Shown: piece by piece, positions 1 through 64,000 of the stretch | How positions within the stretch are numbered: position 1 is the stretch's first letter | Layout of the letters: every line of letters begins with the position of its first letter | NCBI GenBank assembly: GCA_017470145.1 | Contig: JAFUFB010000029.1 | Coordinates: forward strand, 8,766 to 72,765 | Length of the DNA stretch: 64,000 nucleotides | Reading direction: 5' to 3' | From: Clostridia bacterium | GTDB lineage: Bacteria > Bacillota > Clostridia > Christensenellales > Aristaeellaceae | The notes under the pieces: generated by a model | Seen by the model: only the letters and a program-made list of their open reading frames with translations | Database searches by the model: none | Told to the model about the DNA's origin: nothing | Translations under genes and position numbers: made by a program

Positions 1-829
1 CCCACCAGCGGTCCTCGCTCCTCAGCACCTGAACCGTGGCGCGGCCTTCCTGCAGCAGCTCATTGACCACGAAGGGAAGGAAGAATTCCCCCTTGAGGGG
101 ATTCTCTCGCAGGGTGGCATCCAGGAAGGCGGGGAAGCGGGCTTCCAGCTCCCGCAGCAGGGAAGGAGTAAAGCCCCACATATTCATGGAGACGGGGCTA
201 TCCGCGGGCAGTAGACGATAGGTTTCCCCATCCTCGGTATACAGGGGGCCATCGCAGCTGGAGATGATATGGGTCCGTTCGTGAATATCCTTCAGGGCGC
301 CCTGATCATCCACCTCGCAGACACCCCGGGCCACATAGCCATTCTCGGTCAGGGTGTTCTTCAGATAATAGGCCACCATCATGTAGCGCAGCTTATCGTC
401 ATCCTGGGCGCGAATCAGGGCGTCATAGGCCTGCTGGAAGGCCCGGGGGCCATAATAATCATCTGCGTTGATGACGGCGAAGGGGGCATCGATCAAATCC
501 TTACAGCAGAGGACGGCGTGGCCGGTGCCAAAGGGCTTTACCCGGCCCTCTGGCACGGCGTAGCCCTCCGGCAGGGCGTCCAGCTCCTGGAAGGCGTAGG
601 AGACCTGGATATGCTGGGCGATGCGATCCCCCACCAGGCGCTTGAAATCCGCTTCGATGGCGTGCTTAATCAGGAAGATGACTCGCTTGAAGCCGGCGCG
701 CTTGGCGTCGAAGACGCTGTAATCCAAAATGGCTTCACCATGGGGGCCTACGGGGTCCATCTGCTTCAGCCCGCCGTAGCGGCTGCCCATGCCGGCAGCC
801 ATGATGAGAAGAATGGGTTCCTTATTCAT
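1..829 (-). CDS. Sugar-phosphate nucleotidyltransferase (NTP_transferase family); runs off the window edge
   Basis: Manual translation of the minus strand from ATG at 829: MNKEPILLIMAAGMGSRYGGLKQMDPVGPHGEAILDYSVFDAKRAGF..., containing the AAGxGSR nucleotidyltransferase motif; not in the ORF track because the stop lies outside the window. Confidence 0.85.
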   Translation of the reverse strand, partial: MNKEPILLIMAAGMGSRYGGLKQMDPVGPHGEAILDYSVFDAKRAGFKRVIFLIKHAIEADFKRLVGDRIAQHIQVSYAFQELDALPEGYAVPEGRVKPFGTGHAVLCCKDLIDAPFAVINADDYYGPRAFQQAYDALIRAQDDDKLRYMMVAYYLKNTLTENGYVARGVCEVDDQGALKDIHERTHIISSCDGPLYTEDGETYRLLPADSPVSMNMWGFTPSLLRELEARFPAFLDATLRENPLKGEFFLPFVVNELLQEGRATVQVLRSEDRWW

Positions 830-888
830 CGATCAATAAACCTTTCTATGGAAAAATCGTTTGGGGGAGGGAAAAAGTTCCTTTGAGC

Positions 889-2370
889 CTATTTATGATA
901 CAGCTTATGGGTCTGATAAGCGGGATCGCAGGTCAGGTTCAGGCCCAGGCGACGGAAGGTATTATCGTCCACCGCGGGAAGAATCACCGTGGAATGGGCC
1001 TCGCAGCCCTTCAGCAGGGGCAGCATAGAGAGGGCCTTGGCGGCGGTGGGGTTCATGGCGGCGGAGACGGACAGGGCCACCAGCACCTCGTCGGAATGGA
1101 GCCGGGGATTATGGTTCCCCAGATATTTACACTTTAATTCCTGCACGGGCTCAATCACGTTCCGGGAGAGGAGCAGGGTCTGCTTATCGATGCCGCCCAG
1201 GCGTTTCACCGCGTTGAGCACCACGGCGGCGGAGGGGCCTAAGAGATCGGTGGTCTTGCCGGTAACGATCTGCCCATCCGGCAGCTCAATGGCCAGGGCG
1301 GGCTGCCCGGTGAGCTCCGCTTTTTCACGGGCGGCGGCGATGACGGGGCGGAGATCATCGTTGATGTCCATGTTCTTCATCAACAGATTGATCTTCTCGC
1401 TCTCCTCCTTGGTGGCGTGCCCCTGGAGATAGCTGCAGCGGGCAGAATAATAGCGGCGGAGAATCTCCCGCCGGGCGGCCTCCCGGCAGACCTCGTCGTC
1501 CGAGATGCAGAAGCCCGCCATGTTGACCCCCATATCCGTGGGGCTCTTGTAGGGAGAATAGCCCCACATCCGCTCGAACAGGGCGTTGAGCACAGGGAAG
1601 ATCTCGATATCCCGATTATAATTCACCGTGGTTTCTTGATAAGCCTCCAGGTGATAGGGGTCGATCATGTTCACGTCGCTAAGATCGGCAGTGGCGGCCT
1701 CGTAGGCCACGTTCACCGGGTGCTTCAGGGGGAGATTCCAGATGGGGAAGGTTTCGAACTTGGCGTATCCTGCCCGGACACCCCGGCGGTTTTCCTGATA
1801 CACCTGGCTGAGGCAGGTGGCCATCTTGCCGGAGCCAGGGCCTGGCGCGGTGACCAGAATCAGGGGCCGGGAAGTTTCCACATATTCATTGCGGCCGAAG
1901 CCCTCGTCGGACACGATATGGTCCACATCGGAGGGGTAGCCCTCGATGGTATAATGGCGGAAGGTATGGATCCCCAGGGCGTTCAGCCGCTGCTCGAAGG
2001 CTACGGCAGCGGGCTGAGCGGCGTACCGGGTCAGCACCACGGAGCCTACGTATAGCCCGATGCCCCGGAAGGCGTCGATGAGCCGGAGGGTATCCGCGTC
2101 ATAGGTAATGCCCAGATCACCCCGGACCTTGCTCTTCTCGATATCGTCCGCGTTGAGGACGATGATGATCTCCTCCTGATCCTTCAGCCGCAGCAGCATC
2201 TGCATCTTGCTGTCCGGCTGGAACCCAGGCAGCACCCGGCTGGCGTGGAAATCGTCAAACAGCTTTCCCCCCAGCTCCAGATACAGCTTGCCGCCAAATT
2301 TCTCGATCCGCTCCAGAATGTGTTCCGATTGCATCCGGGTATACTTGTCATGATCAAACCCGATCTTCAT
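889..2370 (-). CDS. DUF1846 / UPF0371 family protein
   Basis: 493 aa; MKIGFD...LYLELGGKLFDDFHASRVLPGF, GPGSGKMATCLSQ, YAKFETFPIWNLPLKHPVN are characteristic of DUF1846. Confidence 0.85.
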   Translation of the reverse strand: MKIGFDHDKYTRMQSEHILERIEKFGGKLYLELGGKLFDDFHASRVLPGFQPDSKMQMLLRLKDQEEIIIVLNADDIEKSKVRGDLGITYDADTLRLIDAFRGIGLYVGSVVLTRYAAQPAAVAFEQRLNALGIHTFRHYTIEGYPSDVDHIVSDEGFGRNEYVETSRPLILVTAPGPGSGKMATCLSQVYQENRRGVRAGYAKFETFPIWNLPLKHPVNVAYEAATADLSDVNMIDPYHLEAYQETTVNYNRDIEIFPVLNALFERMWGYSPYKSPTDMGVNMAGFCISDDEVCREAARREILRRYYSARCSYLQGHATKEESEKINLLMKNMDINDDLRPVIAAAREKAELTGQPALAIELPDGQIVTGKTTDLLGPSAAVVLNAVKRLGGIDKQTLLLSRNVIEPVQELKCKYLGNHNPRLHSDEVLVALSVSAAMNPTAAKALSMLPLLKGCEAHSTVILPAVDDNTFRRLGLNLTCDPAYQTHKLYHK

Positions 2371-2452
2371 GCCTGCCTCCCTCGTCTTCCTTCCAGGAAT
2401 ATGCCAACCATTCTATTTTATGCGCAGATTGAAAATGGGTCAAGATTTTCTC

Positions 2453-2481
2453 TTGCATTTTGGCAGAAAAAACAGTATACT
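2453..2481 (+). promoter_or_regulatory. SigA-type promoter for SRP RNA
   Basis: TTGCAT(2453-2458)-N17-TATACT(2476-2481) directly upstream of the SRP RNA 5' end. Confidence 0.7.
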
Positions 2482-2488
2482 TCTTTCT

Positions 2489-2614
2489 GCCGCGAATGCG
2501 ATGACGATTGGGTCCCGTGCGATCCATCGGCGTGAACCCTGTCAGGTCCTGACGGAAGCAGCAGTAAGCGTTAGCTGGGTGTGCTGCGGGGTTGCCCGGT
2601 CTGAGCATTGGCGG
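2489..2614 (+). ncRNA. ffs: Signal recognition particle RNA, short (4.5S-like) form
   Basis: Domain IV core GAACCCTGTCAGGTCC-TGAC-GGAAGCAGCAGTAAGC; 5' ccgcgaatgc pairs with 3' gcattggcgg; promoter upstream and T-run downstream. Confidence 0.9.
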
Positions 2615-2711
2615 TTTTTTTGTTGTTTTTCAGTCGCGAGAGATGTATTGGTATGCTATACTGAGTTTTAGCCGCGCGGGGAAGCGCGGGAAAGCGAGGA
2701 GGAGTAAAAAG

Positions 2712-3947
2712 ATGGAACTGGACATCATCCGCGGGGCGGACCCGGAAGTGACGGAAGCGATTGAGCTGGAGCTGAACCGGCAAAGGACCCATATTGAGCT
2801 GATTGCCAGCGAGAATTTCGTCTCCCCGGCGGTTATGGCAGCTATGGGAACCTGCCTGACGAACAAATACGCCGAGGGCTATCCGGGCAAAAGGTATTAC
2901 GGCGGATGCCAGTTCGTGGATATTGTGGAGAATCTGGCCCGGGACCGGGCCTGTCAGCTCTTCGGGGCGGAGCACGCCAATGTGCAGCCCCACAGCGGCG
3001 CCCAGGCTAACATGGCGGTATATTTTGCCATGCTGAAGCCCGGGGACACCGTGATGGGTCTGAGCCTGTCCAACGGCGGGCATCTGACCCACGGCAGCCC
3101 CGTCAACATGAGCGGCGCCTACTTCAACTTTGTGCCCTACGGCGTCAGCCCGGACACGGAGGTCATCGACTACGATGAGGTGCGCCGCATCGCCCTGGAA
3201 TGCAAGCCGAAGATGATCGTCTCCGGCGCCAGTGCCTATCCCCGGATCATCGACTTCGCGAAGCTGAAGGAGATCGCGGACGAGGTGGGCGCCCTGCTGA
3301 TGATTGACATGGCTCACATCGCCGGCCTGGTGGCCACAGGAGAGCATCCCAGCCCCGTGCCTTACGCGGACTTTGTGACCACCACCACCCATAAGACCCT
3401 GCGGGGTCCCCGGGGCGGTATGATCCTCTGCAAGGAGGAATACGCCAAGGCCATCGACAAGGCTATCTTCCCCGGCACCCAGGGCGGCCCCCTGGAGCAC
3501 ATCATCGCCGCCAAGGCGGTTTGCTTCGGCGAGGCGTTGAAGCCGGAATTCAAGGAATATCAGCACCAGATCATCCTGAACGCCAAAGCTATGGAGGAGC
3601 AGTTCCGCCAGGAAGGGGTTCGGATGGTTTCCGGCGGCACGGATAATCACCTGCTGCTGCTGGACTTCACCGGCACGGAGATGACCGGCAAGCAGATGGA
3701 AGCCCTGCTGGAGGACGCAAACATCACCACCAACAAGAATACCGTACCCAACGAGACTCGCAGCCCCTTCGTGACCAGCGGCCTGCGGGTCGGCACTCCC
3801 GCAGCCACCACGCGGGGATTGAAGGAGGCGGAATTCCGCCAGGTGGCCGCCTGGATTGCCCGCATCCTGCGGGAAGGGGAGGCCGCCGTGCCGGAGGTGA
3901 AGGCTCAGGTGGAAGCCCTGATGGTGAACTATCCGTTGTATGCTTAA
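2712..3947 (+). CDS. glyA: Serine hydroxymethyltransferase
   Basis: [36 protein letters not shown] (PLP lysine); ATG at 2712 after GGAGGAG RBS. Confidence 0.97.
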
Positions 3948-3965
3948 AGCGCATGGCGAAGGCTT

Positions 3966-4152
3966 TTTCCACGCCCCCGCTCCACGGGGAGCGGTTTGCA
4001 TTACATATTTTTTCACGCCCCTGCTCCGCGGGGGTGTTTTTGCTGATCCAATTTCTCTGCCCCGCGGGGGTAGTTCGCTACGTAAATGCTTCACTTCTCA
4101 GGGCTGCTTTCACCGTGAAAAGGGCCTGCTCCCCTGTGGGGGCGGGCTTTTT
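3966..4152. repeat. Cluster of four related GC-rich hairpins downstream of glyA (includes probable terminator)
   Basis: 3966-3999 and 4010-4043 are 26/34 identical; related hairpins at about 4052-4075 and 4120-4152, the last followed by a T-run. Confidence 0.5.
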
Positions 4153-4344
4153 CATGAAATGTTCACGGATTTCCTACAAAATAGACTTAAAAATAACCAA
4201 ATGTGATATGGCAATTGAATAAGATCCATGATAAACTATCTATGGAACTGTAGATGAACTACATATCCGCGAAATATGGAGACTGACGGGGACAATGTAA
4301 TCAGCCTTGAGTTTATGTTTTTATCGAGTGAAAGGAGGCTTACC

Positions 4345-6018
4345 GTGACTTCTCCAAAGACTGAGGAAATCGGAAAGCTGCGGATTATTTCTTTAGGCGG
4401 CGTGGATGAAATCGGCAAGAACATGACCGTCTTTGAATATGGCGATGATATTATTATTGTGGACTGCGGCAGCGTTTTCCCCAAGGAAGATATGCTGGGC
4501 GTGGACTTGGTGATTCCGGATGTGTCCTACCTGCTGAGCAAGAAGGATCATGTGCGGGGATATTTGTTTACCCACGGGCATGAGGATCACATCGGCGCCA
4601 CCCCTTATATCCTGAAGCAAATTCCCTCCCACATCTATGGTACGAAGCTGACCATGGCCCTGGTGGACCTGAAGTTGAAGGAATACCGGGTGGATCATAT
4701 TCCTATGCACGTGGTTCGGCCCCGGGATGTGGTTCAGCTGGGGTGCTTTACCTGCGAGTTTATCCACGTAAGCCACTCCATCGCCGGCGCCTGCGCCATC
4801 GCCATTACCTGCCCGGCGGGGACGGTGATTGTCAGCGGCGACTTCAAAATCGACTATACCCCCATTGATGGGCATGTGACAGACTTGCAGACCCTGGCCC
4901 GCTATGGTGAGCGGGGGGTCATGGCCCTGCTGTGCGAATCCACCAACGTGGAGCGCTCTGGATACACCATGAGCGAAATGAAGATCGGGGAGACCTTCGA
5001 CAAGATGTTCGCCCAGGCGGAGGGCCGGGTCATCGTGGCCATGTTTGCCAGCAACATTCACCGCATGCAGATGGTGATCGACAACGCCATCCGCTATGGC
5101 CGACGGGTGTGCTTTATTGGGCGCAGCATGGTGAACGTCAGCCGCGTGGCCATGAGCATCGGCGAATTGAAAATCCCCGAGGGCTGGCTGATCGACATGG
5201 ATGTGCTGGATCAGTTCCCGGATAATGAGCTGCTGGTGCTGACCACGGGCAGCCAGGGCGAGCCCATGGCGGGGCTGACCCGCATGGCCTACGCGGAGCA
5301 CCGGAAGCTGCAGATTCGCCAGAGCGACATGGTCATCATATCCGCCACTCCCATCCCCGGAAACGAGAAATTCATCTCCCGGGTCATTAACCAGCTGTAT
5401 CGGCTGGGGGCCCAGGTGGTTTACAGCACCCTGGCGGAGGTCCATGTTTCCGGCCACGCCTGCCAGGAGGAGCTGAAGCTGATGCACGCCCTGGTGCGGC
5501 CCAAATACTTCATCCCCGTTCACGGGGAATATCGCATGCTGTGGCAGCACGCGGTGCTGGCGGAAAGCATGGGCGTGGAAAGCCAGAACATCGTCATTCC
5601 CGAAATGGGCCAGGTCATTGAAATGAACATGAACTATCTGGCCCTGGGCGAGCAGGTGCCCACCGGGGGCATCCTGGTGGACGGCCTGGGGGTCGGCGAC
5701 GTGGGCAACGTGGTGCTGCGGGACCGGAAGCATCTGAGCCAGGAGGGGCTGCTGGCCATTGTGGTAGTCATCGATCGGGATCAGGAAAAGCTGGTCAGCG
5801 GGCCGGACATCGTCAGCCGCGGTTTCATCTACGTCCGGGAGAATGAGGACATCATCGACAACACCCAGGAGTTGGTGCGGGAGATTCTCAGCTCCAATAG
5901 CCTGGCGGGGGATAACTGGGCCAACCTGAAGAACATCATTAAGGATGAGGTGCATAATTACATCTTCGAGAAGATCAAGCGCAATCCCATGATCCTGCCC
6001 ATCATCCTTGATGTTTAA
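4345..6018 (+). CDS. rnj: Ribonuclease J
   Basis: LGGVDEIGKNM, THGHEDHIG, GDFKID, FASNIHR, TGSQGEP, HVSGHA, PVHGEYR motifs; GTG at 4345 after AAAGGAGG. Confidence 0.95.
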   Translation: MTSPKTEEIGKLRIISLGGVDEIGKNMTVFEYGDDIIIVDCGSVFPKEDMLGVDLVIPDVSYLLSKKDHVRGYLFTHGHEDHIGATPYILKQIPSHIYGTKLTMALVDLKLKEYRVDHIPMHVVRPRDVVQLGCFTCEFIHVSHSIAGACAIAITCPAGTVIVSGDFKIDYTPIDGHVTDLQTLARYGERGVMALLCESTNVERSGYTMSEMKIGETFDKMFAQAEGRVIVAMFASNIHRMQMVIDNAIRYGRRVCFIGRSMVNVSRVAMSIGELKIPEGWLIDMDVLDQFPDNELLVLTTGSQGEPMAGLTRMAYAEHRKLQIRQSDMVIISATPIPGNEKFISRVINQLYRLGAQVVYSTLAEVHVSGHACQEELKLMHALVRPKYFIPVHGEYRMLWQHAVLAESMGVESQNIVIPEMGQVIEMNMNYLALGEQVPTGGILVDGLGVGDVGNVVLRDRKHLSQEGLLAIVVVIDRDQEKLVSGPDIVSRGFIYVRENEDIIDNTQELVREILSSNSLAGDNWANLKNIIKDEVHNYIFEKIKRNPMILPIILDV

Positions 6019-6033
6019 GACAAATGATGATAG

Positions 6034-6070
6034 AATTCGGGAGAGGACAGCGTCCTCTCCCGAGTTTTTT
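6034..6070 (+). terminator. Intrinsic terminator-like hairpin after rnj
   Basis: aattcgggagaggac-agc-gtcctctcccgagtt followed by T-run. Confidence 0.7.
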
Positions 6071-6087
6071 AGATGGAGGGAAAGACA

Positions 6088-6429
6088 TTGGAATATTCAA
6101 CCGCCTATCGGCTGGCTGACGAAATCAAGCACAGCGAAGAATATCAAACCTACCACGCCCTGAAGGATAGCGTCATGGCGGATGAAACTCTGGCCGCCCT
6201 GATCAAGGAATTTCGCCGCATGCAGATGGCCATTCAGATGAACATGATCGCCGGGCAGCAGAACGACCCGGAGGAGATGCAGCGCTTTACCACCCTCAGC
6301 ACCCTGCTGTACGCCAAGCCGGAGGTGAGCCAATTTTTGCTGGCGGAGATGCGCTTGCAGCAGACCATGGCGGACATCATGAAAATCGTGACCGAGGCGA
6401 CGGGGCTGGATATTCAGCTGCCCGGATGA
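6088..6429 (+). CDS. YlbF/YmcA (Com_YlbF) family regulator
   Basis: AYRLADEIKHSEEYQ...FLLAEMRLQQTMADI pattern; TTG at 6088 after GGAGGG (alternative ATG at 6073). Confidence 0.75.
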   Translation: MEYSTAYRLADEIKHSEEYQTYHALKDSVMADETLAALIKEFRRMQMAIQMNMIAGQQNDPEEMQRFTTLSTLLYAKPEVSQFLLAEMRLQQTMADIMKIVTEATGLDIQLPG

Positions 6430-6439
6430 GGAGAAAACC

Positions 6440-7627
6440 TTGAAAAATCGACAGAAAGAGGATATTACCTATCGCGGTCTGTACAAGGAGCGGGAATACG
6501 GGGCCTATTGGTACAGCGCCCTCTGGCGGGTGGTGCGCCCCCTGCTGGTCGGGCTGACGGTGGCGGTCATCGTCATCGGTCTGGCCACGGCCTTGGGGAC
6601 GAAGCTATATGATGAATACATTGGCCCCATGGACGCGGAGGACGCCAGCGAGATTTATTTCGCCATCGAAAGCGGCCAGAGCCTGACTCGGGTGGCCAAC
6701 AATCTGGAGGCCGCCGGGCTGATCCACAGCAAGAGCGTCTTCAAATACTATTGTGACTTTGCCGGTATGGGGCAGAAGCTGCAGATCGGCCAATACAGCC
6801 TGAACCGGGCTATGTCTATGACGGAGATTGCCAACCAGCTGACCACAGGGGATGGGAATCCCATCGTGAGAAACATTACCCTCATCCCTGGGGAGACTAT
6901 CGAGGAATTCGCGGCCAAGCTGGTGAAAAATGGTGCGCTGGACAGCAGCGAAGCCTTCCTGGCAAAATGCCGCACAGGGGCGGATTTCCGGGATTACTAC
7001 TATGTGGACGAGGTGCTTTCCAGCGGAAATGCCAGCCAGCGAAAATACGTGCTGGAGGGATACCTGGCCCCGGACACCTACGAGATGTATGTCACCGCCA
7101 CGGCGGAGGACATCATTCGCAAGCTGCTGAGCCAGACGGAGGCGGTTTTCCCCGCGGAGACCCAGGAACGGGCCCAGGAGCTGGGCCTGACCATGGATCA
7201 AACCCTGACCCTGGCCAGCCTGATCGAGAAGGAAGCTGGGGCGGACGATTTCGCCAAGGTCAGCGCCGTGTTCCACAATCGGCTGAAGGCGGGGATGAAG
7301 CTGCAGAGCGACGTCACCATCCATTATATCACCGGCGTACGGAAAATGGCTCTGGCGGACAGCGATTTAAATGCCAACAATCCCTACAACACCTATGTGG
7401 TCTCCGGCCTGCCGGTGGGGCCCATCTGCAATCCCTCCTCTGCGGCGATCCAGGCCGCACTGAACCCGGATCCCACCTATGTGGCGGAAAACTACCTCTA
7501 CTTCTGTGCCAAGGATCCCGCCAGCGGGGATCTCTATTTTTCCCGCACCCTGGCAGAGCATGAGCAGGCGGTAGCCATCTATGCCCCCCTGTGGCGGCAG
7601 TATGACCAAAGCAGAGGGATCCAATAA
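6440..7627 (+). CDS. mltG: Endolytic transglycosylase MltG (YceG family)
   Basis: N-terminal TM; LEGYLAPDTY, LASLIEKEA (catalytic Glu), VFHNRL, LQSDVT, PYNTY..GLPVGPICNP. Confidence 0.92.
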   Translation: MKNRQKEDITYRGLYKEREYGAYWYSALWRVVRPLLVGLTVAVIVIGLATALGTKLYDEYIGPMDAEDASEIYFAIESGQSLTRVANNLEAAGLIHSKSVFKYYCDFAGMGQKLQIGQYSLNRAMSMTEIANQLTTGDGNPIVRNITLIPGETIEEFAAKLVKNGALDSSEAFLAKCRTGADFRDYYYVDEVLSSGNASQRKYVLEGYLAPDTYEMYVTATAEDIIRKLLSQTEAVFPAETQERAQELGLTMDQTLTLASLIEKEAGADDFAKVSAVFHNRLKAGMKLQSDVTIHYITGVRKMALADSDLNANNPYNTYVVSGLPVGPICNPSSAAIQAALNPDPTYVAENYLYFCAKDPASGDLYFSRTLAEHEQAVAIYAPLWRQYDQSRGIQ

Positions 7628-7631
7628 TATG

Positions 7632-7660
7632 TTGCAAAATATTTAAATCTGTGTTAAGAT
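7632..7660 (+). promoter_or_regulatory. SigA-type promoter for rex
   Basis: TTGCAA(7632-7637)-N17-TAAGAT(7655-7660) with TG extended -10. Confidence 0.55.
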
Positions 7661-7707
7661 TTGCAGCGGAATCACATCCCGGTGGGGCACCAAAGGAGCG
7701 AATCGTT

Positions 7708-8337
7708 ATGTCCGGATATGTATCAGATGCTGTTATTCGCAGACTGCCTGCGTACAATCGGCATCTGCGGGAGCTGGAAATAGAAGGCGTGGCGCAGATT
7801 TCTTCCCAGGAGCTGGGGGAAAGAATGCAACTGACCCCTTCCCAGATTCGGCAGGATATCAACAGCTTTGGCGGCTTTGGCCGGCAGGGCTATGGATACC
7901 AGGTGCATGAGCTGCGGGAGCACATCCGTAAAACCATGGGCTTGGATCAGGCGCACCGCATGATCATCGTCGGCGCGGGTCGCATGGGCAGGGCCATCGC
8001 CAACTATGCCAGCTTTGCCCGGGAGGGATTCCAGACCCTGGCCCTGTTCGACGCGGACCCGGAGAAGGGCAAATGCGCCACGGAGGAGCTGCCCATCTAT
8101 CCCGTGGAGGAAATGGCCTGGCGGGTAGAGGAGCTGGCGCCGGATATCGCCGTGCTGGCCCTGCCAGCGGAGCACGCTCAGGAGACGCTGGAGCTGCTGT
8201 ACGAAAAGGGCGTCCGCGCCATCTGGAACTTTGCGCCGGTGGATTTGCACTATCCTCGGGATATGCAGGTGGTAAACGTGCATCTCAGCGACTCCCTGCA
8301 TATTCTCAGCTATAAGATGAATCATAAGGACGACTAA
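7708..8337 (+). CDS. rex: Redox-sensing transcriptional repressor Rex
   Basis: VIRRLPAY, ISSQELG, QIRQDINSFGGFGRQGYGY, GAGRMG Rossmann motif, IWNFAP; ATG 7708 after AAAGGAG. Confidence 0.93.
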   Translation: MSGYVSDAVIRRLPAYNRHLRELEIEGVAQISSQELGERMQLTPSQIRQDINSFGGFGRQGYGYQVHELREHIRKTMGLDQAHRMIIVGAGRMGRAIANYASFAREGFQTLALFDADPEKGKCATEELPIYPVEEMAWRVEELAPDIAVLALPAEHAQETLELLYEKGVRAIWNFAPVDLHYPRDMQVVNVHLSDSLHILSYKMNHKDD

Positions 8338-9974
8338 TGGCGAAAAGAAATCGATACGAGCTATACGAAGGGGACGGAGAAATCATCGGAGAGAGGGGGG
8401 AAGCCTCCCTCTCCCTTTATGATGATTTCGATCAGCTTGCGCTGCCCTTTCCCAAGCATCCCCGAAAGAAGAAAAAAAAGCTGCGCCACAAGGGCGGCTG
8501 GGTGGCCTGCATTCTGTTTTCCCTGGCGGGTATTCTGGCCTGCGGATATATTCTGCTGCCCCAGGTGACGGGCAGCCGCTTCCGCTTCCTGCCCAATCTG
8601 GCCTTTGCCAACGGGAACATCCTGGAATATTCAGCGGAGGAATACCGCACCTTCCAGGCCTGCGTTCAGGAGATCTATACCGACGCCATCTATCCCGGGG
8701 TCTATATCGACGATCTGCAGGTCGGGGGGATGACCCGGGAGGCAGCCCTCTCCGCCCTGACGGCCCAGGCGGATTCATCCACCCAGGATTTTGATCTGAC
8801 CGTAACGATCGGGAACCAGAGCTGGCACGTGACGCCGGAGCGGGTGCCCATTCGGAGGAATGTCGCGGAGCTGGTGGAAAAGGCCTGGGCCCTGGGCCGG
8901 GGGAACACGGCAGGGCTGCGGGGGACGGGGAAGACCCCTTTCCAGGAGCGGCTGGACAAGGCATCGGACCTGCGGAGCTTTCCCGCCAGCCTGTATTCGG
9001 AGAAGACCTTTGACGCCGCTGCTCTGCGGGAGATGAGCCAGGGCATCGCCAACTATGTGAACCGGGATCCGGTCAACAGCATGGTGGCCACCTTCGACTT
9101 CGGCACCAAGACCTTCACCTTCACGGAGGATGTGCCCGGGGCTTATCTGGACCCGGAGGAGCTCTACAGCCGCATCGCGGAGAAGCTGAACGCCGGGGAC
9201 TATATTAACACCATCTTCCTGACCCCGGAAAAGCGCATCGCCGACGTCACGAAGACGGAGCTGATGAACAGCTTCGGGCTCATCTCTTCCTATACGACAT
9301 CCACCACGAACAACAATAACCGGAACACCAATATCAATCTCAGCGCCCAGGCCATCAACGGGACCACGGTGCTGCCCGGGGAGATTTTTAGCTTCAACGC
9401 AGCTACGGGGGAGCGCACTGCGGAGAAGGGATACAAGCCGGCGGCGGCCATTTCCGGCGGCCAGAGCCGGGACGAGATTGGCGGAGGCGTTTGCCAGACC
9501 AGCAGCACCCTGTTCAACGCCGTTGCCCGGGCGGATCTGGAAATCGTGGATCGCAGCCCCCATGCCTGGCCCTCCAATTATGTAGAAAAGGGATTCGACG
9601 CCACCGTCAACTGGCCGGGGCTGGATTTCAAATTCAAGAACAACACGGACTGGCCCATTTTCATCATCGCGGCCTACAAGGATCGAAAGGTTTCCGTCAG
9701 CGTATATGGCATGAGCCTGGGGGTGGATACCTCCATTGACCTGGAGAGCGTCACCACCCGCACTATTCCCCAACCGGAGGGGACCAATTATGTCATCAAC
9801 ACCAGCCTAAAGGTGGGGGAGAGCAAAAAGACCGTCACGGGGCGCAAGGGCTACGTGGTAGAAACCTGGAAGGTTTGGCAGCAAAACGGCCGGGAAACCC
9901 GCCGGGAGCTGCTGTGCACCTCGACCTATAAGGCCTATCAGGAGACCATCGAGTATAATCCCATCTCCAACTGA
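8337..9974 (+). CDS. VanW-family membrane-anchored protein (putative peptidoglycan-binding, VanW and G5 domains)
   Basis: N-terminal TM; RNTNINLSAQAINGTTVLPGEIFSFN, GGGVCQTSSTLFNA, DATV, DFKFKN; C-terminal G5-like segment. Confidence 0.85.
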   Translation: MAKRNRYELYEGDGEIIGERGEASLSLYDDFDQLALPFPKHPRKKKKKLRHKGGWVACILFSLAGILACGYILLPQVTGSRFRFLPNLAFANGNILEYSAEEYRTFQACVQEIYTDAIYPGVYIDDLQVGGMTREAALSALTAQADSSTQDFDLTVTIGNQSWHVTPERVPIRRNVAELVEKAWALGRGNTAGLRGTGKTPFQERLDKASDLRSFPASLYSEKTFDAAALREMSQGIANYVNRDPVNSMVATFDFGTKTFTFTEDVPGAYLDPEELYSRIAEKLNAGDYINTIFLTPEKRIADVTKTELMNSFGLISSYTTSTTNNNNRNTNINLSAQAINGTTVLPGEIFSFNAATGERTAEKGYKPAAAISGGQSRDEIGGGVCQTSSTLFNAVARADLEIVDRSPHAWPSNYVEKGFDATVNWPGLDFKFKNNTDWPIFIIAAYKDRKVSVSVYGMSLGVDTSIDLESVTTRTIPQPEGTNYVINTSLKVGESKKTVTGRKGYVVETWKVWQQNGRETRRELLCTSTYKAYQETIEYNPISN

Positions 9975-9987
9975 ATGTCACCTTTCC

Positions 9988-10013
9988 AGACCCCGGCGCT
10001 TTGCCGGGGTTTT
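9988..10013 (+). terminator. Intrinsic terminator
   Basis: agaccccggc-gcttt-gccggggtttt just after the stop codon. Confidence 0.6.
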
Positions 10014-10122
10014 GACCTTCCTTCGACCCTTCTATCCAGGCATAGAAGGGTTGATTTTTCAAGGGAAACAGCTCCTTGGAAGGGGGAGCTAAAATTAATG
10101 GTAAAAAAAGGTAAAAAAAGTG

Positions 10123-10151
10123 TTGACAACTGGGGTGGATGGTGTTATCTT
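10123..10151 (+). promoter_or_regulatory. SigA promoter of the hrcA-dnaK operon
   Basis: TTGACA(10123-10128)-N17-TATCTT(10146-10151) with TG extension. Confidence 0.8.
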
Positions 10152-10162
10152 ATCGGTGTTGG

Positions 10163-10189
10163 TTAGCACTCGATTCGCTTGAGTGCTAA
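10163..10189 (+). promoter_or_regulatory. CIRCE element (HrcA operator)
   Basis: Perfect TTAGCACTC-N9-GAGTGCTAA upstream of hrcA. Confidence 0.98.
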
Positions 10190-10273
10190 CAAACGAGAAA
10201 GAGGAGCCGCCTGGAAGGGGAGATCCCCCAGGAAGGAAGGGCTCCCGCATCAGAGCGGGAAGGAGATGGGCGT

Positions 10274-11311
10274 ATGGAGATGGACGATCGCAAGATGAAA
10301 ATCCTGCAGGCCATCATCGATGATTACATCCTGACGGGTGTGCCGGTAGGCTCCCGGACGATCAGTAAGAAATACGACATGGGCCTTTCCTCCGCCACCA
10401 TCCGGAACGAGATGAGCGACCTGGAGGAGCTGGGTTACCTGGATCAGCCCCACGTCTCCGCCGGGCGGATTCCCAGCGCAAAGGCCTATCGCCTGTATGT
10501 GGACAGCCTGATGAAAACCGGGCGCATCCGGGATGACAGCCTGGAAACGGTGAGCCGACATTTTACCGGACGGGTGCACCAGATGGAGGATGTGATCGAT
10601 CACGCAGCCAGCGTCATCTCCGCCCTGACAAGATACACCGCGGTGGTGCTTCCCCCGAAGGGAAAGCAGCCAAGGATGCAGACGGTGCAGCTGGTGCCCG
10701 TCTCCCGGGACGCGGCGCTGGTGGTCATCGTGACGGACACCGGCATCGTGCGGGACAGTACCATTCGCCTCCCCGGGGATATGGACAGCGACACGCTGTA
10801 CGCCATTTCCCGGGCGCTGACGGAGGAGCTGCGGGGGCATACCCTGGCCGAGGCCTGCGAGATTCTGCCCGGGATGATCCAGCGGATGCGGGAAAACGAG
10901 GAGCTGCTCCAGGGGCTGTATGGCTTCCTGAACGAGCGGAAGGAATCCCCCAGCCGGCCCCATGTGGCCATCGGGGGCACCAGCAATATGCTGAGCTATC
11001 CAGAATACAGCGACGTGGAGAAGGCCCGGACCTTCCTGAGCCTGATGGAGACCAGGGACAAGCTGGCCAGCATCATCGCCGGGGATGGGGAGATGGCCTT
11101 CACCGTCCGCATCGGGCCGGAGACGGGGGTGCCGGAGATGGTGGACTGCTCCATTGTTACCGCGACTTATTCCACCCGGTCTGGCCAGCAGGGGACCATC
11201 GGGGTCATCGGACCCACCAGAATGCAATATTCCCGGGTCATGTCCATCCTGAACATCATGGGGCATCAGTTGACGGACCTGTTCAGCCGAGGGGATGAGA
11301 CCAATGAATAA
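10274..11311 (+). CDS. hrcA: Heat-inducible transcription repressor HrcA
   Basis: PVGSRTI, SSATIRNEMSDLEELGYLDQPHVSAGRIPS, GVIGPTRMQY; CIRCE upstream. Confidence 0.97.
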   Translation: MEMDDRKMKILQAIIDDYILTGVPVGSRTISKKYDMGLSSATIRNEMSDLEELGYLDQPHVSAGRIPSAKAYRLYVDSLMKTGRIRDDSLETVSRHFTGRVHQMEDVIDHAASVISALTRYTAVVLPPKGKQPRMQTVQLVPVSRDAALVVIVTDTGIVRDSTIRLPGDMDSDTLYAISRALTEELRGHTLAEACEILPGMIQRMRENEELLQGLYGFLNERKESPSRPHVAIGGTSNMLSYPEYSDVEKARTFLSLMETRDKLASIIAGDGEMAFTVRIGPETGVPEMVDCSIVTATYSTRSGQQGTIGVIGPTRMQYSRVMSILNIMGHQLTDLFSRGDETNE

Positions 11312-11333
11312 AAAGAGAAGAGGAAAGAAAAAG

Positions 11334-11885
11334 ATGAATCCACAGGAAAACCCGCAGGAAATTCCCCAGGAGGAAGCCGTGAACGAGGCCGCGGAGACGG
11401 CGGCGGAAGCGGAAGAGAAGGCAGCGCCCCAGGAGCCTACGGAGTTGGAAAAGGCGGAGGCCAAGGCGGCAGAATATCTGGCCATGGCCCAGCGGGTGCA
11501 GGCGGATTTTGAGAACTTCCGCCGGAGGAATGAGAGCGTCCGGGCGGACAGCTTCGCCGAGGGCAAGCGAGACGTGGCGGCGGCCATGCTGCCGGTGCTG
11601 GATAACCTGGAGCGGGCGGCGGAAGCGGCGGCTGGGTCGGCGGATGAAGGGCTGAAGAGCGGCGTAGAGCTGGTGCTGAAGCAGATGAACGATGTTTATG
11701 CCAAGCTGGACGTGAAGCCCATCGACCGGCTGGGGGAGAAGTTCGACCCCAATCTGGAAAACGCGATCCTCCAAGGGACGGAGGAGGAAGGCGCTCCGGG
11801 CACGGTGTGCCAGGTGCTACAGAAGGGATACCAGATGGGCGACCGGGTGCTGCGGCACGCCATGGTCAAGGTGGTCCCGGAATAA
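11334..11885 (+). CDS. grpE: Nucleotide exchange factor GrpE
   Basis: QADFENFRRR, LPVLDNLERA, FDPNL, QKGY...RVLRHAMVKV. Confidence 0.95.
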   Translation: MNPQENPQEIPQEEAVNEAAETAAEAEEKAAPQEPTELEKAEAKAAEYLAMAQRVQADFENFRRRNESVRADSFAEGKRDVAAAMLPVLDNLERAAEAAAGSADEGLKSGVELVLKQMNDVYAKLDVKPIDRLGEKFDPNLENAILQGTEEEGAPGTVCQVLQKGYQMGDRVLRHAMVKVVPE

Positions 11886-11965
11886 AAAATGCCAACAAAG
11901 CCTTCGGGCTTGAGGGAAGGCCGAAAGGCCGGATAGATGGATATTTTCCAAATTTTGAAAGATAA

Positions 11966-13801
<1,836 letters not shown>

Positions 13802-13869
13802 CAAAATCGAATCGAAATCAGCCCGCTCCTTCGGGAACGGGCTTGATTCCGATACTGAGGTGAAGAAAT

Positions 13870-15012
13870 TTGGCGGACAAGCGTGATTATTACGAGGTGC
13901 TGGGCGTCAGCAAGAACGCCACGGAGGACGAGATCAAGCGGGCCTATCGGAAGAAGGCCAAGGAATGCCATCCGGACCTGCACCCCAATGACGAGGAAGC
14001 GGTGAAGCGTTTCGCGGAGCTGAACGAGGCCAACGAAGTGCTGAGCGACCCAGACAAGCGGGCCCGGTACGACCAGTTTGGCTTCAACGACCCCATGGGC
14101 GGCATGGGCGGAGGCGGCGGAAATCCCTTCGGCGGGTTCGACTTCAGCGGCATGGGAGGCATGGGCGGCGTCGGCGATATCTTCGACCAGCTGTTCAACG
14201 GTGGCATGGGCAGCCGCACCCGGGCCCAGGGGCCGGTGCAGGGCAATGATCTGCGCTACGAGCTGCGGATCACCTTCGAGGAGGCGGCCAAGGGCTGTGA
14301 AAAGAGCTTCGAGATCAACCGCAGCGAGGTCTGCGACACCTGCAAGGGCAACGGCGCCAAGCCGGGAACCCAACCAGTGACCTGTGCCACCTGCCAGGGC
14401 ACGGGCCAGATTCGGTCCTCCAGCGGATGGATGACCACCGTGCGGACCTGCCCCTCCTGCGGCGGCAGCGGAAAGGTAGTGATGGACAAATGCACCGGGT
14501 GCGGCGGCAGCGGCCGGGTTCGCAAGAAGCGGACCGTGACGGTAAAGGTGCCTGCGGGCATCGACCATGGCCAAACCATCATCATGAACAATCAGGGCGA
14601 GCCTGGGCTGCGAGGCGGCCCCAATGGCGACCTGTTCATCACGGTGAACGTGCGGCCCCACAAGGTTTTCCAGCGGGATGGATACAACCTGATGCTGGAA
14701 TTCCCCATTAGCTTTGTGACAGCTGCCCTGGGCGGTGAGGTGGAGGTGCCGACGCTGAACGGCCCGGTGAAGTACAAGATTCCCGAAGGTACCCAGCCCG
14801 GCACGGAATTCCGCATCAAGGGTGAAGGCATTCCCATGCTGCGTTCCAGCAACAAGGGGGATCTGATCATGCGGGTAAAGGTAGAAATTCCCAAGCGGTT
14901 GAACAACCGGCAGAAGGAGCTGCTGCGGGAATTTGACGGAACCACCAGTGACAAGGAATATGAGGGCCGGAAAGGCTTCATGGACCGAGTGAAGGAACTG
15001 TTTAATTCATAG
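13870..15012 (+). CDS. dnaJ: Chaperone DnaJ
   Basis: J-domain with HPD, G/F-rich region, four CxxCxGxG repeats; TTG start. Confidence 0.98.
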   Translation: MADKRDYYEVLGVSKNATEDEIKRAYRKKAKECHPDLHPNDEEAVKRFAELNEANEVLSDPDKRARYDQFGFNDPMGGMGGGGGNPFGGFDFSGMGGMGGVGDIFDQLFNGGMGSRTRAQGPVQGNDLRYELRITFEEAAKGCEKSFEINRSEVCDTCKGNGAKPGTQPVTCATCQGTGQIRSSSGWMTTVRTCPSCGGSGKVVMDKCTGCGGSGRVRKKRTVTVKVPAGIDHGQTIIMNNQGEPGLRGGPNGDLFITVNVRPHKVFQRDGYNLMLEFPISFVTAALGGEVEVPTLNGPVKYKIPEGTQPGTEFRIKGEGIPMLRSSNKGDLIMRVKVEIPKRLNNRQKELLREFDGTTSDKEYEGRKGFMDRVKELFNS

Positions 15013-15018
15013 GAAGAT

Positions 15019-15059
15019 AAAAAGCTATCCCCTCCCTTTCTGGGAGGGGATAGCTTTTT
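15019..15059. terminator. Bidirectional intrinsic terminator between dnaJ and the AKR gene
   Basis: aaaaagctatcccctccc-tttct-gggaggggatagcttttt between convergent genes. Confidence 0.85.
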
Positions 15060-15137
15060 GGACCTCCGCTTCGTGGAGGAGCTTTATTCAGTTAGGTGCT
15101 TACGCTGCCCTCTCTCCAAGAGCTTTGATCCGCGTTT

Positions 15138-16256
15138 TTACGCCTCCAGCTCCGCTTTGCAATCCTCCAACAGGCGAATGATGGGCAGCTGCTGGGGACA
15201 GGCGGCTTCGCATTGGCCGCAGGCGATGCAGCTGCTGGCTCGGCCCCGGCCCTGAGTAACGATGTCGTATTCCCGCACGGTGCGGAACTTGGGGCTGCCC
15301 TTCTTGCGATTCTCCACATTGAATATTTCCGGAATCGGGATCTCCATAGGGCAGCCCTTGGTGCAGTAATGGCAGGCGGTGCAGGGGATGGATTTATCCG
15401 CGTCCAGAGCCTGCTGGGCTTGGTGAATCAGCGCCATTTCCACCTCTGACAGGGGCGTAAAGGGGCTCATGGTTTTGAGATTATCCTCCATCTGGGCCAG
15501 ATTGCTCATGCCGCTGAGCACGGCATGCACATTCTCCAGCCCCGCGGCGAATCGCAGGGCCCAGCTGGCATAAGAGGCCTGGCTGCCAGCCTGGTCATAA
15601 ACCTGGCGAACGGTGGGAATGGGGTCGGCCAGAATGCCGCCCTTGACGGGCTCCATGATGATGACGGGCTTGCCATGGACGCGGCAGATTTCCCAATTGC
15701 GCCGGGAGGCTACCCCTGGGTTCTCCCAGTCGGCATAATTGATCTGCAGCTGGACAAACTCCGCGTCCGGATGGGCCTCCAGCAGCTGCTCCAGCAGCTC
15801 TGGATCCGCGTGGAAGGAGAAGCCCCAATGCTTGATGAGACCCTTTTCCTTCTGCTCCCGGACGAAATCCCACAGACCGTATTCGTCGTATTTTTGCCAG
15901 GTGGAGCGCTGCAGGGCATGGAGCAGATAATAATCGATATAGCCGGCGCCGGTGCGCTCCAGGCTGGTGTAGAACTCCTGCTTGGCGCTCTGCTCATCCT
16001 GGCACATCATGGTGGCATGCAGCTTGGTGGCCAGGGTATAAGCCTGCCGAGGATAGCGATCCGCCACCGCCTGTCGGAAGGCGGCCTCACTGGCCCCGGC
16101 GTCATAGACAAAGGCGGTGTCAAAATAGGTTCCGCCAGCAGCGATGAACTGATCCACCATCTGGCACACCTGGGGCACGTCAATGGCGCCCTCCGGGGTC
16201 TTGGGCAGGCGCATCAGGCCGAAACCCAGCTTGAAGGGGTTGGGAATGAAAGCCAT
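15138..16256 (-). CDS. Aldo/keto reductase with C-terminal 4Fe-4S dicluster domain
   Basis: LGFGLMRLP, YFDTAFVY, LATKL, YYLLH; C-terminal CTACHYC..CP and CIACGQCEAACPQ. Confidence 0.9.
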   Translation of the reverse strand: MAFIPNPFKLGFGLMRLPKTPEGAIDVPQVCQMVDQFIAAGGTYFDTAFVYDAGASEAAFRQAVADRYPRQAYTLATKLHATMMCQDEQSAKQEFYTSLERTGAGYIDYYLLHALQRSTWQKYDEYGLWDFVREQKEKGLIKHWGFSFHADPELLEQLLEAHPDAEFVQLQINYADWENPGVASRRNWEICRVHGKPVIIMEPVKGGILADPIPTVRQVYDQAGSQASYASWALRFAAGLENVHAVLSGMSNLAQMEDNLKTMSPFTPLSEVEMALIHQAQQALDADKSIPCTACHYCTKGCPMEIPIPEIFNVENRKKGSPKFRTVREYDIVTQGRGRASSCIACGQCEAACPQQLPIIRLLEDCKAELEA

Positions 16257-16367
16257 GATTTCGCATCTCCTTTACAATATAATTTGATAAAAGGAATCAG
16301 ATACCAACATCCTGAAATGGTGACACCGCGAAGGAATGCTATCCAGTTCCGAAAACAGCCGCTTATA

Positions 16368-16396
16368 ATTATGCCCTGAAATGGCCGAATTGTCAA
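16368..16396 (-). promoter_or_regulatory. SigA-type promoter for the AKR gene
   Basis: Minus strand TTGACA(16396-16391)-N17-CATAAT(16373-16368). Confidence 0.6.
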
Positions 16397-16463
16397 TGAA
16401 AGGACGAAGAAAAATCAAGCTGGGAAATGCCCCCAATGCCTTGTATTCCATATTCTTTTGTGC

Positions 16464-16492
16464 AAAAGAAAACAGGGCCCGAAGGAGCCCTG
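16464..16492 (-). terminator. Intrinsic terminator after the sigma factor gene
   Basis: cagggc...gccctg hairpin with aaaagaaaa on the + strand (U-run on the - strand). Confidence 0.6.
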
Positions 16493-16532
16493 AAGATCGA
16501 TTGATGATAGGAAGATGACCAAGAGAAGGGGA

Positions 16533-17648
16533 TCAGGAGATATACAGCGCTTCCTTCAGGCCGCGGGACTTGGGATTGCTGCTGAGCCGGCGCAGCACCT
16601 TGGATTCAATCTGGCGGACCCGCTCCCGCGTGACCCCCAGCATAGCGCCTACCTCCTCCAGGGTGTGCTCATCCTCGCCATTGAGGCCGTAGCGCATGGT
16701 GATGACCAGCTTTTCCCGATCCGTCAGCAGCTCATCCATGATCTCGTTGATCTTTTCCCGCATCATGCTCTCGGCCACGGAGGTTTCGGGGTTGGGGGCG
16801 TTCTTATCCTCCAGGAAATCCCCCAGGCTGGTATCCTCTTCGTCGCCCACCGGCTTATCCATGGAAACAGCATCCGCCCCGGCGTTAATGTAGTTCAGCA
16901 CGGTTTGGACGGAAACATCCATGCGCTGGGCCAGCTCCTCGGGGGTGGGATCCCGGTTCAGCTCCTGATACAGCTCTCGCTGGGTTCGGGTCAGCCGATT
17001 GATCCCCTCCACCAGATGGACGGGCAGGCGAATCATGCGGCCACTGTCCGCCAAGGAGCGGGAGACGGATTGCTTGATCCACCAGGTGGCATAGGTGGAG
17101 AATTTGAACCCTTTATCATATTCAAACTTCTCCACGGCCTTCATCAGGCCTAAATTCCCGTTCTGAATCAGATCCAGCAGGGGGAGGCCGCGGCCGATAT
17201 ATTTCTTCGCGATGGAAACCACCAGCCGCAGATTGCAGACGATCAGCGTATTCTTCGCCTCTTCATCCCCTTCGGCGGCGCGCTTGGCGATATCGTATTC
17301 CTGTTCTGCCGTCAGCACAGGATGGTTGCCAATCTCTTTTAAATAAAGGCGCACAGAATCCTGCGTATAGGCCAGCTCGGCCTCGGAAAGAGACATTTCT
17401 TCCGTGGATTCCTCCTCGGAGAAGGAATCGACAGGGGCCGTCTCCGGCTTGGGCGCAGAGGTTTCCGAACCCACAGGAACGCCCAGCTCCTCCATCGTGC
17501 TCAGCAGGCGCTCCAGCTGTTCGGAATCCAGATGAAGATCCCCCAGCGTCTGGGTGATCTCTTCATATGTTAAAAAACCCTGTTCCTGCCCTTTGGCATA
17601 CAGCTGGCTGATCAGCTGCTCGGGCAAAGTCGCTTTTTGGGAATCCAA
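16533..17648 (-). CDS. RpoD/SigA-family RNA polymerase sigma factor, divergent paralog
   Basis: Regions 1.1, 1.2 ([11 protein letters not shown]), 2 ([21 protein letters not shown]), 3 and 4.2 ([18 protein letters not shown]); TTG start; no dnaG neighbour. Confidence 0.9.
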
Positions 17649-17878
17649 ATTATAGCTCCTTCCATCGCTCGGTCATTTCGGGAGATAATCCTCGCCGGGG
17701 AAAACCGGTTCTACCTTTTTTATTCGATGCGGTGTTTGAAATTCCCTGCCATGTTTCGCAAACTGTTTTGATTTTTCATGCATAGCAGGAAAAAGAGATC
17801 GCTCCGAAGGGAGCTGGGAGATTATAACATGAGTTTTCCAGATTGAAAAGAGCGGCGGGAAACGAAAAATCCGAAACC

Positions 17879-17907
17879 TTGAAAAACAGGGGAGGTTGGT
17901 GTATGAT
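17879..17907 (+). promoter_or_regulatory. SigA-type promoter for the parA operon
   Basis: TTGAAA(17879-17884)-N17-TATGAT(17902-17907). Confidence 0.65.
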
Positions 17908-17957
17908 AGAACCTGTTGATTTTTGTCGAAATCAACAGGAAGGGAAAGGAAGCTTCC

Positions 17958-18728
17958 ATGGCCAAGATCATTGCGATTACAAATCAAAAGGGCGGCGTCG
18001 GAAAGACGACGACCGCTGTCAATTTATCCGCCTGGCTGGCAGAGATGGGGAAGAAGACTCTGATGGTGGATCTGGACCCCCAGGGGAACACCACCAGCGG
18101 CCTGGGCTGCCGGGTGAAGGAGAATAATTCCATCTACGACGCCCTGATGGGCCGGGCCAAGATGGAGGATTGCGTCCAGAAAACCGGCGTCAAAAAGCTG
18201 AAGCTTATCGGCTCCGACATTCGCCTGGCCGGGGCGGAGGTGGAGCTGGTGGGGGAGGAGAAGCGGGAATACTATCTGAAGACCCTGCTGGCCCCCCTTC
18301 GGGAGGAGTTTGATTACATCATGATCGACTGCCCCCCCAGCCTGAGCCTGCTGACGTTGAACGCCCTGGCGGCGGCGGACTCCGTGCTGATTCCCATCCA
18401 GTGCGAATATTACGCGCTGGAAGGGGTCACCAGCCTGATGAACACCGTCAGTCGCGTGAAGAAGACCATGAACCCTCGGCTGGAGATCGAGGGCGTGCTG
18501 CTGACCATGCTGGACGGGCGGACCAATTTGGGCCTGCAGGTGGTGGAGCAGGTGAAGAAGCACTTTAAAAAGGAAGTTTTTGCCACCACCATTCCGCGGA
18601 ACGTCCGCCTGGGGGAAGCCCCCAGCCATGGGGAGCCCATCCATATCTACGATCCGAAGAGCTCCGGCGCCCTGGCTTACCACGCGCTGGCGAAAGAAGT
18701 GATATCCCGCAACCGCAAGAAAGCATAA
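17958..18728 (+). CDS. parA: Chromosome partitioning ATPase ParA/Soj
   Basis: NQKGGVGKTTT deviant Walker A, DLDPQGN, IDCPPSL, PIQCEYYALEG, IPRNVRLGEAPSHG. Confidence 0.95.
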   Translation: MAKIIAITNQKGGVGKTTTAVNLSAWLAEMGKKTLMVDLDPQGNTTSGLGCRVKENNSIYDALMGRAKMEDCVQKTGVKKLKLIGSDIRLAGAEVELVGEEKREYYLKTLLAPLREEFDYIMIDCPPSLSLLTLNALAAADSVLIPIQCEYYALEGVTSLMNTVSRVKKTMNPRLEIEGVLLTMLDGRTNLGLQVVEQVKKHFKKEVFATTIPRNVRLGEAPSHGEPIHIYDPKSSGALAYHALAKEVISRNRKKA

Positions 18729-18743
18729 GGAGGAGAGCGATCC

Positions 18744-19598
18744 ATGGCAAAGAAGGCGCATGGCCTGGGCCGAGGGCTGGACTCCCTTTTCGCGGAAACG
18801 GAGGAGTGGGACAGCGCGGGTCTGCAGGAAATACCCATCGGGGATCTGGACATCAACCCGGACCAGCCCCGAAAATCCTTTGACGAAGAGAGCATCGCCA
18901 TGCTGGCGGAGAGCATCCGGGATCAGGGCGTTTTGCAGCCTCTGATCGTGGTGGCCTCCAGCAATGGCCGCTATCGGATTATCGCCGGGGAGCGGCGCTA
19001 CCGGGCCAGCCGGCAGGCGGGGCTGGAGAAGGTGCCCTGCCTGGTGAAGGAATTGGACATCGTCCGGCAGATGGAGATCGCCCTGATCGAAAATCTGCAG
19101 CGGGAGGATCTGAACCCCATCGATGCGGCCCAGGGCATTCGCGCCCTGATGCAGCAATGCGGATACACCCAGGATAAGGTGGCCGCCCGGCTGGGGAAGA
19201 GCCGCCCGGCGGTGGCGAATCTGCTGCGGGTGCTGAACCTGCCGGAGGAGATTACGGACATGGTCCGGGATGGTCTGCTCAGCGCAGGTCATGCCCGGGT
19301 GCTGGCGGGGTTGACCACGGCGGAGGATCAGATTCGTCTGGGGAAGAAGGCGGCGGAGGAAGGCCTGAATGTGCGCCAGCTGGAAGCCCTGGCCGCTCAG
19401 ATTAAGAGCCCGGCCAAGAAGCCCGCGGCCAAGAAGCGGGAGCTGGAGCCGGAGCTGAAGGAACTGCAGGAGCGCCTGCTGGAGCGGACTGGCATGCGGG
19501 CCACCCTGACCGGTACGCCGAAGAGGGGCAAGATCGTGCTGCAATACGCCAGCCTGGATGAGTTGAACCGGCTGAGCGAAATGCTGGGATTGGGATAA
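18744..19598 (+). CDS. parB: Chromosome partitioning protein ParB/Spo0J
   Basis: GLGRGLDSL, NPDQPRK, IAGERRYRA, ENLQREDLNP, GKSRPAVANLLR. Confidence 0.95.
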   Translation: MAKKAHGLGRGLDSLFAETEEWDSAGLQEIPIGDLDINPDQPRKSFDEESIAMLAESIRDQGVLQPLIVVASSNGRYRIIAGERRYRASRQAGLEKVPCLVKELDIVRQMEIALIENLQREDLNPIDAAQGIRALMQQCGYTQDKVAARLGKSRPAVANLLRVLNLPEEITDMVRDGLLSAGHARVLAGLTTAEDQIRLGKKAAEEGLNVRQLEALAAQIKSPAKKPAAKKRELEPELKELQERLLERTGMRATLTGTPKRGKIVLQYASLDELNRLSEMLGLG

Positions 19599-19609
19599 GG
19601 GCGAGGAGA

Positions 19610-20290
19610 ATGAGTAAGAAAGATTTGCCGCGGCTGCCCTATCTGGACGGGCCCCTGAGCCATCCGTTTTATAGCAAGGTGGTCAAGCGGATCATCGATC
19701 TGCTGCTGGCCCTGGTGCTGCTTATTCCTGGGCTGATCCTCATGATTCCCCTGGCCATCTGGGTGAAGCTGGATTCCCCGGGCCCGGTGATTTATAAGGC
19801 GGTGCGGGGCGGATATCATAATCAGCCCTTTTACATCTACAAGTTCCGCAGCATGGTGGTAGGGGCGGACAAAACCGGCGGCACCACCGCGAAGAACGAT
19901 GACCGGGTGACCCGGGCGGGGCGCGTCATGCGGAAGCTGAAGATGGACGAGCTGCCCCAGCTGTTCAACATCATCAAAGGGGACATGAGCTTTGTGGGCC
20001 CCCGGCCGGAGCTGCTTTTGTACACCAATCAGTACACCAAGGAGCAGCAGTGCATCATGTGGGTCCGCCCCGGAGTGACGGACCGATCCAGCATCGTCTA
20101 CATCGCCCAGGACGAGATCGTGGGCGAGGAGGATCCGGTGGGCAATTTTGAGCGGCTGGTGCTGCCCAAGAAGAATCAGCTGCGGGTGGAATACGCGAAA
20201 AGCCAGAGCTTTAGCCTGGATTGGCAGCTGTTCTGGGAGACTATTGCCGGCGTGTTCAAGAAAGCGGAGAAAGCTGCGGCGGAGAGGTAA
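19610..20290 (+). CDS. Bacterial sugar transferase (undecaprenyl-phosphate phosphoglycosyl transferase)
   Basis: KRIIDL, DSPGP, YKFRSM, DDRVT, MDELPQLFN..GDMSFVGPRP. Confidence 0.9.
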   Translation: MSKKDLPRLPYLDGPLSHPFYSKVVKRIIDLLLALVLLIPGLILMIPLAIWVKLDSPGPVIYKAVRGGYHNQPFYIYKFRSMVVGADKTGGTTAKNDDRVTRAGRVMRKLKMDELPQLFNIIKGDMSFVGPRPELLLYTNQYTKEQQCIMWVRPGVTDRSSIVYIAQDEIVGEEDPVGNFERLVLPKKNQLRVEYAKSQSFSLDWQLFWETIAGVFKKAEKAAAER

Positions 20291-20294
20291 GGAT

Positions 20295-21170
20295 ATGGGC
20301 GAATACGAAGCGCGGGTTCACAGCGCCTTCGGCGGGGAACGGCCCCGGGCGGAGGAGGCGGAAACCCTGGCCTGGCTGATCCGGCGAAACGGGCTGGAGA
20401 TGACCCATCTGAGCCGGGGCAGCCATATCGGCAGCATCTTCAGCGTCGCGGAGATCATCGCCGTGCTCTACAGCGGGGTGCTGCGCCTACGGCCGGAGGA
20501 GCCTAAATGGCCGGAGAGGGATCGGTTGATCCTGAGCAAGGGCCACGCGGGCAGCGCGGTCTATTCCGCCCTGGCGGAGCGGGGCTTCTTCCCGGTGGAG
20601 GAACTGAAAGAGCATTACGCCAACGGCTCCCGGCTCAGCGGCCATGTGAGCCACAAGGGCGTGCCGGGGGTGGAGGTTTCCACCGGCGCTCTGGGCCATG
20701 GACTGCCCATTGGGGCGGGGCTGGCCTTGGGAGCGCGGATGGACGGAGAAACCTGGCGGACCTGCGTGGTGCTGGGGGACGGGGAATGCGACGAGGGCGC
20801 GGTCTGGGAGGCGGCGCTGCAGGCGGCCCAGTATGGGCTGGACCGGCTGGTGGCGGTGGTGGATTACAACCATATGCAAAGCCTGGATTTCGTGGAGAAG
20901 ACCTTGCGGCTGGAGCCCTTCGAGGCGAAATGGCGGGACTTTGGCTGGAACGCCTGGAGCTGCGACGGCCATGATATCCCCGCCCTGCGGGAGGCCTTCG
21001 ACTGGGCCTGGCAAAATGCTGGCAGCGGTAAGCCCTCCGTCATCCTGGCCCATACCGTCAAGGGCAAGGGCGTCAGCTTTATGGAAAACAACATTCTCTG
21101 GCATTATCGGACGCCCCAGGGCGAGGAATATGAGGCGGCGCTGCAGGAATTGGAGGCGCAAAGGCCATGA
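20295..21170 (+). CDS. Transketolase-family protein, N-terminal (ThDP-binding) subunit
   Basis: RDRLILSKGH, STGALGHGL, GDGECDEGAVWE, HTVKGKGVSFME; ATG at 20295. Confidence 0.9.
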   Translation: MGEYEARVHSAFGGERPRAEEAETLAWLIRRNGLEMTHLSRGSHIGSIFSVAEIIAVLYSGVLRLRPEEPKWPERDRLILSKGHAGSAVYSALAERGFFPVEELKEHYANGSRLSGHVSHKGVPGVEVSTGALGHGLPIGAGLALGARMDGETWRTCVVLGDGECDEGAVWEAALQAAQYGLDRLVAVVDYNHMQSLDFVEKTLRLEPFEAKWRDFGWNAWSCDGHDIPALREAFDWAWQNAGSGKPSVILAHTVKGKGVSFMENNILWHYRTPQGEEYEAALQELEAQRP

Positions 21171-22093
21171 GAGACGCGTTTGTGCGGGCGCTGCTGCGGG
21201 AGATGGCCCAGGATCCCAGGGTGGTGCTGATCACGGGGGATCTGGGTTTCGGGGTGCTGCGCCCGGTAAAGGAACAGTATCCGGACCGGCTGATCAACGC
21301 GGGCATCGCCGAGCAGAGCATGGTGGGCCTGGCAGCCGGGCTGGCCATGACGGGGCGGAAGGTGGTGGTCTATTCCATCGGGAATTTTCCCACCCTGCGG
21401 CCCTTGGAGCAGATTCGGAATGATTGCGCCTATCACGGGCTGGATGTGAAGATCGTGTGCGTGGGCGGCGGATTTGTGTACGGCAGCCTGGGCATGAGTC
21501 ACCATGCCACGGAGGATATGGCCATCCTGCGGGCGATTCCGGAGATCACCTGCTTTACCCCTGGCGATCCAGCGGAGACGGAGGCGGCGGTGCCGGTGAT
21601 GTTCGCCACCCCTGGTACCTGCTATCTGCGGCTGGGGCGGGGCAACGAGCCCTATGCTCATGAGGAAAAGATCATTGATTGGACCTTCCCCCAGTCGGTG
21701 CGCCTGCGGGAGGGGAAGGATATCGCCCTGCTGTCCGCGGGAGGGATCCTGGTGGAGCTGAAGCGGGCGGCGGAGCAGCTGGCGGAAATGGGCGTTTCCG
21801 CCGAGGTGGTCAGCTTCCCCTGCCTGAAGCCCATGGATCGGGAGGCCATCCTGGAGATCGCCGCCCGTCATCGGGACATCATCACCGTGGAGGAGCATAA
21901 CATCGTGGGGGGCTTCGGCAGCGCGGTCTGCGAGGTCATCGCCGAAAGCGGCGCCGGCAGCCGGGTCCATCGCCTGGGGCTGGAGGATTGCTTTACCACA
22001 GTGGTAGGGGATCAGGCTTATCTGCGCCATGTGTACGGCATGGACGCGGAGGCCATCGTGAAAAAGACCATGGAGATAATCGGGAAAAGATGA
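21167..22093 (+). CDS. Transketolase-family protein, C-terminal subunit
   Basis: NAGIAEQSMVGLAAGLA, EQIRND, SHHATED, YLRL, TVEEH..GGFGSAV. Confidence 0.9.
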   Translation: MRDAFVRALLREMAQDPRVVLITGDLGFGVLRPVKEQYPDRLINAGIAEQSMVGLAAGLAMTGRKVVVYSIGNFPTLRPLEQIRNDCAYHGLDVKIVCVGGGFVYGSLGMSHHATEDMAILRAIPEITCFTPGDPAETEAAVPVMFATPGTCYLRLGRGNEPYAHEEKIIDWTFPQSVRLREGKDIALLSAGGILVELKRAAEQLAEMGVSAEVVSFPCLKPMDREAILEIAARHRDIITVEEHNIVGGFGSAVCEVIAESGAGSRVHRLGLEDCFTTVVGDQAYLRHVYGMDAEAIVKKTMEIIGKR

Positions 22094-22833
22094 AAAGAGA
22101 ACTGACCTTAGATGAGATTCACGCGGAGCTGCTGGAGCAGCTCCGCGATATTACCGCCGTCTGCAACCGCCACGGGATTCAGTACAACCTGATGTGCGGC
22201 ACGCTGCTGGGGGCTGTGCGCCACAAGGGCTTCATCCCCTGGGACGATGATGTGGACCTGCTGCTGACCCGGGAGGAGTTCACCAAGCTGCGGAAGGTCT
22301 ATCCCCTGGAGTGCGACCAGCGCTTCGAGCTGACCTATCTGGATACCTGGACCCCTCGGGTCATGAATCGAGACCCAGAAAAGGCGGCGGCCTTTACGGA
22401 TCTGTTTATCCTGGATCCGCTGCCGCCGGCGGGCTGGCGGAGAAAGCTGCATCTGCTGCATCTGCACCTGCTGCAGGGCATGATGAAAAAGAACGTGGAT
22501 TACAGTCGTTTTGGGCTGAAAAACCGGATTCTGCTGCGGGTCACCCATCTGATGGGGCTGCCCTTTTCCTACCAATGGAAGGCTAAGCGGTATGAAAAGG
22601 TGTCCACGAAGGTGAAGACGGGCAACGATCTGCACATGAGCAACGGGGCCTTCGAGCTGATGACCCATGTCTGGCATCCGGAGCAATTTGCCGAGAAGAT
22701 CAAGATTCCCTTCGAGGGCATCGATTGCCTGATTCCGAAAAAATATCAAGAGGTGCTGACCATCCTCTTCGGCCCGGACTACATGACGCCGCCCCCGCCG
22801 GAGGAAAGAGTCGCGAAGCATTTGGACTTATGA
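22090..22833 (+). CDS. LicD-family phosphotransferase
   Basis: GTLLGAVRHKGFIPWDDDVD, DLFILD, FGPDYMTPPP; ATG at 22090 overlaps the upstream stop. Confidence 0.9.
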   Translation: MKRELTLDEIHAELLEQLRDITAVCNRHGIQYNLMCGTLLGAVRHKGFIPWDDDVDLLLTREEFTKLRKVYPLECDQRFELTYLDTWTPRVMNRDPEKAAAFTDLFILDPLPPAGWRRKLHLLHLHLLQGMMKKNVDYSRFGLKNRILLRVTHLMGLPFSYQWKAKRYEKVSTKVKTGNDLHMSNGAFELMTHVWHPEQFAEKIKIPFEGIDCLIPKKYQEVLTILFGPDYMTPPPPEERVAKHLDL

Positions 22834-23645
22834 ACGAGATGTATTTTTGCCCCCTGTTTTCCGGCTCCAGCGGGAACGCGCTTTTCTGCCAATACGGCAA
22901 CACGCGGCTGCTGATCGACGCGGGAAAGCCGGGGCGGCAGATTGAGGAGGCGCTGCGGTCCATCGGGGTGGATCCGGCCACCCTCAGCGGCGTGCTGATT
23001 ACCCATGAGCACAGCGATCATATCCACGGCGCGGGGATCATCTCCCGGAAATATCATCTGCCCCTGTTTGCCACCTCCGGCACCTGGGCGGCCATGGCCG
23101 GCAAAATCGGGAAGATTGCCCCGGAATTCCGGCAGGAGATTCAGGCGGGGCGGGATTTCTATTTAGGGGAGATCGGCGTCGCGCCCTTTCCCATCCCTCA
23201 CGACGCGGCGGACCCGGTGGGCTTCCGGCTGTATGGCGGGAGCTTGAGCATCGCCACGGCCACGGACTTGGGGCATTTTTCCCGATTCGTGTATGACCAG
23301 ATTGCTGGCAGCGATCTGATTCTGCTGGAGAGCAACCACGATCCGGACATGCTGCGGGCTAATCCCCACTACAATATGCAGTTGAAGACCCGGATCTTAG
23401 GGGATCACGGACATCTGAGCAACGAAGCCTGCTCCGAAGCCCTGGTGCATTTGATCGCCGCTGGTACCGGCACGGTGCTGCTGGGGCATTTGAGCGGGGA
23501 AAACAACACGCCGGAGCTGGCCCGGCAGGTGTCGATCCAGGCCCTGGCCCGGGAGGGGATTCAGCCTGGCCGGGATGTACAGCTGGACGTGGCCCTGAGG
23601 GACCATACAGGGCCAGTATATACCATCAGACAAGTGACAGATTAG
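22830..23645 (+). CDS. MBL-fold metallo-hydrolase (YycJ/WalJ-like)
   Basis: LFSGSSGNA, LIDAG, ITHEHSDH, HDAADP, TDLG, LESNHD, GHLSN, LGHLSGENN. Confidence 0.88.
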   Translation: MNEMYFCPLFSGSSGNALFCQYGNTRLLIDAGKPGRQIEEALRSIGVDPATLSGVLITHEHSDHIHGAGIISRKYHLPLFATSGTWAAMAGKIGKIAPEFRQEIQAGRDFYLGEIGVAPFPIPHDAADPVGFRLYGGSLSIATATDLGHFSRFVYDQIAGSDLILLESNHDPDMLRANPHYNMQLKTRILGDHGHLSNEACSEALVHLIAAGTGTVLLGHLSGENNTPELARQVSIQALAREGIQPGRDVQLDVALRDHTGPVYTIRQVTD

Positions 23646-23801
23646 TCGTAAGCGCGCGGGAGTTCCACTCCGGGGCACGCTCTCGCTCCGTTCCAGACGT
23701 AGCGGCACAAAGCGGTTGACTTCGCGCGAGCGCTCGCCACCCGCTAAGTGCCGACGTCTTCCAAGGGCCCCAGAGTGAAACATCCCTTCGCACGACTAAT
23801 C
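23640..23801 (-). other. 162-nt rod-like hairpin (candidate structured ncRNA or MITE/REP-type element)
   Basis: gattagtcgt/acgactaatc termini, two further paired segments and a central asymmetric bubble; C-A mismatches on + become G-U on -. Confidence 0.55.
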
Positions 23802-23823
23802 AGGTACGGACAGGAGAAAGAAG

Positions 23824-25725
23824 ATGATCATACTATCGCTGCAGGGGGTGAAGAAGAGCTTCGGCACCCATGAGGTGCTGAAGGACGCCAGCTTTACCCT
23901 GCAGGAGGGAGAACGCATGGGCCTGGTGGGGGTCAATGGCAGCGGCAAGAGTACGCTGATGAAGATCATCGCCGGGCAGGAGACCGCAGACGAGGGAACC
24001 GTCAGCATCCAGAAGGGCTTGCGGCTGGGATACCTGGCCCAGCAGGGGGAGCTCAGTGGGGAGGAGACCGTGCTGCGGGTGCTGGAAAGCGTGTTCGACC
24101 CCATCGTCGCCCTGGAGCAGGAGATGCGGGAGACGGAGGCCCAGATGGCCGAGGCGGCGGGCGATCCGGAGCTGCTGCGGCGGCTGGGCGGAAAATATGA
24201 CAGCCTGACCCGGGCCTTTGAGGACGGCAATGGCTACGGATGGCGCAGCCAGGTCCAGGGGGTGCTGGCTGGGCTGAACCTCCGGGAGTATCAGGATCAG
24301 CGGACGAGAATTCTTTCCGGCGGGGAAAGAACCAGACTCTGTCTGGGGCGGATGCTGCTGAGCAATCCGGATCTGCTGCTGCTGGATGAGCCCACCAACC
24401 ACCTGGATTTGAAGAGCATCGCCTGGCTGGAGGAATATCTGCAGAGCTATCGGGGGGCGGTACTGGTGATCAGTCATGACCGCTATTTTATGGACCATGT
24501 GTGCGACAGAATGGCGGAGCTGCTGATGGGTGCCATTGAGACCTACAGCGGAAACTATACCGAGTATCTGGAAAAGCGCACCCAAGTGTACGAAATTCGC
24601 ATGAAGGCCTGGCAGATGCAGCAGCGGGAGATTGCCCGGGAGGAAGCCATCATCGCCACTTACCGCCGCTTCAATCGCGAAAAGAGCATCAAGGCGGCGG
24701 AGAGCCGGGAAAAGCGGCTGGAGAAAATAGAGCGGCTGGAGAAGCCCCAGGAGGAAGGGGCGATTCATTTCCATTTTGAAACCCGGCGGCGCACGGGGGA
24801 GGATGTACTAATCGCGGAGGGCCTGCGCAAGGGATACCAGGATCGGACCCTGTTCCAGGATCTGAAAATGCACGTCCGGGCCGGGGACCGCATCGCTCTG
24901 ATCGGGGATAACGGCACTGGGAAATCCACCTTGTTTAAGTGCCTTATCGCCCAGGAGAGGCCGGACGCCGGCATGATTCGCTGGGGCGCTGGCGTGGATA
25001 TCGGATATTACGACCAGCACCAGGTGGGGCTGGACGAGGGAAAGACCATCCTGGACGAGGTGTGGGATAAGTTCCGGCGGCTAGAGCAGTACGAGGTTCG
25101 GGGGGCCTTGGGCCAATTCCTCTTCACGGGGGACGAGGTGTTCAGCCCTATCTCCACCCTCAGCGGCGGGGAGAAGGGACGGGTGGCCCTGACGGAACTG
25201 ATGCTGCGGAAGGATAATGTGCTGCTGCTGGACGAGCCCACCAACCATCTGGACATGGACAGCCGGGAGGTGCTGGAGGAAGCCCTGGAGGGCTTCGACG
25301 GGACGATCATCGCCATCAGCCATGACCGGTATTTCATCAATCGCTTCGCCCAGAAGGTATGCGTGCTGGAGGATGGGCGGCTGAAGGAATACCTGGGGAA
25401 CTATGACGACTATTTCGCCAAGGTGAGCCGGGATCAGGAGCCGGACGGGGATCTGCCCCAGATGACGAAGACTGCCGCGGACAAGGAAAAGAAGCGCAGC
25501 AGGGAAGAGCAGCGGAAGGAAAAGGAACGGAAGGAGAGGCTGAAGGCCCTGGAGAAGGAAATCGCCGGGGCGGAGGCCGAGGCGGAGCGGATGGAAAAGC
25601 TGCTTTCCGACCCCGAGACCTATAAAGACCCGGAGGAGGGGGCCCGGATTACCCGGGAGTATAACGCGAAAAAGGAAAAGATTGACCAGCTGTACGAAGC
25701 CTGGGCGGAGCTGGAAGAGACATAA
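23824..25725 (+). CDS. ABC-F family ATP-binding protein
   Basis: Two NBDs (GVNGSGKST/LSGGE/LLDEPTNHLD; GDNGTGKST/LSGGE/LLDEPTNHLD), no TM segments, C-terminal coiled coil. Confidence 0.93.
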   Translation: MIILSLQGVKKSFGTHEVLKDASFTLQEGERMGLVGVNGSGKSTLMKIIAGQETADEGTVSIQKGLRLGYLAQQGELSGEETVLRVLESVFDPIVALEQEMRETEAQMAEAAGDPELLRRLGGKYDSLTRAFEDGNGYGWRSQVQGVLAGLNLREYQDQRTRILSGGERTRLCLGRMLLSNPDLLLLDEPTNHLDLKSIAWLEEYLQSYRGAVLVISHDRYFMDHVCDRMAELLMGAIETYSGNYTEYLEKRTQVYEIRMKAWQMQQREIAREEAIIATYRRFNREKSIKAAESREKRLEKIERLEKPQEEGAIHFHFETRRRTGEDVLIAEGLRKGYQDRTLFQDLKMHVRAGDRIALIGDNGTGKSTLFKCLIAQERPDAGMIRWGAGVDIGYYDQHQVGLDEGKTILDEVWDKFRRLEQYEVRGALGQFLFTGDEVFSPISTLSGGEKGRVALTELMLRKDNVLLLDEPTNHLDMDSREVLEEALEGFDGTIIAISHDRYFINRFAQKVCVLEDGRLKEYLGNYDDYFAKVSRDQEPDGDLPQMTKTAADKEKKRSREEQRKEKERKERLKALEKEIAGAEAEAERMEKLLSDPETYKDPEEGARITREYNAKKEKIDQLYEAWAELEET

Positions 25726-26103
25726 AGAGGAAGGAAAAGAGAGGCTGTTTTCCGAATGGGGAGGAGCTTCTTTTTTTATACGTTGATGGGAGGATTCCCT
25801 GCATAATGGGGGAGGAGGAATTTAGGCCGGAAATAGGAAGAAAAAAAGACAATGGATATGGATACGCTTGAAGAAGTGTTCAAAAAGAGTACTGAGAAAG
25901 TGTTGAAAAATAAGGGGTTAATAGAAACATGAATCTTCCTGAAAAGCGGGAAAACCCATAAATTAACGCGATTTGTTCAAAATATGGGCACGCATGAAAC
26001 GGTGTACTAAACTAATTTCAAAAAGCAAGATAAATGGCCGAGTTGGGGGATTGACAAGTCCAAAATTTTTCAAAATTTTTTTCAAAAAACCGGGTTTTCC
26101 CTA

Positions 26104-26132
26104 TTGATTTGCTTGACCAAGTCGTGTATAAT
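26104..26132 (+). promoter_or_regulatory. Promoter of the S10 operon
   Basis: TTGATT(26104-26109)-N17-TATAAT(26127-26132). Confidence 0.75.
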
Positions 26133-26139
26133 GCGACTG

Positions 26140-26290
26140 TTGTCTGTGTAGGGATGAAGGGGTAAGTTGCCGCCAGGCCAGGCGGGTAATTATCCTGGAC
26201 CAGCCCGTCAATCGGGCGACGGACTCGAAAAGCCGAACCCGGGGGAGCACCTGCGAACTCCCTCCAAAGCGGCAAAACGAGAACGAAATC
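26140..26290 (+). promoter_or_regulatory. Structured S10 (rpsJ) 5' leader RNA
   Basis: About 170-nt leader; ttgccgc(26167-26173)/gcggcaa(26269-26275) closes internal hairpins; GGGATGA...GTTGC start resembles Firmicute S10 leaders. Confidence 0.6.
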
Positions 26291-26307
26291 GAGGAGGTTA
26301 AAAGGTA

Positions 26308-26616
26308 ATGGCCAACCAGAAAATTCGTATCAAGCTGAAGAGCTACGAGCACAAATTGATCGATCAGAGTGCCGAGCGGATCGTGGAAACCGCCAAGCGC
26401 ACTGGCGCCCGTGTCTCCGGCCCCATCCCGCTGCCCACCGAGCGTGAGGTAGTGACCATCCTGCGCGCTGTGCACAAGTACAAGGACAGCCGCGAACAGT
26501 TCGAGCGCCGGACTCACAAGCGTTTGATCGACATCATTAACCCGAATCCCAAAACGGTGGACGCCATGATGAAGCTGGATCTTCCTGCTGGTGTCGAAAT
26601 CGAAATGAAGCTGTAA
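26308..26616 (+). CDS. rpsJ: 30S ribosomal protein S10
   Basis: [29 protein letters not shown]. Confidence 0.98.
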
Positions 26617-26632
26617 GCGGGAGGAAAGAAGA

Positions 26633-27274
26633 ATGAAGAAAGCGATCGTGGGTAAAAAGATCGGTATGACTCAGGTCTTCGCGGAAGACGGACGTCTGAT
26701 CCCGGTCACCGTGATTGAAGCGGGCCCCTGCACTGTGGTGCAGACGAAGAACAAGGAAAGCGATGGCTACGACGCCGTGCAGGTCGGTTTTGGCGATCTG
26801 ACCGAGACTCGGGCCAAGAAGCTGCTGAACAAGCCGGAGCTGGGCCATTTCAAGAAGGCCGGTGTGGATGCCAAGCGTCATCTGCGGGAATTCCGGTTCG
26901 ACGACTGCAGCGGCTATAAAGTGGGCGACGTGCTGAAGGCCGATCAGTTCGCCAGCGGCGACAAGATCGACGTTACCGGCACCAGCAAGGGCCATGGCTA
27001 CACCGGTGCCATTCAGCGCTGGAATCAGCACACCGGCCCCATGGCGCACGGCTCCAAGTATCACCGCGGCGTTGGCTCTCTGAGCGCGAACTCCGACCCG
27101 AGCCGGGTGTTCAAGAACAAGCACATGGCTGGTCACTATGGTGTGGATCGGGTCACGGTGCAGAATCTGGAAGTCGTCCAGGTGGACGCGGAACGCAACC
27201 TGCTGCTGGTCAAGGGCGCTGTGCCCGGCCCCAACGAAGGCCTGCTGATCATCCGTGACACCGTCAAGGCCTAA
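26633..27274 (+). CDS. rplC: 50S ribosomal protein L3
   Basis: [20 protein letters not shown]; operon position. Confidence 0.98.
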
Positions 27275-27297
27275 GGTGAAGGGAAGGAGAAAGTACA

Positions 27298-27921
27298 ATG
27301 GCTAAGACTGCTCTTTATAATATGGAAGGAGCGACCATTGGCGAGGTGGAGCTGAGCGACGCGATTTTCGCCGCTCCCATCAACGAAGCCGCCATGCATC
27401 TGGTCGTCCGTTCCTACCTGGCAGCCCAGCGCCAGGGCACCCAGAGCGCCCTGACCCGCGGAGAGGTTCGCGGGGGCGGCCGGAAGATCTACCGCCAGAA
27501 GGGCACCGGTAACGCTCGGCACCATGGCAACCGCGCGCCTCAGTTCAAGCACGGCGGCGTGGTGTTCGCGCCCAAGCCCCGGGATTACGTCGTAGGCGTG
27601 AACAAGAAGGTTCGCCGGCTGGCGTTTCGCAGCGCTCTGACCGCGAAGTTCAACGCCGGCGAGATCATCGTCGTGGATGCGCTGAACCTGAAGGAAGCCA
27701 AGACCAAGCTGATGGCGGAAGCCCTGAAGAAGCTGAACGCCGACCGCAAGGCTCTGGTGGTTCTGCCGGAGCGGGACGAGAACGTCGTTCGCGCCACCGC
27801 GAACCTGGCCCAGGCGAAGACCACTTATGTCAACACCCTGAATGTGTATGACATCCTGAATGCTGGCAAGGTCGTGCTGACCAAGGCCGCCAAGGAATCC
27901 GTCGAGGAGGTGTACGCGTAA
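27298..27921 (+). CDS. rplD: 50S ribosomal protein L4
   Basis: RQGT, GGGRKIYRQKGTGNAR. Confidence 0.98.
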   Translation: MAKTALYNMEGATIGEVELSDAIFAAPINEAAMHLVVRSYLAAQRQGTQSALTRGEVRGGGRKIYRQKGTGNARHHGNRAPQFKHGGVVFAPKPRDYVVGVNKKVRRLAFRSALTAKFNAGEIIVVDALNLKEAKTKLMAEALKKLNADRKALVVLPERDENVVRATANLAQAKTTYVNTLNVYDILNAGKVVLTKAAKESVEEVYA

Positions 27922-28226
27922 TGAAGAATGCCTATGATATCATCAAGCGCCCCGTCCTCACTGAAAAGGCGTATGAAGGCATCGCCGACAAGCGCTATGT
28001 CTTCGAAGTAGATGTTCACGCCAACAAGGCCGAGATCAAGGCCGCCATCGAAACCGTTTTCGCGGACGACGGCGTGAAGGTGGAAAAGGTGAACACCCTG
28101 CGGACCATCGGTAAGATCAAGCGGCAGGGACGGACCCAGGGCAGAACGCCCGAGACCAAGAAGGCCTATGTCACGCTGAAGAAGGACTCCAAGCCCATCA
28201 AGTTCTTCGAAGGCATGGGCGAGTAA
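27921..28226 (+). CDS. rplW: 50S ribosomal protein L23
   Basis: PVLTEKA, KKAYVTL. Confidence 0.97.
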   Translation: MKNAYDIIKRPVLTEKAYEGIADKRYVFEVDVHANKAEIKAAIETVFADDGVKVEKVNTLRTIGKIKRQGRTQGRTPETKKAYVTLKKDSKPIKFFEGMGE

Positions 28227-28248
28227 ATAGCAGGGAGGAGACGAAAAC

Positions 28249-29082
28249 ATGGCTATTCGAGTTTACAAGCCGACTTCGCCCGCCCGGCGCTTCATGTCGG
28301 TTCTGACCTACGAGGAGATTACGAAGAAGAAGCCCGAGAAGAGCCTCACCGAGTACCTCAAGAAGAACGCCGGCCGCAACAACCAGGGCAAGATTACCGT
28401 GCGTCATCAGGGCGGCGGCAACAAAGTCAAGTATCGTATCATCGACTTCAAGCGGGATAAGATCGACATCCCCGCCAAGGTCAACGCGATCGAGTATGAT
28501 CCGAACCGCAGCGCCTTCATTGCTCTGCTGTTCTACGCCGACGGCGAGAAGCGCTACATCCTGGCGCCTCTGGGCCTGAAGGTGGGCGACACCGTGATCT
28601 CCAGCGACAACGCGGACATCAAGCCCGGTAACGCCCTGCCCATCAGCAACATCCCCGTCGGTACCCTGATCCACAACCTGGAGATCAAGCCCGGCCGCGG
28701 CGGACAGCTGGTTCGCAGCGCGGGCATGAGCGCCCAGCTGATGGCGAAGGAAAACGGATACGCGCAGGTGCGTCTGCCCAGCGGCGAAATGCGGAAGCTG
28801 CCGCTGAACGCGAAGGCCACCATCGGTACTGTTGGCAACACTGATCATGAGAACGTTCGCCTGGGGAAGGCCGGCCGGGTTCGTCACATGGGCGTCCGTC
28901 CCACCGTCCGCGGCGTTGTTATGAACCCCAATGATCACCCGCACGGCGGCGGCGAGGGCAAGAGCCCCGTCGGTATGCCCGCTCCTGTGACCCCTTGGGG
29001 CAAGCCCGCGCTGGGTTACAAGACCCGGAAGCACAAGAAGTATTCCAACAAGATGATCGTCAAGCGCGCCGGCAAGAAGTAA
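28249..29082 (+). CDS. rplB: 50S ribosomal protein L2
   Basis: [33 protein letters not shown]. Confidence 0.99.
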
Positions 29083-29106
29083 TCGGAAGGAGGCTACTGA
29101 GAGGAA

Positions 29107-29385
29107 ATGAGTCGTTCCATTAAAAAGGGCCCCTATGTAGAGGGCGCGCTGATGAAGCGCATTACAGAGATGAACAATTCCGGTAAGAAGAGCGTCGTGA
29201 AGACCTGGAGCCGCTCCAGCACGATCTTCCCGGATTTCGTGGGACACACCATCGCCGTTCATGACGGACGGAAGCATGTGCCGGTCTATGTGACTGAAGA
29301 CATGGTTGGCCACAAGCTGGGCGAGTTCGCCCCCACCCGCACCTTCCGTGGACACGCGGGCGACAAGAACAGCAATCGGAAATAA
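29107..29385 (+). CDS. rpsS: 30S ribosomal protein S19
   Basis: [26 protein letters not shown]. Confidence 0.98.
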
Positions 29386-29404
29386 GGAGAGGAGTTGAAA
29401 GTCT

Positions 29405-29788
29405 ATGGCTACCCGTTCTAAGGAAAAAGCGGCAGCCCGTAAGGCGAATGCCGACAAGCGGCCGCAGGCTCATGCCAAGTACGTTCGCATCTCTCCCCGC
29501 AAGGTGAAGATCGTCATCGATCTGATCCGCGGCAAGAATGTGGACGAAGCCCTGGCCATTCTGCAGTACACCCCCAAGGCTGCCAGCCCCGTTGTCGCGA
29601 AGCTGCTGAACAGCGCCATCGCCAACGCGGTGAACAACCAGGAGTTGAACCGCCAGAACCTTTATGTCGCAGAGGTGTATGCCAATCCTGGCCCCACCCT
29701 GAAGCGGTACGTTGCCCGCTCTCGCGGCAGCGCATCTCCCATGCTCAAGCGCACCAGCCATATCAGCGTGGTGCTTGACCAGAAGTAA
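29405..29788 (+). CDS. rplV: 50S ribosomal protein L22
   Basis: RISPRKV, SAIANA, KRTSHI; short basic N-terminal extension. Confidence 0.97.
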
Positions 29789-29806
29789 GGCGAAGGAGGA
29801 TTCAAC

Positions 29807-30475
29807 ATGGGTCACAAGGTAAATCCCCATGGCGCGCGCGTTGGTGTCATCTATGACTGGAGCACCCGCTGGTACGCCGGGAAGAAGGATTTCGCAGACA
29901 ATCTGGTGGAAGATTACAAGCTTCGCAAGATGCTGAAGGAAAAGTATTACTCCACCGGTATTTCTCACATTGACATTGAGCGCACCGCGCAGACCATGAC
30001 CGTGAACATCTTCACCGCGAAGCCCGGCATGATCATCGGCCGCGGCGGCGCCGGCATCGAAGAGCTGAAGAAGACCATCAACGATTTCCTGGGCCATCCC
30101 GCCCACATCAACGTGATGGAAATCAAGCAGCCGGACGCGGACGCGCAGCTGGTGGCGGAAAACATCGCCCAGCAGCTGGAAAAGCGCATCAGCTTCCGTC
30201 GGGCCATGAAGCAGAGCCAGCAGCGCGCCATGAAGGTTCCCGGCGTCAAGGGAATCAAGACCGCCGTGGGCGGCCGGCTGGGCGGCGCCGATATCGCTCG
30301 GACCGAGCGCTATCATGAAGGTTCCACCCCGCTGCAGACGCTGCGCGCCAACATCGACTACGGCTTTGCCGAAGCGAAGACCACCTATGGTCGCCTGGGC
30401 GTAAAGGTCTGGATCTACAAGGGACAGATCCTGCCCAAGTCCAAGAAGGCTCCCATTGCGAAGGAGGGAAAGTAA
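29807..30475 (+). CDS. rpsC: 30S ribosomal protein S3
   Basis: [28 protein letters not shown]. Confidence 0.98.
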
Positions 30476-30478
30476 CCA

Positions 30479-30922
30479 ATGCTGATGCCGAAGAGAGTAA
30501 AGCGCCGCAAGGTATTCCGCGGACGCATGAAGGGAAAGGCCCAGCGCGGTAATTTCCTGGCTTATGGAGATTACGGCCTGCAGGCCATGGAGCCCTGCTG
30601 GGTGACCAGTCAGCAGATCGAGGCTGCTCGTATCGCCCTGACCCGTTACACCAAGCGTGGCGGCCAGGTGTGGATCAAGATCTTCCCCGACAAGCCTGTC
30701 ACCGCTAAGCCCGCCGAAACCCGCATGGGTTCCGGTAAAGGCGCTCCTGAATACTGGGTTGCAGTGGTTAAGCCCGGCCGCGTACTGTTCGAGGTCAAGG
30801 GTGTGCCGGAAGAAACCGCCCGCGAGGCGCTCCGTCTGGCCAGCCACAAGCTGCCCCTGAAGACCAAGTTTATCATGAAGGCCAATGAGGCCAAGACTGA
30901 AGCGGGTGGTGAAGAAGCATGA
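30479..30922 (+). CDS. rplP: 50S ribosomal protein L16
   Basis: [18 protein letters not shown]. Confidence 0.98.
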
Positions 30923-31107
30923 AGGCAAACGAATTGACTGCAATGACCACAGAGCAGCTGGAGGAAAAGGTCAAGGAGCTGAAGAGCCAGCTGTTCAGCC
31001 TTCGCTTCCAGCTTGCTACAGGCCAGCTGCAGAACACCATGCAGATCAGCGAAACCAAGCGCGACATCGCACGGTGCAAGACGATCCTGCGCCAGAAGGC
31101 ACAGTAA
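30919..31107 (+). CDS. rpmC: 50S ribosomal protein L29
   Basis: [21 protein letters not shown]. Confidence 0.96.
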
Positions 31108-31125
31108 GAAGGAGGCAGCTGAAAG

Positions 31126-31383
31126 ATGGAAGAAAGAGGACTGCGTAAAACCCGGATCGGCGTCGTGATCAGCGACAAGATGGATAAGACCTGCGTCATC
31201 CAGATCAAGACCCGCGTCCGTCATCCGCTGTATGGCAAGATTATGAACCGCACCAGTAAGCTGAAGGTTCATGACGAAAACAACGAGTGCGGCATCGGCG
31301 ATACCATCCGCGTGATGGAAACTCGTCCGCTGAGCAAGGATAAGCGCTGGCGTCTGGTCGAGATTCTCGAAAAGGCGAAGTAA
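31126..31383 (+). CDS. rpsQ: 30S ribosomal protein S17
   Basis: [24 protein letters not shown]. Confidence 0.98.
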
Positions 31384-31509
31384 GGCGTCTTCCGAGGGAT
31401 GCTCTCCCATTAGAAACCGGTTTGTCTGGGCCTTTGCAGACAGATGCCTGCCGGTTTCTTAATCGGAAGAATGGATTCCTCAAGATTGTAAATTAGGAGG
31501 AAAATCACA

Positions 31510-31878
31510 ATGATTCAGCCGCAAACCCGGCTTAAGGTGGCCGATAACTCCGGCGCCAAGGAAATCATGTGCATCCGCGTCCTGGGCGGCTCTTTCCGTC
31601 GCGACGGCAGCATCGGTGATGTGATCGTTGCCAGCGTCAAGAGCGCGACTCCCGGCGGCACGGTGAAGAAGGGCGACGTCGTGAAGGCGGTGGTCGTCCG
31701 GATGCGCAAGAATAAGCGTCGGTCCGATGGCAGCTACATCAAGTTCGACGATAACGCCGCTGTCATCATCAATGATCAGAAAATGCCCCGCGGGACCCGT
31801 ATCTTTGGGCCTGTGGCTCGCGAGCTGCGTGAGAAGGATTTCATGAAGATCGTCTCCCTGGCTCCCGAAGTACTGTAA
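31510..31878 (+). CDS. rplN: 50S ribosomal protein L14
   Basis: [21 protein letters not shown]. Confidence 0.99.
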
Positions 31879-31893
31879 GGAGGCGGAACGGTA

Positions 31894-32229
31894 ATGCATG
31901 TAAAGTCCAATGATACCGTCATCGTCATCTCCGGCAAGGATAAGGGAAAGAAGGGGAAGATTTCCGCCGCGTTCCCGAAGCTGAACCGGGTGACTGTCGA
32001 AGGCGTCAACGTGGTGACCAAGCACCAGAAGGCCCGGAATCAGATGCAGCCCGGCGGCATTATCCACAAGGAAATGCCCATCGATGCCAGCAACGTCATG
32101 CTGGTGTGCCCCAAGTGCGGCAAGCCCGCCCGCGTGGCTCACAAGGTGACCCTGGTTGCGGACGACAATGGCAAGCAGCATCGCAAGATGGTTCGCGTTT
32201 GCAAGAAGTGCAACGCGGAGATTGACTGA
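31894..32229 (+). CDS. rplX: 50S ribosomal protein L24
   Basis: [14 protein letters not shown] motif, PIDASNV. Confidence 0.97.
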
Positions 32230-32247
32230 TAAAGGAGGAGCGCCATA

Positions 32248-32793
32248 ATGGCTACCAGAATTAAGGAAAAATATCTGGCCGAGGCTGTTCCTGCTTTGCA
32301 GCAGAAGTTCGGCTACAAGAATGTTATGGAAATCCCGAAGCTGAGCAAGATCGTGATCAACATGGGCCTGGGTGATTGCAAGGACAATGCCAAGGCTATG
32401 GAGATGGCGGTGAATGAGCTGACCACCATCGCGGGTCAGAAGCCCATGGTGACCAAGGCGAAGAAGTCCATCGCGAACTTCAAGGTTCGTGAGGGCATGA
32501 ACGTCGGCGCCAAGGTGACGCTGCGCGGCGAGCGGATGGAAGAGTTCATGGACAAGCTGGTTTCCGTCGCGCTGCCCCGCGTGCGTGACTTCCGCGGCGT
32601 GAGCACCAAGGCCTTCGACGGCCGTGGTAACTACGCGCTGGGCATCCGTGAGCAGCTGCTGTTCCCCGAAATCGAGTATGACAAGGTAGAGAAGATCCGT
32701 GGTATGGAAATGATCTTCGTTACCACCGCCAAGACCGATGAGGAATGCATGGAACTGCTGAAGCTGCTGGGCATGCCTTTTGCCCAGGCGTAA
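32248..32793 (+). CDS. rplE: 50S ribosomal protein L5
   Basis: [23 protein letters not shown]. Confidence 0.98.
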
Positions 32794-32820
32794 GAACCAG
32801 GTTGAAGGAGGAAATTTAAA

Positions 32821-33006
32821 GTGGCTAAGCTGAGCATGAAACTCAAGCAGTCTCGTCCTGCCAAGTACTCCACTCGCGCTTATACCCGTTGCCGCATCTG
32901 CGGACGGCCTCACAGCGTGCTGCGGAAGTATGGCGTGTGCCGTATCTGCTTCCGTGAGCTGGCGTACAAGGGCCAGATTCCTGGCGTCAAGAAAGCCAGC
33001 TGGTAA
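32821..33006 (+). CDS. rpsN: 30S ribosomal protein S14, short Zn-binding type
   Basis: 61 aa, CRICGR...[12 protein letters not shown]; GTG start. Confidence 0.97.
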
Positions 33007-33240
33007 GCGAACCGACCGTCGCCCCAGTGGGGCGTTCGCCGGAGGCGAAAGGAAGGTAAGCGCATCAACCGAAACGAGCAGGGCCGCCGCCCCAAGGCAG
33101 CCATGCGAAGATTGAGGTTGCGGTAGTATCTATTTTAGATAGATACTTAGGTTTTGGTAACTCGTGGGAAGGCGAATATACAGATTCGAACCGCCTACGG
33201 ATCACAGAACAAGCGAGAAATCGAACTGTCTGTGAGATGA
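33007..33240 (+). promoter_or_regulatory. Structured rpsN-rpsH intergenic RNA, candidate uS8-binding leader
   Basis: Several hairpins; the last (33202-33235) has the CAAGC/GAACUG internal-loop geometry of 16S h21. Confidence 0.55.
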
Positions 33241-33261
33241 TTTTACAAGGAGGTCAAAACC

Positions 33262-33663
33262 ATGGTAGTCAATGATCCCATTGCCGATCTGCTCACTCGC
33301 ATTCGGAATGGACAGGTGGCTCGTCACGATTTTGTGACCGTGCCCGCCAGCAACACCAAGAAGGCCATCGCGAAGATTTTGCTGAACGAAGGCTATGTAA
33401 AGGCTGTTGATTTTATCGACGACGGCCTGCAGGGCGAGATCAAAATCACCCTGAAGTATCTCAACGGCAAACAGCAGCCCGTCATCGCCGGTCTGAAGCG
33501 GATCAGCAAGCCCGGTCTGCGGGTTTATGCCAAGTGCGACGAGCTGCCCAAGGTTCTGGGCGGCCTGGGCATCGCCATCATCAGCACCAGCAAGGGCCTG
33601 ATGACGGACAAGGAAGCCCGGAAGAACGATGTGGGCGGCGAAGTGCTGGCCTACGTCTGGTAA
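33262..33663 (+). CDS. rpsH: 30S ribosomal protein S8
   Basis: [31 protein letters not shown]. Confidence 0.98.
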
Positions 33664-33693
33664 TAACCGACACGCTATAGGAGGTGTGACAAA

Positions 33694-34236
33694 ATGTCTC
33701 GAATCGGAAAGCTTCCGATCACTGTCCCCGCGGGCGTGACGGTTACGGTGGATGAAAACAACCTGGTGACGGTTAAGGGCCCCAAGGGAACCCTGTGCCA
33801 GCAGGTGAATCCGGTCATCACCGTGAAGCAGGAGGGCAATATTCTGACCCTCGAACGCCCCTCGGATGCCAAGCCCCACAAGGCCATGCATGGTCTGTAT
33901 CGGGCGCTGGTTCATAACATGGTCGTCGGCGTGACTGACGGCTTCACCAAGACCCTGGAGCTGGTGGGTACCGGTTATCGCGCCAGTGTCGAGGGCAAGA
34001 CGCTGACCATCAACATCGGCTTTAGCCATCCTGTTGTGCTGGAAGCGCCGGAAGGAATCACCTATGAGACCCCGAACCAGACCACCATTCTGGTAAAGGG
34101 CGCCAACAAGCAGCAGGTCGGCAACCTTGCCGCGGACATTCGCGCGATCCGGAAGCCTGAACCCTATCTGGGCAAGGGCATCAAGTATCACGATGAGCAC
34201 ATCCGCCGCAAGGAAGGCAAGGCCGGTAAGAAGTAA
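33694..34236 (+). CDS. rplF: 50S ribosomal protein L6
   Basis: MSRIGKLP, PEPYLGKGIKY. Confidence 0.98.
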   Translation: MSRIGKLPITVPAGVTVTVDENNLVTVKGPKGTLCQQVNPVITVKQEGNILTLERPSDAKPHKAMHGLYRALVHNMVVGVTDGFTKTLELVGTGYRASVEGKTLTINIGFSHPVVLEAPEGITYETPNQTTILVKGANKQQVGNLAADIRAIRKPEPYLGKGIKYHDEHIRRKEGKAGKK

Positions 34237-34254
34237 GAGAGGGAGTGACTGCAA

Positions 34255-34623
34255 ATGTTCAAGAAACGTGACCGGAACGAAGTTCGCGTGATTCGTCATG
34301 CGCGGGTCCGTAAAAAGATCAGCGGCACCCCTGAAATGCCGCGTCTGTCCGTCTACCGCAGCAACAAGCACATCCAGGCTCAGATCATCGACGACACCAA
34401 GGGTGTAACGCTGGTTTCCGCCAGCACCCTGGATGCCGCCCTGAAGGGACAGCTGGAAGAAGTGGACAAGAAGGGTGCTGCGAAGCTGGTCGGCAAGCTC
34501 CTGGGTGAGCGCGCTGTCCAGGCCGGCATCAAGAACGTGGTCTTCGACCGGGGTGGGTATGTTTATACCGGCCGTGTGGCCTCCGTGGCTGACGGCGCCC
34601 GGGAAGCCGGACTTGAATTCTGA
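34255..34623 (+). CDS. rplR: 50S ribosomal protein L18
   Basis: [27 protein letters not shown]. Confidence 0.98.
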
Positions 34624-34641
34624 TGAAGGAGGACTACGCAA

Positions 34642-35139
34642 ATGCCAAGGTTTGAACAGGAGAGCGAGTTCAAAGAGCGCCTGGTTTCCGTGAACCGCGT
34701 ATCCAAGACCGTGAAGGGCGGCCGCAACATGCGGTTCAGCGCGCTGGTCGTGGTGGGCGATGAAAATGGCCGCGTGGGCGCCGGCATGGGCAAGGCTGCC
34801 GAAATTCCGGAAGCCATCCGCAAGGCCGGTGAGGACGCCAAGAAGCATCTGGTGAACGTGCCGATCGACGGGACCACCATCCCGCATGAAATGACCGGAT
34901 ATTATTCCACCGCCAAGTCCGTGTTGATGCCCGCTCCGGAAGGAACTGGCGTGATCGCCGGCGGCGCGGCCCGTGCTGTGCTGGAAATGGCTGGCATCAA
35001 GGATATCCGGACCAAGAGCTATGGAACCAACAATCCCATTAACATGGTGAAGGCCACCTTAGAGGCGCTGAAGAAGCTCCGCAGCGCGGAGCAGGTCGCC
35101 AAGATGCGCGGCAAGACCGTGGAAGAGATTCTGGGATAA
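34642..35139 (+). CDS. rpsE: 30S ribosomal protein S5
   Basis: [19 protein letters not shown]. Confidence 0.98.
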
Positions 35140-35152
35140 GGAGGACGTAGAG

Positions 35153-35335
35153 ATGAAACTGAAGATTACTCTGGTGAAATCTCCGATCGCCAGCCTTCCC
35201 AACCACAAGGCCAACGTCCGTGCTCTGGGCCTGCGCAAGGTAGGACAGACCGTGATTCAGCCTGACAATGCCGCGATTCGCGGACAGATCTTCGCCGTGA
35301 AGCACATGGTGAAGGTTGAGGAAGTTGACGAATAA
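35153..35335 (+). CDS. rpmD: 50S ribosomal protein L30
   Basis: [15 protein letters not shown]. Confidence 0.96.
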
Positions 35336-35349
35336 AGGAGGAATACCCC

Positions 35350-35790
35350 ATGAAACTGCATGAACTGCATCCCGCTGAGGGGTCCACGACCGCGCAGAAG
35401 CGGCTGGGCCGCGGTACCGGTTCCGGTCTGGGCAAGACCTCCGGTAAAGGTCACAAGGGCGCCAAGGCCCGCAGCGGCGGCGGCAAGCGGCCCGGATTCG
35501 AAGGTGGTCAGATGCCCCTGTATCGTCGTGTTCCCAAGCGCGGCTTCACCAATATCTTCGGCACCGAGTATGCCGAGGTGAACGTGGAGCGCCTGGAGAT
35601 CTTTAACGATGGAGATACTGTCACGGTAGAAAAGCTGCTGGAAGCCGGAATCATCAAGAAGACCCTGGATGGCGTGAAGATTCTGGGCAATGGCGATCTG
35701 AGCAAGAAACTGACTGTGCAGGCTCAGAAGTTCACTGCCGGCGCGAAGGAAAAGATTGAGGCCGTTGGTGGGAAAGCCGAGGTGATCTGA
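35350..35790 (+). CDS. rplO: 50S ribosomal protein L15
   Basis: [35 protein letters not shown]. Confidence 0.98.
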
Positions 35791-35791
35791 C

Positions 35792-37075
35792 ATGATTGAA
35801 AACATCCGTAAGATGTGGAAAATCGGCGAGATCCGTAAGAAACTCATTTATACCTTTCTGATGCTGGTGCTGTACCGGCTGGTAGGCGTGATTCCCGCGC
35901 CCGGCGTTGACGCCGCGCGGGTTATGGCCTCCAACGGAACCAGCAATCTGCCTCTGTTGGAGCTGGTCAACATGATGACCGGTAACAACTTCAGCCAGAT
36001 GACAGTGATGGCCATGGGTATTACGCCCTACATCAATGCCAGCATTATTATGCAGCTGCTGACCATCGCGATCCCCGCCCTGGAGAGACTCTCCAAGGAA
36101 GAGGACGGCCGGCAGAAGATTAACCGGATTACCCGGTATGTCACCGTGGGTCTGGCTGCGCTGCAGGCCATTGGTCTGGTTCGCGGTCTGGGCTACATTA
36201 AGAGCGGCTGGCTGAATTACGTCCTGGTGGGCGTAACCATGGCCGGCGGTACCGCTCTGGCCATGTGGATTGGCGAGCGCATCACGGAAAAGGGAATCGG
36301 CAACGGCGTCAGCCTGCTGATCTTCGTGGGCATCATTTCCAACCTGTTCAACGGCATCGTTTCCGGTTTCACCACCGCGACGACCACCGGAACCACCTCT
36401 GGTTGGATCAATCTGTTGGTTATCATCGTGACCACCATCGTTATGACTGTGGTTGTCACCTTTGTGGAGCTGGGCGAGCGGAGAATTCCGCTGCAGATTT
36501 CCAAGCAGGTGAAGGGCCGTCGGGTTTACGGCGGACAGAGCACCCATATGAGCCTGAAAGTGGTCTCCGTTGGCGTGCTGCCCCTGATCTTCGCCTATAG
36601 CTTCCTGGCTTTCCCGGGCACTATTGCCCAGCTGATTAATCCCAATCCCCAGCCTGGATCCTTCACCTACTGGTGGGCCACCACCATGTACACCGGATCC
36701 GTCTGGTACATGATTATCAGCGCGCTGCTGATCGTCGCCTTCACCTTCTTCTACTCCAGCATCAGCTTTGATCCCAAACAGCAGGCTGAGCAGCTGCAGC
36801 AGCAGGGTGCGGTGATTCCTGGACAGCGCGGCAAGAACATCCGTCAGTATCTGCAGAACATCGTGAACCGGCTGAACCTGTTCGCGGCCCTGTTCCTGGC
36901 AGTGCTGAGCGCGGTGCCTACGCTGCTGCTCCGGGTGGCTGGCGTCAGCGTTCCTTTCGCGGCCAGCTCCATCCTGATCGCCGTGAGCGTGTCCCTGGAG
37001 ACCATCCGCACCCTGCAGGGTGAGATGAGCATCCGCGGCATCGACATGGATATGGACAACGTTGGATTTATGTAA
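35792..37075 (+). CDS. secY: Preprotein translocase subunit SecY
   Basis: MGITPYINASIIMQLL, WIGERITEKGIGNGVSLLIF; multi-TM; position between rplO and adk. Confidence 0.97.
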   Translation: MIENIRKMWKIGEIRKKLIYTFLMLVLYRLVGVIPAPGVDAARVMASNGTSNLPLLELVNMMTGNNFSQMTVMAMGITPYINASIIMQLLTIAIPALERLSKEEDGRQKINRITRYVTVGLAALQAIGLVRGLGYIKSGWLNYVLVGVTMAGGTALAMWIGERITEKGIGNGVSLLIFVGIISNLFNGIVSGFTTATTTGTTSGWINLLVIIVTTIVMTVVVTFVELGERRIPLQISKQVKGRRVYGGQSTHMSLKVVSVGVLPLIFAYSFLAFPGTIAQLINPNPQPGSFTYWWATTMYTGSVWYMIISALLIVAFTFFYSSISFDPKQQAEQLQQQGAVIPGQRGKNIRQYLQNIVNRLNLFAALFLAVLSAVPTLLLRVAGVSVPFAASSILIAVSVSLETIRTLQGEMSIRGIDMDMDNVGFM

Positions 37076-37084
37076 TTGAGGATG

Positions 37085-37112
37085 TAAGGGGCGAGGTCAT
37101 CCTCGCCCCTTA
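37085..37112 (+). terminator. 12-bp hairpin between secY and adk (terminator or processing signal)
   Basis: taaggggcgagg-tcat-cctcgcccctta followed by ttctt. Confidence 0.5.
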
Positions 37113-37136
37113 TTCTTATGAAAGGAGATCAGAAGG

Positions 37137-37766
37137 ATGAACATCATTTTCCTTGGACCTCCCGGTGCAGGTAAGGGCACCCAGGCGCAGAAGATTTGTT
37201 CTGCGCTGAACATTCCCCAGATTTCTACCGGTGATATTCTGCGCCGCGCCATGAAGGAAGGCACAGAAACCGGCAAGAAGGCGAAGAGCTTTATCGACGC
37301 CGGCCAGCTGGTTCCGGACGAAGTCATCATCGACATCGTGAAGGAACGGCTGCAGATGGAAGACTGCCAGAATGGCTACATTCTGGATGGCTTCCCACGT
37401 ACCGTGCCTCAGGCGGAAGCCCTGGATACCTTTGCCACCATCGACAGCGTGATTGAGCTGGACGTGGCGGATCAGGTGCTGGTGGATCGGCTGAGCGGGC
37501 GGCGGGTATGCGTGAAGTGCGGCGCCACCTATCATCTGAGCATGCTGAAGGGCGAAACCCATTGCGCCAACTGCGGGGAAGAGCTGATTCAGCGGAACGA
37601 TGACAAGGCGGAGACCGTGCTGAACAGATTGACCGTCTATCATGATCAGACGGCTCCTCTGATTGGATACTACGAACAGAAGGGCCTGTTGAAGAAGATC
37701 GATGGCGCGCAGGGCTTGGAGAATACCACCAAAGCGATATTGACCGCCCTGGGAGCGAAGGCATGA
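37137..37766 (+). CDS. adk: Adenylate kinase (Zn-lid type)
   Basis: GPPGAGKGTQ, STGDILR, LDGFPRT, CVKC...CANC lid. Confidence 0.98.
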   Translation: MNIIFLGPPGAGKGTQAQKICSALNIPQISTGDILRRAMKEGTETGKKAKSFIDAGQLVPDEVIIDIVKERLQMEDCQNGYILDGFPRTVPQAEALDTFATIDSVIELDVADQVLVDRLSGRRVCVKCGATYHLSMLKGETHCANCGEELIQRNDDKAETVLNRLTVYHDQTAPLIGYYEQKGLLKKIDGAQGLENTTKAILTALGAKA

Positions 37767-38584
37767 TCAGTTTAAAGAACCCGGCACAGATTCAGAAAAT
37801 GAAGGACGCGGGCAAGCTGCTCTACGAAGTGGAACAGCAGGTTCGCGCGCAGATCAAACCCGGCGTCACCACCGCGGACCTGGACGTATTGGCGGAACAG
37901 CTGATCCGGAAGGGTGGCGGTATTCCCTCGGAAAAAGGCTATGAAGGATATCCCTGCTCCATATGTGCCAGCGTCAACGACGTGGTCGTGCATGGCATCC
38001 CCAGCGATAAAATGGTGCTGAAGGAAGGCGATATCGTCTCCATCGACTGTACGTTGGTGTTGAACGGATGGCAGGCGGATTCCGCCTTCACTGTAGGGGT
38101 CGGACAGATTTCCGAAGAGGCGAGGAAGCTAATCATCGCCACGGAGGAATGCTTCTGGGAGGGGATTCGTCAGTGCGTGGTTGGGAAACGGCTGGGCGAT
38201 GTAGGCCATGCTGTGGACAGCCACGCTCAGGCGAATGGTTTCACAGTGATTCGGGATTATACTGGCCACGGCATCGGCCGTGAAATGCATGAGGATCCAT
38301 CCGTGTTCAATTATGGGGAGCCGGGGCGAGGCCTGCGTCTTCGCCAGGGCATGACCATCGCGGTAGAGCCCATGGTGGTTCAAGGCGATTGGCACATTAC
38401 CAACGACAATGACGGATGGACGGTGCGCACCCGGGATCACAAGCTGTGTTCTCATTATGAGCACACCATCGCGATCAACGCCAGCGGCTATCCCGACATC
38501 CTGACCTTGCCGGAATTCAGCTGGGAAAACACGCCCGTGAATTCAAAGGGTTATCCATGCGTCTCTCATCTGGGGGAGGCATGA
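37763..38584 (+). CDS. map: Methionine aminopeptidase type I
   Basis: SVNDVVVHGIP, DSA, GHGIG..MHEDP, EPM, HYEHT. Confidence 0.97.
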   Translation: MISLKNPAQIQKMKDAGKLLYEVEQQVRAQIKPGVTTADLDVLAEQLIRKGGGIPSEKGYEGYPCSICASVNDVVVHGIPSDKMVLKEGDIVSIDCTLVLNGWQADSAFTVGVGQISEEARKLIIATEECFWEGIRQCVVGKRLGDVGHAVDSHAQANGFTVIRDYTGHGIGREMHEDPSVFNYGEPGRGLRLRQGMTIAVEPMVVQGDWHITNDNDGWTVRTRDHKLCSHYEHTIAINASGYPDILTLPEFSWENTPVNSKGYPCVSHLGEA

Positions 38585-38588
38585 AGCG

Positions 38589-38891
38589 ATGAAGGATCCT
38601 TTTCCGATGGAAAGTGGACGAGTGGTGCAAAGCACCCAGGGAAGGGATAAGGGAAAGTATTTCCTGATTCTGGAATCCCTGGGGCAGGATCTGGTCACCA
38701 TCGTGGATGGGGATTGCCATCCGCTGGCTCGTCCGAAAAAAAAGAAAACCAGGCATTTACACGCGAAACCAATTGTGGTAAACTTAGAAACGATCCGTCC
38801 GGAGGGCGGAAAGATTCAGGACAGCGACCTGCGTAGGGCGCTGATACAGCACGGGTTCGCGGAAGAACGTTCGCTGTGCAAGGAGGGCTGA
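38589..38891 (+). CDS. KOW-domain RNA-binding protein (L14e-like)
   Basis: [18 protein letters not shown]...[10 protein letters not shown]; usual map-infA position in Clostridia. Confidence 0.85.
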
Positions 38892-38895
38892 TCTA

Positions 38896-39117
38896 TTGTC
38901 CAAGAGCGACGTGATCGAAATGGAAGGTAAGGTAGTTGAAGCCTTGCCAAACGCCATGTTCCAGGTGGAGCTGCAAAATGGCCACCAGATCCTGGCGCAC
39001 ATCTCCGGAAAGATGCGGATGAACTTTATCCGGATCTACCCCGGCGATAAAGTAACGATTGAACTTTCGCCCTATGATCTGACCCGTGGTCGGATCACCT
39101 GGCGCAGCAAAAACTGA
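38896..39117 (+). CDS. infA: Translation initiation factor IF-1
   Basis: [27 protein letters not shown]; TTG start. Confidence 0.98.
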
Positions 39118-39167
39118 GCGGTTCTTTCTGTTGAATCAGGAATAGCCGCAGTCCATGAAGGAGGTAA

Positions 39168-39287
<120 letters not shown>

Positions 39288-39301
39288 TCACCCCCAAGGA
39301 T

Positions 39302-39342
39302 ACAAAACCCCGGGCCAAAGAAATGGTTCCGGGTTTTTGTTT
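39302..39342 (+). terminator. Intrinsic terminator ending the S10-spc transcript
   Basis: acaaaaccccgggcca...tggttccgggtttttgtttt immediately after rpmJ. Confidence 0.7.
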
Positions 39343-39386
39343 TGAAACAGAGGGACTGAAACAGAGGGACGGTCTTTTTCGTTTCA
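39343..39386. repeat. REP-like 30-bp unit, locus 1 (plus a 14-bp partial tandem copy)
   Basis: tgaaacagagggac + tgaaacagagggacggtctttttcgtttca. Confidence 0.85.
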
Positions 39387-39390
39387 TTTT

Positions 39391-39419
39391 TTGCTTTCTA
39401 TCATCGATTGTGATATGAT
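39391..39419 (+). promoter_or_regulatory. SigA-type promoter for the serine hydrolase gene
   Basis: TTGCTT(39391-39396)-N17-TATGAT(39414-39419) with TG extension. Confidence 0.6.
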
Positions 39420-39519
39420 GGCGGGGATGAAAGCAGAGGGGTTTTAATCATGCTGGCCTTCGAGGCCGTGGGAAGCCGCTTCTGCGTTTTGAAATGAGAG
39501 GAAAAGGAGAGCAATCGAA

Positions 39520-40683
39520 ATGTCCCGGGAAATAGAATTGGAAAAGAAAGTGAATCGGGTGCTGCAGGAGGCCATCGACACGGGGGAACTGCCCTGCGCC
39601 AATGTGATGGTGCTGCACAAGGATAAGGTGATTTGCTACACCCAGGCGGGGAAGGATCCGGGAACGGGGGAGGAGATTAGCCGGGATACCATCTTTCGGC
39701 TGTACAGCCAGTCCAAGCCCATTACTTCCGCGGCGGTGTGCTTGCTGATGGAGCGGGGAATCATCGACATGAACGATCCGGTGGAGAAGTATCTGCCCGG
39801 GTTCGCAGAATCAAAGGTGCTGGGGAAGGATGGGGAGCTGATCCCCGCTCAGCGGCCTGTAAAGCTGATGGATCTGATGGGCATGAGCGCGGGGCTGTGC
39901 TATCCCATGGAGGACGCCCCGGGACAGTATGCGGCCAAGCTGTTCGATGCAAATCAGCAGGCCATGGATGAGGGGAAGCCGGGATATACGACTGTGGAAT
40001 TTGCCAATGAAATCGGGAAGCTGCCCCTGGCCTTCCAGCCGGGGTCTGCTTTCCGCTACTCTACTTGTGCGGACGTACTGGGGGCGGTGGTAGAAGTGGC
40101 CAGCGGAAAAAGCTACAGCGAATTCCTGCGGGAGGAGATCTTCACGCCTCTGGAGATGGAGGATACAGGCTTCAGCCTGCCGGAGGAGAAGCTGTCCCGA
40201 CTGGTGACCTGCGCGAAGCGGACGCCGGAGGGAATCCAGGTCATGGAATGCAAGCATCTGAACGTGGGGAACTATACCCGGGAGCCGGCTTTCGCCTCCG
40301 GCGGCGCAGGCTTGGTTTCCACCCTGGATGATTATCGGCATTTCGCTGCCATGCTGCTGCAGGGTGGGGAATACAAGGGCCAGCGGATCCTCTCTGAGGC
40401 GACGGTTCGGTGGATGACCAGCAGTCAGGTGGATCTGAAATGGCGCTGGGGCGGCCTGGAAGGGTATGGCTATGGCAAGCTGATGCGGGTCTGCGACGTG
40501 CCTGGCGAGGTTCCTGGGTTGGCGATGAAGGGGGAATACGGCTGGGATGGTTGGCTAGGCACCTATTTTGCAAATTTCCCCCAGGAGAAATTGACCCTGC
40601 TGCTGAACCAGAACGTGGCGGACACCGGTACTGGCCCGGTAACGAGAAAGGTTCGAAATGTGGTGCTGGCGCACCTGGGCTGA
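39520..40683 (+). CDS. Serine hydrolase, beta-lactamase/family VIII esterase fold (cytoplasmic)
   Basis: FRLYSQSKP (SxxK), PLAFQPGSAFRYS, GGAGLVST, YGWDGWLGT; no signal peptide. Confidence 0.88.
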   Translation: MSREIELEKKVNRVLQEAIDTGELPCANVMVLHKDKVICYTQAGKDPGTGEEISRDTIFRLYSQSKPITSAAVCLLMERGIIDMNDPVEKYLPGFAESKVLGKDGELIPAQRPVKLMDLMGMSAGLCYPMEDAPGQYAAKLFDANQQAMDEGKPGYTTVEFANEIGKLPLAFQPGSAFRYSTCADVLGAVVEVASGKSYSEFLREEIFTPLEMEDTGFSLPEEKLSRLVTCAKRTPEGIQVMECKHLNVGNYTREPAFASGGAGLVSTLDDYRHFAAMLLQGGEYKGQRILSEATVRWMTSSQVDLKWRWGGLEGYGYGKLMRVCDVPGEVPGLAMKGEYGWDGWLGTYFANFPQEKLTLLLNQNVADTGTGPVTRKVRNVVLAHLG

Positions 40684-40691
40684 GGGTGAAA

Positions 40692-40723
40692 AAAGGAGCT
40701 CTCGGATTGTCCGGGAGCTCTTT
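40692..40723. terminator. Terminator hairpin between convergent genes
   Basis: aaaggagctctcgga-ttg-tccgggagctcttt. Confidence 0.7.
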
Positions 40724-40801
40724 GAATATAGGCTGTATGAAATCGGCGATATAACGAAGATGGGTATGATCACCTGATTATTCCTCCGAAGGGATGGAAC
40801 A

Positions 40802-40831
40802 TGAAACGAAAAAGACCGTCCCTCTGTTTCA
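40802..40831. repeat. REP-like 30-bp unit, locus 2 (overlaps the fructokinase stop codon)
   Basis: tgaaacgaaaaagaccgtccctctgtttca, exact reverse complement of the locus 1 unit. Confidence 0.85.
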
Positions 40832-41761
40832 TGGCATGTCGGGTACGCTGGTAATGCCGCCGTGCTTTTGGGTGGAAAGGCTGGCGGCGGTACAGGCGAA
40901 GGTAACGATTTTCTGCAGATCCTCCTCTGTTAGCTCAGAGGGGGATTTTTCAGTTTTCAGGAATTGGCTCATGGCGCTTCCGCCGAAGATATCCCCGGCG
41001 CCGGTGGTATCAACCACATGAATGCCCCTGGGGCTGGCGACTTGGACATGGCAGGTTTGGTTGGCTGCGTAGCACCCCTTGGGACCCAAAGTGACATAGA
41101 CCAGGGACACGCCGTATTCGGAGAGCAGCTTTGCCGCGCCTTCCACCGGGGAAAGTCCCCAGAGGAATTCAATCTCTTCATCACTGATCTTGACGATATC
41201 CGCCTGGCGCAGGCTCCATTCGATGGCATCCTTGGCTGCTTGCTCCGAGGACCAAAGGGGCTTGCGCAGGTTGGGATCCAGGCTGATGAGGACGCCGTTT
41301 TCCTTCGCCAGCTGAACAGCTCGCCGGGTGGCGGATGCAACGGGCTCGTCCGTCAGGGACAGGGTGCCGAAATGAAAAACCCGGGCCTGGGAGATCAGAT
41401 CCGCTGGAACCTCCTCCGGCCGGAGGCAGGTATCCGCGCCGGGCTTCCGGGCAAAGCTGAAATCCCGGTTTCCGCTTTCATCCAGGGCTACGAAGGCCAG
41501 GGTGGTAAAGACGGTGGGATCAGACAGGACGGCGGAAACGTTAATGCCGGCCTCCTTCAGCGTACCCAGGAGCAGTCGGCCAAACTGATCATCTCCTACC
41601 TTGCTGATCATGGCGGTGGAGCAGCCATATTTCGTCAGGGCGGCCAGGAAATTCCCAGGAGCGCCTCCGGGATTGGCGGACAGCAGGGGATAGCCAGATT
41701 CATTGGCCCCCTGCGGCGCGAAATCAATCAGCAATTCTCCCAAAGCAACAACGTCAAACAT
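40829..41761 (-). CDS. PfkB-family carbohydrate kinase, probably fructokinase
   Basis: GELLIDF, GGAPGN, DPNLR, DTTGAGDIFGG; next to the GH32 locus. Confidence 0.9.
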   Translation of the reverse strand: MFDVVALGELLIDFAPQGANESGYPLLSANPGGAPGNFLAALTKYGCSTAMISKVGDDQFGRLLLGTLKEAGINVSAVLSDPTVFTTLAFVALDESGNRDFSFARKPGADTCLRPEEVPADLISQARVFHFGTLSLTDEPVASATRRAVQLAKENGVLISLDPNLRKPLWSSEQAAKDAIEWSLRQADIVKISDEEIEFLWGLSPVEGAAKLLSEYGVSLVYVTLGPKGCYAANQTCHVQVASPRGIHVVDTTGAGDIFGGSAMSQFLKTEKSPSELTEEDLQKIVTFACTAASLSTQKHGGITSVPDMP

Positions 41762-41793
41762 GGTGTTTACTCTCCTATATATCTGAAATATGA

Positions 41794-42783
41794 TTATTCT
41801 TTGGTGGTTCCGCCGGAGGCATAATGCACGGGAAGGCAGATCAGCGAGGGAATGGTGGAAAGATGGCGGGATAGCACAGCGCTGACGCAGGCCTCCGCAA
41901 TATCCTGCACCGGCTGCACAATGGTGGAAACCACATAGGATTGATTCCCGAACATGCGGATGCCGTCAAAGCCGATGACCTGCACATCCTCCGGCACGCG
42001 GAAGCCCATCCGCTGCAGCGATTGAATGATTTGCCAGGCCAGCATGTCGGTTCCGAGAAAGAGACCATCCAGGGATAGCTTTCCGTCTACGACATGATCC
42101 TGCAGGAAGGCCTCAAATTGACTATAGGGCGCTTCATCCTCCAGGGCCAGCACCTCAAAGGAGAGCCCCAGCTCCACACAGGCACTGACAAAGCCATCCT
42201 TACGCTTGCTGGGCTCATTGGTCAGGGAAGAACCCGTCCGCAGGAAGGCCACCTTTCGGCAGCCGAATTCAGCCAGCTTTTGCGCTGCAATTCGGCCTCC
42301 GCCAAAGTTATCCGCCGCGATACAGGGGACGGAGACGGAAAAGAAGCGGTCAATAGTGACGAAGGGGATATCGTCAGGGATGGTTAGATTCGGATTATAG
42401 GTCAAGGCGATGATCCCATCGGCCCGATTCTGCCGAACCATCTGGATGAATTCCGTTTCCCGATCCCGGTCATATTCCGTAAAGCAGAGCAGCATCCGGT
42501 AATTCCGTTTCTCCAGCTCGATGTTAATATGATGCACCAGGAGCGCGAAGTAGGGGTTGATGGTGTTGGGAATGATCAGGGCGATGGTGTTCGTCCGATC
42601 CGTCCGAAGCGCGCGGCCGCTGTTATTATATTGATAACCCAGGCGCTGGATGGCCTCCTCCACCTTGCGGCGAAATTCCTCCCCGACCTGCTGGCCATTG
42701 ATGACGCGGGAGACGGTTCCCAGAGCGACGCCTGCTTCCCGGGCTACATCCGCCATGGTTGGGGCGTTCTTTGCTTTTGCCAC
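41794..42783 (-). CDS. LacI-family transcriptional regulator
   Basis: TMADVAREAGVALGTVSRVIN HTH, VPEDVQVIGFDG; GTG at 42783 after GGAGGG. Confidence 0.93.
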   Translation of the reverse strand: MAKAKNAPTMADVAREAGVALGTVSRVINGQQVGEEFRRKVEEAIQRLGYQYNNSGRALRTDRTNTIALIIPNTINPYFALLVHHINIELEKRNYRMLLCFTEYDRDRETEFIQMVRQNRADGIIALTYNPNLTIPDDIPFVTIDRFFSVSVPCIAADNFGGGRIAAQKLAEFGCRKVAFLRTGSSLTNEPSKRKDGFVSACVELGLSFEVLALEDEAPYSQFEAFLQDHVVDGKLSLDGLFLGTDMLAWQIIQSLQRMGFRVPEDVQVIGFDGIRMFGNQSYVVSTIVQPVQDIAEACVSAVLSRHLSTIPSLICLPVHYASGGTTKE

Positions 42784-42942
42784 AATGTATCCCTCCTGCG
42801 AATTGATAATTTCATGAAGCAGAATAGCATTTTCATGAAATAAAGTCAAGCCTTTTCTATGATAAAGTGAAATTAATCCAAGTCAGGCACTTCAAGAAAA
42901 CAGAGGATGGAAATATTTTTTGCGTTTTTTGCCAAAAGGGGA

Positions 42943-42972
42943 TTGACAGAGGAGGGATGAATATGGTATTTT
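42943..42972 (+). promoter_or_regulatory. Promoter of the sugar ABC operon
   Basis: TTGACA(42943-42948)-N18-TATTTT(42967-42972) with TG extension. Confidence 0.6.
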
Positions 42973-42983
42973 ATGAGCAGAGT

Positions 42984-43001
42984 TCATGAAACGTTTCATG
43001 A
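42984..43001. promoter_or_regulatory. Probable LacI-family operator
   Basis: Perfect 18-bp palindrome TCATGAAACGTTTCATGA with central CG, just downstream of the promoter and next to the divergent LacI gene. Confidence 0.75.
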
Positions 43002-43033
43002 GCAGGAAGAGAATCAATTCATGAAAAGGGGGA

Positions 43034-43969
43034 ATGGACATGACCTCAACGACCGCGAAGGCCCCGAAGGTTCATAAGAAGAGCCTGGGTCGTCGCATGA
43101 AGGACAGCTGGCAACTGTATGTGCTCCTGTTGATTCCGGTGGTGTTGACCATCGTGTACAAGTATGGGCCCATGTACGGGATCCAGATTGCCTTCCGGAA
43201 TTATAATCCCGGGCTGGGAATTACCGGGAGCCCCTGGGCGGGGTGGAAATGGTTCGAACGCTTCTTCCGGGCGCCCACCTTCGACCGGATGCTGTGGAAT
43301 ACGGTGAAGCTGAGCCTGTTCAGCCTGCTGTGGAGCTTTCCGGTGCCGATTCTGTTGAGCCTGGCGCTGAACCAGCTGCGGTTCAAGAAGCTGAAGCGCA
43401 CGGTGCAAACCGTGATCTACGCTCCGCACTTCATTTCTACCATGGTGGTTTGCGGTATGCTGCGGATCTTTCTGAGCCCCTCCGGCGGTCTGATCAACCT
43501 GATCGCGGGGACGAACATTGATTTCCTGACGGAATCCACCGCTTTCCGGACCATCTACGTGGCCAGCGGCATCTGGCAGGAAGCGGGCTGGGGAACCATC
43601 ATTTATCTGGCGACCTTGTCCAGCGTGGATCCCGCGCTGTATGAAGCGGCTAAGGTGGATGGCGCCAGCGTTTTCCAGCGGATTCTGCACATCGATGTGC
43701 CCTGCCTGCTGCCGATGATCATCCTGCAGCTGATCATGAGCGCATCCGGTCTCATGAGCGTTGGCTTCGAAAAGGCCTACCTGCTGCAGACGGATCTGAA
43801 CCGGGCGACCAGCGATATCATCGCCATCTATGTGTATGAACAGGGCATCGTCAGCGCCAAGTACGAATTGGGTACCGCGGTGGGCCTCTTCAATACCGCC
43901 ATCAATATCGTGCTGCTGTTGATCGTGAACCGCATCGCCAAGAAATATGGCGAAGTCAGCTTTGTGTAA
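43034..43969 (+). CDS. Carbohydrate ABC transporter permease (LplB-like)
   Basis: YGPMYGIQIAF, GWGTIIYLA, LYEAAKVDGA (EAA loop). Confidence 0.93.
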   Translation: MDMTSTTAKAPKVHKKSLGRRMKDSWQLYVLLLIPVVLTIVYKYGPMYGIQIAFRNYNPGLGITGSPWAGWKWFERFFRAPTFDRMLWNTVKLSLFSLLWSFPVPILLSLALNQLRFKKLKRTVQTVIYAPHFISTMVVCGMLRIFLSPSGGLINLIAGTNIDFLTESTAFRTIYVASGIWQEAGWGTIIYLATLSSVDPALYEAAKVDGASVFQRILHIDVPCLLPMIILQLIMSASGLMSVGFEKAYLLQTDLNRATSDIIAIYVYEQGIVSAKYELGTAVGLFNTAINIVLLLIVNRIAKKYGEVSFV

Positions 43970-43986
43970 GAGGGGAGGGGAAAGAA

Positions 43987-44898
43987 ATGTCTGTTGTCGC
44001 GAACAAGAAACAGGGTAAGCTGGGAGGCTTCAGCGACCGTACCAGCGATATCATCCTGATCGTGATCTCCGTGCTGATCCTTCTCCTGGTGGCCTACCCG
44101 CTGTATTACGTGCTGGTGGCTTCCTTCTCGGATCCCTATGATGTCTACGCCGGAAAAACCTTTGTGCTGCCCAGCCAGTTCACGCTGGACGGATATAAGG
44201 CTGTTTTTGCGGAACAGAACATTGTGCGGGGCTATGGAAACAGCATCCTGTACACCGTGGTGGGAACCATTTTTTCCGTAGCGATGATCTACCTGGTAGC
44301 TTATCCGCTGTCTGTCAGCGATTTGCCGGGCAAGAAGATTATCAGTATCTTCTTTATCATTACCATGTACTTCGGTGGCGGCCTGATTCCCACCTACCTG
44401 ATCGTGCAGAAGACAGGGATCATGCAGACGATTTGGGCCATGTTCCTGCCGGGCGGCGTGGCGGTCAGCAACGCCATCATCGCCCGGAACTACTTCGAAT
44501 CCAGCATCCCTGGATCCTTGAAGGAAGCGGCCAGCATTGATGGCGCGAACCATTTTCGAATTTTCTTCTCCATGATTATTCCGCTGAGCATGCCGATCCT
44601 TTCCGTGATGGTGGTGTTCTCCATGGTGGCCTACTGGAATGATTGGTTCACCGCCCTGATTTACATGACCAATGAACAGGCGCCGCTGCCCCTGGTGCTG
44701 CGGAACATCCTGATCAAGTCTTCCGCTTCCGCTGCCCAGGCCAGCATGATTAACGGTGGTTATGCGGAGCTGAACAAGATGACGGAAATGATCAAGTTCT
44801 CCTCCATCATCATCGCCGCAGCTCCTATGCTGATTATCTATCCCTTCGTGCAGAAGTACTTCGAAAAGGGCCTCATGGCCGGCGCAGTGAAGGGTTAA
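43987..44898 (+). CDS. Carbohydrate ABC transporter permease (LplC-like)
   Basis: TMYFGGGLIPTY, EAASIDGA, YWNDWF, YPFVQKYF.KG. Confidence 0.93.
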   Translation: MSVVANKKQGKLGGFSDRTSDIILIVISVLILLLVAYPLYYVLVASFSDPYDVYAGKTFVLPSQFTLDGYKAVFAEQNIVRGYGNSILYTVVGTIFSVAMIYLVAYPLSVSDLPGKKIISIFFIITMYFGGGLIPTYLIVQKTGIMQTIWAMFLPGGVAVSNAIIARNYFESSIPGSLKEAASIDGANHFRIFFSMIIPLSMPILSVMVVFSMVAYWNDWFTALIYMTNEQAPLPLVLRNILIKSSASAAQASMINGGYAELNKMTEMIKFSSIIIAAAPMLIIYPFVQKYFEKGLMAGAVKG

Positions 44899-44979
44899 AA
44901 TTCGACGACCGCCCACCCCACCCCTTGTACCTCGGCATCAAAAAGATGCTGAAAATATATTAACATAGGAGGATTTCCC

Positions 44980-46599
44980 ATGAAAAAGCTCGTATCTCTC
45001 ATCCTGGCGATGGCTTTGATGCTGTCCCTGGTGTCCTTCGCTTCCGCGGAGGAACAGACTCAGTTCAATGTGCTCAGCGGCATATCCGCCCTGTCCGGCG
45101 GATACGAAAACAGCGAAGTGCTGAACGCCATGCAGGAGCAGGCCGGCATTACCATTAAGTGGGACACCTGGTCTGACAGCCTGAGTGAAGTTGTTGGCAC
45201 CCGCATCAGCGGCAATGCCGCCAGCAAGGATCCCATCGATGCCTTCCAGGCCGTGGGCTTCAGCAACTATGATCTGATGCGGTATGGCTCTGCCGGCACC
45301 TTCATCGATCTGACCCCCTACATTACCCCCGAAATCATGCCCAACCTGACCGCGATTTTGGAATCCCATCCCGCTGTGAAGGCTGCTATCACCATGAACG
45401 ACGGGAAGATTTATGGCCTGCCCGCAGGTGAGCAGATGGGCACCGCCGGCATCGGTAAGGAGAAGGATTATTCCATCTTCAGCGTGCCCCAGTTCTCCAT
45501 GATCAACAAAGCTTGGCTGGATGACCTGGGCTTGGAGGTTCCCACCACCCTGGATGAGCTGCACACCGTGCTGACCGCTTTCAAAGAGAACGACATGTCC
45601 GCCAAGTATTATGGCAACGAAGCGGGTTCCACCATTCCTATGAGCACTGGTTATGATGAGTGGTGCTGGGGACAGAACGTGTTCTATGCAGGTTTCGGCT
45701 TCACCAACTGGATCAATGACGTGTGCATGGACCTGGTGGTGGACAAGGATGGCAAGGTGAACTTCGTCTCCGATGACGATAACTATCGCGCGGCCCTGAC
45801 CTATTTCCATGACTGGTTCGCAGAAGGGCTGATGGATCTGGAAATGTTCTCTCAGGACACCAACCAGCTGATTGCCAAGTGCTCTGGCGGCCGTGTGGGC
45901 GTCAGCACCTGGTGGGAAATCAACGAGATCATGGGTGAGCACGCGGCGGACTATGTGTACCTGCCCATCCTGACTGGCCCGGACGGCACCAGCAATGTGA
46001 ACCTGCGGACCGGCGGCGCTACCAACGCGGGCCAGCTGTCCATCACCGCCCAGTGCAAGAATCCCGCCAAGCTGCTGAGCTTCTACGACCTGTGGTATGA
46101 AGGCGAAAACGTGATGCAGCTGCAGTATGGCCCCATTGGTGTGTACTTCACTGCCCAGGATGAGAAGGGCATGTGGATCTCCATCACGGACGAGGAATCC
46201 CGCGAAAAGTATAATAAGTCCTCTGGTGAGCTGAAGGCCCAGATGGAAGTGGCTGGCCCGAAGCTGATTCTGAGCGAATACTACAATGAGTATTTTTACA
46301 TGGAAGATCGTGCCCAGGAGCGTCTGGCGGATACCTATGATTACTGGATGCAGTTCGTGAAGGACGATTCATTCTATCCTCAAGATTGCGTCTTCACGGA
46401 AGCGGAGCTGGATGACATCGACTACTATCGCGCCGATTTCGAGAAGGCCGTTTCTGAGCAGGAAGCCCTGTGGATCAAGAACGGCGGCCCCACCGACCAG
46501 GAATGGGAAGCCTACAAGAGCTATCTGGAGCGCTGTGGAATGAGCACCCTGCTGGAGATCTATCAGAATGTGTATGATCGCTATCTGGCGGCACAGTAA
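44980..46599 (+). CDS. ABC transporter solute-binding protein (LplA-like)
   Basis: Signal peptide ending ASA; DGKIYGLP, INKAWLDDLGLEVPTTLDEL; follows two permeases. Confidence 0.9.
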   Translation: MKKLVSLILAMALMLSLVSFASAEEQTQFNVLSGISALSGGYENSEVLNAMQEQAGITIKWDTWSDSLSEVVGTRISGNAASKDPIDAFQAVGFSNYDLMRYGSAGTFIDLTPYITPEIMPNLTAILESHPAVKAAITMNDGKIYGLPAGEQMGTAGIGKEKDYSIFSVPQFSMINKAWLDDLGLEVPTTLDELHTVLTAFKENDMSAKYYGNEAGSTIPMSTGYDEWCWGQNVFYAGFGFTNWINDVCMDLVVDKDGKVNFVSDDDNYRAALTYFHDWFAEGLMDLEMFSQDTNQLIAKCSGGRVGVSTWWEINEIMGEHAADYVYLPILTGPDGTSNVNLRTGGATNAGQLSITAQCKNPAKLLSFYDLWYEGENVMQLQYGPIGVYFTAQDEKGMWISITDEESREKYNKSSGELKAQMEVAGPKLILSEYYNEYFYMEDRAQERLADTYDYWMQFVKDDSFYPQDCVFTEAELDDIDYYRADFEKAVSEQEALWIKNGGPTDQEWEAYKSYLERCGMSTLLEIYQNVYDRYLAAQ

Positions 46600-46678
46600 A
46601 ATCGTGGTATAATGAATCACGCCGGGGGCCGGTTTGCCGGTCCCCGGTTTATGCAAGGAAAATAGAGGAGGTATCCCC

Positions 46679-48151
46679 ATGAGCATTAACCCTCTCCCCC
46701 TGGTTCGGGTACGGGAATTCGAAAGAGAACAGGCCCAGAAAATCTCCGCCCAGGAGCGGCCGCTATTCCATCTGACCCCCTTGGTGGGGTGGATGAACGA
46801 TCCGAACGGGTTTTGTTACTATGGGGGGCAATACCATCTGTTCTACCAATACCATCCTTTTTCCCGTCAATGGGGGCCCATGCATTGGGGCCATGTGGTC
46901 AGCTTCGACCTGCTGCACTGGACCTATCAGCCTTGTGCTCTGGCGCCGGACACGGCGGCGGACGCGGGGGGATGCTTCTCCGGAAGTGCGGTGCCGCTGC
47001 CGGACGGGCGGCTGATGCTGTGCTATACGGGAGTGCAGCCAGCGGGGACCTTCCGGCGGGAAACCCAGGCTCAGTGCGTGGCCTTCGGAGATGGGGTTAA
47101 TTTTGAAAAGAGCCTGCTAAACCCGGTGGTGCGGCACGCCCATTTGCCGGAGGGATACAGCGAGTTTGATTTCCGGGATCCGAAGATTTGGCTGACGGAG
47201 GATGGTTCTTTCCGCATGGTGGCGGGGAATCGGCACGTGGAAAAGAAGGGGACGGCGGTCCTGTTTGCCAGCCAGGATGGATTGGATTGGCAATTCAAGG
47301 GAGAGATTGACGCCAGCCGCGGCGAATACGGCCACATGTGGGAATGCCCAGATTTCTTCCCGCTGGAGGGAAAGCAGGTGTTGATGGTTAGCCCGCAGAA
47401 GATGCAAGCTCGGGAGGAATTCCATGCCGGAGACGGCACCATGGCCATCCTGGGAACCTTCGATGATCAGGAATGCCGCTTCACCCGGGAGAGCGTCCAG
47501 CCGGTGGACCACGGCCTGACCTTTTATGCTCCCCAGACGATGCAGGCCCCGGACGGGCGGCGGATCATGATCGGCTGGATGGATAATTGGGAAACCTGCA
47601 AAGAAGCGCCTCGGCGCCACCCTTGGTACGCCCAGATGAGCGTGCCGCGGGAGCTATTTCTGCGGGAGGGGAGGCTTTGCCAGCGGCCGGTCAGGGAGAT
47701 GGAAACCCTGTGGCAGGATACGATTTTGCAGGAGGCCACGGTGGCCCAGGAGGAAATCAGCCTGCTGGGCGTGCAGGGCCGGCTGATGGATATGACAATT
47801 CAACTGCAGACGGCGAATTCAGCTTGCCGCAGGTTTACCCTGCGGGTCGCCCGGGATGAAAGCCACTTTATACAGATTCGATGCGATCTGGCTCGGGGAG
47901 AGCTGGTTTTCGATCGCAGCCATGGCGGTTCTGTTCGGGATATTGCGCATACCCGGCATGTGAAGGCGGAACCGCGGGAAGGGCAGTTGACGCTGCGGCT
48001 GCTGATGGATAAGGAGAGCATCGAGCTGTTCATCAACGAAGGGGAGCGGGTGGTCACCTCCCTGATCCCCACGCCGCTGAAAGCAGAGGGAATTACTTTC
48101 GCCGCGGACGCACCAATACAAGTAAAGGTATCCGCGCACCATTTAGGATGA
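46679..48151 (+). CDS. GH32 beta-fructofuranosidase / sucrose hydrolase (cytoplasmic)
   Basis: WMNDPNG, WGH, FSGSA, FRDPK, MWECPD catalytic motifs; ATG at 46679 after GAGGAGG. Confidence 0.95.
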   Translation: MSINPLPLVRVREFEREQAQKISAQERPLFHLTPLVGWMNDPNGFCYYGGQYHLFYQYHPFSRQWGPMHWGHVVSFDLLHWTYQPCALAPDTAADAGGCFSGSAVPLPDGRLMLCYTGVQPAGTFRRETQAQCVAFGDGVNFEKSLLNPVVRHAHLPEGYSEFDFRDPKIWLTEDGSFRMVAGNRHVEKKGTAVLFASQDGLDWQFKGEIDASRGEYGHMWECPDFFPLEGKQVLMVSPQKMQAREEFHAGDGTMAILGTFDDQECRFTRESVQPVDHGLTFYAPQTMQAPDGRRIMIGWMDNWETCKEAPRRHPWYAQMSVPRELFLREGRLCQRPVREMETLWQDTILQEATVAQEEISLLGVQGRLMDMTIQLQTANSACRRFTLRVARDESHFIQIRCDLARGELVFDRSHGGSVRDIAHTRHVKAEPREGQLTLRLLMDKESIELFINEGERVVTSLIPTPLKAEGITFAADAPIQVKVSAHHLG

Positions 48152-48226
48152 AACACGGGGACGGTCTTTTTCGTTTCATGAAACGAAAAAGACCGTCCCC
48201 GTGTTTCAGACCGTCCCCGTGTTTCA
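48149..48226. repeat. REP-like units, locus 3: two inverted 30-bp copies (60-bp perfect palindrome) plus an 18-bp partial copy
   Basis: 48149-48178 tgaaacacggggacggtctttttcgtttca; 48179-48208 its reverse complement; 48209-48226 gaccgtccccgtgtttca. Confidence 0.9.
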
Positions 48227-48230
48227 CTCC

Positions 48231-48259
48231 TTGTGTTTCTATTCATGTTCGGATATAAT
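48231..48259 (+). promoter_or_regulatory. SigA-type promoter for the second AKR gene
   Basis: TTGTGT(48231-48236)-N17-TATAAT(48254-48259). Confidence 0.55.
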
Positions 48260-48321
48260 GGGCGCAGCAAGCAGAATCCGAGAGAATGAATGGAAATCGA
48301 GGAGAGGAGAATAGCAGCATT

Positions 48322-49281
48322 ATGAGAAAGCAGTCCTTCGGAAATTATCAAGTATCCGTGATTGGCCTTGGCAGTAGCGAATTCGGCGGAAAATGCCCGG
48401 AAAACCAGGCTTGGGAATTCATGGACAGGTTCGTAGCTCTGGGAGGTAACTTTATTGACACCGCCCGGGTCTACGGGGATTTTGTAACCCCAAAGGATGG
48501 CGAGAGCGAGAAGGTGATTGGCCGATGGCTGTCCGCGCGTCATCTGCGGGATCAAATTTTCCTCAGCACTAAGGGCGGGCACCCGCGCCTGTGGTCCATG
48601 CGCCAGAGCCGGCTCAGCCGGGAGGAGGTTCGCGGAGACATGGCGGACAGCCTGAACGATTTGCAGACTGATCATGTGGAGATTTACTGGCTGCACCGGG
48701 ATGATGAGCACCGCCCAGTTGGGGAGATCATGGAAACCCTGCAGAGCTTGATTGACGATGGTTGGACACGAATGGTAGGCGTCTCCAACTGGCAGCCCGG
48801 CCGCATTCGGGAAGCGAACGCTTATGCGGAGCACCATGGACTGACGAAAATCATCGCCAATCAGCCCCAGTTCAGCCTGGCAGCGCAAAAGAAATCATTG
48901 GATCCCACCCTGGTAACCATGAATGAGGAAATCTGGCATCTGCACAAAGAAGCAGGCTTGGTCTGCTGCTGTTTCTCCTCCCAGGCCCATGGATTCTTTA
49001 CAAAGCTGGAGCAGGACGGCGTAGAGGCGCTGTCCGAGAATGTGAAGACCGAATTCTTGACAGAGGAGAACCTGGCCTGCTATCAGCGGATGAAAGCCCT
49101 TCAGCAGGAAACGGGAATTAGCATCGGCGCAATTGCATTGGCCTATCTGACCAGTCAACCCTTCCCCACCTTCGCCCTGGTGGGCGCCAGTAAAATGACC
49201 CATATCGACGCGTTGCAGGAAGCCGGCGACGCGTTGCTCACCGATCAGCAGCGGGATCAGCTGCGGAGCTTCGTGAAATAA
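48322..49281 (+). CDS. Aldo/keto reductase
   Basis: GGNFIDTARVY, STKGGHP, YWLHRDD, GVSNW. Confidence 0.88.
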   Translation: MRKQSFGNYQVSVIGLGSSEFGGKCPENQAWEFMDRFVALGGNFIDTARVYGDFVTPKDGESEKVIGRWLSARHLRDQIFLSTKGGHPRLWSMRQSRLSREEVRGDMADSLNDLQTDHVEIYWLHRDDEHRPVGEIMETLQSLIDDGWTRMVGVSNWQPGRIREANAYAEHHGLTKIIANQPQFSLAAQKKSLDPTLVTMNEEIWHLHKEAGLVCCCFSSQAHGFFTKLEQDGVEALSENVKTEFLTEENLACYQRMKALQQETGISIGAIALAYLTSQPFPTFALVGASKMTHIDALQEAGDALLTDQQRDQLRSFVK

Positions 49282-49392
49282 CGCCCCCGCATGGGGATGG
49301 AGCCTGGGAATCCTTGCAAAGCAAACAGAAGACGAATTCATCGTCTCCTTCAGATAAAGTCAATATAATCGTATCGTGGGGAGGAAACACAA

Positions 49393-51459
49393 ATGCGTTT
49401 TGAAAGACAGGGGAATCGGGTGCTGATCCACAGCGGAGCCAGCCAGCTTTGGATCGATCCATGGGGACCGGACAGCGTCCGCGTCCGCATGACCATGGAG
49501 GCAGAGATGGACGGTCATGACTGGGCGCTGACAGAAAAGGTGCCGGAGGTACAGCCGGAGATCACCTTCGCGGAAGTGGATACCACCGATCCCTGGTATC
49601 GGGGGGAGGATTATGCCAAATACCATCAGAAGGGAACGGAGATTACCTTCCGCAACGGGAAGCTGACCGTCAAGGTGAATCATGAAGGATGGATCAGCTT
49701 TTATAATCAGCGGGGCGAGCTGCTGACGGAGGAATACTGGCGGAATCGCAATCGGCTGAACCGGTATTGTACCTCCCTGCGCTTTCCAGCCCGGGAGCTG
49801 AAGCCCATTCCTGGCACCACGGACTATGCCCTGTCTGCCCGTTTCGAAGCCTTTGACGATGAAATGATCTTCGGCATGGGGCAATATCAGGATCGACAGC
49901 TGAATAAGAAGGGCTCCCTGCTGGGGCTGTGTCATCGGAATTCCCAGGCCAGCGTCCCCTTCTTCGTCAGCAGCAGAGGCTATGGCTTCTTCTGGAACAA
50001 TCCAGCCATTGGCACGGTCACTTTCGGCACGAACCGGACGGAATGGACCGCCCGATCCACCCGCAAAATGGATTATTATGTCACCTGCGGTGATACCCCG
50101 GCGGAGATTGAAGAACACTATACTCTGGCTACCGGGCGCACTCCCATGATGCCAGAATTCGGCATGGGATATTGGCAGTGCAAGCTGCGCTATCGGACCC
50201 AGGAGGAATTGATGGCTGTTGCCCGGGAGCATAAGCGCCGGGGGTTCCCCATGGACGCCATCGTGGTGGATTTCTTCCACTGGACCCGCCAGGGGGATTT
50301 CAAGTTTGAACCCTTGGACTGGCCGGACCCGGAGGGCATGATTCGGGAGCTGCGGGATATGGGAATCGAGACGGTGGTTTCCGTCTGGCCCACCATCGAT
50401 GAGAAAAGTGAAAACTATGGAGAGATGGCGGATCGTGGCTACCTGGTAAAGACGGACCGGGGCAATGACGTCAGCACCTGGATGGGCGACGCGGTTTATT
50501 TCGACGCAACCCATCCAGGCGCCCAGCGATTCGTCTGGGAAAAATGCAAACAGAACTATTATGACAAGGGGATCCGCTGCTTCTGGCTGGACGAGGCCGA
50601 GCCAGAATACGCTTCCTATGAGTTTGACAATTATCGCTACTGGGCAGGACCTGCGCTGCAATGCTCCAATGTATATCCAGTGGGATATGCCAAGGGCTTC
50701 TATGATGGGATGAAGGCCGAGGGCCAGGAGGACATTCTGTCCCTGGTTCGCTGTGCCTGGGCAGGAAGCCAGAAATACGCGGTGCTGGCTTGGTCTGGAG
50801 ATGTTCATTCCTCCTTCCGGGCCATGCGGGAACAGCTGCAGGCCGGGCTATCCATGTCCATGGCGGGAATTCCCTGGTGGACCTGCGATCTGGGTGGATT
50901 CATGGGCGGAGATATCAGCGATCCCGCCTTTAAGGAGCTCCTGCTCCGCTGGTTTGCCTGGGGCTGTTTCCTGCCCGTGTTCCGGATGCACGGGGAGCGT
51001 TCCCCCTGGTATGAACGGGAGCAGGAATACCGGAATGGGGTGCGCCAGCTCACCTCCGGCCAGGATAATGAGGTTTGGAGCTTCGGAGAGGAAAACACGC
51101 CAAAGCTGGCTCGTTATCTGTTTATCCGGGAGAAAATCCGGCCTTATGTTCGCCGGCTGATGCGCCAAGCCCATGAAACCGGCGCGCCGGTGATGCGCCC
51201 GCTGTTCTATGATTTTCCCAAGGATCCGGAGGCCGCCCGGACGGAGGATTGCTATATGTTCGGCCCGGATCTGCTGGTGGCTCCTGTGATGGAGGCCGGC
51301 GTAACCACTCGAACCATCTATCTGCCCCAGGGGGCCACTTGGAAAGACGCGTACACCGGGGAAATTTATGCTGGAGGACAACAGGTAACCGTTCCCGCAC
51401 CCATCGACATCATCCCTGTAATGATTCGTGATCAGGCGGATATCTCAATTTACGAATGA
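49393..51459 (+). CDS. GH31 glycoside hydrolase (alpha-xylosidase/alpha-glucosidase-like)
   Basis: GYWQCKLRY, VVDFFHW, FWLDEAEP (nucleophile), WSGDV, GPDLLVAPV. Confidence 0.92.
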   Translation: MRFERQGNRVLIHSGASQLWIDPWGPDSVRVRMTMEAEMDGHDWALTEKVPEVQPEITFAEVDTTDPWYRGEDYAKYHQKGTEITFRNGKLTVKVNHEGWISFYNQRGELLTEEYWRNRNRLNRYCTSLRFPARELKPIPGTTDYALSARFEAFDDEMIFGMGQYQDRQLNKKGSLLGLCHRNSQASVPFFVSSRGYGFFWNNPAIGTVTFGTNRTEWTARSTRKMDYYVTCGDTPAEIEEHYTLATGRTPMMPEFGMGYWQCKLRYRTQEELMAVAREHKRRGFPMDAIVVDFFHWTRQGDFKFEPLDWPDPEGMIRELRDMGIETVVSVWPTIDEKSENYGEMADRGYLVKTDRGNDVSTWMGDAVYFDATHPGAQRFVWEKCKQNYYDKGIRCFWLDEAEPEYASYEFDNYRYWAGPALQCSNVYPVGYAKGFYDGMKAEGQEDILSLVRCAWAGSQKYAVLAWSGDVHSSFRAMREQLQAGLSMSMAGIPWWTCDLGGFMGGDISDPAFKELLLRWFAWGCFLPVFRMHGERSPWYEREQEYRNGVRQLTSGQDNEVWSFGEENTPKLARYLFIREKIRPYVRRLMRQAHETGAPVMRPLFYDFPKDPEAARTEDCYMFGPDLLVAPVMEAGVTTRTIYLPQGATWKDAYTGEIYAGGQQVTVPAPIDIIPVMIRDQADISIYE

Positions 51460-51480
51460 GTGAAATAGAAAATAGAAAAT

Positions 51481-51516
51481 GAAAAAGACCGTCCCCGTGT
51501 TTCAGGGACGGTCTTT
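51481..51516. repeat. REP-like unit, locus 4, forming a hairpin between convergent genes (probable terminator)
   Basis: aaagaccgtccc-cgtgtttca-gggacggtcttt. Confidence 0.8.
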
Positions 51517-51526
51517 GGTGGTAGGC

Positions 51527-52609
51527 TTATAGATGAATCCGATTTTCGGTTTCGGCGTCGAAGAGGTAGACATTTTCCAAGGGGACGTAGAAGGTGAGGG
51601 GGATATCCGTTTCGGGGGTATCATGGCTGTCCACCTTCAGGATGGCCTGATCCTGGCCGGCGGTGATGTAGATATTGGTGTTATCACCCAGCATTTCCGT
51701 CAACTCCACCTGGCTGTCGATCTGATAGGCATCCTCTCGGGGCTGCAGGGAGATGTGCTCCGGCCGGAAGCCCAGGACGATTTCCTTGCCCTCATAGGCC
51801 TTGGCCTGGGCACCCATCTTCCGGGTCAGATCCAGCTTGTTCTCGCCGAAGGTGATGGCGCCGCCCTGCACCTTGCCGCGGATGAAATTCATGGGCGGCT
51901 CGCCGATGAATCCGGCGACGAAAATGTTTTCCGGCTCGTAATACAGCTGATAGGGCGTGCCCACCTGCTGGATGTATCCCGCCTTCATGACGACGATGCG
52001 ATCCGCCAGGGTCATGGCCTCCGTCTGGTCATGGGTGACATAAATGGTGGTGGCGCCGGTTTCCTGATGAATCTGGGCGATCTCATAGCGCATGGTGACG
52101 CGCTGCTTGGCGTCCAGGTTGGACAGGGGTTCGTCCATAAGGAAGACACCCACCTTCCGGATAATGGCCCGTCCGATGGCCACCCGCTGGCGCTGACCGC
52201 CGGACAGGGCCCGGGGCAGGCGATCCAGATAATCCGTGAGGCCCAGGATGGCCGCGGTCTTCTTAACCCGCTCCTCAATGATATCCTCGTCCACGCCCTG
52301 CAGGGTGAGGCCGAAGGCGATGTTGTCGAAAACCGTCATCTGGGGATAGAGAGCATAGCTCTGGAACACCATGGCGATTTCCCGCTCCCGGGGGCCCATC
52401 TCGTTGGCCCGTTTGCCGTCGATGAGGAACTCACCGCTGGAGATATCCTCCAGCCCGGCGATCATCCGCAGAGTGGTGGACTTGCCGCAGCCGGAGGAGC
52501 CGACGAAGACGATGAACTCGCCCTTCTCGATTTCCAGGTTGAAGTTATGCACCGCATGGAAACCGTTGGGATAAATCTTGTTCACGTTTTTCAGGGTTAA
52601 GTAAGCCAT
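51527..52609 (-). CDS. Sugar ABC transporter ATP-binding protein (MalK/MsmX type)
   Basis: GSSGCGKST, MVFQSYALYP, LSGGQRQR, FLMDEPLSNLD, VTHDQ. Confidence 0.95.
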   Translation of the reverse strand: MAYLTLKNVNKIYPNGFHAVHNFNLEIEKGEFIVFVGSSGCGKSTTLRMIAGLEDISSGEFLIDGKRANEMGPREREIAMVFQSYALYPQMTVFDNIAFGLTLQGVDEDIIEERVKKTAAILGLTDYLDRLPRALSGGQRQRVAIGRAIIRKVGVFLMDEPLSNLDAKQRVTMRYEIAQIHQETGATTIYVTHDQTEAMTLADRIVVMKAGYIQQVGTPYQLYYEPENIFVAGFIGEPPMNFIRGKVQGGAITFGENKLDLTRKMGAQAKAYEGKEIVLGFRPEHISLQPREDAYQIDSQVELTEMLGDNTNIYITAGQDQAILKVDSHDTPETDIPLTFYVPLENVYLFDAETENRIHL

Positions 52610-52615
52610 AGGTGT

Positions 52616-53749
52616 TTACCTCCTCTTAATCTCCGTGTAGCACATCAGCAGCGGGGCGACGCCCTTGGCGTCGTTCTGCACAATGGGTTCGGAGAGGTAA
52701 TAGGCGATGGAGCCATCCCGGCGGTGATCTTTTTCTGGGCCCAGGCCCGCCACCAGGCAGATATGATTCAGGTTCAGCTCCTCTCCCGTGAAGGAAAGGT
52801 TGGTGCGGACAATGCCGTCGAAGGTCTTCTGTCCCTGCTCCGCGAAAAGGGGTTCCAGAATCCCCAGGCGGGCGCCCTTCAGCATGGAGTATGCGATCAT
52901 GGAGCTGCCGCTGGTTTCCAGGTAATTGCCCTCCGCCTCCGGATGATCCACTACCTGGAAATACATGCCGGTTTCCTCATCAGCGAAGGGAAGCAGATCC
53001 CGCATCAGCTGGGAGAAAACTTCCTTCAGGGGCACGGAATCCTGCTCCGGCAGAATTTCGCACAGGTCGATCAGCGCCACGGAGAACCAGCCGATGGCTC
53101 GGAGCCAGAAGTTCTGGCTGAGCCCGGTGTCCTGATCGCACCAGAAGGCGGATCGGGAGGCGTCGTAGCCATGGTAATACAGGCCGGTTTTCGCGTCTCG
53201 CATATGCTGGCGGACCACGCCGACCTGCCGCAGGATGTCGCTGTAATCCCCGGCGCCGAAGGTTTTTTCATACAGGGCGGCAAAGGGCTGGGCCATGTAA
53301 ATGCCATCCAGCCAAACCTGGTTGGGATAAATCTGCTTATGCCACCAGGAGCCTTCCTCCGTGCGGGGCTGGGCGTCCAATTCCGCCCGGAGGAAATCCG
53401 CCGCCTTGCGGTACTTTTCCTTGCATGTGGCGGCATACAGGGCGAAGAGCACCCGGCCCTCGTTGATGTCATCCAAGGCATGCCCCTCGCTCTTGTAGGT
53501 GCGGATGGAGCCGTCCTCATTGACAAAAGCGTCGATGAAGGATTCCACAAAGTCGAAATAACGCTGCTCACCAGTGATCTCGTACAGGGAGAGCAGGGCG
53601 GTCATCATGCAGCCGTCGATATAATTCCAGTTGGTGGGCACCCCCTGGCGAAGCTTCTCCACATTCCAGATGGTATGGGAAGGGGAGGATTCGGTGATCA
53701 GGCGATGGACATACTGGTCCAGGGCGGCGTAGGTTCCGTTGTTTGACAA
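52616..53749 (-). CDS. GH105 unsaturated (rhamno)galacturonyl hydrolase (YteR/YesR-like)
   Basis: WNYIDG, LDDIN, WHKQIYPNQVWLDGIYMAQPF, GLYYHGYD, FWLRAIGW, NYLETSGS, RDGS..YY, NDAKG. Confidence 0.92.
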   Translation of the reverse strand: MSNNGTYAALDQYVHRLITESSPSHTIWNVEKLRQGVPTNWNYIDGCMMTALLSLYEITGEQRYFDFVESFIDAFVNEDGSIRTYKSEGHALDDINEGRVLFALYAATCKEKYRKAADFLRAELDAQPRTEEGSWWHKQIYPNQVWLDGIYMAQPFAALYEKTFGAGDYSDILRQVGVVRQHMRDAKTGLYYHGYDASRSAFWCDQDTGLSQNFWLRAIGWFSVALIDLCEILPEQDSVPLKEVFSQLMRDLLPFADEETGMYFQVVDHPEAEGNYLETSGSSMIAYSMLKGARLGILEPLFAEQGQKTFDGIVRTNLSFTGEELNLNHICLVAGLGPEKDHRRDGSIAYYLSEPIVQNDAKGVAPLLMCYTEIKRR

Positions 53750-53766
53750 AGGATTGGTCCTTCCTT

Positions 53767-54468
53767 TCAGGCTTTCTGTTTCGCGTCAAAAAGGATGCGC
53801 ATGCATAGCTGCTTGGCACCCAGGAACAGGAGATCCCACAGGGTGGTGATGACGCCAAAGAGGATGGGCTCCACCCCCAGGGCCGGTGCCGCGCTGTCCG
53901 GGCCGGCCAGGAGCAGGTTGATCCCGTTGTAGGTCATGATCGTACAGAGAATGAGGACCATGGCGTACAGAATGTCAGCGGGGAGGAAGGCCAGGCTCTT
54001 GCCGGGGAACATCATCCATCGGTCATAGGCACCTTCCTGCTTCGCGGTGAAGCGATAAATATTATTGGTCAGCAGGTGCGTGGCTCCCCCAAGAACAACG
54101 CCCAGGATGAAGATCAGATCCCACTGATTCAAGGCCAGGGTGCTGAGCCCCCAGATGAAGAAATAGCAGATGACGCCGGCGAACCAGACCTTCAGCAGAA
54201 TCGCCTTGACCCAGTCAGCCACATGAACCTTGGGCCCGGCGTGATACTTCCGCAACTCCTGCCGGGAAACCGGGGGAGAATTCTCCGGGTTGGCGGTGAC
54301 CAGATCCTCCACCGCCTGGAGCTTCAGCTTGTAATAATCCGGCTCCGCCGGAGCGGTGGGCGTTTCAGCTGTGGGAATCTCCCGCTTGTCCGCCAGGGAA
54401 GCACCATGGGGAAAGGGCAGCTTCTCATGCTTCGGGGCCGGGGAGGAAACCTTCTTTTTCTTCGCCAT
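53767..54468 (-). CDS. Hypothetical membrane protein (about 4 TM, hydrophilic N-terminus)
   Basis: 233-aa ORF tightly packed in the operon; hydrophobic stretches (VWFAGVICYFFIWGL, LIFILGVVLGG, ILYAMVLILC, ILFGVITTLWDLLF). Confidence 0.75.
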   Translation of the reverse strand: MAKKKKVSSPAPKHEKLPFPHGASLADKREIPTAETPTAPAEPDYYKLKLQAVEDLVTANPENSPPVSRQELRKYHAGPKVHVADWVKAILLKVWFAGVICYFFIWGLSTLALNQWDLIFILGVVLGGATHLLTNNIYRFTAKQEGAYDRWMMFPGKSLAFLPADILYAMVLILCTIMTYNGINLLLAGPDSAAPALGVEPILFGVITTLWDLLFLGAKQLCMRILFDAKQKA

Positions 54469-54472
54469 ACCC

Positions 54473-55030
54473 TTATTCCTGAGAAATATCGATGGCGGCC
54501 ATGTCTCCGCTGGATTCCACGTTGATGTTGGTGTTGATCTTCTTCAGCAGCGGCTTGTACACCGGCAGCAGCGCCGTCAGGGCCAGACCGCAGACCAGGA
54601 TCCACTGATGCACGTTCAGCACATGCTGGGCGTTGGCGACGAAGGCATTTTTTCCGGTGGGATCAATGCGGTTGTCCTCCCGGGTGAGGGCGGTGGTAAT
54701 GCGCCCACCGTAATAGATGTCGCAATAGATGAGCCCGCAGACCATGATCAGCATCAGAATCAGCATGGGCTTATTGACCTTCTTCCGATGGGGGAAGGAA
54801 TTCAGGAAGCACACCAGGCTCAGGGTTGAGAAGAGCATGGTGGCGAATTCCGTCAGCCCCATATGAGGCCCGTTGATCAGGGCCGTGGTGTTGGAAATCT
54901 GGGTCAGGTTGAAGGAATAATACAGGAAGGCGAAGAGGAACACGATCAGGGGGATCATGTCCGGCTTCCGCTTTAGCGCCACCAGGCGCTTACGGCCGAA
55001 TTCACGCAGGCCGGAAGGATTCTTAGCCAT
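54473..55030 (-). CDS. Hypothetical membrane protein (about 4 TM)
   Basis: 185-aa ORF, RBS inside the upstream gene end, four hydrophobic segments. Confidence 0.75.
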   Translation of the reverse strand: MAKNPSGLREFGRKRLVALKRKPDMIPLIVFLFAFLYYSFNLTQISNTTALINGPHMGLTEFATMLFSTLSLVCFLNSFPHRKKVNKPMLILMLIMVCGLIYCDIYYGGRITTALTREDNRIDPTGKNAFVANAQHVLNVHQWILVCGLALTALLPVYKPLLKKINTNINVESSGDMAAIDISQE

Positions 55031-55033
55031 GGA

Positions 55034-56107
55034 TTATTCCGCCTCCTTTCGGATGGCATTGGTGGTCTCCGGATCAAAGAAGTGCATCCGGGTAAAGTGA
55101 ATCGGAACCAGATCGTTGAGCTTGTACTCGCTCCAGCCCCGCAGCTTGGCGGTAATATGGTTGCCATCGCCCATAGCGCCGTGAACCAGGGTGTTCATGC
55201 CCAGATTCTCGTTGGTGGACACCTTGATGCGCAGCTCTCCGCCCTCGGCGATATCCTCCGGACGAACCCCCAGGGTAATCTTCTTATGCTGATAGGGGGC
55301 CAGGAGGGCCTTTTGCTCGTCGGAAAGGGGCACCTGGAAGCCCTTGCCCTTCAGGACGCCCTCTTCGAACACGGTGTCAAACATGTTCATGGGAGGCAGG
55401 CCGATGAAGGTGGCCACGAAGATGTTGTTGGGTCGGTCATACAGCTCCAGGGGGGTGCCGATCTGCTGCACATGGCCCATGGACATGCAGACGATGCGGT
55501 CCGCCAGGGTCAGGGCCTCGGTCTGATCATGGGTGACGTACAGGATGGTGGCGTTGAGGCGTTTGTGCAGCAGCAGAATCTCCCGCCGGGTGGCGCTGCG
55601 CAGCTTGGCGTCCAGGTTGGACAGGGGCTCGTCGAAGAGGAACACCTTGGGGTTCCGGACGATGGCCCGGCCCATGGCCACGCGCTGCCGCTGGCCGCCG
55701 GAAAGCTGGCTAGGCTTCTTGTTCAGCTGGGCTGTCAAGTCCAGAATCTCAGCCGCGGCCAGCACCTTCTTATGAATCACATTGGGATCTTCCTTCCGCA
55801 GGGTCAGGGAGAAGGCCATGTTCTCATAGATGGTCATGTGGCCATAGAGGGCATAGTTCTGGAACACCATGGCCATATCCCGATCCTTAGCGGGGGCCTG
55901 AGTGATGTCCTTGCCATCCAGGAGCAGATGGCCCCGGGAGATATCCTCCAGCCCGGCCACCATCCGCAGGGTGGTGGATTTTCCGCAGCCGGAAGGGCCT
56001 ACCAGGACGATCAGCTCGCCGTCCTTCACGTCCAGGTTAAAGTCATAGACCGCCTGCACGTTGTTGTCATAAATCTTATCCAGATGCTGCAGTTGAAGCT
56101 CAGCCAT
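55034..56107 (-). CDS. Sugar ABC transporter ATP-binding protein (MalK/MsmX type)
   Basis: GPSGCGKST, MVFQNYALY, LSGGQRQR, FLFDEPLSNLD, VTHDQ. Confidence 0.95.
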   Translation of the reverse strand: MAELQLQHLDKIYDNNVQAVYDFNLDVKDGELIVLVGPSGCGKSTTLRMVAGLEDISRGHLLLDGKDITQAPAKDRDMAMVFQNYALYGHMTIYENMAFSLTLRKEDPNVIHKKVLAAAEILDLTAQLNKKPSQLSGGQRQRVAMGRAIVRNPKVFLFDEPLSNLDAKLRSATRREILLLHKRLNATILYVTHDQTEALTLADRIVCMSMGHVQQIGTPLELYDRPNNIFVATFIGLPPMNMFDTVFEEGVLKGKGFQVPLSDEQKALLAPYQHKKITLGVRPEDIAEGGELRIKVSTNENLGMNTLVHGAMGDGNHITAKLRGWSEYKLNDLVPIHFTRMHFFDPETTNAIRKEAE

Positions 56108-56119
56108 TTTGCTTCCTCC

Positions 56120-56599
56120 TTACGCATTCGCTGCTTCCAAAGAAGCAATATGAGCGGTGAGCGCCTTGCTCTTTTGCCAATTGATGACGCCGCTGGCGAT
56201 CAGGCAAACCGCGGACAGGGCCAGATAGATGATCATGCGGATGAACTGTCCGTCTCCCATGACCTGGGCGCCGGAAACCACGGCCTGATGGGCCTGAACG
56301 GGGTAGATAAAGATCCGAATGATCTGCCCGCAGCCCAGGGCCAGCAGCAGCCAGGAATAGCTGCGCTGGTAGTTCTTCACGCCCTCCGAGGCCAGGAAAG
56401 TGGCCAGCAGGAAGACCAGATTATAGATGATGGAAGCGCCGATGAGGATGGTGTAATAGTAATTCCCCACATCGGACTTATACAGACTGATAAAGAAGAG
56501 CACATCGAAGACGATCGCCAGAATCGCCAGGCGGGAAGAGGTGGTATTCTTCGTATAGCGCATGCGGTCCAGCCGCGTATATTCCTCGTTCATTTTCAT
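56120..56599 (-). CDS. Hypothetical membrane protein (about 4 TM, 159 aa)
   Basis: ATG at 56599 overlaps the upstream TGA (ATGA), GGAAAGG RBS; four hydrophobic segments. Confidence 0.75.
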   Translation of the reverse strand: MKMNEEYTRLDRMRYTKNTTSSRLAILAIVFDVLFFISLYKSDVGNYYYTILIGASIIYNLVFLLATFLASEGVKNYQRSYSWLLLALGCGQIIRIFIYPVQAHQAVVSGAQVMGDGQFIRMIIYLALSAVCLIASGVINWQKSKALTAHIASLEAANA

Positions 56600-57186
56600 G
56601 CCGCCTTTCCGGCCAGCAGGGCCTGTTCTCCCCGCATGAGCCTTCTTTTCCAGATTACATTCAAAGTCAGCAGCGCGGCCGCAAGCAGGACCAGCGCGAA
56701 AACCAGATAATGGGCGTCGAACCAGAAGGTGGAACTCGCCGTGAGATTGGGCGTCTCCCAGATGGAGGACCACATCTCCAGGGCGTCAAAATCAAGAGTG
56801 GTGACAAATTGGGTCTTAAAGGCGGCGATCTGCAAATGTGCCCAAATGGCGACTGCGACCTCCGCGATGACATTGACGCAGGTGGCAAAATAATTGCCTA
56901 CATAGTACTTTCTTCGGCTGCTGGTGCCCGTAATAAACAGCAGGGTAGCCAGCAGAATCAGCGCGATGGACGCGATGAGCAGCTGATGGTTGAAGGGCTG
57001 CATATCATAATAGATGATGGAGCCGGGAACGTCGGTCTCTTCCAGATTATCCGGGTTCCTCATCATGGGATAGAGGCTGTCATACAGATCTGTCAGCATC
57101 CCCAGAGAATAGACGAAGACAAGCGCGGCGACGATCAACGCGCATAGGCAGATGACCCGCTGCAGCTTCATTTGCTTCTTATACAT
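56596..57186 (-). CDS. Hypothetical membrane protein (about 4 TM, 196 aa)
   Basis: ORF with AGGGGG RBS directly after the binding-protein gene; four hydrophobic segments. Confidence 0.75.
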   Translation of the reverse strand: MYKKQMKLQRVICLCALIVAALVFVYSLGMLTDLYDSLYPMMRNPDNLEETDVPGSIIYYDMQPFNHQLLIASIALILLATLLFITGTSSRRKYYVGNYFATCVNVIAEVAVAIWAHLQIAAFKTQFVTTLDFDALEMWSSIWETPNLTASSTFWFDAHYLVFALVLLAAALLTLNVIWKRRLMRGEQALLAGKAA

Positions 57187-57290
57187 GACGATTCCCCCTG
57201 ACTTTGATTTTCCTCACCCCGCCCGCAGAGAAGCGGGCGGGGGAGGAAAGCGCTAAATAGATTGTGAGATCCGAAGATCTTTCCTTGGAA

Positions 57291-59327
57291 TTACTTCAGG
57301 CTCTCGTAGTAGGTCAACAGCTTCTTCCAGGCAGCTTCCTTCAGCGCCAGGTACTGCTTGCCATGCCAATCGCCGGTAACTTCCGCCGCCTGCTCTTCCG
57401 CAGACTTGGTCAGGCCGGAGAGGATGGTATCCACGAACAGGTTCTCGCCGCCCTTGGAGGAGGAGAACTTGCCGTTGGAGGTCAGCTCCGCATAGGAGTT
57501 GATCATGTCGGTTTCGGTCTTGCTGTTGGGCAGCACGGTGGGGATGGAGGTGTACCAGGGATTCTCAGCAACCTCCAGCAGCGGGTGCTTGATGGTGCCC
57601 AGACCGATGGCGGTGGAGATGTAGCCGGCGCCTTCCTTGCCGACTTCGTGAGTGCACTGATACTCGAAAGCCTGGCTCTTCACGAAGGACAGGGTGGAGC
57701 CCAGATACATACGGGCATAGTTGGTGTAGTTACCATTGGCCTTTTCCCACAGCTCAGCATAGGTGGCGTCCGCGATGACGGGCATTTCCTTGCCGTTGAA
57801 GAGGAAGGTTTCGCCTTCCTTGATGAAGGCGGCGGGGCCGTAGCTCATCAGGATCTGGCCTTCTTCGGAGTAGGCGTAGTCGATCAGGGCCAGGGCCTTG
57901 TCGAGAGCGCCGGGGTTGGCTTCCACGCCAGCCTTGGAGATGGCCCATGCGTCGGTCTTGACGGAACGCCAGGACTCGGTAAACCGCATGAAGACGCCAT
58001 CCTCAGAGGTGCCGTCGAACCACTTGGCCACGGGCACCATGATCGCCATGTACTTCTCGCCATCCTGCAGCTTGGTGGCGTTCATAACGGTCTGGGTCTG
58101 GTTGTAGTCATAGGACATGAAGCCGTTGTCGTTCTCCAGATAGGTGGAGGAATTCTCTTCGGCGGAGTCGATGAACGCCTGGGAGATCAGACCTTCAGCA
58201 GCGATGTCATGCATCTTGGCCAGGGCTTCGTAAGCGGCGGCATCCTGACGGGCATCCTGCAGGCTGCCATCGGTGCCGAAGTACAGGTAATCCTGACGGG
58301 ATTCCATGCCGCGGACGCCGAACAGATGGCCGGCCAGACGGAACATATCCACCCGGCGCTGGTTGTTGTTATCCTCGCGGGAGAACAGGCCCTGGATGGA
58401 ATCGGTGCCGTTCAGGGTCTGGGCATTGGCGACCACGCAGCGCAGCAGAGCGACCATTTCGTCCGCGTCCCAGGCAGCGTTCTGGCCAACGAACAGGTTG
58501 GAACGGGTGGTTCCATAGTATCCATTGTAGGTCTTGTCGATATACTCACGGAGCATATTGACTGCTTCCACGCCGGAGATGGCGCCGGCTTCGTTCATCT
58601 TCGCGATGATGTTGCCATAGGCGTCATAATCCTTGGTGACGATTTCGGTGGCAGTGCCGTCCAGGGTGGGGGTCTCAATCTCGACCTTGCCGCTGGTGGG
58701 CATGTAGGGGGTGTACACGGGGGCAGCGGTGGTGCTGGCGGCTTCCGCGGTGAATTCACCTTCGCCGTCCAGCAGCTTGGCCGCGTAGTCCACGCGCATC
58801 AGGGGCATCCGCTCGATGTCATCCACGCCGTCGAAATAGGGGCTGAAGTAGATGGCGCCAGTGGTGGTGTTGCCCATGATGGACAGCCGCACGATGGGGT
58901 TGGCTTCCAGATAAGCCTTGAAGTTGGGCAGCTGATCGAAGTATTCAGCCAGGTTGACCAGGGAGCCGTTCTCGCCGTACTCGTTCAGGGTGGTGGCGGG
59001 GCCGGACACCATGTCCACTTCGTTCAGACGGTCTACCCAGTACTCGAACTCCTTGCTGGAGCTGTTGCCCTGGTACTTGCTGTCGAACTTCACGTCCAGA
59101 ATTTCTTCCAGCGCAACCCAGGTGGGCTTCAGGTCGCCGGCGTTGTAGGTTTTGCCGTCGGCCAGGGTGATGCCTTCGCCAGCGGTTTCGGAGTCGAAGG
59201 TGATGCCGGTCTTGGCGCTGTTATAGCCAGTGGCCATGCGCAGCGTCACGGTGCTTTCCGCGCCCGCGACGGCGACCATGGAGATCAGCATCGCGGCACA
59301 CAGAATCAGAGACAGGATCCGTTTCAT
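57291..59327 (-). CDS. ABC transporter solute-binding protein (large, 678 aa)
   Basis: Signal peptide ending AGA; LVNLAEYFDQLPNFKAYL, GAIYFSPY, ALALIDYAYSEEG; follows two permeases. Confidence 0.85.
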   Translation of the reverse strand: MKRILSLILCAAMLISMVAVAGAESTVTLRMATGYNSAKTGITFDSETAGEGITLADGKTYNAGDLKPTWVALEEILDVKFDSKYQGNSSSKEFEYWVDRLNEVDMVSGPATTLNEYGENGSLVNLAEYFDQLPNFKAYLEANPIVRLSIMGNTTTGAIYFSPYFDGVDDIERMPLMRVDYAAKLLDGEGEFTAEAASTTAAPVYTPYMPTSGKVEIETPTLDGTATEIVTKDYDAYGNIIAKMNEAGAISGVEAVNMLREYIDKTYNGYYGTTRSNLFVGQNAAWDADEMVALLRCVVANAQTLNGTDSIQGLFSREDNNNQRRVDMFRLAGHLFGVRGMESRQDYLYFGTDGSLQDARQDAAAYEALAKMHDIAAEGLISQAFIDSAEENSSTYLENDNGFMSYDYNQTQTVMNATKLQDGEKYMAIMVPVAKWFDGTSEDGVFMRFTESWRSVKTDAWAISKAGVEANPGALDKALALIDYAYSEEGQILMSYGPAAFIKEGETFLFNGKEMPVIADATYAELWEKANGNYTNYARMYLGSTLSFVKSQAFEYQCTHEVGKEGAGYISTAIGLGTIKHPLLEVAENPWYTSIPTVLPNSKTETDMINSYAELTSNGKFSSSKGGENLFVDTILSGLTKSAEEQAAEVTGDWHGKQYLALKEAAWKKLLTYYESLK

Positions 59328-59394
59328 GTGGGATTCCTCCTTAAAAAATTATTCCAACACCTGTTGAACATTTCATAGGTGTAGAAACCATAGA

Positions 59395-60285
59395 TTACTC
59401 TTTTACGCCGCCCGCATTTGTCCCCTTCGCGAAGTATTTCTGAATGAAGGGGTAAATGATCAGAATCGGGATAATGGAGCAGACGATGAGGGCGAAGATG
59501 ACGGAATCCGCCGCGTAATTCTCCGTCCAGGTGGCCAGCTGCTCCAGGTCAGTATACTGCTCCAGCTTGTTCCGAATGAACACCTGCAGGGGCTGCTCAT
59601 TGGTGTTGGAGATCATCTGGCGGGCCCAGAAGTAACCGTTCCAGCGGCTGATGGCAAAGAACAGGGCCACGGTGGCGATGGTGGATTTGCTCATGGGAAT
59701 AAATACCTTGGACAGAACCTGCATTTCGGTGGCGCCGTCCACGATGGCGGCCTCCTCAATTTCGGAGGGCACGCCCTCAAAGGCGTTGCGCAGCAGGATG
59801 ATGTTCATGGCCGCCATACCCATGGCGATGACCACCAGCCACTTATCGTCCATGATGCCCATGCTGCTGAAGACCTGCTTGGTGGCGATATAGTTCAGAT
59901 ACTGAGGCACGATGCCGGCGCTGAACCACATGGTGAACACCAGGAAGAAGTTAAAGAACTTCCGGAACAGCAGCCGCTTCTTGCTCAGGGCGTAGCCGCC
60001 CAGAATGGCTACGAACAGGGACCAGACGGTACCGTAAATGGTCAGGAACAGCGTGTTGGAATAGGAATTCCAGAACTCGTTGCTGTTGAACATATAGCGG
60101 AAGGCGTCGAACTGGACAGCCTTGGGCAACAGGATGATCTCCTTATACTCCACCGCGTGCCGACCGGAGATGGAGGCGGCGATGGCGTACAGGAAGGGAT
60201 ACAGGCACAGCAGGGCGAACACCGTCAAGAAGGTGTAAGCCAGGATTTTAAAGATCAGCTCGGAAATTTCAAGCTTGCGTTTCAT
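59395..60285 (-). CDS. Carbohydrate ABC transporter permease (LplC-like)
   Basis: TMWFSAGIVP, EEAAIVDGA, RWNGYF, YPFIQKYFAKG. Confidence 0.93.
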   Translation of the reverse strand: MKRKLEISELIFKILAYTFLTVFALLCLYPFLYAIAASISGRHAVEYKEIILLPKAVQFDAFRYMFNSNEFWNSYSNTLFLTIYGTVWSLFVAILGGYALSKKRLLFRKFFNFFLVFTMWFSAGIVPQYLNYIATKQVFSSMGIMDDKWLVVIAMGMAAMNIILLRNAFEGVPSEIEEAAIVDGATEMQVLSKVFIPMSKSTIATVALFFAISRWNGYFWARQMISNTNEQPLQVFIRNKLEQYTDLEQLATWTENYAADSVIFALIVCSIIPILIIYPFIQKYFAKGTNAGGVKE

Positions 60286-60307
60286 AGATCCTTTCCCCTC
60301 CCTTCCC

Positions 60308-61375
60308 TTAGTACAGACTCACGTTGGAGGCCTTGCGGGCGATGGTGTTAGCGCCGATGACCAGCAGCATGCCGACCACGTTGTTCATCATTTCCGCCGC
60401 GGAGGCCAGGCCGCTCTGGCTGCCCTTGATACGCCAGGCGAAGGTGGAAACCACTTCCGCCGTCTGATAGGCGGCGATGCGGCCTTCGCTCAGCAGCAGG
60501 ACCTTCTCGTAGCCGATGCTCAGCATGGAGCCGATTCGGGTGATCAGCATGATGACGATGGTGGACAGTATGGAGGGCAGCACCACGTATCTCATTTGGG
60601 CCCACTTGCCGGCGCCGTCGATCTGGGCGGCTTCGTAGCTGGTGGGGGAGATGGCGATGATGGCCGCGAAGAAGACGATGCTGTCATAGCCCGCCGTCTC
60701 CCAGATGCCGGAGATTTGATAAATCGCCCGGAAATACTGGGGATTGTTCAGCAGGCCGTTCTGCGCCGCATCCTGGGAAATGAGCCCCAGAGAGGCCAGG
60801 GCCTGGGAAACGATGCCCGGCGGGGTGTTGCTGGCGGCGGAGCCCTGCTTGATCAGCATGACTACCAGGGAGGTCATAACGACGGTGGACATGAACTTCG
60901 GCAGATAGGTCATGACCTGATAGGCGCTGCGCAGCAGGTCGCTGCGGATTTCATTGAAGAACAGCGCCAGGATGATGGGCATGGGGAAACCAAACAGCAG
61001 GCCATAGAAGCTCAGCAGGAAGGTATTCCGCATGGCGCGCCAAAAATCCGTGCTCAGGCCGGAATAGGTCCCGGAGCCCAGCAGCAGGCCCTTGAAGTTG
61101 GAGAAGCCTTTAAAGTATTGCTCCGCCACGGGCTTGACTGCGTCATCCACCTTGAAGGAGCCCAGCAGCTCGTACATGGGCAGGTAACGCCAGAAAAGGA
61201 ACACCAGAATCGTGGGCACCAGCATCAGATAAAGACGCCAGTCCTTCAGAATGGTGCGCCCGACGTGAAGCCAATAGTGCTTTTCCACATCGTCCCGAAC
61301 CACCTGTTCCGGATCCTCCCGCCACTGGCCCGTGGCTTCGTCCAGGATTAAATAATCCCCTGCCGAATGCTTCAT
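60308..61375 (-). CDS. Carbohydrate ABC transporter permease (LplB-like)
   Basis: YLPMY, FPMPIILALFFNE, YEAAQIDGA; ATG at 61375 after GGAGG. Confidence 0.92.
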   Translation of the reverse strand: MKHSAGDYLILDEATGQWREDPEQVVRDDVEKHYWLHVGRTILKDWRLYLMLVPTILVFLFWRYLPMYELLGSFKVDDAVKPVAEQYFKGFSNFKGLLLGSGTYSGLSTDFWRAMRNTFLLSFYGLLFGFPMPIILALFFNEIRSDLLRSAYQVMTYLPKFMSTVVMTSLVVMLIKQGSAASNTPPGIVSQALASLGLISQDAAQNGLLNNPQYFRAIYQISGIWETAGYDSIVFFAAIIAISPTSYEAAQIDGAGKWAQMRYVVLPSILSTIVIMLITRIGSMLSIGYEKVLLLSEGRIAAYQTAEVVSTFAWRIKGSQSGLASAAEMMNNVVGMLLVIGANTIARKASNVSLY

Positions 61376-61439
61376 GCACATTCCTCCGTTCATCCGCCGC
61401 CGAGGGGCGGCAAATTCGTAGTAACACCGTGAAAAGAAA

Positions 61440-62018
61440 TCAGAACCGGGTCTGTTCTTCCGCCTGAACCCGTCTGAGATAATGAACCTGATCCTCCAGC
61501 ACCCCGTCCAGCCGGCGGACGATCCACAGGATCACCAAGGTGAAAAGATCGGTAATCACCTCGGTGGTGAAACAGCCCAAGGCCAACACAGGATTGGCGC
61601 CGAAGCACAGGGTGAACAGGGCGCGCCCCGCCTGCATCAGCAGGAGCACCGCCGCACCGAAGCCCAGGGCTTGGGCGGAAGAGCTCCATATGCCTTCCCG
61701 CTTCCGCCAGGCGGAGAGCCAGGGCAGGAGCAGCAGGGGGAAGAGATTCCCAACGCAGTAAATCGCAAATTGCGCTGGGGAGGCCTGGGACTGCACACAG
61801 ACCACCAGACCGCCCAGCACCGCGTGTAGCGCGGCCCAGGGCCCCCAGCGCACCAGCACGATGGCGACGATGGCTGGCGCCAGGGACACGGTATAGGGCT
61901 GACCGGGGAACCAGCGGGTGGAAGCCAGGAGAATGATGCTCTCGAAAATGAGGAGCATCAGGGCGAATAGGGCCAGATCCACGGCCCGATATTGTCCCAG
62001 GCTCCTTCGCTTTTCCAC
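61440..62018 (-). CDS. Hypothetical membrane protein (5-6 TM; size and pattern reminiscent of ECF S-components)
   Basis: 192-aa hydrophobic ORF, GTG start after GGAGGGG, first gene of the transporter operon. Confidence 0.7.
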   Translation of the reverse strand: MEKRRSLGQYRAVDLALFALMLLIFESIILLASTRWFPGQPYTVSLAPAIVAIVLVRWGPWAALHAVLGGLVVCVQSQASPAQFAIYCVGNLFPLLLLPWLSAWRKREGIWSSSAQALGFGAAVLLLMQAGRALFTLCFGANPVLALGCFTTEVITDLFTLVILWIVRRLDGVLEDQVHYLRRVQAEEQTRF

Positions 62019-62240
62019 ACGCCCCTCCGAAAAAGAATGTTATCTAGGCAAAAATGGACAAATCTATCCACTGCTGGGCAAGATTATACATCTTTTGGGC
62101 AGGTTTGTACAGATGAGTAGATGTTTCATTTCTATTACATTTGACGCAACCCGAATGTGAAACATTCTCCCCGAAGGGGAGAATGAAAAACTTCGCCTAT
62201 GGCTTGTTATCGATATAGGTCAGGATACTGCCATCTCCTC

Positions 62241-62270
62241 AAAAAAATACCCCCTCCCGGAGGGAGGGGG
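62241..62270 (-). terminator. Intrinsic terminator after kduD
   Basis: ccccctccc-gga-gggaggggg preceded on + by aaaaaaa. Confidence 0.75.
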
Positions 62271-62279
62271 AAGAAAAAC

Positions 62280-63077
62280 TCAGGGCTGCTTGCCAATGTA
62301 GGCCAGAATACCACCGTCCACATACAGGATGTGACCATTAACGAAGTTGCTGGCATCGGAGGCCAGGAACACCGCCGGGCCCTGCAGATCCTCCGGGTTG
62401 CCCCAGCGGGCCGCAGGGGTCTTGGAAACGATGAATTGATCAAAGGGATGACGGGAGCCGTCAGCCTGCCGCTCCCGTAGGGGCGCGGTCTGGGGCGTGG
62501 CGATGTATCCCGGGCCAATGCCGTTGCACTGGATGTTCTTTTCGCCGTACTCGGAGCAGATGTTCCGGGTCAGCATCTTCAGTCCGCCCTTGGCGGCGGC
62601 GTAGGCGGACACGGTTTCCCGGCCCAGCTCGCTCATCATGGAGCAGATGTTGATGATCTTGCCATGGCCCTTCTCAATCATGGAGGGGATCACGGCCTTG
62701 GCGCAGATGAAGGGAGCGTTCAGGTCTACATCGATGACCTTGCGGAAATCCGCAGCGCTCATCTCGATCATGGGGATGCGGCGGATGATGCCGGCGTTGT
62801 TGACCAGGATGTCGATGACGCCAACTTCCTGCTCGATCTGTTTCACCAGGGCCTGGACGGCTTCCTCATTGGTGACGTCGCAGACATAGCCGTGGGCGGG
62901 GATGCCCTTTTCCTGATAGGCGGCGATGCCCTTATCCACCAGTTCCTGGTTAATGTCGTTGAAAACGATGGTGGCGCCAGCGGCGGCGTAAGCTTCCGCG
63001 ATGGCGAAGCCGATGCCATAGGAAGCGCCGGTGATCCAGGCAATTTTGCCTTCCAGGCTGAAGTCCTTCATGTTCAT
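62280..63077 (-). CDS. kduD: 2-keto-3-deoxygluconate/gluconate 5-dehydrogenase (SDR)
   Basis: TGASYGIG, NNAGIIRR, YAAAK, GPGYIATPQT; directly downstream of kduI. Confidence 0.88.
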   Translation of the reverse strand: MNMKDFSLEGKIAWITGASYGIGFAIAEAYAAAGATIVFNDINQELVDKGIAAYQEKGIPAHGYVCDVTNEEAVQALVKQIEQEVGVIDILVNNAGIIRRIPMIEMSAADFRKVIDVDLNAPFICAKAVIPSMIEKGHGKIINICSMMSELGRETVSAYAAAKGGLKMLTRNICSEYGEKNIQCNGIGPGYIATPQTAPLRERQADGSRHPFDQFIVSKTPAARWGNPEDLQGPAVFLASDASNFVNGHILYVDGGILAYIGKQP

Positions 63078-63123
63078 GGTGCTTTTTCCTCCTTCAAATA
63101 TGTCGTTTGTTTGAAAAGAAACT

Positions 63124-63966
63124 TTATCTCAATTCCGTCGTCGGAATCTCATCCATGTCGTCAAAGGCCTGGTTTTCTCCGCCCATGGCCCAGATAAAGG
63201 TATAATTGCTGGTGCCGGCGCCGGAATGGATGGACCAGGAGGGGGAGATGACCGCCTGCTCGTTCTGCATGACGATGTGTCGGGTTTCCTGGCCTTCGCC
63301 CATCATGTGGAAGACCACGTTGTTCTCCGGCACCTCGAAGTAGAAATAAACCTCCATCCGCCGCTCATGGGTATGGGCGGGCATGGTGTTCCAGACGGAG
63401 CCGGGCTCCAGCACGGTCATGCCCATGGACAGTTGGCAGGTTTTCAGCACGGAGGGATGAATGAACTGGTTGATGGTCCGCTTATTGCTGGTTTCCAGGG
63501 CGCCGATATGTCGCTTGGCTGCGTCCTCAATCCGGATCAGGCGGTTTTCATAGCTGCAGTGGGCGGGGGCGGACACCAGATAGAATTTGGCGGGATGGGC
63601 GGGATCGTCGCTCTCAAAATGGACGGCCTTGGCGCCCTTGGTGATGTACAGGCAGTCCTTATAGTTCAGGGCGTACACCTGATCATCCACGTACACCTTG
63701 CCGGCGCCGCCGACGTTGAACATGCCGCATTCCCGGCGCTCCAGGAAATACTCTGTGCCGAAATTCTTCCAGATATCGATGCCATTGTCGATGGAGACCT
63801 TCTCATTCACGGGCATGATGCCGATGGTGACCATGCGGTCCACATGGCTGTAGGTGGCCTGGACCTGATCCGGCAGGAACAGGTTTTCGATCAGAAATTC
63901 CTTCCGGGTTTCCTCGGTGGTATAGCGCTTAAAATCGCGCTGGTTGGCGGAATAACGAATATCCAT
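63124..63966 (-). CDS. kduI: 5-dehydro-4-deoxy-D-glucuronate isomerase
   Basis: YSHVDR, FLERRE, CQLSMGMT, WNTMPAHTHERRMEVY, SPSWSIHSG, MGGENQAFDDMD; ATG 63966 (alternative GTG 63975). Confidence 0.96.
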   Translation of the reverse strand: MDIRYSANQRDFKRYTTEETRKEFLIENLFLPDQVQATYSHVDRMVTIGIMPVNEKVSIDNGIDIWKNFGTEYFLERRECGMFNVGGAGKVYVDDQVYALNYKDCLYITKGAKAVHFESDDPAHPAKFYLVSAPAHCSYENRLIRIEDAAKRHIGALETSNKRTINQFIHPSVLKTCQLSMGMTVLEPGSVWNTMPAHTHERRMEVYFYFEVPENNVVFHMMGEGQETRHIVMQNEQAVISPSWSIHSGAGTSNYTFIWAMGGENQAFDDMDEIPTTELR

Positions 63967-64000
63967 GGGTTCCACTTTCCTTTCTATTTTAATTCATGGC

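Follow-up and report, generated by a model that had tools for sequence, protein, structure and literature searches.

The last 112 nt of the rpsN–rpsH spacer of a Clostridia bacterium of the Aristaeellaceae (positions 33150–33261) are probably a translational operator through which the ribosomal protein uS8 regulates its own synthesis, as judged from sequence comparison. The element carries two hairpins, H1 and H2, that resemble helix 21 (h21) of 16S rRNA. Mimicry of rRNA by S8's own operon is a textbook principle, and control of S8 synthesis by this kind of site mimicry has so far been described only in Escherichia coli and its kin. All positions refer to the window, that is, the whole stretch of 64,000 nt analysed (assembly GCA_017470145.1, contig JAFUFB010000029.1; this genome is coded G000), and the features mapped at the locus lie on its + strand. 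An earlier note on this DNA had proposed an S8-sensing leader at rpsH, and this proposal is supported by conservation of the core, covariation of the stems, presence in a single copy and a core descriptor that matches h21 alone in the rRNA operon of the genus relative G002.

The rpsN–rpsH spacer and its two halves

The upstream gene, rpsN (uS14; 32821–33006), was identified as an open reading frame and adjoins rpsH in relatives by tblastn. The product of rpsH (33262–33663), the predicted ligand and first regulated gene, matches solved uS8 chains (phmmer, best E 7e-50) and shows the RVY and STS motifs in the alignment. The genes downstream of rpsH (33694–37075) follow with gaps of 1–30 nt and would be co-regulated by analogy with the E. 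coli spc operon (available part of PMC3616713). According to the ORF map, the rpsN–rpsH gap measures 255 nt, the runner-up in the rpsJ–rpmJ block 126 nt and most others less than 31 nt, which bears out the coordinates given in the earlier note and its remark that the spacer far exceeds most gaps in the operon. The spacer folds with a z-score of -3.82, a stability equalled by none of 200 shuffles, and the Shine-Dalgarno (SD) sequence of rpsH, AAGGAGGU, lies at 33247–33254. Two other regions of the cluster, the 126-nt rpsQ–rplN gap (31384–31509) and the region upstream of rpsJ (25726–26307), show neither a gathering-score Rfam match nor an S8 core; elsewhere, window positions 2408–2650 contain a bacterial large SRP RNA (RF01854, 85 bits).

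The spacer consists of two unrelated halves, a dispersed repeat in the first 118 nt and a single-copy conserved RNA in the last 112 nt. The repeat (33007–33124) is structured, about 118 nt long and REP-like, and begins straight after the rpsN stop codon. By blastn, spacer nucleotides 3–120 have five further copies in the same genome (E 5e-20 to 6e-6), and an HMM built from five copies recovers six full-length (five of them the seeds) and eight partial copies there (nhmmer); many copies are also present in other genomes of the genus. It matches no Rfam family, and no S8-like core was found in the five copies checked. In G000, copies are located at window positions 33007–33124 and on contigs C29, C15, C22 (in tandem), C27, C17, C11, C4, C28 and C16. 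Two subtypes with a common 3' hairpin can be distinguished, the full copies are intergenic and sit in unrelated operons, and several lineages with the leader have acquired the repeat behind rpsN. It is missing from the 123–138-nt leaders of G049, G053, G061 and G034, four carriers that keep the conserved unit without any repeat. The segment 33007–33124 is hence an unrelated repeat insertion outside the leader. Its second hairpin (33034–33049) contains a word nearly identical to the 5' strand of H1, which can pair with the 3' strand of H1 in the descriptor search; the leader may have originated from it, or it may pose a risk of mispairing. Between the two halves lies an AT-rich, lineage-specific hairpin, AGTATCTA/TAGATACT (33125–33147), present only in G000 and its closest relative, G033.

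The 3' part behaves differently from the repeat: spacer nucleotides 143–255 have no significant second copy in the genome by blastn, and a covariance model of the leader gives one match there (E 2e-30). In a family-wide draw of 151 genomes, which included only three other members of the genus, this model matched two genomes, both times before rpsH. The several spacer hairpins listed in the earlier note are present, but those in 33007–33124 belong to the multi-copy repeat and the one at 33125–33147 is confined to two genomes; likewise, its caution that the spacer might be a multi-copy repeat holds for 33007–33124 only, the segment 33150–33261 being single-copy.

Twin helix 21-like hairpins

As delineated by alignment and RNAalifold, the conserved leader unit (33150–33261) runs from a 5' strand, GGUUUUGG-UAA-CUC, through H1, H2 and a linker to the SD sequence and the SD–AUG spacer. 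In 16S h21, the S8 determinants are the G597–C643 pair with position 641, the invariant A642 and the 595.(596–644) base triple (available part of PMC4176348). H2 (33202–33235; both-side changes in 6 of 13 pairs) reproduces this geometry with C33210–G33228 (594–645), A33211 (595), the pairs A33212–U33227 and G33213–C33226, unpaired A33224 and A33225, and C33214–G33223; its 3' end is located 11 nt before AAGGAGGU and 26 nt before the AUG. H1 (33164–33198; both-side changes in 7 of 13 pairs) is a second h21-like site, with A33170 (595), G33171–C33192 (596–644), G33172–C33191 (597–643), A33189/A33190 (641/642) and C33173–G33188 (598–640), and with position 594.645 (A33169.G33193) unpaired. The earlier note read the H2 hairpin, its core geometry and its distance of 11 nt from the rpsH SD exactly as found here, and the single h21 mimic it claimed is real, but it overlooked both H1 and the helix predicted to enclose the two hairpins. 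Its aggcg/cgcct hairpin is in the wrong register, as the region forms H1, and the U of CGCCU is a C in the other 9 of the 10 aligned leaders.

A descriptor of the h21 core finds two sites in the spacer, whereas dinucleotide shuffles of it yield one site in 4 of 2000 cases and two in none; over the 2.45-Mb genome it has 42 matches, two of them in the window and both of these in the rpsN–rpsH spacer. Conservation of the core was tabulated for 24 hairpins from 12 distinct leaders, with rows anchored on the 3' strand and on the G at 597; an unanchored alignment agrees except for one shifted row. The G597–C643 pair and A642 are kept in all 24 hairpins. Watson-Crick pairs are likewise universal at 596–644 (18 G–C, 6 A–U) and 598–640 (23 C–G, 1 U–A), position 595 is A in 22 hairpins (U in one, C in one) and position 641 is A in 23. 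Pairing at 594.645 is seen in only 9 of the 24 (in G000, in H2 and not in H1) and is absent from 15. From this pattern, we infer a 595.(596–644) base triple in the leader hairpins. The earlier note had staked its reading on the AAG/AACU loop being conserved in orthologous spacers; in the long spacers the core is kept, within stems that covary.

This covariation, which the earlier note had suggested looking for in related rpsN–rpsH spacers, was evaluated on 10 of the 12 distinct leaders, the same set used for the RNAalifold consensus (G034 and L181 were excluded because of their long insertions), with the pairs of the S8 site entered into the structure. Over 37 pairs and 369 alignment cells, 94% of cells pair, and 13 pairs show both-side changes, seven in H1, six in H2 and none elsewhere. 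The covariation score was reached by none of 500 shuffles and the pair count by two of 500, while slid controls gave at most five such pairs; coming from 10 related sequences, this covariation is to be read as support and not as a p-value.

In its 595 bulge, its 596–644 and 597–643 pairs, its unpaired 641/642 and its 598–640 pair, the leader core resembles h21 as described in the available part of PMC4176348; it differs in the short distal stem, in having mostly G596–C644 and C598–G640, and in the unpaired 594.645 of 15 of 24 hairpins. The comparison with the genus relied on the relative G002, as the seven leader genomes searched are without an assembled 16S gene. Its h21 has A596–U644, U641 and U598–A640, as opposed to the usual leader core with G596–C644 and C598–G640, and the leader core is thus not a letter-for-letter copy. 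Tolerance of these two pairs was judged from natural 16S variants: the H1-type core (595–598/640–644) occurs in h21 of Collinsella sp. AF23-2, where 594.645 is likewise unpaired, and the H2-type core (595–599/639–645) in h21 of Senegalimassilia anaerobia.

The departure from the 16S of the host genus at two pairs, and often at 594.645, together with a Micromonospora leader core that also differs from that organism's own 16S h21, would fit a real cis element that is bound by a different operon protein (uL6, uL18, uS5 or uL5), or one that has no ligand and only sets the ratio of rpsH to rpsN translation. We consider this unlikely, since A595 and the unpaired A641/A642 are conserved while the stems covary, a pattern for which structure alone would give no reason. 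In addition, the geometry maps to h21 as the sole match in the 6.3 kb rRNA operon of G002, and in that of G022 h21 is the best of three matches, the other two being weaker and in 23S rRNA. A CCGAAC word, known from loop C of 5S rRNA, is not conserved as such, position 599–639 being G–C in 37 and C–G in 35 of 80 hairpins.

Predicted action at the rpsH ribosome-binding site

If uS8 is the ligand, an excess of it would occupy one loop or both and thereby reduce translation of rpsH and of the genes to which rpsH is coupled. That it binds, that binding represses and that the effect is on translation are all inferred steps. No promoter-like or terminator-like site was found on the sense strand in 32700–33400, and compact leaders begin 4–13 nt past the rpsN stop codon; the element is thus intercistronic and most likely acts on translation. 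A transcription attenuator was rejected, as no intrinsic-terminator-like site precedes rpsH on the sense strand. Public RNA runs shared at best 0.15 of the stretch's words, and four runs taken at 80% likeness gave contigs of relatives, none of which spans the stretch.

Direct steric overlap of H2 with the SD sequence is not given, because H2 ends 26 nt before the AUG. In the RNAalifold consensus, H1 and H2 lie inside a helix, P1, that spans the rpsH ribosome-binding site (RBS). The predicted 5' side (33150–33163) comprises the P1 strand (33150–33157), an unpaired UAA (33158–33160) and an anti-SD CUC (33161–33163); the predicted P1/P1a 3' strand (33250–33261) is formed by the SD core and the SD–AUG spacer and is fixed in the carriers. 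The most likely route to repression, to which we give about an even chance once binding is granted, would be that S8-bound hairpins keep the junction shut, with P1 holding the SD and the SD–AUG spacer in a paired state, and prevent ribosomes that have finished rpsN from re-initiating, in the manner of uS7 at rpsL–rpsG in E. coli.

The UAA is invariant in all 10 aligned leaders, and 10 of the 11 P1/P1a pairs are invariant, none covaries and one pair is broken in two of the 10 sequences. Positions 33250–33261 are identical in all eight leader genomes, as against eight versions across the other 22 genus loci, and the SD–AUG spacer of the carriers is complementary to the P1 5' strand and differs from that of the sister genome G045 at four of eight positions. 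This fixed, complementary spacer is all that speaks positively for P1, and it counts as one evolutionary event only. The same 3' strand region can alternatively pair locally with 33238–33244. Folding with ViennaRNA, which models neither the S8 loop nor stacking or protein contacts and is weak evidence either way, reveals no clear thermodynamic switch at the RBS for 11 of the 12 leaders. Opening the RBS costs 7.5–10.6 kcal/mol in leaders against 8.5–12.0 in six leaderless relatives, masking the P1 5' strand lowers this cost in only 3 of 10 leaders, the free-state probability of P1 ranges from 0.01 to 1.0, and forcing the S8 sites shifts it much in only one of 12 leaders (G007, 0.02 to 0.92). 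The P1/P1a junction (33156–33163 with 33250–33255) also allows a third S8-like loop to be drawn on the SD, with permuted strands, C33161–G33253, a bulged A33251, unpaired A33159/A33160 and one extra U; such a loop is speculative.

The missing thermodynamic switch in 11 of 12 leaders would also suit a mechanism in which hairpin-bound uS8 affects cleavage or decay of the mRNA, or its transcription, and does not block rpsH initiation; a precedent is E. coli S8, which retroregulates upstream spc genes by mRNA destabilisation (available part of PMC10931766). This is a slim prospect. Against transcription stands the sense strand free of promoter- or terminator-like sites, and the distance from C643 of H2 to the AUG, fixed at 36–37 nt in all 12 leaders, points to initiation, as does the hairpin of Actinomycetes loci that abuts the SD.

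Distribution, history and known operators

A survey of the genus covered 54 genomes, 39 of which gave an rpsH match. Eight of them carry the leader, in spacers of 123–296 nt (G000, G033, G032, G049, G053, G007, G061 and G034), while 29 of the 39 have short spacers (22 measured at 20–33 nt, seven taken from match coordinates), and G045 has one of 66 nt. A further genome, G047, with a 155-nt spacer and a single site, was excluded from the tree and the clade counts because its S8 is 67% identical, as against 90% or more across the genus; its contig (C69, locus L108) is probably foreign or misassigned. A metagenome scan added seven leader loci, four of them new sequences. In a tree of the contiguous rpsH–rplR region (37 loci), the eight carriers form one branch (100/100) that is sister to G045 and nested among short-spacer genomes and seven short-spacer outgroups. 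The leader thus marks one clade nested among short-spacer relatives, and the twin-site form was likely gained once and recently. Horizontal transfer of rpsH with its leader from afar is unsupported, as the rpsH–rplR region of the carriers nests inside the genus.

The h21 mimicry passed every sequence test run, but the reading of the earlier note has to accommodate the 29 of 39 genus genomes that do without a leader; these, together with a core that is degenerate in three of five long spacers of another genus, g5, indicate that the leader is dispensable. A substitute S8 site was sought in the S10–spc–alpha cluster of the short-spacer genomes G002 and G039, where the only matches read as coding sequence. 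A spacer made up of neutrally accumulated repeat insertions, resembling h21 by chance, would agree with the multi-copy nature of its 5' 118 nt and with the spacers of 12–48 nt in most relatives, but is very improbable, as the 3' unit occurs once per genome, is kept without the repeat in four genomes and covaries, two sites arose in none of 2000 shuffles and the hairpin recurs before rpsH in other phyla; covariation and single copy rule out a neutral repeat for 33150–33261, although it holds for 33007–33124.

Scans at the levels of order, class, phylum and GTDB were anchored on rpsH and are informative on sites placed there, not on placement upstream only. At the order level, 142 of 151 genomes matched, and spacers were measured for the 29 top loci and for 19 others picked because their matches were split or partial; among these, a long spacer with an S8-like hairpin is confined to g5, where two of five pass the descriptor. 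A loose pattern matched 37 of 401 genomes at the class level. It is present in 12 of 13 genomes of family f57, nine of these 12 passing the descriptor, as does one genome in each of two further families. At the phylum level, 17 of 401 genomes matched, and besides G000 itself one of 16 passes the descriptor (L327, whose h21 core is near-perfect and lies right against the SD). The GTDB scan, in which only the core letters before rpsH were fixed and stems left unspecified, returned at least 120 loci. Among the matches listed, 58 of 117 loci with a recovered rpsH pass the descriptor, including loci of Micromonospora, Actinoplanes, Blastococcus, Dactylosporangium, Collinsella, Eggerthella, Olsenella and Senegalimassilia, one Pyrinomonadaceae genome (Acidobacteriota) and one Oscillospiraceae genome; several Chloroflexota loci pass at a looser setting only. 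After sequence clustering of the matches listed, 20 of 45 clusters form stems, compared with 1.3 in shuffles (maximum 5 in 200). Single-site versions are thus placed before rpsH in further Clostridia, in Actinomycetes and Coriobacteriia and in one Acidobacteriota genome, and the two-site form was seen, among all loci examined, in this genus clade only.

The E. coli spc operator contains two bulged As (A8 and A9), a G12–C79 pair and an A80.(A81–U11) triple (Fu et al. 2013, available part of PMC3616713). This gammaproteobacterial operator and the leader share an h21-like loop in spc-cluster mRNA, matching the H2 core, as well as the predicted ligand and logic, and by this analogy the leader likely works in the same way. 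In contrast to the E. coli operator, which overlaps the rplE start codon and the L5 coding sequence with its strands swapped relative to h21 (same source), the leader is non-coding, keeps the h21 strand order, occupies the rpsN–rpsH spacer as a tandem pair and leaves rplE and rpsN upstream; it is outside the E. coli operator family in position, strand order and site number. At rplE, neither a direct nor a permuted S8 core was found in the window, G002, G039, G049 or G022. A second parallel is the E. coli str operon, where uS7 represses coupled translation at the rpsL–rpsG intercistronic site (available part of PMC10931766). There, too, an intercistronic rRNA mimic directly precedes the repressor's own gene, although protein and site differ and 97–184 nt are inserted between the rpsN stop and P1 in 5 of 11 leaders here. 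The r-leaders of Eckert and Weinberg (2020) are similar in being covarying RNAs before r-protein genes, several using rRNA mimicry, but in the available part of that paper (PMC7247131) S8 is the ligand, and rpsH the first gene, of none of the 20 motifs, and its Table S4 gives no S8 leader for Bacillus subtilis.

Regulation of spc outside the gammaproteobacteria is unknown according to the available part of PMC10931766. The main texts, as far as available, of PMC2965389, PMC11109978 and PMC8632094 do not mention rpsH, although an rpsH motif could appear in the supplement to PMC11109978. No description of an S8 leader before rpsH was found in the full-text literature, a body that leaves most subscription journals outside its coverage. 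In Rfam 15, nothing in the spacer reached a gathering score (best E 7.2 in 32950–33320), and the 15 homologous loci gave one unrelated match (E 0.21); this agrees with the earlier note, which knew of no named S8 leader at this position. The leader is a real, conserved and apparently undescribed candidate uS8 operator.

More tentatively, and in our view somewhat short of an even chance, uS8 autoregulation through an unpermuted h21 mimic before rpsH may represent an undescribed class of r-leaders that is widespread and has evolved repeatedly (Clostridia, another Bacillota lineage, Actinomycetes, Coriobacteriia, Acidobacteriota and probably Chloroflexota), in which this clade would recently have gained twin sites for two adjacent uS8 molecules, and perhaps a third, permuted S8-like loop on the SD, for a sharper response than a single site allows. 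The RNA offers several lineages a concrete and testable answer, down to named nucleotides. This is also an r-leader that appeared within one genus, with close leaderless relatives as natural controls, in a tandem layout absent from the other leaders examined.

Other loci differ in how the hairpin is placed. In Actinomycetes (L189, L208, L245, L268 and others), the S8-like hairpin closes directly onto the SD, which, as read from sequence, is the clearest geometry for translational repression among the loci examined. Family f57 (L152–L163) has a single-site leader family-wide, in which the distal stem is internally branched and a conserved UCCG might pair to the SD. A second layout (L229, L258 and L108, the last from G047) combines one S8-like hairpin, a small GC hairpin and GGTAACTC just before the SD, a word that also occurs at the 5' end of the leader described here. 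A GTAACTC anti-SD layout was found in one of 90 genomes of another order, that of f57, and that one is without an S8 core. Very long rpsN–rpsH spacers with many hairpins occur in L165 (G222; 527 nt), L248 (469 nt) and L229 (408 nt), and the descriptor found no S8 core in L165 and L248. Finally, the leader of L279, a contig titled Akkermansia muciniphila, resembles those of Coriobacteriia, and the contig is a probable misassignment.
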